This document shows positions 1-28,705 of a DNA stretch of 28,705 nt, in pieces (positions within the stretch are counted from its first letter, which is position 1; each line of letters opens with the position of its first letter). The notes under the pieces were generated by a model, which was given only the letters and a program-made list of their open reading frames with translations, was not told where the DNA came from and made no database searches. The DNA is from Mycobacteriales bacterium (GTDB lineage Bacteria > Actinomycetota > Actinomycetes > DATGDX01), in NCBI GenBank assembly GCA_035310665.1, contig DATGDX010000012.1, positions 1 to 28,705 of the forward strand. The letters run 5' to 3'. The position numbers and the translations under genes were made by a program.

Positions 1-787
1 CCGCCTCGGGATCCACCTCGGCGCCCTCGCCGATCCACACGCCCGGGGACATCTCGAACCCGTCGATCTCGACGTCGACCGCGCCGTTGAGCACGTCGGC
101 CTGCGCCTTGAGGTAGCTCTCGTGGGTGCCGACGTCCTCCCAGTAGCCGCTCGCGACGTAGCCGAACACCGGCGCGCCGTCGGCGAGCAGCTTCGGGAAG
201 ACGTCGCCGGACCAGTCGACCACCTCGCCGCCCGCGACGTGGTCGAACACCTCCGGCTCCATGACGTAGATCCCGGTGTTCACGGTGTCGGAGAACACCT
301 GGCCCCAGGTGGGCTTCTCCAGGAACCGCTCGACCCGGCCGTCCTCCCCGACGATCGTGATGCCGTACTCGAGGGGATCGGGCACCCGGGTCAGGCACAC
401 GGTGACGAGCGCGCCGTTGGCCCGGTGGTAGTCGACCAGGGCGGTCAGGTCGATGTCGGTGAGCGCGTCGCCGGAGATGACGAGGAACGCGTCGCTGCGC
501 AGCGCGGCCTCGGCGTTCTTGACGCTGCCCGCCGTTCCGAGCGGCAGCTCCTCGGTCGCGTAGGTGAGGGACATCCCCAGCTCGGACCCGTCGCCGAAAT
601 AGTTGCGGACCAGCGCGGCGAGGAACTGCACGGTGACCACGGTCTCGGTGAACCGGTGCCGTCGCAGCAGCCGCAGCACGTGTTCCATGATCGGACGGTT
701 GGCGACCGGAAGCAGCGGCTTGGGCTGGTTCGCGGTCATGGGGCGCAGCCGGGTCCCCTCCCCCCCGGCCATGACGACGGCCTTCAC
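1..787 (-). CDS. Mannose-1-phosphate guanylyltransferase / sugar-phosphate nucleotidyltransferase, 5' part (runs off the window edge)
   Basis: Manual translation from GTG at 787: VKAVVMAGGEGTRLRPMTANQPKPLLPV...LGTAG...SGDALTD...RFLEKP...NTGIY...YWEDVG, the NTP-transferase signature. Its start overlaps the upstream stop (GTGA). Missing from the ORF track because there is no stop in the window. Confidence 0.9.
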   Translation of the reverse strand, partial: MKAVVMAGGEGTRLRPMTANQPKPLLPVANRPIMEHVLRLLRRHRFTETVVTVQFLAALVRNYFGDGSELGMSLTYATEELPLGTAGSVKNAEAALRSDAFLVISGDALTDIDLTALVDYHRANGALVTVCLTRVPDPLEYGITIVGEDGRVERFLEKPTWGQVFSDTVNTGIYVMEPEVFDHVAGGEVVDWSGDVFPKLLADGAPVFGYVASGYWEDVGTHESYLKAQADVLNGAVDVEIDGFEMSPGVWIGEGAEVDPEA

Positions 788-1425
788 CCGCCGCCCCTGA
801 CGCGGGGGGCGCTCGGCACCGGGTCGTCGGGGTGCGGAACGGAGGCCTGCGGGTCGGCGAGCACGAGGCGGCGCACCTGGAGGAGGTAGAGCAGCGCGGC
901 CCACCAGTACAGCCCGGTCCCCCAGCCGAGGAAGGCCCAGCCGAGGACGCGCGCCGGGTTCGCCACGAGGCTGCTGCCGTCGCCGAGGAGCACGAGCGGG
1001 AAGGCGCAGAGCAGGGCGAAGGTCGCGGCCTTGCCGAGGAAGTGCACCGGGGGCGGCCCGTACCCGTGGCGGCGCAGCACCGGCAGCGCCCCCGCGAGCA
1101 CGACGTCGCGGGCGGCGAGCACCAACGCCAGCTCCACGGGGATCACGCCGCGCACCGCCAGCGCGACGACCACCGTCACGACCGTCAGCCGGTCCGCGAG
1201 CGGGTCCAGCAGCTGGCCGAGCCGGGTGGTCTGGCCCCAGGCGCGGGCGAGGCGGCCGTCGAGGTAGTCGCTCACCCCGCTGGCGACGAGGACGGCCAAT
1301 GCCCAGCCGTCGGCGCGCGGGCCGAGCACGAGCCAGACGAACAGCGGGACGGCGAGCAGCCGGAACAGGCTCAGCGCGTTCGGCACCGTCACGACGCGGG
1401 ACGAGACGGGCGCCGGGTGCCCCAC
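784..1425 (-). CDS. pgsA2: CDP-alcohol phosphatidyltransferase (PgsA2 / SCO1389-type, likely cardiolipin synthase)
   Basis: Motif DYLDGRLARAWGQTTRLGQLLDPLADR, preceded by TVPNALSLFRL, with hydrophobic helices. Start set at GTG 1425 behind GGGAGG. The track's longer N-terminus is just the tRNA read as codons. Confidence 0.88.
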   Translation of the reverse strand: MGHPAPVSSRVVTVPNALSLFRLLAVPLFVWLVLGPRADGWALAVLVASGVSDYLDGRLARAWGQTTRLGQLLDPLADRLTVVTVVVALAVRGVIPVELALVLAARDVVLAGALPVLRRHGYGPPPVHFLGKAATFALLCAFPLVLLGDGSSLVANPARVLGWAFLGWGTGLYWWAALLYLLQVRRLVLADPQASVPHPDDPVPSAPRVRGGG

Positions 1426-1449
1426 GTGTCCTCCCGCGCTCGGGATTCG

Positions 1450-1475
1450 AGCCCCGGCCTCCGGGCCCCGGGGCT
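1450..1475 (-). terminator. GC-rich hairpin just downstream of the tRNA (terminator or processing stem, no U-tract)
   Basis: Minus strand AGCCCCGG-ggcccggagg-CCGGGGCT: an 8-bp perfect stem, 8 nt after the tRNA 3' end. Confidence 0.4.
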
Positions 1476-1483
1476 GGGCTGGG

Positions 1484-1557
1484 TCGGGGTGGCCGGATTT
1501 GAACCGACGACCTTCTGACCCCCAGTCAGACGCGCTGCCAAGCTGCGCCACACCCCG
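1484..1557 (-). tRNA. tRNA-Pro (anticodon GGG)
   Basis: CGGGGTGTGGCGCAGCTTGGCAGCGCGTCTGACT-GGG-GGTCAGAAGGTCGTCGGTTCAAATCCGGCCACCCCGA. Acceptor stem CGGGGTG/CACCCCG, anticodon stem TCTGA/TCAGA, T-loop GGTTCAAATCC. The 3' CCA is not encoded (followed by CCC). Confidence 0.97.
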
Positions 1558-1571
1558 ATGCCGACCGGACC

Positions 1572-1577
1572 ACACTA
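1572..1577 (-). promoter_or_regulatory. Putative -10 element (TAGTGT) for tRNA-Pro
   Basis: TANNNT hexamer 14 nt upstream of the mature tRNA 5' end, in the short der-tRNA gap. TA steps are rare in this DNA. Confidence 0.6.
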
Positions 1578-1587
1578 CCGCAGCCCC

Positions 1588-2979
1588 CTACCGCTGGAGG
1601 GTCGCGGCGCGGCCCCGCTCCCGGGTCCGCACGCTGATCTCGATCGGGGATCCCGGGAAGCCGAACTCCTCGCGCAGCCGGCGTTCCAGGAACCGCCGGT
1701 AGCCGGCCTCGAGGAAGCCGGTGGTGAACAGGACGAACCGGGGCGGGCGCACCCCTGCTTGCGTGGCGAACAACACCCTCGGTTGCCGCCCCCCGCGCGC
1801 CGCCGGCGGGGTCGCCGTGACGACCCCACCGAGCCAGGCGTTGAGCCGTCCGGTAGGAACCCGCTGCTCCCAGCCGCTCAGCGCCCGCTCCAGCGCCGGC
1901 GCCAGCCGCTCCACCCCGCGCCCGGTCCGCGCGGACAGGTTGACCCGCGGCGCCCAGGCGACGCGCGCGAGGTCGCGGCGGATCTCCCTTTCCAGCGTTC
2001 GCCGCCGGTCCTCGTCGAGCAGGTCCCACTTGTTGACCGCGAGGACCAACGCACGACCGGCGTCGAGGACCCTGGAGAGGATGCGCTGGTCCTGCTCTGC
2101 GAGCGGCTCGGCGGCATCGAGCACCACGACCGCCACCTCCGCCGCGGACAGCGCCGCGGTCGTCCGCAGGTGCGCGAAGTACTCGGTCCCCGACGCCTCG
2201 CGGACCCGCCGTCGGATGCCGGCGGTGTCCACGAACCGCCACGTCCGCCCGCCGATCTCGACCAGCGAGTCGACCGGGTCCCGGGTGGTGCCGGCGACCT
2301 CGTCGACGAGGACTCGCTCCTCGCCCGCGAGCCGGTTGAGCAGGCTCGACTTCCCCACGTTGGGACGGCCGAGGAGGGCGACGCGCCGCGGGCCCTCGTC
2401 CTCCTCCGGGCGCTCGACCGGCGCCTCGGGGAGCACCTCGAGCACGCGGTCGAGCAGGTCCCCGCTCCCCCGCCCGTGCAACGCGCTGACCGGCACCGGC
2501 TCCCCCAGGCCGAGCGACCACAACCCGGTCGCGTCCGCCTCCGCCCGCGTGTCGTCGACCTTGTTCGCGGCGAGGATCACGGGCCGGCCGGCGCGGCGCA
2601 GCACCCGCGCGATCGCCTCGTCGGCGGCGGTCACGCCGACCGTGGCGTCGGCGACGACGAGCACCGCGTCGGCCGCGGCCGCGGCGAGCTCCGCCTGCGC
2701 GGCGACCCGCGCCGCCAGCCCTCGGGCGCCCGGCTCCCAGCCCCCGGTGTCGACGACGGTGAAACGGCGCCCCTGCCACACGGCGTCGTACGCGACCCGG
2801 TCGCGGGTCACACCCGGCACGTCCTCGACGACCGCCTCCCGCCGCCCGAGGATGCGGTTGACCAGCGTGCTCTTGCCGACGTTGGGCCGTCCGACGACGG
2901 CGAGGACGGGCCGGGGCTCAGTCGAGGGCCGGGGCTCAGTCGAGGGCCGGGGTTCAGTTGGAGCCCGGGGCTCGGTCAT
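1588..2979 (-). CDS. der: Ribosome biogenesis GTPase Der (EngA)
   Basis: Two GTPase domains (GRPNVGKS twice, DTGG/DTAG, NKVD/NKWD) and a KH-like C-terminus. ATGA overlap with cmk. Confidence 0.97.
2908..2979 (-). repeat. 18-bp tandem repeat x4 at the der start, encoding TEPR(A/P)(P/S/V)
   Basis: Plus-strand units GGGCCGGGGCTCAGTCGA (2908, 2926), GGGCCGGGGTTCAGTTGG (2944), AGCCCGGGGCTCGGTCAT (2962). Confidence 0.9.
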
Positions 2980-3695
2980 GGGGACGCGGTCAACCGAATC
3001 GCGGCGGCGACGACGCGGTCCACCGCCTCGCCGGCGGTCATCGTCGTCGTGTCGAGGTGGAGCGCGTCCGCGGCGCGGGTCAGCGGGGAGACCGGTCGGG
3101 AGGAGTCGACCGCGTCCCGGCGGGCGAGGGCGACGTGGGCGCGCTCGACCGCGCCGCGGGACGTCGCGCCGTCGGTCTCCAGCGCGCGACGGCGCGCGCG
3201 CACGGCGGGGTCGGCGGTGAGGAACACCTTGACCGGGGCGTCGGGAGCGACCACCGTGCCGATGTCCCGGCCCTCGACGACGATCGCCCCGTCCCCGATC
3301 AGCTCCCGTTGCCGCTGCACGAGCAGCGCGCGGACCGCGGGGATCGCGCTCACCGCGCTGACCGCGGCGGTCACCGCCGGGCCGCGGATCGCGGCGCTCA
3401 CGTCGGTGTCGCCGACCCGGACGGTCGGGCCGCGCACGTCGGTGCCGACCTGCAGCGCGAGGCGGGCGGCGACCGCCGTGACCGCGCCGGCGTCCGCGGG
3501 ATCCACGCCCCGGCGCAGCACCTCCCAGGTGAGCGCGCGGTACATCGCCCCGGTGTCCAGATACCGCAGGCCCAGCCGCTCGGCGACGCCGCGGGAGACC
3601 GTGCTCTTCCCGGAGCCGGACGGCCCGTCGACCGCGATGACGAGGCCACGGGAGGGCGTGGCGGGCGGCTGCCCGTCCGGCGGATGAGCGCTCAC
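2976..3695 (-). CDS. cmk: Cytidylate kinase
   Basis: [14 protein letters not shown]-loop, [27 protein letters not shown]. Confidence 0.97.
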
Positions 3696-3703
3696 AATGC
3701 GTG

Positions 3704-3709
3704 ATCCTA
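3704..3709 (-). promoter_or_regulatory. Putative -10 (TAGGAT) for cmk-der; leaderless or near-leaderless
   Basis: TAGGAT lies 8 nt before the cmk GTG and there is no SD in between. Confidence 0.5.
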
Positions 3710-3722
3710 CTGGTGACGGCGG

Positions 3723-4868
3723 CTACGAGCGGACCGGCCAGCCGGCGGCGCGCAGCCGCGCGGCGAGATCATCGGCGGCGGTCGCGGGGACGTGCAGCTC
3801 GGCGATGCCCAGCGGCTGGCCGCGTGCGTGCTCGAGCACGAGGTCGTCCAGGTTGACGCCGGCGCGCGCGACGTCGCCGAGCAGCCGGGCCAGCTCGCCC
3901 GACCGGTCGCTGACCACGACCGGGACGACGCCGCTGCTCGGGGCCGGGATGCCCCGCTTGCCGGGCAGCCGGGCCCGCCCGGCCCGCCCCCGCGCCAGCG
4001 TCGCCCGGACCTGCTCCAGCGCCTCGCCCACGCCGTCGCCGCCCGCCGCCAGCCGACCGACCGCGGCGGTGAGCGCGTGGAGCGCGTCGGCGTACGCGCG
4101 GAGCTCGTCGCGGATCGCCGCGGCGTTCCCGGCGACGATTCCCACCCATAGCTCCGTGTCGGAGGCGGCGATGCGGGTCGTGTCGCGCAGCCCCTGGCCG
4201 GCGAGACCGAGCGCCTCGTCGGGCGCGGCGATGAGGCGCCCGGCGAGCAGGCTGGCGACGAGCTGCGGGAGGTGGGAGACCAGCGCGACCGCGGCGTCGT
4301 GCGCGCCGGCGTCCATCTCCACCACCCGCGCGCGACACGCCTCCGCGAGCGCGCGGACGTCGGCGAGCGCCCCCGGTTCGGCGACGGGCGGGGCCACGAG
4401 GACCCACGGGCGCTCGGCGAACAGGTCGGCGCGGGCGGCCGCGGGCCCGCTGCGTTCGCGGCCGGCCAGCGGGTGCCCGCCGACGAACCGGCGCAGGTCG
4501 GCCCCGCCGGTCACCGCGTCGCGCAGCACGCCGGCCTTGGTGCTCGCGACGTCGGTGTACGTCCGGGCCACGCCCCGGGCCTGCAGCGCGACGAGGGCGG
4601 GGGCGACCGCGTCCGGGGGGACGGCGAGTACGGCGACGTCGACCTGCTCGCCCGTCCACCGCTCACCGACGCCCAGCTCCACCGCCAACCCGAGCGGGGC
4701 GGGCGCCGCGTCGTCCAGCCACACCCGGACCCCCGCCCGGCGCAGCGCCAGGCCGACCGACGCGCCGACGAGGCCGGTGCCCACGACCAGCACGCTGCCG
4801 ATCACCGGGGTCGCGGAAGCACTCCCTGCGGAGGGACTCGCAGCGGAAGCCGCCGGTGTGGGGGTCAC
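3723..4868 (-). CDS. tyrA: Prephenate dehydrogenase with C-terminal ACT-like domain
   Basis: Rossmann [54 protein letters not shown], and ACT-like [14 protein letters not shown]. Start at GTG 4868 overlaps the aroH stop (GTGA). Confidence 0.93.
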
Positions 4869-5227
4869 TGCGGCAGGTCCGTGCGCAGCGCCGCCGTGCC
4901 CCCGAGGTACACGTGGGGGATCGCCGCGCGCGGCCGGTCGGTCTCGACGTGCGCGAGCAGCCGGATGACGCGCGGCATCGCCCCCGGGACCGCGATCTCG
5001 GTCGCGCACAGCAGCGGCACGTCGGCCATGCCGAGCCGGCGGGCGGCGTACGCCGGGAACTCGGCGGTGAGGTCCGCGGTCGCGGTGAACACGATGCTGA
5101 TGAGGTCGGCGCCCGCGAGGTCGTTGCGACGCAGCACCTCGGTGACGAGGTCCGCGGTCGCGGTGAGGATCGCGTCCCGGTCGTCGGCGGCGACCTGCAC
5201 CGCTCCGCGCACGGCTCGGACGGCCAC
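4865..5227 (-). CDS. aroH: Chorismate mutase, AroH class
   Basis: VRAVRGAVQV...SIVFTAT.DLTAEFPAYAAR...EIAVPGAMPRVIRLL...HVYLGGTAALRTDL, 120 aa. GGAGG SD before GTG 5227. Confidence 0.95.
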   Translation of the reverse strand: MAVRAVRGAVQVAADDRDAILTATADLVTEVLRRNDLAGADLISIVFTATADLTAEFPAYAARRLGMADVPLLCATEIAVPGAMPRVIRLLAHVETDRPRAAIPHVYLGGTAALRTDLPQ

Positions 5228-5276
5228 GGCACCTCCCCGTCCCCGCGGCCCGCTCGGGCCGGCTCGCCGCCGCGTC

Positions 5277-5282
5277 ACCCTA
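5277..5282 (-). promoter_or_regulatory. Putative -10 (TAGGGT) for aroH-tyrA
   Basis: TANNNT hexamer in the rluB-aroH gap, about 50 nt upstream of the aroH start. Confidence 0.45.
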
Positions 5283-5287
5283 GCGGT

Positions 5288-6040
5288 CTACAGGCGGACC
5301 AGGTCGTAGAGCGCGCTGACCTCGCCGCGGGCGAGGTGGCGGGTGCGCCCGGGCTTGAGGTCGCCGAGCGCCACCGGGCCGATCCGGGTGCGCACGAGCC
5401 GGTGCGCGGGGTGCCCGACGGCCTCGAGCAGTCGCCGGACCAGCCGGTTGCGGCCCTCGTGCAGCACGACCTCGACCAGGAGGCGGGAGCCGGACGATTC
5501 GATGACGCGGAACTCGTCCACCCGCGCGGGGCCGTCGTCCAGGTCGACGCCGTCGCGCAGCCGGCGTCCGACCCCGCGCGGCAGCGGCCCGGTGACCTCG
5601 GCCAGGTAGGTCTTGGGCACCTCGAACGACGGGTGGGCCAGCCGGTGGGCCAGCTCACCGTCGTTGGTGAGCAGCAGCAGCCCCTCGGTGTCGGCGTCGA
5701 GGCGCCCCACGTGGAACAGCCGCTCCCGGCGTTCCCCGACCAGGTCCGCGAGGCAGCGGCGGCCCTGCGGGTCCGCTATCGTGCTCACCACGCCGCGCGG
5801 CTTGTTCAGGGCCAGGTGGACCAGGTGCGGGGCGGCCACCACGCGCTGCCCGTCGACCCGAATGGCCGCGTGCCGCGGGTCGACACGCTGCCCGAGCCGG
5901 GCGGGCCGCCCGTCGACCTGGACCCGCCCGGCCGCGATCAGCTCGTCGCACGCCCGCCGGCTGCCGAGCCCGGCCGCGGCGAGCACCTTCTGCAGCCGGC
6001 GACCCTCACCCTCATCCTGACGTTCACGGTGTGGTGGCAT
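5288..6040 (-). CDS. rluB: Pseudouridine synthase, RsuA/RluB family (Rv1711-like)
   Basis: S4 domain RLQKVLAAAGLGSRR, catalytic GRLDADTEGLLLLTNDG, KTYLA, and LHEGRNRLVRR. Confidence 0.93.
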   Translation of the reverse strand: MPPHRERQDEGEGRRLQKVLAAAGLGSRRACDELIAAGRVQVDGRPARLGQRVDPRHAAIRVDGQRVVAAPHLVHLALNKPRGVVSTIADPQGRRCLADLVGERRERLFHVGRLDADTEGLLLLTNDGELAHRLAHPSFEVPKTYLAEVTGPLPRGVGRRLRDGVDLDDGPARVDEFRVIESSGSRLLVEVVLHEGRNRLVRRLLEAVGHPAHRLVRTRIGPVALGDLKPGRTRHLARGEVSALYDLVRL

Positions 6041-6587
6041 CCTCGCCGTCCAGCGTCGCGATGTCGGGCAGGAACGGCGCGAGATCGGGCAGCTCGTCGA
6101 GGGTGGAGATGCCCAGCCGCTCGAGGAAGTACCCGGTCGTGCGGTACAGCGCCGCGCCGGTCTCCGGGTCGTTCCCGGTCTCCTCGACGAGCCCGCGGGC
6201 GACGAGGGTGCGCACGACCCCGTCGCAGTTGACCCCGCGGACCGCGGCGATGCGCCCGCGGGTCACCGGCTGGCGGTAGGCGACGACGGCGAGGGTTTCC
6301 AGCGCGGCCTGGGTGAGCCGGGCCTGCTGCCCGTCGACGACGAACCGTTCGACGACCTCGGCGCACGCCGGGTGCGTGTACAGCCGCCAGCCGCCGGCGA
6401 CGGAACGCAGCTCGAACCCGCGCCCCTGCGCGGCGTACTCCTCGGCGAGTCCGGCGAGGGTGCGGGCCACCTCGTCGGGCGGCCGCTGCACGACCGCGGC
6501 GAGCGTGGCCTCCGGCACCGGCTGGTCGGCGACGAGCAGGACCGCCTCGAGCTGGGCGCGCAGGGGCGCCGGCGGTAGCTCGCTCAC
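6024..6587 (-). CDS. scpB: SMC-Scp complex subunit ScpB
   Basis: LEAVLLVADQPV, GFELRSVAGGWRLYT, LTQAALETLAVVAYRQPVTR, VRGVN, YRTTGYFLERLG. Start at GTG 6587 behind GGGAGG. Confidence 0.95.
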   Translation of the reverse strand: MSELPPAPLRAQLEAVLLVADQPVPEATLAAVVQRPPDEVARTLAGLAEEYAAQGRGFELRSVAGGWRLYTHPACAEVVERFVVDGQQARLTQAALETLAVVAYRQPVTRGRIAAVRGVNCDGVVRTLVARGLVEETGNDPETGAALYRTTGYFLERLGISTLDELPDLAPFLPDIATLDGEDATTP

Positions 6588-6661
6588 GCGGTGCCTCCCG
6601 CGCCCGACCCTCGCCGTCCCGTCCGCGGTCCTGTCCGCCGTCCCACTCGCCGTCCCTTCAC
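6584..6661 (-). other. Putative 25-aa bridging micro-ORF between scpA and scpB (VKGRRVGRRTGPRTGRRGSGAGGTA*)
   Basis: GTG 6661 overlaps the scpA TGA. The frame is open for 26 codons, and its TGA (6586-6584) overlaps the scpB GTG. Translation is not demonstrated. Confidence 0.4.
6612..6659 (-). repeat. Imperfect 12-bp tandem repeat x4 in the scpA-scpB spacer
   Basis: Minus-strand units GAAGGGACGGCG, AGTGGGACGGCG, GACAGGACCGCG, GACGGGACGGCG. Confidence 0.75.
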
Positions 6662-7557
6662 CCGGTTCCGTCGCCGCGCGGCTCGGCAGTGCCGACCTCG
6701 TCGGCGTCCCCGTAACTCTCGACCTCTCCTTCACCGTCACCATCAGGGTTACCGTCACTGTCACTGGCACTGGCACTGGCACTCTCACTGGCACCGCGAC
6801 CCTGCCAGCGCACGTGCAGCTCGCCGAGCGGAGCCACCTGCTCGAAGGCGACGAGCCCGTCGCGGAACAGCTCGAGCAGGGCCAGGAACCGGGCCACGAC
6901 GTGGACGGTCGCGGCGCAGTCCGCGGTGAGCGCGCGGAACGTCGCCCCGCCGCAGCCGCGCAGCCGCCGCGCCAGCAGGACCGCCTGCTCGCGCACGTTC
7001 ACCGCGGGCGCGTGCACGTGGTCGATCGCGACGACGGGGGCCGGGCGCGGCGCGAGCGTACGCGCGGCCAGCGCCGCGAACTCGTGCGGGCCCAGGCCGA
7101 TGAGCACCTCGGGGAGCAGGCCGGCGAACCGCGGCTCGAGGGTGACGGCGCGCGGGTAGCGGCGCGCCTCGGCGGCGACCATGTCGGCGAGCAGGCGGGC
7201 GACCTGCTGGTAGGCGCGGTACTGCAGCAGCCGGGCGAACAGCAGGTCGCGCGCCTCGAGCAGGGCCAGGTCCTCCTCGTCGTCGACCTCCCCGGCGGGC
7301 AGCAGCCGGGCCGCCTTGAGGTCGAGCAGCGTCGCGGCGACGACGAGGAACGCGCTGGCCTGCCCCAGGTCCCACTGGCCGCCGAGGGCGTGGATGTGGG
7401 CGAGGAACTCGTCGGTCACCTGCGCCAGCGCGACCTCGGTGACGTCGAGCTGGTGGCGGGCGATGAGCGAGAGCAGCAGGTCGAACGGTCCTTCGAACAC
7501 CTCCAGCCGGACCGAGAACGTCGGTCGTTCCTCGACCTCCGCGGGGCTCACGGTCAC
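6658..7557 (-). CDS. scpA: Segregation and condensation protein A (kleisin ScpA) with acidic Ser/Gly tail
   Basis: FSVRLEVFEGPFDLLLSLI, FLVVAATLLDLKAARLLP, LLQYRAY, VARFLALLELFR. GTG 7557 overlaps the upstream stop. Confidence 0.95.
   Translation of the reverse strand: MTVSPAEVEERPTFSVRLEVFEGPFDLLLSLIARHQLDVTEVALAQVTDEFLAHIHALGGQWDLGQASAFLVVAATLLDLKAARLLPAGEVDDEEDLALLEARDLLFARLLQYRAYQQVARLLADMVAAEARRYPRAVTLEPRFAGLLPEVLIGLGPHEFAALAARTLAPRPAPVVAIDHVHAPAVNVREQAVLLARRLRGCGGATFRALTADCAATVHVVARFLALLELFRDGLVAFEQVAPLGELHVRWQGRGASESASASASDSDGNPDGDGEGEVESYGDADEVGTAEPRGDGTG
6756..6794 (-). repeat. 6-bp microsatellite (plus CACTGG, minus GCCAGT) about 6.5 copies, encoding ASESASASASDS
   Basis: Plus strand cactgt cactgg cactgg cactgg cactct cactgg cac. 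Confidence 0.85.
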
Positions 7558-8252
7558 GCTCTGGTCAGCACGGCGAGCAGCGGGCCGCCGACCAGGTCGA
7601 GGAGGACGAGCAGCAGCGGGGCCTCGCCGGCGATCGGCAGCAGGAGGAGCACGAGCAGCACCGCGACGCCCCAGTTGTGCTCGGCGAGGTAGTACTCCGC
7701 CCGCTGCCACCCGGCGCTGCGCGGCGCGTGCGCGAACAGCAGCTGGCCGCCGTCCAGCGGTGGCATCGGCACCAGGGCCAGGAGCCCCATCGCCAGGTTC
7801 TGCACGCCGACGAGCAGCAGTGCGAGCGGCAGCAGGGAAAGCCCGGGCGCCTGCCCGTGCAGGAGATCGGGCAGGGACGCCACCGACGCGACCCGCGGGT
7901 CGCCGCCGGCGGCCCGATACAGCAGCAGCGCCGCCGCCGCGACCGCGAGGTTGGCCGCGGGACCGGCGAGCAGCACGAGATCGTCGCGCTGCCAGCCCCG
8001 CCGCCGCCGGGGCCCCAGCCCGGGGCGACGCGCCCACCCGGTGCCCCCGAGCGCGGCGGCGATGGCGCCGAACGGGTCGACCGCACCGGACAGGGCGCGG
8101 CGGAGCGCGAGCCGGCGCCGGGCGCCGGGCGCCGCGGTGCGCAGCCGCGGGCGGACGGCGACGCGCTGGGCGGCGACGTGCACGACGAGACCGAGGACGA
8201 ACCCGGCGAGCAGGGCGACGAAAGCGGCGGGTGACCGCAACGCGTAGGGCAC
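7554..8252 (-). CDS. Site-2 protease (M50)-like membrane protein with degenerate catalytic motif
   Basis: S2P-type segments DPFG, GW, LAGPAANL and LVPMPPLDGG. The HExxH position reads HVAAQ. Multiple hydrophobic helices. Confidence 0.75.
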   Translation of the reverse strand: MPYALRSPAAFVALLAGFVLGLVVHVAAQRVAVRPRLRTAAPGARRRLALRRALSGAVDPFGAIAAALGGTGWARRPGLGPRRRRGWQRDDLVLLAGPAANLAVAAAALLLYRAAGGDPRVASVASLPDLLHGQAPGLSLLPLALLLVGVQNLAMGLLALVPMPPLDGGQLLFAHAPRSAGWQRAEYYLAEHNWGVAVLLVLLLLPIAGEAPLLLVLLDLVGGPLLAVLTRA

Positions 8253-8266
8253 GCGCGGCTAGCCGC

Positions 8267-9157
8267 TCACGACGCGGGGCACCGGGCGAGGACCTCCTTC
8301 GCGAGCGCGCGGTAGGCGGTGGCGCCCACGGACTGCGGGTCGTACGTCGTGATCGGGCGTCCCGACACCGTCGTCTCCGGGAACCGGATCGTGCGGTTGA
8401 CGACCGTGTGGAAGACCAGGTCGCCGAAGCGCTCGACGACCCGGGCCAGCACCTCCCGCCCGTGCACCGTGCGCGCGTCGTACATGGTCGCGAGGATCCC
8501 GTCCAGGCGCAGCCGCGGGTTGAGCCGCTCCTGCACCTTCGCGATCGTCTGCTCGAGCAGGGCGAGGCCGCGCAACGCGAAGAACTCGCACATCAACGGC
8601 ACGATGACGCCGTGCGCGGCGGTGAGCGCGTTCACGGTGAGCAGGCCGAGCGACGGTTGGCAGTCGATGAGCACCACGTCGTAGTTCGGCAGCGCGGGGG
8701 CGAGGACCCGGGCGAGGGTCTGCTCGCGGGCCACCTCGTTGACGAGCTGCAGCTCGGCCGCGGACAGCTCGATGTTGCTGGGCAGCAGGTCGACACCGGG
8801 GACCGTGGTCGCGAGCCGGACGTCGTCGATCGTGACGCCGGGTTCCAGGACCAGGTCGCGGACCGTGCGCTCGAGCTCGTAGGGACCGACGCCGAGGCCC
8901 ACGCTGAGCGCACCCTGCGGGTCGAAGTCGACGAGCAGCACGCGCCGGCCGAACTCGGCGAGCGCGGCACCCAGGTTGATCGCCGTCGTGGTCTTGCCGA
9001 CGCCGCCCTTCTGGTTGCACAGCGCGATGACGTGCGCGGGACCGTGCGCGGACAGCGGCGTGGGGTCGGGGAAGGTCGGCAGCGGACGGCCGGTCGGCCC
9101 GAGCAGGACCTCGGGCGGGGTCGCGAGCAGCGGCGGAGCAGAGGTCGTGGTGTCCAC
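8267..9157 (-). CDS. parA: ParA/Soj family ATPase (Rv1708-like)
   Basis: Deviant Walker A NQKGGVGKTTT, LVDFDPQG, IDCQPSLGLLTVNAL, TMYDART, RTIRFPE. Start uncertain: GTG 9157 chosen because a -10 hexamer overlaps the track's start at 9205. Confidence 0.92.
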   Translation of the reverse strand: MDTTTSAPPLLATPPEVLLGPTGRPLPTFPDPTPLSAHGPAHVIALCNQKGGVGKTTTAINLGAALAEFGRRVLLVDFDPQGALSVGLGVGPYELERTVRDLVLEPGVTIDDVRLATTVPGVDLLPSNIELSAAELQLVNEVAREQTLARVLAPALPNYDVVLIDCQPSLGLLTVNALTAAHGVIVPLMCEFFALRGLALLEQTIAKVQERLNPRLRLDGILATMYDARTVHGREVLARVVERFGDLVFHTVVNRTIRFPETTVSGRPITTYDPQSVGATAYRALAKEVLARCPAS

Positions 9158-9203
9158 CAGCCGCGAAACCTCCGGGAGCGGGACGGGGGGAGGCGACCGG
9201 GGC

Positions 9204-9209
9204 ACTCTA
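9204..9209 (-). promoter_or_regulatory. Putative -10 (TAGAGT) for the parA-S2P-scpAB-rluB operon
   Basis: TANNNT in the xerD-parA gap. A GGAGG lies downstream, 11 nt before GTG 9157. Confidence 0.5.
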
Positions 9210-9286
9210 GGGACGGGTCGGAGGGGGGAGCAAGGCGACGCTCCGAGGGCGGAGGTGGAGCGTGAGCCGCGGCGGCGGTGGAGACG

Positions 9287-10222
9287 TCAGCCGCGGGCCC
9301 GGGGGTGCGCCGCGGCGTACACCTCCCGCAGCCGGTCGACCGTGACCAGGGTGTACACCTGCGTCGTCGTCACCGAGGCGTGCCCGAGCAGCTCCTGGAC
9401 CACGCGCACGTCCGCGCCGCCGTCCAGCAGGTGCGTCGCGAACGAGTGGCGCAGCGTGTGCGGGGACACGCTGGCCGCCAGCCCCGCGCGTTCCGCCGCC
9501 GCGCGCAGGACGGCCCACCCGCCCTGGCGGGTCAGCCGCCCGCCGCGCGCGTTGAGGAACAGGGCCGGGCCGCCGGAGCCGATGACGGCGAGCGCGGGGC
9601 GGGCGCGGACCAGGTAGGCGTCGACCGCGGCGCGCGCGAACCGCCCGACGGGCACCATCCGCTCCTTGCCGCCCTTGCCGAGCAGGCGGACCACGCCCCG
9701 GTCCAGGTCGACGTCGTCGACGTCGAGACCGACCGCCTCCGAGATGCGCGCCCCGGTGCCGTACAGCAGCTCGAGCAGGGCGCGGTCGCGCAGGCCGCGG
9801 GGGTCGCCCGGGGGGCCGGCGGCGTCGAGCAGCCGCTCGACCTCCTCGACCGCGATCGCCTTGGGCAGCCGCCGCGGCGGGGTCGGCGGGCGCACCGCGC
9901 GGGCCGGGTCGGCGCCGGTCAGCCCCTCGCGTACGGCGAACCGGTGCAGCCCGCGCACGGCGACGACGGCGCGCCCGGCCGACGCGGCCGACAGCGGTGG
10001 GTGGCTGTCGTCGCCCGCGCGCAGGGCGGCGAGAAACGTCGCCACGTCGGCCTCGTCGACCTCCGCCAGCGAGCGGCGGCCGCGGCGGGTCAGCTCGGCG
10101 AGGTAGCGGCGCAGGTCACGGCGGTAGGACAGGAGCGTGTTGCGGGCGACGCCGCGTTCCACGGACAGGTGGTCGAGATAGGTGCGGACCGCGGCGAGCA
10201 GCTCGGGGGGCGGGTCGCTCAG
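9287..10222 (-). CDS. xerD: Tyrosine recombinase XerD
   Basis: [43 protein letters not shown] (R), GKGGKER (K), [11 protein letters not shown] (HxxR), LLGHA, TTQVY (Y). The apparent start is CTG at 10222 (see findings). Confidence 0.95.
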
Positions 10223-11334
10223 GCGAGGACCTCCGGCAGCGACACGCAGGGCAGCCCGTGCGCCTCCGCCACCGGCGCGTAGGTCAGCCGGCCGTCGACC
10301 GCGTTGACTCCGGCCGCGAGCGCGGCGTCCCGGTGGACCGCCTCGGCCAGGCCGTTGTTGGCGATCTCCAGGGCGTACGGCAGCGTCACGTTGGTCAGGG
10401 CGTACGTCGAGGTGTGCGGCACCGCGCCGGGCATGTTGGCGACGCAGTAGAACACCGAGTTCGCGACCGGGAACGTGGGCTCGGAGTGCGTGGTCGGCCG
10501 CGACGACTCGAAGCAACCGCCCTGGTCGATCGAGATGTCGACGAGGACACTGCCCGGCTTCATCCGGGCGACGAGGCTGTCCCGGACGAGCACCGGCGCC
10601 TTCGCGCCCGCGACGAGAACCGCGCCGATCACCAGGTCGGCGTCGATGCAGGCCTTCTCGATCTCGTACGCGTTCGACGCCACGGTCTGCAGGTGTCCCT
10701 GGTAGATGCGGTCCGCCTGCCGCAGCTTCTCGACGTTCTTGTCCAGCAGCAGCACCTCGGCCTGCATGCCGAGCGCGATCGCGGCGGCGTTCATGCCGGA
10801 CACCCCGGCGCCGAGGACCACGACCTTGGCGGCGTAGACCCCCGACACGCCGCCGACGAGCACGCCGCGGCCGCCGCCCTGCCGCATGAGGTGGTAGGCG
10901 CCGACCTGGGGGGCGAGCCGACCGGCGACCTCCGACATGGGCGCGAGCAGGGGCAGCGAGCCGTCGGGCAGCTGCACGGTCTCGTAGGCGACCGCGGTGG
11001 TGCCGGAAGCGAGCACCGCGTCCGTACACTCGCGCGAGGCGGCCAGGTGCAGGTAGGTGAACAGCACCTGATCACGCCGCAGCCGCGGGTACTCCTCCGG
11101 GATCGGCTCCTTGACCTTCAGCACCAGGTCGGTTTCGGCCCACACGTCGTCGGCCGAACCGACGATCGAGGCGCCGGCGGCGGCGAAGTCCTCGTCGGGG
11201 AGGGCCGAGCCGACCCCCGCCTCTTTCTCGATCACCACGCTGTGCCCCGCGGTCACGAGCTCGTGCACCCCGGCCGGCGTGATCGCGACGCGGTACTCGT
11301 TGTTCTTCAGCTCGCAGGGGATGCCGACCTTCAC
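10219..11334 (-). CDS. ald: Alanine dehydrogenase
   Basis: [55 protein letters not shown], 371 aa. GAGGA SD before GTG 11334. Confidence 0.97.
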
Positions 11335-11399
11335 GGCGGTCCTCGCCTTCGTCCGGCCCCGGCCCCGCGACCGGGAGGTCTGCCGCATGGGCCGCGCCG

Positions 11400-11405
11400 A
11401 GTCTA
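11400..11405 (-). promoter_or_regulatory. Putative -10 (TAGACT) for ald-xerD
   Basis: TANNNT in the NUDIX-ald gap, about 65 nt upstream of the ald start. Confidence 0.5.
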
Positions 11406-11451
11406 GGCGGCGATGCGCGGTTCGGGCAGCTCCCGGCGCGGATGCTCGGAT

Positions 11452-12102
11452 TCAGGACGGTGATCCGGGGCGCTCGGGCCACGGCGCGTCAACGGGGCGC
11501 AGCCCGGCGAACCCGGCACGCCGCGCCGCGGCGGCGGCGAGGATGCCCATGACCGCGGTGGGGTTGTGCAGCTCGCCGGCGAGCACCTTGCGCACGGCCT
11601 CGTCCAGCCGCAGCCAGGCGACCGGCATGTCGTGCTCCTCGTGCTCGCCCTGGTGACGCTCGCCCTCCGCGGGCGAGAGGTCGCGCGCGAGGTAGATGCG
11701 CAACGCCTCGTCGGCCATGCCCGGGCTGGTGAACGCGTCGACCAGGACGTCCCAGCGCCCGGCGCGGTAGTGGGCCTCCTCGAAGAGCTCCCGCTGCGCG
11801 GTCGCGAGGGACGGCTCCCCGGCGACGTCGAGGATCCCCGCCGGCGGTTCCCACAGCATCCGGCCGACCGGGTGCCGGTACTGCTGGACGAGCAGCACGC
11901 GCTCGTCCGGGTCCAGCGCGATCACCCCGACCGCCCCGGGGTGGACGACGACGTCGCGGGCGGCGCTGGCGCCGTCCGGCATCCGCACCTCGTCGGTGCG
12001 CACGGCGATCAGGCGACCGCGGAAGCGCTCGGTGCTGCGCAGAACCGGGAGCGCCTCCGGCGTGTCGTGCAGCTCGCCGCTGCCGTTCGTCCCGGACGCC
12101 AT
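11452..12102 (-). CDS. NUDIX hydrolase (ADP-ribose pyrophosphatase-like, Rv1700-like)
   Basis: RDVVVHPGAV, QYRHPV, Nudix box PAGILDVAGEPSLATAQRELFEEA, SPGM.DE, EEHDM. Confidence 0.92.
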   Translation of the reverse strand: MASGTNGSGELHDTPEALPVLRSTERFRGRLIAVRTDEVRMPDGASAARDVVVHPGAVGVIALDPDERVLLVQQYRHPVGRMLWEPPAGILDVAGEPSLATAQRELFEEAHYRAGRWDVLVDAFTSPGMADEALRIYLARDLSPAEGERHQGEHEEHDMPVAWLRLDEAVRKVLAGELHNPTAVMGILAAAAARRAGFAGLRPVDAPWPERPGSPS

Positions 12103-12107
12103 CACGG

Positions 12108-13811
<1,704 letters not shown>

Positions 13812-13871
13812 GCGGGCTCCCGTGTCGATGCGGCGCGACTACCTACCGAACCACGGGAGATCAGGCTAACA
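13812..13871 (-). promoter_or_regulatory. pyrG promoter (extended -10 TGT-TAGCCT) and SD-overlapping leader hairpin
   Basis: -10 at 13868-13863. The inverted repeat CTCCCGTG (13859-13852) / CACGGGAG (13824-13817) covers the SD. Inner helix TCGGT/ATCGA. Confidence 0.7.
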
Positions 13872-16082
13872 CCCGGACCGACCGCGAACCCCTTTGGTTG
13901 GGTGGACGGCGCACGCGGCGGGCGTGGCGGGCCGCGGACGGTGCGGCCAGGGGCGGTCGCGGGCGGACAGGGACACCGCGATCGCGCTGGGAATCGCGAC
14001 GCTCATCGCGAGGGCGGGAACGGCGACGCCGGAGTCGTTGACCAGGAACCCGACGACCCCGAGGACCAGCACCGAGAGCAGCCCGGCGCGCAGCGCCGGC
14101 TCGTGCGCGAACGCCCGCCGCAGCCCGCTGGTCGGCCAGCGCAGCACCGCGCCGAGGAACGCCACGGCCACCGGCACCAGCAGGGTGAGGACGCTGGTGG
14201 TGAGCAGGTGCAGGTTCGACTCGGCCTTGCGCCGCACGATCGTCGCCGCCCCGCCGTGGAGGAGCTGGCCGACGAAGCGCCCGACGTGGGTGCGCGCGTC
14301 CGGCGGGCGGGCGTAGTCGGCGAGCGCGAACGCCGTGACGACCAGCACCCCGGCGGCGGTCGCCGCGGCCAGCCGGCGCCAGGACAGCCGGGCGCCGGTG
14401 AGCAGCAGGCCGAGGACCGTGAACGCCGGCACCAGCGCGATCACGCCGCCGAAGTCGCTGCCCCACGTCGGGCTGCCGTCCAGCACGACGGCGACCGTGC
14501 CGACGGTCGCGACGGTCAGCAGCGCGATGCGCCGGCTCCGCCCGGCCGCGAGCGCCGCGGTGAGCAGCAGCGCGCCAGTGGCGAACACCGCGTACGAGAC
14601 GTTGCCGAACCCGGCGAACCGCCCGGCCACCAGCGGCGAATACCCGGCCAGGCTGGACATCTGCAGCCGCGCGCCGGTGAGCACGTCGAGGCTGAGCACG
14701 GCGAACGTGAGCCCGGCGACGGCGCCGACCGGCCCGAGCAGCCGCTGCCGCCACGGCCCGGCGAGCGCCACCGTCAGGACCGCGGCGTCGGCGACGGCGA
14801 CCGCGGCGAGCAGCACCGGCAGCGGGTGCGCGTGGCGCCACCATGGGACCAGCTGGGCGAGGTAGGTGGCGACCGGAGCGGCCGCGAACGCGAGCGCGGC
14901 GACCCGGGCCGCGCCGAGCACCCGGTCGCGGTGGCGGCCGCGTTCGAGGCGGCGCAACGCGGTGAACGCGAGCAGGTACAGGACCGCCTGCGCCCCGACG
15001 AGCAGTGCGAAGAACGGCGGCACGAGCCGGCGCTGCTCCTGCGCCGCCCGGTCGAGGTCGACCAGGCGGGCGACGTGCGCGGGCAACGACTGCGCCCGCG
15101 GGCCCGGGGTCGGCTGCCAGCGCTGGCCCACGACGGACGGCGGCGGCTCGAGTCCGAGCAGGGCGAGCACGGTGGGGGCGACGTCGATGAGCTGGACGTA
15201 GGGAGCGCGCCGGGTGGACGCGCTGCGCAGCTCCCCGCCCGAGAACCGGGGACCGGCCGCGACGGCGACGTGCAGCCGCGGCCGCTCGGCCCCGACCTCG
15301 GAGACGCCGGCGACGAGCACGGTGCCGTGGGGGCCGGCGACGGCGGTGCCCGCGGCGACCGCGGCGTCGATACCCCGCCACGCCGCGGCGGTGCGCCCCC
15401 GGACCGCGAGGTCGTCGGCGGCGATGATGGTGAGCGGGCACGGGCGGAGCGTGGTGGACGAGCCCGGCGACAGGAGGTGGGCGGCCGAGGCCCGCGGCAG
15501 GTGACCCGGGACGCGCCCGCGCGAGTCGGCGCCCGTCAACGCCGCCCCGGGGCCGACGGTGGTGACGCAGTCGCCGGCGGCGCGCACGACGGTGCCCAGG
15601 GCGCCGAGGGTGCTCCCGAACTCCAGGCGCCGGTTGGCCGCGACGATCGCGGGCCAGGAGCGGATCCGCCCCTCCCCCACCACCGACGCGGGGACGGGGG
15701 CGCAGCGGGGGCCCGCCTCGGGGCCGCGCGCGCGGTTGCCGCCGCCGAGCGTCAGCCAGCCGTCGGGAGGGCAGGTGCGGGCCCGCGCGGCGCGCACGGT
15801 GAGCGTCCCCACGCTGCCCCGGTCGGCCAGCCGCCACAACGCCGGGGTCCGCGCCGGCGACACGTCGTCCCAGCGCAGGCCCGCCGCGCCGACGACGACG
15901 ACGGGCCCCGGGGGGCCCGGGTCGGCGCGGGCGACGCTTCCCCTCGCGGCGAGCAGCGTCGGCGTGAGCAGCCCGGCCACGAGCCCGGCGAGCAGGACCA
16001 GGACGACGACGCGCCAGTGGGGCGGCGGGGTCCGGCGCCCGCGCACCGGCCCTCGCACCGGCCCTCTCATCGGCCCTCTCAC
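13866..16082 (-). CDS. Large envelope protein: N-terminal signal/TM, extracytoplasmic alkaline-phosphatase-superfamily-like domain, about 10 C-terminal TM helices (738 aa)
   Basis: VVVVGAAGLRWDDV, TCPPDGWLTLG and QLIDVAPTVLALLG resemble AlkP/sulfatase-fold segments. The TM region has polar motifs GRFAGFGN, GSDFGG and NDSG. GTG 16082 overlaps the GT stop. Fold assigned by eye only. Confidence 0.7.
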   Translation of the reverse strand: MRGPMRGPVRGPVRGRRTPPPHWRVVVLVLLAGLVAGLLTPTLLAARGSVARADPGPPGPVVVVGAAGLRWDDVSPARTPALWRLADRGSVGTLTVRAARARTCPPDGWLTLGGGNRARGPEAGPRCAPVPASVVGEGRIRSWPAIVAANRRLEFGSTLGALGTVVRAAGDCVTTVGPGAALTGADSRGRVPGHLPRASAAHLLSPGSSTTLRPCPLTIIAADDLAVRGRTAAAWRGIDAAVAAGTAVAGPHGTVLVAGVSEVGAERPRLHVAVAAGPRFSGGELRSASTRRAPYVQLIDVAPTVLALLGLEPPPSVVGQRWQPTPGPRAQSLPAHVARLVDLDRAAQEQRRLVPPFFALLVGAQAVLYLLAFTALRRLERGRHRDRVLGAARVAALAFAAAPVATYLAQLVPWWRHAHPLPVLLAAVAVADAAVLTVALAGPWRQRLLGPVGAVAGLTFAVLSLDVLTGARLQMSSLAGYSPLVAGRFAGFGNVSYAVFATGALLLTAALAAGRSRRIALLTVATVGTVAVVLDGSPTWGSDFGGVIALVPAFTVLGLLLTGARLSWRRLAAATAAGVLVVTAFALADYARPPDARTHVGRFVGQLLHGGAATIVRRKAESNLHLLTTSVLTLLVPVAVAFLGAVLRWPTSGLRRAFAHEPALRAGLLSVLVLGVVGFLVNDSGVAVPALAMSVAIPSAIAVSLSARDRPWPHRPRPATPAACAVHPTKGVRGRSGC

Positions 16083-16085
16083 CGG
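16044..16085 (-). repeat. 12-bp tandem repeat x3.5 at the gene start, encoding VRGP-MRGP-VRGP-VRG
   Basis: Plus-strand units caccggccctcg, caccggccctct, catcggccctct, caccgg. Confidence 0.85.
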
Positions 16086-17176
16086 CACAGCTCCCGGTAC
16101 ACCGCGGCCACCTGCTCCGCGGTGTCCTCCTCGTCGGGCCACCCCGCGGTCCGGGCGGCGCCACAGTCGCCGAGCGCGCGGGCGGCCACGGGGTCGTCGA
16201 GCAGCCGGGTGACCGCGTCCGACAGCGCGTCGGTGTCGGCGGGCGGCACCAGCACCGCCGCGTCCCGGACCAGTTCCGGCACCCCGCCGACCGCGGTCGC
16301 GACCAGCGGGCGACCGGCCCGCAACGCCTCTTGGGCGACGAGCGGGCGGGCCTCCCACACGCTGGGGAGCACCACGACGGCGGCGGCGGCGAGCAGGTCG
16401 GCGACGTCGTCGCGGCGGCCGAGCAGCCGCACCGGGGCCCGGCTGGCCGCGATCATCCCGTCGAGGACGGCGCGTGACGGCCCGTCACCGGCGATCGCGA
16501 CCAGCGGCGGGGGGCTCCGCCGCGTCCAGCGGGTGGCCGCGGTGACGAGCGTGTCGAAACCCTTCTGCGGGTGCAGCCGCCCGACCGCGAGGACGAGCGG
16601 GCGGTCGGCCGCGCCCAGCTCGGCGCGCACCTGCTCGGCGCTGCGGCGCGGCGGGGGCAGCGCCGGCGCGGCGACCGGTGCGAAGCGGGCGTCGGGCGCC
16701 CCGAGCGCCCGCGCGTGGGCGACGAGGTCGGGGGAGGCACCCAGGGTGACGTCGGCCCGGCGGGCGACCCGTCGCTCCAGCAGGAGGTACGCCGCGCGGC
16801 GCGCCCGCCCGCCGAGCACCCGGTTGTGCCAGGTCACGACGAGCGCCGGCGCGGCGTCGCCGCGGGCGAGGCCGGCGAGCAGCCCGGCGCGCAGCCCGTG
16901 CGCGTGGACCATGTCCGCGCCGCGCAGCAGCCGCCGCAGCCGGGCGACCGCGCGGGCGTCCGCCGGGCCGGGTCCGGCGGGGATCTCGACGGCGGCGAAC
17001 CGGGCTCCGGCTGCCGCGAAGCCGAACAGCTCGTCGGTGGCCGCCGGGCCGAGCACGGCCACCCGCGCCCCGCGGGCGAGCAGCGCGGGGACGAGCGCGC
17101 GCACGTGCCGCCCGATCCCACCCGTGCTCGTGCCGAGCACCTGCGCCACGCGCAGACCGCGCAGGTCAGTCGCCAT
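16079..17176 (-). CDS. GT-B glycosyltransferase, family 4
   Basis: QVLGTSTGGIGRHV, VHAHGLRAG, AVGRLHPQKGFD, and EX7E motif PSVWEARPLVAQEAL..GRPLVATAVGGVPE. Confidence 0.92.
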   Translation of the reverse strand: MATDLRGLRVAQVLGTSTGGIGRHVRALVPALLARGARVAVLGPAATDELFGFAAAGARFAAVEIPAGPGPADARAVARLRRLLRGADMVHAHGLRAGLLAGLARGDAAPALVVTWHNRVLGGRARRAAYLLLERRVARRADVTLGASPDLVAHARALGAPDARFAPVAAPALPPPRRSAEQVRAELGAADRPLVLAVGRLHPQKGFDTLVTAATRWTRRSPPPLVAIAGDGPSRAVLDGMIAASRAPVRLLGRRDDVADLLAAAAVVVLPSVWEARPLVAQEALRAGRPLVATAVGGVPELVRDAAVLVPPADTDALSDAVTRLLDDPVAARALGDCGAARTAGWPDEEDTAEQVAAVYRELCR

Positions 17177-18839
17177 CGCGACTCGCGGCGGGCGGGGCGC
17201 CGGTGCCCGACCGGGGCGCCGGCCGGGACGGCACGCGGGACAGCAGGCGGAGCACGCCGGGGCGGTCGACGAGCAGCGCACCCGCGGTGAACCCGCCCGC
17301 GGTCACGGTGGCGACGACCAGCGCCGCCGCGACGCTCGCCCAGACCCCCGCGCCGGCCAGCGTCGCCGCCACGAGGCTGCCCGCCGCGGCGCCGCCGGCG
17401 CCTCCCGCGATGCCGGCAGCCGCGGCGCGCGCGGTGCGGCGCAGCGCGGCGCGCCCGGCGACGCGGGCCACGGCGGCGAGCAGCAGCACCCCGGCGAGCG
17501 TCATGCCGAGGCTGTTGCCCAGGCCGAGCGCCGCCACCCGCCACTCGCGCGGCGCGAGCGGCACCAGGACCACATCGGCGAGCACCACCGCGGCCCACCC
17601 GGCGGCGATCGCGGCGGTCGCCGCGCCTGCAGCGCCGCGGGCGTACAACGCGCGGCCGAGGTGCGCGACGAGCGCGTAGCCGACCAGGCCGGGCGCGAAG
17701 ACGCGCAGCGCCCAGGCGAGTGCGGCCGGGTCGGAGCCGCCCGGGCCGGCGAGGACGAGCACGCGCGCGGTCGGGGTCGCGGTCGCGACGAGCAGCGCGG
17801 CGGCGGCGAACGCGACCAGCAGCACCGCCCGGGTGGTCGCGGCCGCGGTGGCGGCGAACCCGGCGTCGTCGCGGGCGGCGGCGCGGGCGGACAGCTCGGG
17901 GAACGCGCTCGTGGCCAGCGGCACCGCGAGCACCGCCCATGGGAGCAGGAACACGGTCCAGGCGAACGTGTAGAGGGCCGCCGCGCCCGTGGGCCCCAGG
18001 TCGTTCGCCAGCCGCAGGACCACGACGACGGACGCCTGCTGGGCGGCGAGCGTCGCCGTTCCCGCGACGGCGAGCGCGCGGACCCGCGGGGCGACCCCGG
18101 GCGGGAACCGCAGCGCCGGGCGCAGGGGGATCCCCGCCACGCGGAGCGGCAGCAGCAGGCTCAGGCTCAGCGCGACGACACCGAGGGTGGTCCCGACGGA
18201 CAGCACGAGCTCGGCGGCGCGCGGCAGCGCCGCGAGGTCCTCGGCGTCCGCGCCGAGCAGGCCGAAGGTGAGGTACGCCGCGACGACGACGACGCTGGAC
18301 AGCAGCGGCGCGAGCGCCGGGCCGAGGAAGCGTCGGTGCGCCTGGAGCACACCGGTGAGCACGACGCCGACGCCGTACAGCACCACCTGCGGCGCGAACA
18401 CGGCGAGCATGCGACCGCCGACGGCGACCATCTCCGCGCGGGTGCAGCCGCCGGACGGGGAGCCGACGAGCAGCCCGACGATCGGACCGGCGAACGCGAG
18501 CACCGCGAGGGTGAGCGGGGTCAGCAGCAGGACGGCCCAGGTGAGCAGCGCGCCGGCGGTGCGCCGCACGGCGTCGGCGTCGGCACGGGCGACGGGGCCG
18601 GCGAGGACGGGCACGACGACACTGGCGAGCGCCCCGCCGGCGACGATCTCGAAGACGATGTTGGGCACCGTGTTCGCCGTGTAGTACGTGCTGCCGAGGC
18701 AGGTGGGGCCGATGATCCGCGCGAACACGACGGTGCGCAGGAACCCGACCGCGCGCGCGGCGACGGTGACCACCGCGATCGACGCGGCGGCGCCGAGCAG
18801 TCCGTGGCGCAGCCCCGACCCGGCGGTCGTGGTCAGCAC
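17166..18839 (-). CDS. murJ: MurJ/MviN-family (MOP) lipid-linked precursor flippase
   Basis: TVAARAVGFLRTVVFA, YYTANTVPNIVFEIVAGGALASVVVPVL, QAHRRFLGPALAP, PLATSAFPELS, about 14 hydrophobic segments. Confidence 0.88.
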   Translation of the reverse strand: MLTTTAGSGLRHGLLGAAASIAVVTVAARAVGFLRTVVFARIIGPTCLGSTYYTANTVPNIVFEIVAGGALASVVVPVLAGPVARADADAVRRTAGALLTWAVLLLTPLTLAVLAFAGPIVGLLVGSPSGGCTRAEMVAVGGRMLAVFAPQVVLYGVGVVLTGVLQAHRRFLGPALAPLLSSVVVVAAYLTFGLLGADAEDLAALPRAAELVLSVGTTLGVVALSLSLLLPLRVAGIPLRPALRFPPGVAPRVRALAVAGTATLAAQQASVVVVLRLANDLGPTGAAALYTFAWTVFLLPWAVLAVPLATSAFPELSARAAARDDAGFAATAAATTRAVLLVAFAAAALLVATATPTARVLVLAGPGGSDPAALAWALRVFAPGLVGYALVAHLGRALYARGAAGAATAAIAAGWAAVVLADVVLVPLAPREWRVAALGLGNSLGMTLAGVLLLAAVARVAGRAALRRTARAAAAGIAGGAGGAAAGSLVAATLAGAGVWASVAAALVVATVTAGGFTAGALLVDRPGVLRLLSRVPSRPAPRSGTGAPPAASRDGD

Positions 18840-19675
18840 CGCCGGCCGAGCCGGTCGAGCCAGCGCAACGGGGCGACCGCGTCGATCACCCGGCCGAAAC
18901 TGACCGCCTCGCTGGCGGCGGTGAGCGTGCTGAGGGCCGCGAGCGTCGCGGCGAGCGCCCGGCGGGAGCGGGCGTCGACGAGTCCCAGTCCCACGAGTGC
19001 GCCGAGCGCGTTCGCCCCGGCGTCGCCGAGCATCCCCCGCTCACCGAGGTCGGCGGGCAGCAGCGCCGCCGCGGCGCCCAGCCCGGCGGCCAGGGCGGGC
19101 GCGGTCGGCCCGCCGCCGACGACGAGGGGCAGGCCGATCGCGAGCCCCGCCTTGATCGCGCGACCGGGGCGCAGGTCGAGGAGGTTGACCAGGTTCGCCG
19201 ACCCGGCGACGACGCCACCGGCGAGCACCGCGTCGACCGGATCCGGTCGGGCCAGTGCGCCCGCGGCGAGACCCGCACCGCCGACCCCCACCACCTTGAC
19301 GAGCCCGCTGGTGATCTCACCCCGGCTCAGGGCGTGCAGGTGCCCGGCGAAGCCCTTCGCGTCGCCCGTGCCCGCGACGTCGTCGTACCCGCCCACCGCC
19401 GCCGCGCCCGCGGTGGCGAGGAGGGCGGCGCAGCGCAGCCGCGCGCCGAGGCCCGGCGCCGCGGCGACGCCCACGATCACCCCCGCCACGTAAGCGGGTC
19501 CCTCGAGCAAGGTCACCGTGCGGCCCCGGTAGTTGCGGCGCAGCCAGCGGGCCGCCGAGCGACGCGCCAGCAGCGGCCAGGCCAGCGCCGCCGCGGTGGC
19601 ACCGACGGTGGCACCGACCGCGGCCGTGCGCACGGGAGCGCGCAGGCGAGCGCGCACGGTTGCGCCGCGGCTCAT
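18833..19675 (-). CDS. MraY/WecA-like polyprenyl-phosphate sugar-phosphate transferase family protein (short form, 280 aa)
   Basis: GGYDD (cf. GxxDD), ANLVNLLDLRPG (cf. NAxNxxDGxDG), MLGDAGANALG (cf. FMGDxGS). Confidence 0.75.
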   Translation of the reverse strand: MSRGATVRARLRAPVRTAAVGATVGATAAALAWPLLARRSAARWLRRNYRGRTVTLLEGPAYVAGVIVGVAAAPGLGARLRCAALLATAGAAAVGGYDDVAGTGDAKGFAGHLHALSRGEITSGLVKVVGVGGAGLAAGALARPDPVDAVLAGGVVAGSANLVNLLDLRPGRAIKAGLAIGLPLVVGGGPTAPALAAGLGAAAALLPADLGERGMLGDAGANALGALVGLGLVDARSRRALAATLAALSTLTAASEAVSFGRVIDAVAPLRWLDRLGRRC

Positions 19676-20643
19676 GCCCGCGGTTGCGGGCGGGTCAGGA
19701 ACCCGGTGGCGCCGGCGCCGACGCCGTACTGCCCCGCCTGGCCGCGCGCCTGCCCGGCGAGCGCGAAGACCACCGCGACCCGGCCGCCGGCGGTGTCCGC
19801 GACGTCGACCGAGGACACCGCACGCGCCGCGGAGGCGTCCCCGCGCAGCCGCGCCACCACCCCGTGAACGCCCGCCGAGCCGCGCGGCCCGGCGAGGGCG
19901 GCACCGGCCGCGCGGGCGTCGAGCGCACGGGCGAGGGAGACGAGGGCGCTCGCGCGCCGGTCCGCCTCCTGCGCCGCCTGCTGTTCCACCGGTCCCGGTC
20001 CGGTCCGCGGCGGCGGCGGGGCGAGCACCACGGCGAGGGACGCGGGCGCGGGTGCCGCGCCGGACGTGGTCAGGAAGCCCGCCTCCCGGAAACCGGCGAG
20101 GACCGCGGTGCGGGCGGCGTCGGTCACGGCCGGGGCCCGACCGGGGCGATCGGCCAGCGCGGCGGCGAGCTCGACGGCGGCGCGGTCCGTCGGCGTTCCC
20201 TTCGGCAGGGCGACCCCCGGCGGCACCAGGCGGGCGACGAGGTCGTCGAGGAGGCTGGCCCGGGCGGGGTCGAAGTACGCCGGGGTGAGACCGACCGCGC
20301 TCACCACCGTCGCCCCCGCCGCCCGCAGCGTCCCGGCCAGCCCGTCGCCCAGCCCGGCGGGGGCGTCCGGGGCAGCCACCAGCGTCACCCGCTGGCCGGC
20401 GAGCCGTCCGGCGACCAGGGCGGGGGTGATCTCCGCGGTGAACGCCTCGGCCTCCTTGACCTGGCTGCGGCTGTCCTCCAGGGCGCGCCGCAGGTCCTGC
20501 TTGTCACTGCGGAGGTTGCGGGCCTCCCGCTTGACCTGGTCGAGCGCCGGCCCGTTCAGCGCGGTGGTGCCGAGGACGACGCCGACCGCCAGCGCGAGGA
20601 ACACCGCCGCGATGGAGACGATGTGGTACCGAAAGTCGATCAC
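19672..20643 (-). CDS. steB: SteB / MctB-family ('copper transporter', DUF3186) protein
   Basis: Hallmark N-terminus MIDFRYHIVSIAAVFLALAVGVVLG, a coiled coil, C-terminal VSSVDVAD..GRVAVVFAL...GQYG, and position after steA. Confidence 0.9.
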   Translation of the reverse strand: MIDFRYHIVSIAAVFLALAVGVVLGTTALNGPALDQVKREARNLRSDKQDLRRALEDSRSQVKEAEAFTAEITPALVAGRLAGQRVTLVAAPDAPAGLGDGLAGTLRAAGATVVSAVGLTPAYFDPARASLLDDLVARLVPPGVALPKGTPTDRAAVELAAALADRPGRAPAVTDAARTAVLAGFREAGFLTTSGAAPAPASLAVVLAPPPPRTGPGPVEQQAAQEADRRASALVSLARALDARAAGAALAGPRGSAGVHGVVARLRGDASAARAVSSVDVADTAGGRVAVVFALAGQARGQAGQYGVGAGATGFLTRPQPRA

Positions 20644-20646
20644 TGA

Positions 20647-21846
20647 CTAGAACAGCCCCGACAGCCAGAACACGAACGTGTCCCACTTGGTCGCGGCCAC
20701 CGTGAGGTAGACCTGCCCGACGGGGGAGACGAGCACCGCGACCAGCAACGTGACCAGCGTCGCCGCGACGAGCAGCAGCAGGGTCGGCGCACCGATCCGG
20801 CTGCGGTACAGGCGGCTGACACCCTTGGCGTCCACGAGTTTGCCGCCCACCCGCAGCCGGGTGAGGAACGTGCTCGCCATCCCCGACCGTCCCTTGTCCA
20901 GGAACTCGACGAGGGTGGCGTGGGTGCCGACCGCGACGATGAGGTCGGCGCCCCTGTCGTCGGCGAGCAGCATCGCGATGTCCTCGCTGGTGCCCGCGGC
21001 GGGGAACACGACGGCGTCGAGCCCGAGGGCGTGGACGCGGGCGAGCCCCGGGGCCCGACCGTCCCGGTACGCGTGGACCACGATCTCCGCGCCGCTGCGC
21101 AGCGTCTCGTCGGACACCGAGTCCATGTCCCCGACGATCAGGTCGGGCTGGTACCCGGCCTCCCGGAGCGCGTCCGCGCCGCCGTCGACGCCGACGAGGA
21201 CCGGCCGGTACTCCCGGATGTAGGGGCGCAGCACCTGCAGGTCCTCGCGGTAGTGGTAACCGCGGACCACGATGAGGACGTGCCGGCCCTCGACGTCGGT
21301 GCGGATGTCGGGAACACCGACGCCGTCGAGGAGCAACTCGCGCTCCCGCTGGAGGTACTCCATGGTGTTGCCGGCGAACGCCTCGAGCTGCACCGCGAGC
21401 CCCGCCCGCGCCTCGGCCATCGCGGCCGCCACGGTCGTCGGGCTCTGCCGCACGCCCTTCGCGACGACCTCCCCGTCGCGGTAGAGCCGGTCCTCGTGCA
21501 GCCGGACGATGTCGCCCTCGCGAACCGCCGTGAACGCGTCGGGCCCGACGTCGTCGAGCAGGGGCACGCCGGCGGCGAGCAGGATCTCGGGGCCGAGGTT
21601 CGGGTAGCGCCCGCTGATGCTCGGCGCGACGTTGACTACCCCGCCGACCTGGGCGGCGACGAGCGCGTCGGCGGCGACCCGGTCGAGGTCCACGTGGTCG
21701 ATCAACGCGATGTCACCCGGGTGCAGCCGCTTGGTCAGCGTCTTGGTCCGCCGGTCGAGCCGCACGACGCCGGCGACGCCAGGCAGCTCCGGCTTCCGGT
21801 CACCTCTGTGCCGGCGCCGGGCGCGGCGCAGCGTCGTGGTTCCCAC
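20647..21846 (-). CDS. steA: Cell division protein SteA (Rv1697-like)
   Basis: RLDRRTK.LTKRL.PGDIA.IDH.DLDRV, SGRYPNLGP, GRHVLIVVRG, VGVDGGADAL, FLDKGRSGMASTFLTRLRVG.KLVDAKGVSRLY, C-terminal TM. Confidence 0.93.
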   Translation of the reverse strand: MGTTTLRRARRRHRGDRKPELPGVAGVVRLDRRTKTLTKRLHPGDIALIDHVDLDRVAADALVAAQVGGVVNVAPSISGRYPNLGPEILLAAGVPLLDDVGPDAFTAVREGDIVRLHEDRLYRDGEVVAKGVRQSPTTVAAAMAEARAGLAVQLEAFAGNTMEYLQRERELLLDGVGVPDIRTDVEGRHVLIVVRGYHYREDLQVLRPYIREYRPVLVGVDGGADALREAGYQPDLIVGDMDSVSDETLRSGAEIVVHAYRDGRAPGLARVHALGLDAVVFPAAGTSEDIAMLLADDRGADLIVAVGTHATLVEFLDKGRSGMASTFLTRLRVGGKLVDAKGVSRLYRSRIGAPTLLLLVAATLVTLLVAVLVSPVGQVYLTVAATKWDTFVFWLSGLF

Positions 21847-21852
21847 CTCCTC

Positions 21853-21861
21853 ATCGTGCCA
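21853..21861 (-). promoter_or_regulatory. Putative extended -10 (TGG-CACGAT) for a leaderless steA transcript
   Basis: The hexamer ends exactly 6 nt before the steA GTG. The AGGAG abuts the start codon, so it cannot act as a normally spaced SD. Confidence 0.45.
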
Positions 21862-21946
21862 GAGCCGAACGCAGCGGCGGGTCCGGCTCGCCGCCGTGCG
21901 GCGGAAAAAGCCGCCGGGTGGGCGAGGGCCGGGCGCCGGGGTTCCG

Positions 21947-21952
21947 TACGGT
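21947..21952 (+). promoter_or_regulatory. Putative -10 (TACGGT) for a leaderless cyclase transcript
   Basis: TANNNT 7 nt before GTG 21960, with no SD. Confidence 0.5.
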
Positions 21953-21959
21953 CGCCGCC

Positions 21960-22640
21960 GTGAACCTCGCCAGCCCGATCCGGCGCATCTTCGACCTGTC
22001 GCTGCCCGTCGACGCGACCCTGCCGGTGTTTCCCGGGGACCCCGTTCCCGGGGTCCGGCCCGCGGCCACCCTCGAGCGTGACGGGTTCAACCTGCTGCAC
22101 GTCTCGATGGGATCGCAGACCGGCACGCACGTCGACGCGCCGTACCACGTGCGCGCCGACGGAGCCCGGGTGGACGAGCTCGACCTGTCCCTGCTCGTCG
22201 CGCCGGCCACGATCGTGGACCTGCGCGGTAGGCCGCCTCGGTCACCGATCCGGTGGGCGGACCTGGCGCCGTACGCCGGTGCGCTCGCCCCCGGCCGGAT
22301 GCTCGTCCTGCACACGGACTGGTCGGGGCGGAACCACTCGCGGAGCCTGTTGGATCACCCGTTCCTGGACGTCGAGGCGGCCCGCCGCGTGGTGGCGGCC
22401 GGCGTGCGCACGGTGGGGACCGACGCGATGAACATCGACGAGAGCCTGCCGCACGCGGTCGCACCGCCACCGCTGCCCGCCCACCACGTCGTCCTCGGCG
22501 CCGGCGGCGTGATCGCGGAGAACCTGGCGAACCTGGACGCGGTCGACTTCCCGGACCCCCTGGTCAGCCTGCTTCCGATCAGGCTCACCGGGGCCGACGG
22601 CGCCCCCGTGCGCGCGGTCGCGATGCAGCTCGCCCCGTAG
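21960..22640 (+). CDS. Cyclase family (kynurenine formamidase-like) metal-dependent hydrolase
   Basis: IFDLSLPV...PVFPGDP, SQTGTHVDAPYH (cf. HxGTHxDxPxH), VGTDAMNID, H..VLGAGGVIAENL.NL, PIRLTGADGAPVRAVA. Confidence 0.9.
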   Translation: MNLASPIRRIFDLSLPVDATLPVFPGDPVPGVRPAATLERDGFNLLHVSMGSQTGTHVDAPYHVRADGARVDELDLSLLVAPATIVDLRGRPPRSPIRWADLAPYAGALAPGRMLVLHTDWSGRNHSRSLLDHPFLDVEAARRVVAAGVRTVGTDAMNIDESLPHAVAPPPLPAHHVVLGAGGVIAENLANLDAVDFPDPLVSLLPIRLTGADGAPVRAVAMQLAP

Positions 22641-22666
22641 CGGCACGGTCCGGCCGCAGCCCGGGC

Positions 22667-23572
22667 TCAGTGCTCGGCCGCGCGCTCGCCACCGCCTCGC
22701 CAGCCGCGCACCGGCAGGGCGAACTTCGCGACGAGCCGGTCGGTGAACGGGCGTTGGTGCAACCGGGCCAGGCGGACCGGTTGCCGCCCGCGGCGGACCT
22801 CGACCCGGGCGCCGGGTGGCAGCTCGACCGTGCGCCGCCCGTCGCACCACAGCACGCCGCCCGGGGTGTCGGCGAGCACCTCGACGGCGAGCACGCTGGT
22901 CGGCGCCACGACCAGCGGGCGGGCGAACAGCGCGTGCGCGCTGATCGGGACCATCAGCAGCGCGGCGACCTCGGGCCACACGACCGGGCCGCCGGCGGAG
23001 AACGCGTACGCCGTCGAGCCGGTCGGGGTGGCGCAGACGACCCCGTCGCAGCCCCAGCGGGACAGCGGGCGGCCGTCCACTTCCGCGATCACCTCCAGCA
23101 TCCGGTCGCGGGCGGACTTCTCCACACTCGCCTCGTTGAGCGCCCAGTTGTCCGCGACCACGCGCCCGTCCAGGGACACGGTGATGTCGACGGTCATCCG
23201 CTCCTCGACGGTGTAGTGGCAGTGGAGGACGCGGTCGACCGTCGCGGCGAGATCGGCCCGCTCGGCCTCGGCCAGGAAGCCGACGTGGCCGAGGTTGACG
23301 CCCAGCAGCGGTGTGCCCTGCGGGCGGACGAGCTCGGCGGCGCGGAGCAGCGTGCCGTCGCCGCCGAGCACGAGGACGACCTCGGCCCCCTCCGCGGCCG
23401 CCGGGCCCGGCTCCACGCTGGTCGCCGGCAGCGGGCCGAGCTCGTCCACCTCCTTCGCGAGCACCCGGACGGTGACGCCGGCCGCGGCGAGCCGCTCGAC
23501 GACGAGCCGGGCGCTGCGCAGGGCCGCGGTCCGCCCGGTGTGGGTCACGAGCAGGACCGTCCGCCCGCTCAC
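22667..23572 (-). CDS. ppnK: NAD kinase
   Basis: LGGDGTLLRAA, GVNLGHVGFL, ALNEA, DGVVCATPTGSTAYAFSAGGP, LWCDGRR. Confidence 0.97.
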   Translation of the reverse strand: MSGRTVLLVTHTGRTAALRSARLVVERLAAAGVTVRVLAKEVDELGPLPATSVEPGPAAAEGAEVVLVLGGDGTLLRAAELVRPQGTPLLGVNLGHVGFLAEAERADLAATVDRVLHCHYTVEERMTVDITVSLDGRVVADNWALNEASVEKSARDRMLEVIAEVDGRPLSRWGCDGVVCATPTGSTAYAFSAGGPVVWPEVAALLMVPISAHALFARPLVVAPTSVLAVEVLADTPGGVLWCDGRRTVELPPGARVEVRRGRQPVRLARLHQRPFTDRLVAKFALPVRGWRGGGERAAEH

Positions 23573-23614
23573 GGTGCCTCGCTCACGGCAGCCAGCTCAT
23601 CGGGGGCCGCTCAC
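23569..23614 (-). other. Chain of three 5-codon micro-ORFs (VSGPR*, MSWLP*, VSEAP*) linking tlyA to ppnK
   Basis: RTGAGC recurs at exact 14-nt steps (23614, 23600, 23586, 23572). Each TGA overlaps the next start. Translation is not demonstrated. Confidence 0.5.
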
Positions 23615-24447
23615 CGGGGTCCCTCGGCCACCGCTCGCGCCAGGTCCGGCTCGGCGAGCGGCGGCGCCTCGGCGCGCAGCCACAGGAAGTACTCCACGTT
23701 GCCCGCCGGTCCCGGCAGCGGGCTCGCCACGACCCCCCGCACGCCCCACCCGAGCGTCGCCGCCGCCGACGCCACCGTGCGCACGGCGTCGGCCCGCAGC
23801 GCCGGGTCGCGCACGACCCCGCGCGAGCCCAGCCGCTCCCGGCCGACCTCGTACTGCGGCTTCACGAGCAGGACCAGGTCGGCGCCGGGCCGGGCGCAGC
23901 GCATCAGTGCGGGGAGCACGAGCGCGAGGGAGATGAACGACAGGTCGGCGACGACGAGGTCGACCGGCCCGCCCAGGAGCTCCGGCGTGAGGTGACGGGC
24001 GTTGGTGCGGTCGAGGACGGTGACCCGCGGGTTCGCACGCAGCGGCCAGGCGAGCTGCCCGTACCCGACGTCGACCGCGACGACCGACCCCGCGCCGTGG
24101 CGCAGCAGCACGTCGGTGAAGCCACCCGTCGAGGCGCCGACGTCCGCCGCGCGACGGCCGGCGACCACCAGCCCGCGCGGCGCGAACGCGGCCAACGCGG
24201 CCGCAAGCTTGCCGCCTCCCCGCGAGACGTAGGAAACCTCGTCCCGGTCGTCGACGACCCGCAGCGCGTCATCCGGCGCGACCGCGGTCGCCGCCTTGGT
24301 CGCCGGGGCGCCGCCGAGGAGCACGCGGCCGGCTGAGACGAGGTCGCCCGCCTGCTCGCGGGAGCGCGCCAGGCCGCGACGCACGAGTTCGACGTCGAGC
24401 CGGAACCGGCGCACCGGCCTGCGGCGCGTCGAGGCGGCCGATCTCAC
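23611..24447 (-). CDS. tlyA: TlyA rRNA (cytidine-2'-O)-methyltransferase
   Basis: S4 domain RLDVELVRRGLARSR, YVSRGGGKL, DVGASTGGFTD, VDVGYGQL, DLSFISL, LVKPQYE, GPAGNVEY (K-D-K-E tetrad present). The start could also be GTG 24414. Confidence 0.96.
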   Translation of the reverse strand: MRSAASTRRRPVRRFRLDVELVRRGLARSREQAGDLVSAGRVLLGGAPATKAATAVAPDDALRVVDDRDEVSYVSRGGGKLAAALAAFAPRGLVVAGRRAADVGASTGGFTDVLLRHGAGSVVAVDVGYGQLAWPLRANPRVTVLDRTNARHLTPELLGGPVDLVVADLSFISLALVLPALMRCARPGADLVLLVKPQYEVGRERLGSRGVVRDPALRADAVRTVASAAATLGWGVRGVVASPLPGPAGNVEYFLWLRAEAPPLAEPDLARAVAEGPR

Positions 24448-24491
24448 TGGTGGCGTCTCATTCGGGGGCGCCTCGCTCGGGAGCGCCTCAC
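24444..24491 (-). other. Putative 15-aa bridging micro-ORF (VRRSRARRPRMRRHQ*; internal ATG gives MRRHQ*) between the small protein and tlyA
   Basis: GTG 24491 overlaps the upstream TGA, and its TGA (24446-24444) overlaps the tlyA GTG. It contains an imperfect 15-bp repeat x3 (24452-24496). Confidence 0.4.
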
Positions 24492-24640
24492 CGCGGAGGG
24501 TGCGCGAGGTCGCCGAGGACCCCCTGCAGCAGCCGATGGACCTCGTCGTACACGTCGGCGTGCTCCTCGACGGGGCGCTCGTCCAGGGTCGCGAGCCGCG
24601 CGACCGCCTCCTCGACGCGTGGATCGACAGGGTGCTCCAC
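24488..24640 (-). CDS. Small conserved actinobacterial protein upstream of tlyA (Rv1693-like, about 50 aa)
   Basis: VDPRVEEAVARLATLDERPVEEHADVYDEVHRLLQGVL matches the pattern I recall for this small helical family, and the position is syntenic. Start uncertain. Confidence 0.65.
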   Translation of the reverse strand: MEHPVDPRVEEAVARLATLDERPVEEHADVYDEVHRLLQGVLGDLAHPPR

Positions 24641-24734
24641 CGCGCGGCACTCTCCCTTCGAGCCCTTCGAGCCAGTCACGCCGTTCGAGACCCTTGGGCG
24701 GACGAACGTCGGGTGTGGGAACACTCGCCGGTCC

Positions 24735-24744
24735 ACGGTACCGT
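24735..24744. promoter_or_regulatory. Palindromic ACGGTACCGT: candidate bidirectional -10 (TACCGT on both strands)
   Basis: Perfect 10-bp palindrome in the divergent gap between the small protein/tlyA operon and the SCP2 gene. Confidence 0.45.
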
Positions 24745-24861
24745 CCGCTGGGTGCGCCGCCGCCGCGTGTGCGCGCGTGACAGGACCCGGATCGCACGGC
24801 GCGATCGCAGGCGGGTTTCGTCGAGGGGACCGAGCCGGGCACGGAGGGAGGCCGCATCGCG

Positions 24862-25200
24862 ATGGCGACGCTGGAGGAGTGCCGGGCGGCGTTGGAGATC
24901 GTCGTCGCCCGCCTCGCCACCGCCGACGACGCCGTCCGCCGCCGCCACCTCGCCGATCGCACGATCAGCTGCCGCGTTCGCGATCTCGACGTCACGTTCA
25001 CCGGACGGCTGGCGAACGGCCGGTTGGCCGATGTCACGACCGAGCGGGCACCGAAGGCGCAGATCCGGCTCACGGTGGGCAGCGACGACCTTCTCGCACT
25101 CACCAACGGACACCTGTCCTTCGCGTCCGCGTGGGCGCGCGGGAGGGTGAAGGTCGACGCGAGCGTCATGGACCTGCTGCGGCTGCGCAACCTGCTCTGA
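24862..25200 (+). CDS. SCP2 sterol-binding / alkyl-sulfatase C-terminal-like domain protein (112 aa)
   Basis: MATLEECRAAL...RTISCRVRDLDVTF.GRL...AQIRLTVGSDDLLAL..G.LSFASAWA.GRVKVDASVMDLLRLR. GGAGGGAGG SD. Confidence 0.8.
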   Translation: MATLEECRAALEIVVARLATADDAVRRRHLADRTISCRVRDLDVTFTGRLANGRLADVTTERAPKAQIRLTVGSDDLLALTNGHLSFASAWARGRVKVDASVMDLLRLRNLL

Positions 25201-25236
25201 TGGGGCAACCTGCTCTGATGGGGCAACCTGCTCTGA
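25187..25236 (+). repeat. Perfect 18-bp tandem repeat (about 2.8 copies) triplicating the SCP2 stop region
   Basis: GCAACCTGCTCTGATGGG x2 plus GCAACCTGCTCTGA. Confidence 0.95.
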
Positions 25237-25263
25237 CGAGCGCGCACCGCGCCCGAGAGGCCG

Positions 25264-26283
25264 CTACAGACCGAGCGTCCGCAGCGCGGCGTCCACGTCC
25301 TCCGGCACCCCGCCGGCGAGCCATGACACGGCGGCGAGCGCCCGGAGACCGTCGACCGGGTCGCCGTCGCCGGCGAGACGGACCCGCCCCTCGCTCAGGT
25401 CCACGCTCCACCCGCCGCAGCGTGCCTCGCATCCCGCGGTCTCCACGGCCGGCTGCGGCCGGCACAGCGCGCCCAGGTCCCGGCCGACGTACGTCGGTCG
25501 CTCCCCCGGGCCGGCGGCCAGCAGATCGCGCGGGCGGCTCACCCCGGTGAGGACGAACAGCGAGGGCAGCCCGGCGCGGGCCGCCCCCGCGATGTCGGTG
25601 TCGAGCCGGTCACCGACCACCAGCGGGCAGCGCGCGCCGGTACGACGCACCGCCTCGGCGAACAGCGGCGGCTCCGGTTTTCCGCAGAAGGTGGGCCGAA
25701 GGCCGGTGGCCGCGGCGACGGCGGCCACGAGCGCACCGTTGCCGGGGAGCAGGCCGCGCGCCGTGGGCAGGGTGAGGTCCGGGTTCGCGGCGATCCACCG
25801 CGCCCCGGCGCGGACCGCGAGCGTCGCCTCGGCGAGATCGGCGTACGCCAGGTCGAGGCTGAGCCCCTGCAGGACCGCGACGGGAGCGTCGTCGGCCGCG
25901 CCCACGCGCTCGAGGCCGACGGCAGCGGCGGCGGCGACCAGGCCCTCCCCCCCGACCACGAGCACCCGCGCTGCGGGACCGAAGCGGGCGGCGGCGACCG
26001 CGACGGCCGCCTGCGCCGAGGTCACCACGTCGTCGGCGGTCGCGTCGACGCCCAGCGCGCGCAGGTGCGCGGCGACCTGCTCGGGGGTCCGGGAGGCGTT
26101 GTTGGTGACGAACGCGACGCGGGCGCCCGCCGCGCGGGCATCGGACAGGGCGGTCACCGCGCCGGGCGCCGCCTGGTCCCCGAGGTAGACGACGCCGTCC
26201 AGGTCCAGCAGGATCACGTCGTGGCGCCGAGCGAGCGGTTCGGCGGACCCGGGTAGCCCGGACGGGGCGGGCGCGGGTGTCAC
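25264..26283 (-). CDS. HAD-IIA family hydrolase (NagD-like, Rv1692-like)
   Basis: Motif I LLDLDGVVY, motif II FVTNNASR, motif III GKPEP, motif IV VVGDRLDTDI, and LFVLTGV. Confidence 0.94.
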   Translation of the reverse strand: MTPAPAPSGLPGSAEPLARRHDVILLDLDGVVYLGDQAAPGAVTALSDARAAGARVAFVTNNASRTPEQVAAHLRALGVDATADDVVTSAQAAVAVAAARFGPAARVLVVGGEGLVAAAAAVGLERVGAADDAPVAVLQGLSLDLAYADLAEATLAVRAGARWIAANPDLTLPTARGLLPGNGALVAAVAAATGLRPTFCGKPEPPLFAEAVRRTGARCPLVVGDRLDTDIAGAARAGLPSLFVLTGVSRPRDLLAAGPGERPTYVGRDLGALCRPQPAVETAGCEARCGGWSVDLSEGRVRLAGDGDPVDGLRALAAVSWLAGGVPEDVDAALRTLGL

Positions 26284-26687
26284 AGCCGGCGGCGCAGCCG
26301 GGCGCGAGCGTCGCGCAGCGCGGACGCGTAGTGATGGATGTCGGGACGCATGGCGACCGCGAGGGCCAGGTGTTCGACGGCGGTTCGGAGATCACCGACG
26401 CGGGCCGCGGCGAGCCCGCACCCGAACTGGGCGTAGTCGTCGGCGGGGTTCGCCTCGGTGATCCGGCGGAAGCTGTCGCGGGCCTCGGCGTACATGCGGG
26501 CGTCGAACTGCGCCCGGGCCAACGCCTCGCGGATGCTGCGCGCCTCCGGCTCGGCCTCCGCCGCGTGCGCGAGCACTTGGACGGCCGCGGCGGGGTTGCC
26601 GCTGCGCAGCAGGTCGAGGCCGCGCCGGTACCACTCGTAGACGCCCCCGCCCGGCCGTCTGTCCGCCGCGCCGTCGTGCCCCGTCAT
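26280..26687 (-). CDS. Small tetratricopeptide-repeat protein (135 aa)
   Basis: YEWYRRGLDLL..GNPAAA..L..A...EP..RSIREALARAQFD...Y..A...F......NP.DDYAQFG.G. Strong GGGAGGGGGAG SD before ATG 26687. Confidence 0.85.
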   Translation of the reverse strand: MTGHDGAADRRPGGGVYEWYRRGLDLLRSGNPAAAVQVLAHAAEAEPEARSIREALARAQFDARMYAEARDSFRRITEANPADDYAQFGCGLAAARVGDLRTAVEHLALAVAMRPDIHHYASALRDARARLRRRL

Positions 26688-26731
26688 CGGCTCCCCCTCC
26701 CGCGCCGCGCGCTGCGTCCCGGCGGTCCTTC

Positions 26732-26738
26732 TACGATG
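26732..26738. promoter_or_regulatory. Putative divergent -10 elements: TACGAT (+, toward DUF1015) overlapping CATCGT (-, toward TPR)
   Basis: The only TANNNT I found in the divergent gap. Confidence 0.45.
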
Positions 26739-26744
26739 CCCCGC

Positions 26745-26813
26745 GTGCCGGCCCAACTCACCCCGCCCGCCGCCGCGGCCCTCCCCGCCGCGGCGCGCCG
26801 GCCTGCTCGCTAG
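26745..26813 (+). other. Candidate leaderless 22-aa uORF (VPAQLTPPAAAALPAAARRPAR*) before DUF1015
   Basis: GTG lies 7 nt after TACGAT. Its TAG forms part of the TAGGAG SD of the DUF1015 gene. Confidence 0.3.
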
Positions 26814-26820
26814 GAGCGGG

Positions 26821-28077
26821 GTGTCCGAGGGGCTCGTGTTCACGCCCTTCCGCGGGCTGCGGTACGACGCCGAGCACGTCGGGTCGCTCGCCGCGGTGAC
26901 CTGCCCACCGTACGACGTGTTGGACACCCCGACCGCGGTCCGGCTGGCGGCGCACCCCCACTCGGTGGTGCGGCTGGTGCTGCCGCACACGGTCGACCCG
27001 GCGGATCCGGCACCGCACGCGGCGGCGGCGGCGCGGCTCGCCGCGTGGCGGCGCCGGGGAGTGCTGCGCACCGACCCCACCCCCGCCTTCTACGTGTACG
27101 AGGAGACCGAGGCGGGGCGGGTGCACCGCGGGGTGCTGGGTGCGCTCGCGCTGCCGCGGACCGGTTCGCCGGTCGTGCTGCCCCACGAGGCGACCCGCGA
27201 GGCGACGGTCGTCGACCGGCTCGCCCTGCTCGCCGCCACCGAGACCGACCTCGAGCCGATCCTGCTGATCCCGGACAGCGCCGGACCCGCGTTCTCGGCC
27301 GTGCTCGACGCCGGGGACGCCGCGGCGCCGGGCAGCCGAGTGCTCGCGGAGTTCCGGACGGAGGACGGTCTCGGCCATCGCCTGATCTCGGTCACGGACC
27401 CGACCGTCACCGCGGCGGTGTCCGGGGAGCTGCGGTCGACCCGCGCCCTGCTCGCCGACGGGCACCACCGGTTCGAGGCCGCCCGGCGGCTGCACCCGGA
27501 CGGGGTCACGCTCGTCCTGCTCGCCGACCCCGCGACCGCCCCGCGGGTCAACCCGATCCACCGCGTCGTGCCCGGGCTCGCCCCCGCCGCCGCCGCCGAT
27601 CGCGCCGCCGCCGCCTTCGCCGTCGAATCCCTCCCGCTCGGCGACGCGGACACGTGCGTCGAGCGGTTGCGCGGAGCCGGCGAGACGACCCGGGCGTTCG
27701 TCGTCGGCGACACCGCCGCCGCGTACCTGCTCGTCGGGCCCGACCCGCGCACGCTCGGCACGACGGTGCCGCCGGAGCGCCCGCCGGCGTGGCGCGAGCT
27801 CGACGTGGTCGTCGCCCACGCCACGCTCCTGCGGGCCCTGTGGGGGGTGCCCGACGACGAGGATCACGTGGAGGTCTCGTTCGCCGCGGGTGACGCGCTG
27901 CGCCGGGCCGCTCAGATCGGGGGGACCGCCGTCCTGCTCAACCCACCGCCCCTGGCGGCGATCAAAGCGGTCGCGGACAGCGGCGAGCTGATGCCGCGCA
28001 AGTCGACGTTCTTCACCCCCAAACCGCGGACCGGTCTCGTCCTGCGGCCGCTTCGGGACGACGTTGGGTCGCCCTAG
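26821..28077 (+). CDS. DUF1015 family protein
   Basis: PFRGLRY...PPYDV, FYVYE, LPHE, LADGHHRF, PIHRVV, LMPRKSTFFTPKPRTGLV. Confidence 0.9.
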   Translation: MSEGLVFTPFRGLRYDAEHVGSLAAVTCPPYDVLDTPTAVRLAAHPHSVVRLVLPHTVDPADPAPHAAAAARLAAWRRRGVLRTDPTPAFYVYEETEAGRVHRGVLGALALPRTGSPVVLPHEATREATVVDRLALLAATETDLEPILLIPDSAGPAFSAVLDAGDAAAPGSRVLAEFRTEDGLGHRLISVTDPTVTAAVSGELRSTRALLADGHHRFEAARRLHPDGVTLVLLADPATAPRVNPIHRVVPGLAPAAAADRAAAAFAVESLPLGDADTCVERLRGAGETTRAFVVGDTAAAYLLVGPDPRTLGTTVPPERPPAWRELDVVVAHATLLRALWGVPDDEDHVEVSFAAGDALRRAAQIGGTAVLLNPPPLAAIKAVADSGELMPRKSTFFTPKPRTGLVLRPLRDDVGSP

Positions 28078-28114
28078 CCCGGGGCCCCACCCCAGCCGTT
28101 GCCCACCGCACCGT

Positions 28115-28489
28115 TCACGACACCTGGGTGTCCCCGGCGCCGAGCCGGGCCGCCGACCGCACCTCGATCTCGCACCGGCTCACCGGCCCCGCGCTACCCC
28201 GGCAGAACCGGCGGCGCAGGGCATCGCTCACGACGACGTCACCGGTCGACCACGACAGGGCGCGCTCGCGCACGTCGTCGAGGCGGCTCACGCAGTCCAG
28301 CGTGTCGACGGTCGCCGGACGGTGGCCGGCGACGGCGGCGGCCGCGGGAACGGCGCGGGGGACGACGACCCGCCAGACGACGAGCTGGTCACCGCTGGGC
28401 AGCTGTCGCTCGAACGCGGGCGCCGCGAGCCGGCCGACGACCCGGACCTCGTTGACCATGGGCATCGCCGTGTCGGTGTCATCGTTCAC
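28115..28489 (-). CDS. Short SSB-family OB-fold protein without acidic tail
   Basis: NEVRVVGRL...ERQLPSGD.LV.WRVVV.R...VDTLDC...GDVV...LRRRF...SRCEIEV. Start uncertain (GTG 28489 behind AGGGGAGG; ATGs at 28465 and 28459). Confidence 0.75.
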   Translation of the reverse strand: MNDDTDTAMPMVNEVRVVGRLAAPAFERQLPSGDQLVVWRVVVPRAVPAAAAVAGHRPATVDTLDCVSRLDDVRERALSWSTGDVVVSDALRRRFCRGSAGPVSRCEIEVRSAARLGAGDTQVS

Positions 28490-28579
28490 CGGGTCGCCGT
28501 CCTCCCCTGTGCCGTTCGTTGCTCCCGCCGCCCTCATAGTGCGGCGCGGCGGCGGAGTGCAGGGCGTGCGCGGGACAGC

Positions 28580-28588
28580 TGTGGACAG
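28580..28588 (-). promoter_or_regulatory. DnaA-box-like 9-mer (CTGTCCACA) upstream of the SSB-like gene
   Basis: One mismatch to TTGTCCACA. About 40 nt upstream of a candidate -10, CACTAT (28541-28536). Confidence 0.35.
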
Positions 28589-28596
28589 GCGGTGCG

Positions 28597-28705
28597 TCAC
28601 CCGGATTCGTCGTCGGGCTCTTCCTCGTCGGGCTCCTCCTCGTCGAGGAAGGTCACCCCTTCGAGGTCGGCGAGCCGTTCGGCGGCGTCGGTCTCCCCCG
28701 CGCGG
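28597..28705 (-). CDS. 3' end of a conserved actinobacterial TPR-containing protein (Rv1691-like), truncated by the window edge
   Basis: ...AGETDAAERLADLEGVTFLDEEEPDEEEPDDESG*. The TDA.ER..L motif and syntenic position fit this family as I recall it. Confidence 0.6.
   Translation of the reverse strand, partial: RAGETDAAERLADLEGVTFLDEEEPDEEEPDDESG
28600..28644 (-). repeat. 15-bp tandem repeat x2-3 encoding DEEEP-DEEEP-DDESG
   Basis: Minus strand GACGAGGAGGAGCCC GACGAGGAAGAGCCC GACGACGAATCCGGG. Confidence 0.75.

Follow-up and report, generated by a model that had tools for sequence, protein, structure and literature searches.

CTP synthase, the product of pyrG, is an essential enzyme and a target of engineering for nucleoside production. 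It is also a validated drug target in M. tuberculosis (PMC4521081). The pyrG locus of a Mycobacteriales bacterium, contained within a window of 28,705 nucleotides (the whole stretch of DNA that was analysed), raises the question of whether the synthesis of this enzyme may be adjusted by its own product, through the selection of the transcription start site. Such a control was proposed in an earlier note on the same DNA, which was aware of no description for actinobacterial pyrG; in agreement with this, a literature search retrieved no paper on a start-site switch of this type for actinobacterial pyrG, and no corresponding family is present in Rfam. The only regulatory input to actinobacterial pyrG found by the search is activation by WhiA in Streptomyces. 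The kind of mechanism is already known from pyrC and pyrD.

The features of the locus, all on the minus strand, are reported below. Positions 1 to 12 are counted from the first base after the -10 hexamer; SD stands for Shine-Dalgarno.

13866..16082, minus: upstream co-directional membrane ORF, about 738 aa, GC3 of 0.92-1.0 in frame, ending inside the pyrG -10
13869..13871, minus: extended -10 element TGT (TG-n), T conserved in 91% and G in 93% of relatives
13863..13868, minus: -10 hexamer TAGCCT, of the TANNNT type, at equal distance to CCCG in 103 of 105 relatives
13858..13862, minus: five-base spacer GATCT, positions 1-5 after the -10, whose C4-U5 lengthen the complementarity to the SD (CUCCC)
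13855..13857, minus: C6, C7 and C8, proposed CTP-dependent alternative starts and 5' end of P1
13854, minus: G9, predicted main GTP-initiated transcription start; the homologous G is mapped in C. glutamicum and M. tuberculosis
13852..13857, minus: P1 5' arm CCCGUG, pairing with CACGGG
13851-13850, minus: GU bulge between the P1 5' arm and P2
13825..13849, minus: inner hairpin P2, UCGGU (13849-13845) with AUCGA (13829-13825), with a small inner helix, as folded by RNAfold
13819..13824, minus: P1 3' arm CACGGG, extending to CACGGGAG (13824-13817)
13817..13821, minus: SD sequence GGGAG, separated from TTG by the 5-nt spacer CCCGC
13809..13811, minus: TTG start codon of pyrG, the first possible start downstream of an in-frame stop
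12108..13811, minus: pyrG, CTP synthase, 567 aa (Pfam CTP_synth_N, 1.8e-121; GATase, 1.9e-32)

All the coordinates given in the earlier note for the promoter, the CCC run, G9, the pairing arms, the SD and the TTG codon were borne out on the minus strand. The layout is of the pyrC type: candidate C starts are located at about position 7, with a G two bases downstream (TAGCCT-N5-CCCG), and a hairpin using the 5'-terminal C's and covering the SD is present, CCCGUG/CACGGG overlapping GGGAG. The start also features a run of three identical bases (CCC, 13857-13855). The resulting leader is 43-46 nt long. A consensus scan found no sigma-70 site at the pyrG promoter, because a -35 is absent. The TAG stop codon of the upstream ORF (13868-13866, minus strand), whose frame is set by GC3, forms the first half of the -10 hexamer, and 54 bases separate this stop from the pyrG start; in the relatives, TGATAG or TGTTAG likewise provide stops in two frames. 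The upstream ORF of about 738 aa matched no Pfam family, and no terminator-like site was detected in 13300-14500, including the interval between this ORF and pyrG. By using Rfam 15, which includes the PyrR binding site, no match to the leader was obtained, either in the window (E up to 10) or in the loci of 12 relatives (E up to 0.5).

The ability of the leader to fold as proposed was analyzed by using RNAfold. For the transcript starting at C6, the minimum free energy (MFE) structure coincides exactly with the hairpin claimed in the earlier note, at -17.6 kcal/mol. When compared with dinucleotide shuffles, the window hairpin shows a z-score of +0.61, 140 out of 200 shuffles folding as well; on single-sequence folding the structure is therefore no better than random, but it is conserved throughout the class, and it is this conservation across relatives, the window sequence alone being insufficient, that places the feature beyond chance. 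Folding of 13790-13880 also reveals an 8-bp outer stem, CUCCCGUG/CACGGGAG, which matters only for transcripts begun upstream.

In the window, the SD is not clearly freed in the G9 transcript, the MFE of which (-16.5 kcal/mol) corresponds to an alternative fold of nearly equal energy, in which the SD is still paired. In order to compare the start sites, the energy of forcing the SD single-stranded was computed for each of them. In the window, the opening costs are 5.3 (C6), 4.9 (C7), 4.9 (C8) and 4.7 kcal/mol (G9), so that C and G starts are predicted to differ only slightly in SD occlusion (by 0.2-0.6 kcal/mol). Mean costs over 88 leaders are 7.2, 5.5, 4.5 and 4.2 kcal/mol, in the same order, and in most short leaders C6 and G9 differ by 3-7 kcal/mol. 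P1 is composed of 6 pairs only in the window, and the inner region P2 is weak (z +0.6); P2 of the relatives is mostly a clean hairpin of 6-10 bp, differing in sequence, with a mean z of -1.5 and with 41% of 49 leaders below -1.64. The window element is a weak example of a strong family.

At 13817-13828, the window and one relative (L012) read GACACGGGAG, where most relatives read GACCACGGGAG, and the seventh P1 pair is consequently lost in the window. The same change creates the sequence GACAC, which we take to be the short recognition motif of WhiA; its presence here is probably due to chance.

Conservation within the class was evaluated on pyrG loci taken from about 40 families (one genome per family), together with 80 named loci, including Streptomyces, Nonomuraea, Actinomadura, Microbispora, Pseudonocardia, Lentzea, Aeromicrobium, Nocardioides, Nanopelagicales, Sporichthyaceae, Frankiales and Cellulomonas; Pseudonocardiales and Propionibacteriales are represented too. 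Among 105 regions anchored at the N-terminus, which represent about 40 families, 103 carry the pattern TANNNT-N5-(C/T)CC-(G/A)TG upstream of pyrG, as do all of 11 additional genomes of the class. Two unpublished genomes (L002 and L014), one truncated and the other lacking an anchor, added no data, and the conclusions depend neither on these nor on G006, G041, G086, G126 and G158. One of the two exceptions is a contig ending 45 bases upstream; the other carries CATACT in place of TANNNT, with CCCGTGG unchanged. The chance expectation of the pattern in a G+C-rich stretch of 260 bases is estimated at about 0.001. The spacing between TANNNT and CCG is invariant and the five intervening bases are variable, neither these nor the -35 region showing conservation among relatives. 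Positions 7 and 8 are C in all the relatives bearing the motif, and their position 6 carries either C (91%) or T (9%). Several bases outside the search pattern are conserved as well, namely the T (91%) and G (93%) of the extended -10 and the G's found at positions 1 (92%) and 12 (90%).

The second conserved element, C(A/G)CGG(G)AG, joins a sequence complementary to CCGUG with the SD, and is found in 88 of 89 leadered loci, at 39-145 nt from the 5' motif. The start codon follows after 3-11 bases, mostly 5-9, and 78 out of 88 leadered relatives use TTG. An RNAalifold analysis of 37 short leaders produced, as the sole consensus helix, P1 in the form CCCGUGG/CCACGGG. Substitutions within this helix amount to nine one-sided wobble changes, and compensatory double changes were seen in none of its 7 pairs; both arms are constrained by other roles, as start region and as SD, and the pairing thus draws its support only from conservation and one-sided wobble. 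The comparison with relatives suggested in the earlier note gave a strongly positive answer for the -10 to CCG spacing and for the hairpin over the SD (conserved in 103/105 and 88/89, respectively), although compensatory changes in P1 are missing.

Other roles of the motif were also considered. Within its own genome the motif is no commoner than in shuffles, the sole other strict match preceding a short-chain dehydrogenase gene, and no clear excess was seen in the genomes of two relatives; a repeat or regulon signal was rejected on these grounds. A conserved leader peptide starting at the 5' GUG was rejected as well, since its reading frame is distributed at random with respect to that of pyrG (10/5/7; 20/22/24), and the encoded peptides show no conservation.

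About 14 lineages use the GTG or ATG of the motif directly as the start codon of pyrG, in frame and without an SD (L005, L011, L027, L030, L031, L036, L039, L059, L066, L083, L090, L096, L109 and, probably, L062). This leaderless RTG sits 6-10 codons before the conserved N-terminus KH(I/L/V)F. In mycobacteria, leaderless translation requires an RTG exactly at the 5' end of the mRNA (Shell 2015); as pyrG is essential, position 9 must be a start site in these lineages. They retain CC at positions 7-8 and lack the 3' arm. CC is present at these positions in just 16 of the 124 TANNNT-N8-RTG sites (13%) of the window's genome; in this genome, which has 76% G+C, it is not rare for a leaderless start to be preceded by a C-rich spacer. 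The leaderless mRNAs of actinobacteria (Cortes 2013; Shell 2015) likewise display TANNNT, no SD and an RTG at the predicted start. Compared with the usual leaderless genes of this kind, pyrG of the 14 or so relatives is unusual for a spacing that is always 8 and for the CC preceding the RTG, while pyrG of the window differs in being leadered.

Published start maps place G9 among real transcription starts in two relatives. In C. glutamicum, the start of cg1606 is tgtgtTATGCTggggttccG, with a spacing of 8, that is G9, nine bases after TATGCT (Pfeifer-Sancar 2013, PMC3890552); in the start table of the same study a spacing of 6-7 is modal, and 8 is found in a minority of cases. In M. tuberculosis, the start of Rv1699 was mapped at 1923748, a G located nine bases after the T of TAGGGT (Shell 2015), the hexamer being taken from the promoter sequence of Cortes 2013. 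In this latter study, starts are reported at 1923745 (exponential cells) and 1923744 (starved cells), corresponding to positions 6 and 5, whereas for the neighbour Rv1700 the two studies report an identical start. Because the published starts fall at position 9 or at 5-6 after the -10, the promoter and its start window are real. From these maps, G9 is the usual start under laboratory growth, and the disagreement of the two M. tuberculosis maps is the sole sign of start heterogeneity. No C7 or C8 start appears in the published actinobacterial pyrG maps, the two clean ones showing G9 only. For S. coelicolor SCO1776, the primary start lies 125 nt before the ATG (Jeong 2016); in 34 Streptomyces loci the distance from motif to ATG ranges between 67 and 138 nt, several being at 121-126, and SCO1776 is consistent by distance only.

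Two loci of one family (L182 and L183, f42), featuring a mycobacteria-like PyrG N-terminus (LRKHPQTATKH), read TAGGGT-gagat-TCC-GTGGG, which supports TCC at positions 6-8 in M. tuberculosis, for which the papers print flanking bases only. The 246-nt leader of C. glutamicum keeps CCACGGAGG, followed 5 nt later by a GTG that opens a frame about 25 codons long, at a great distance from the annotated ATG (PMC3890552); this frame may be a relic of an ancestral start or a uORF. The published C. glutamicum promoter sequence found no match among 401 genomes of the order.

Transcribed sequences were also sought in environmental data. The source organism is common in soil metagenomes, and RNA runs contain at most 10% of its sampled words (assembled contigs only). 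Four RNA runs yielded conserved coding fragments of many organisms and a single contig over the promoter; such contigs carry no start-site information. This contig (X15, 239 nt, 6 differences), from a soil metatranscriptome, covers 13674-13911, spanning the pyrG promoter into the upstream gene, and derives either from read-through transcripts of a close relative or from DNA present in the library. Given this contig across the promoter, part of the pyrG transcripts may also come from read-through of the upstream gene.

The best-supported interpretation, held with moderate confidence, is the one proposed in the earlier note: the pyrG promoter-leader would be a pyrC-type start-site switch, sensitive to the CTP/GTP ratio, in which starts at C would complete an SD-occluding helix. 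The extended -10 TGT-TAGCCT, with no -35, places two or three C's at the positions preferred by the polymerase (6-8), followed by G9. If the supply of CTP is low compared with that of GTP, transcription would start at G9; the RNA would begin with GUG, P1 would be too short to hold, the SD GGGAG would be open and the weak TTG start would be used. When CTP is plentiful, we infer that starts would move to C7 or C8 (or C6), and that the added C's would complete P1 (CCCGUG/CACGGG), which pairs the first G's of the SD and would lower translation. CTP synthase would in this way be fed back by its own product, with no repressor protein. In the leaderless relatives, to which the interpretation is here extended, the same choice would produce an mRNA that either begins exactly at GUG or AUG, and is translatable, or carries two extra C's. 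Leadered G9 transcripts begin with GUG as well, so 5'-end ribosome loading may itself help to open the leader.

E. coli pyrC uses a C7/G9 start geometry. Start selection at pyrC and pyrD of E. coli and Salmonella was reportedly worked out by Wilson et al. in 1992, Sorensen et al. in 1993 and Liu and Turnbough in 1994. In these genes, nucleotide-sensitive start selection is coupled to translational control (E. coli / Salmonella; summary in PMC4491880). The pyrG leader resembles pyrC in the C's at about position 7 and the G at position 9, in the 5' C's completing a hairpin whose 3' arm lies over a G-rich SD, and, as proposed, in dispensing with a repressor protein. It differs in that the regulated gene is pyrG, the effector being the enzyme's own product, if the proposal is correct; in the inner hairpin P2 interposed between the arms, with leaders of up to about 145 nt; and in the leaderless and terminator-type outputs of relatives, unknown for pyrC. 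The actinobacterial switch is a prediction from sequence.

Alternative explanations have to be weighed against this start-site switch. The main rival, possible but unlikely, is a constitutive promoter that senses no CTP: G9 would be the sole start, and pyrimidines at 6-8 would block early starts, in order for the RNA to begin precisely at GUG; the CCC/GGG complementarity would silence pyrG translation only on read-through RNA, or a 5' stem would stabilise the mRNA. The documentation of G9 starts only in the cleanest maps and the lack of covariation in P1 are in line with this design. So is the extension of the complementarity to CUCCC, upstream of the likely starts, which in the window and some relatives gives a stem of 8-9 bp in read-through RNA only; the upstream gene and pyrG are not separated by a terminator, and the RNA-library contig spans the promoter. 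A T, however, would block early starts equally, yet C7 and C8 are invariant also in the AT-richer Nanopelagicales, in C. glutamicum and in E. coli, and position 9 is a suboptimal place to start, given the modal spacing of 6-7 in C. glutamicum. Moreover, the motif is kept in Streptomyces, and in S. coelicolor the neighbour gene is divergent, which makes read-through impossible there; finally, the two M. tuberculosis data sets differ only at the pyrG promoter.

CTP might also be sensed through reiterative transcription on the CCC run, slippage at high CTP adding C's rather than building the hairpin, with the result that transcripts are released, or that a 5' C-tail pairs better with the G-rich SD. 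This reaction is known to require three identical bases in a row at the start, and E. coli pyrG, which has the same CCC, shows 10.1% slippage (PMC12709180); non-templated C's misaligned on TTTCC could, we infer, explain why the Cortes start lies 3-4 nt upstream of Shell's. The idea appears improbable, as C tracts slip poorly because of their strong dG:rC hybrids (PMC12709180), position 6 is T in 9% of the relatives, leaving CC only, and the conserved CCAC beside the SD is left unexplained; the reaction may coexist with the start-site switch. A further proposal, that CCCGTGG and CCACGGG are two operator half-sites for a DNA-binding regulator, is hardly credible. The arms do form a perfect inverted repeat, and WhiA binds upstream of S. 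venezuelae pyrG, giving its largest ChIP peak, and activates it (PMC3781837). The peak, however, maps upstream of the promoter and off the repeats, about 200 bp ahead of the start codon (PMC3781837); the arms lie anywhere between about 25 and 140 bp apart, a range incompatible with a dimeric operator, making a protein operator unlikely, and leaderless lineages retain the 5' motif without the 3' arm.

The start-site switch preferred here was also compared with the pyrG control of B. subtilis, reportedly described by Meng, Turnbough and Switzer in 2004 as CTP-sensitive reiterative G addition combined with antitermination. The two systems share the gene, the effector CTP (proposed here) and a protein-free sensing at the first transcribed bases. 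The B. subtilis system needs a GGGC start and a leader terminator, whereas the window has CCCG and no terminator-like site in 13300-14500, and does not conform to attenuation of the B. subtilis type. One family from another class of Actinomycetota (f50; L118, L156) features TACCGT-N5-GGGC before pyrG, which resembles the GGGC of B. subtilis pyrG.

The distribution of the motif outside the class was evaluated on 58 pyrG loci, which represent about 40 families in other classes of Actinomycetota. TANNNT-N5-(C/T)CCG was found in at least 10 families, with differing downstream parts. SD-pairing stems follow the motif in three families (f66, f75, f80), and pyrG starts are leaderless or nearly so in four others (f56, f69, f73, f81). 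In f52 (L120, L160, L161), a hairpin begins at CCCG, holds the SD and is followed by U7 and then by the start codon; in f59 (L127, L169), a hairpin also begins at CCCG, its U6 tract lying far ahead of the start, and no SD was observed within the stem. Judged from these sequences, the promoter module seems in both families to be joined to a terminator-like output. Upstream of pyrG, E. coli K-12 reads TATACT-gcttt-CCCG, and a 2025 study gives a slippage of 10.1% for the CCC initiation region of this promoter (PMC12709180). The core geometry is identical to that of the window (TAGCCT-gatct-CCCG), at the same gene; unlike in the window, no obvious CGGG/SD complement to CCCG is seen by eye in the E. 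coli leader.

Tentatively, TANNNT-N5-CCCG could be regarded as a portable, protein-free CTP sensor for pyrG, far older than Actinomycetes and connected to three outputs or more. These would be a hairpin that covers the ribosome-binding site, an intrinsic terminator with its 5' arm beginning at the start site, and a start codon without a leader. The greater novelty would lie in such a modular sensor, with its leaderless and terminator outputs. The leader is conserved from Streptomyces to mycobacteria and, if the start-site switch is correct, "repression without repressors" would extend to the whole class, the leaderless relatives representing a new coupling of start-site choice to translation. 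The element is also of use for annotation, since it fixes the pyrG start codon, mostly TTG, or GTG/ATG when leaderless, and marks a real promoter overlapping the stop codon of the upstream gene.

Genes for a NUDIX protein, an alanine dehydrogenase and a XerD-type integrase are found downstream of pyrG (window 9287-13428). The order pyrG-nudix-...-xerD is a conserved actinobacterial one, found also in S. coelicolor (SCO1773-1776) and M. tuberculosis (Rv1699-1701).
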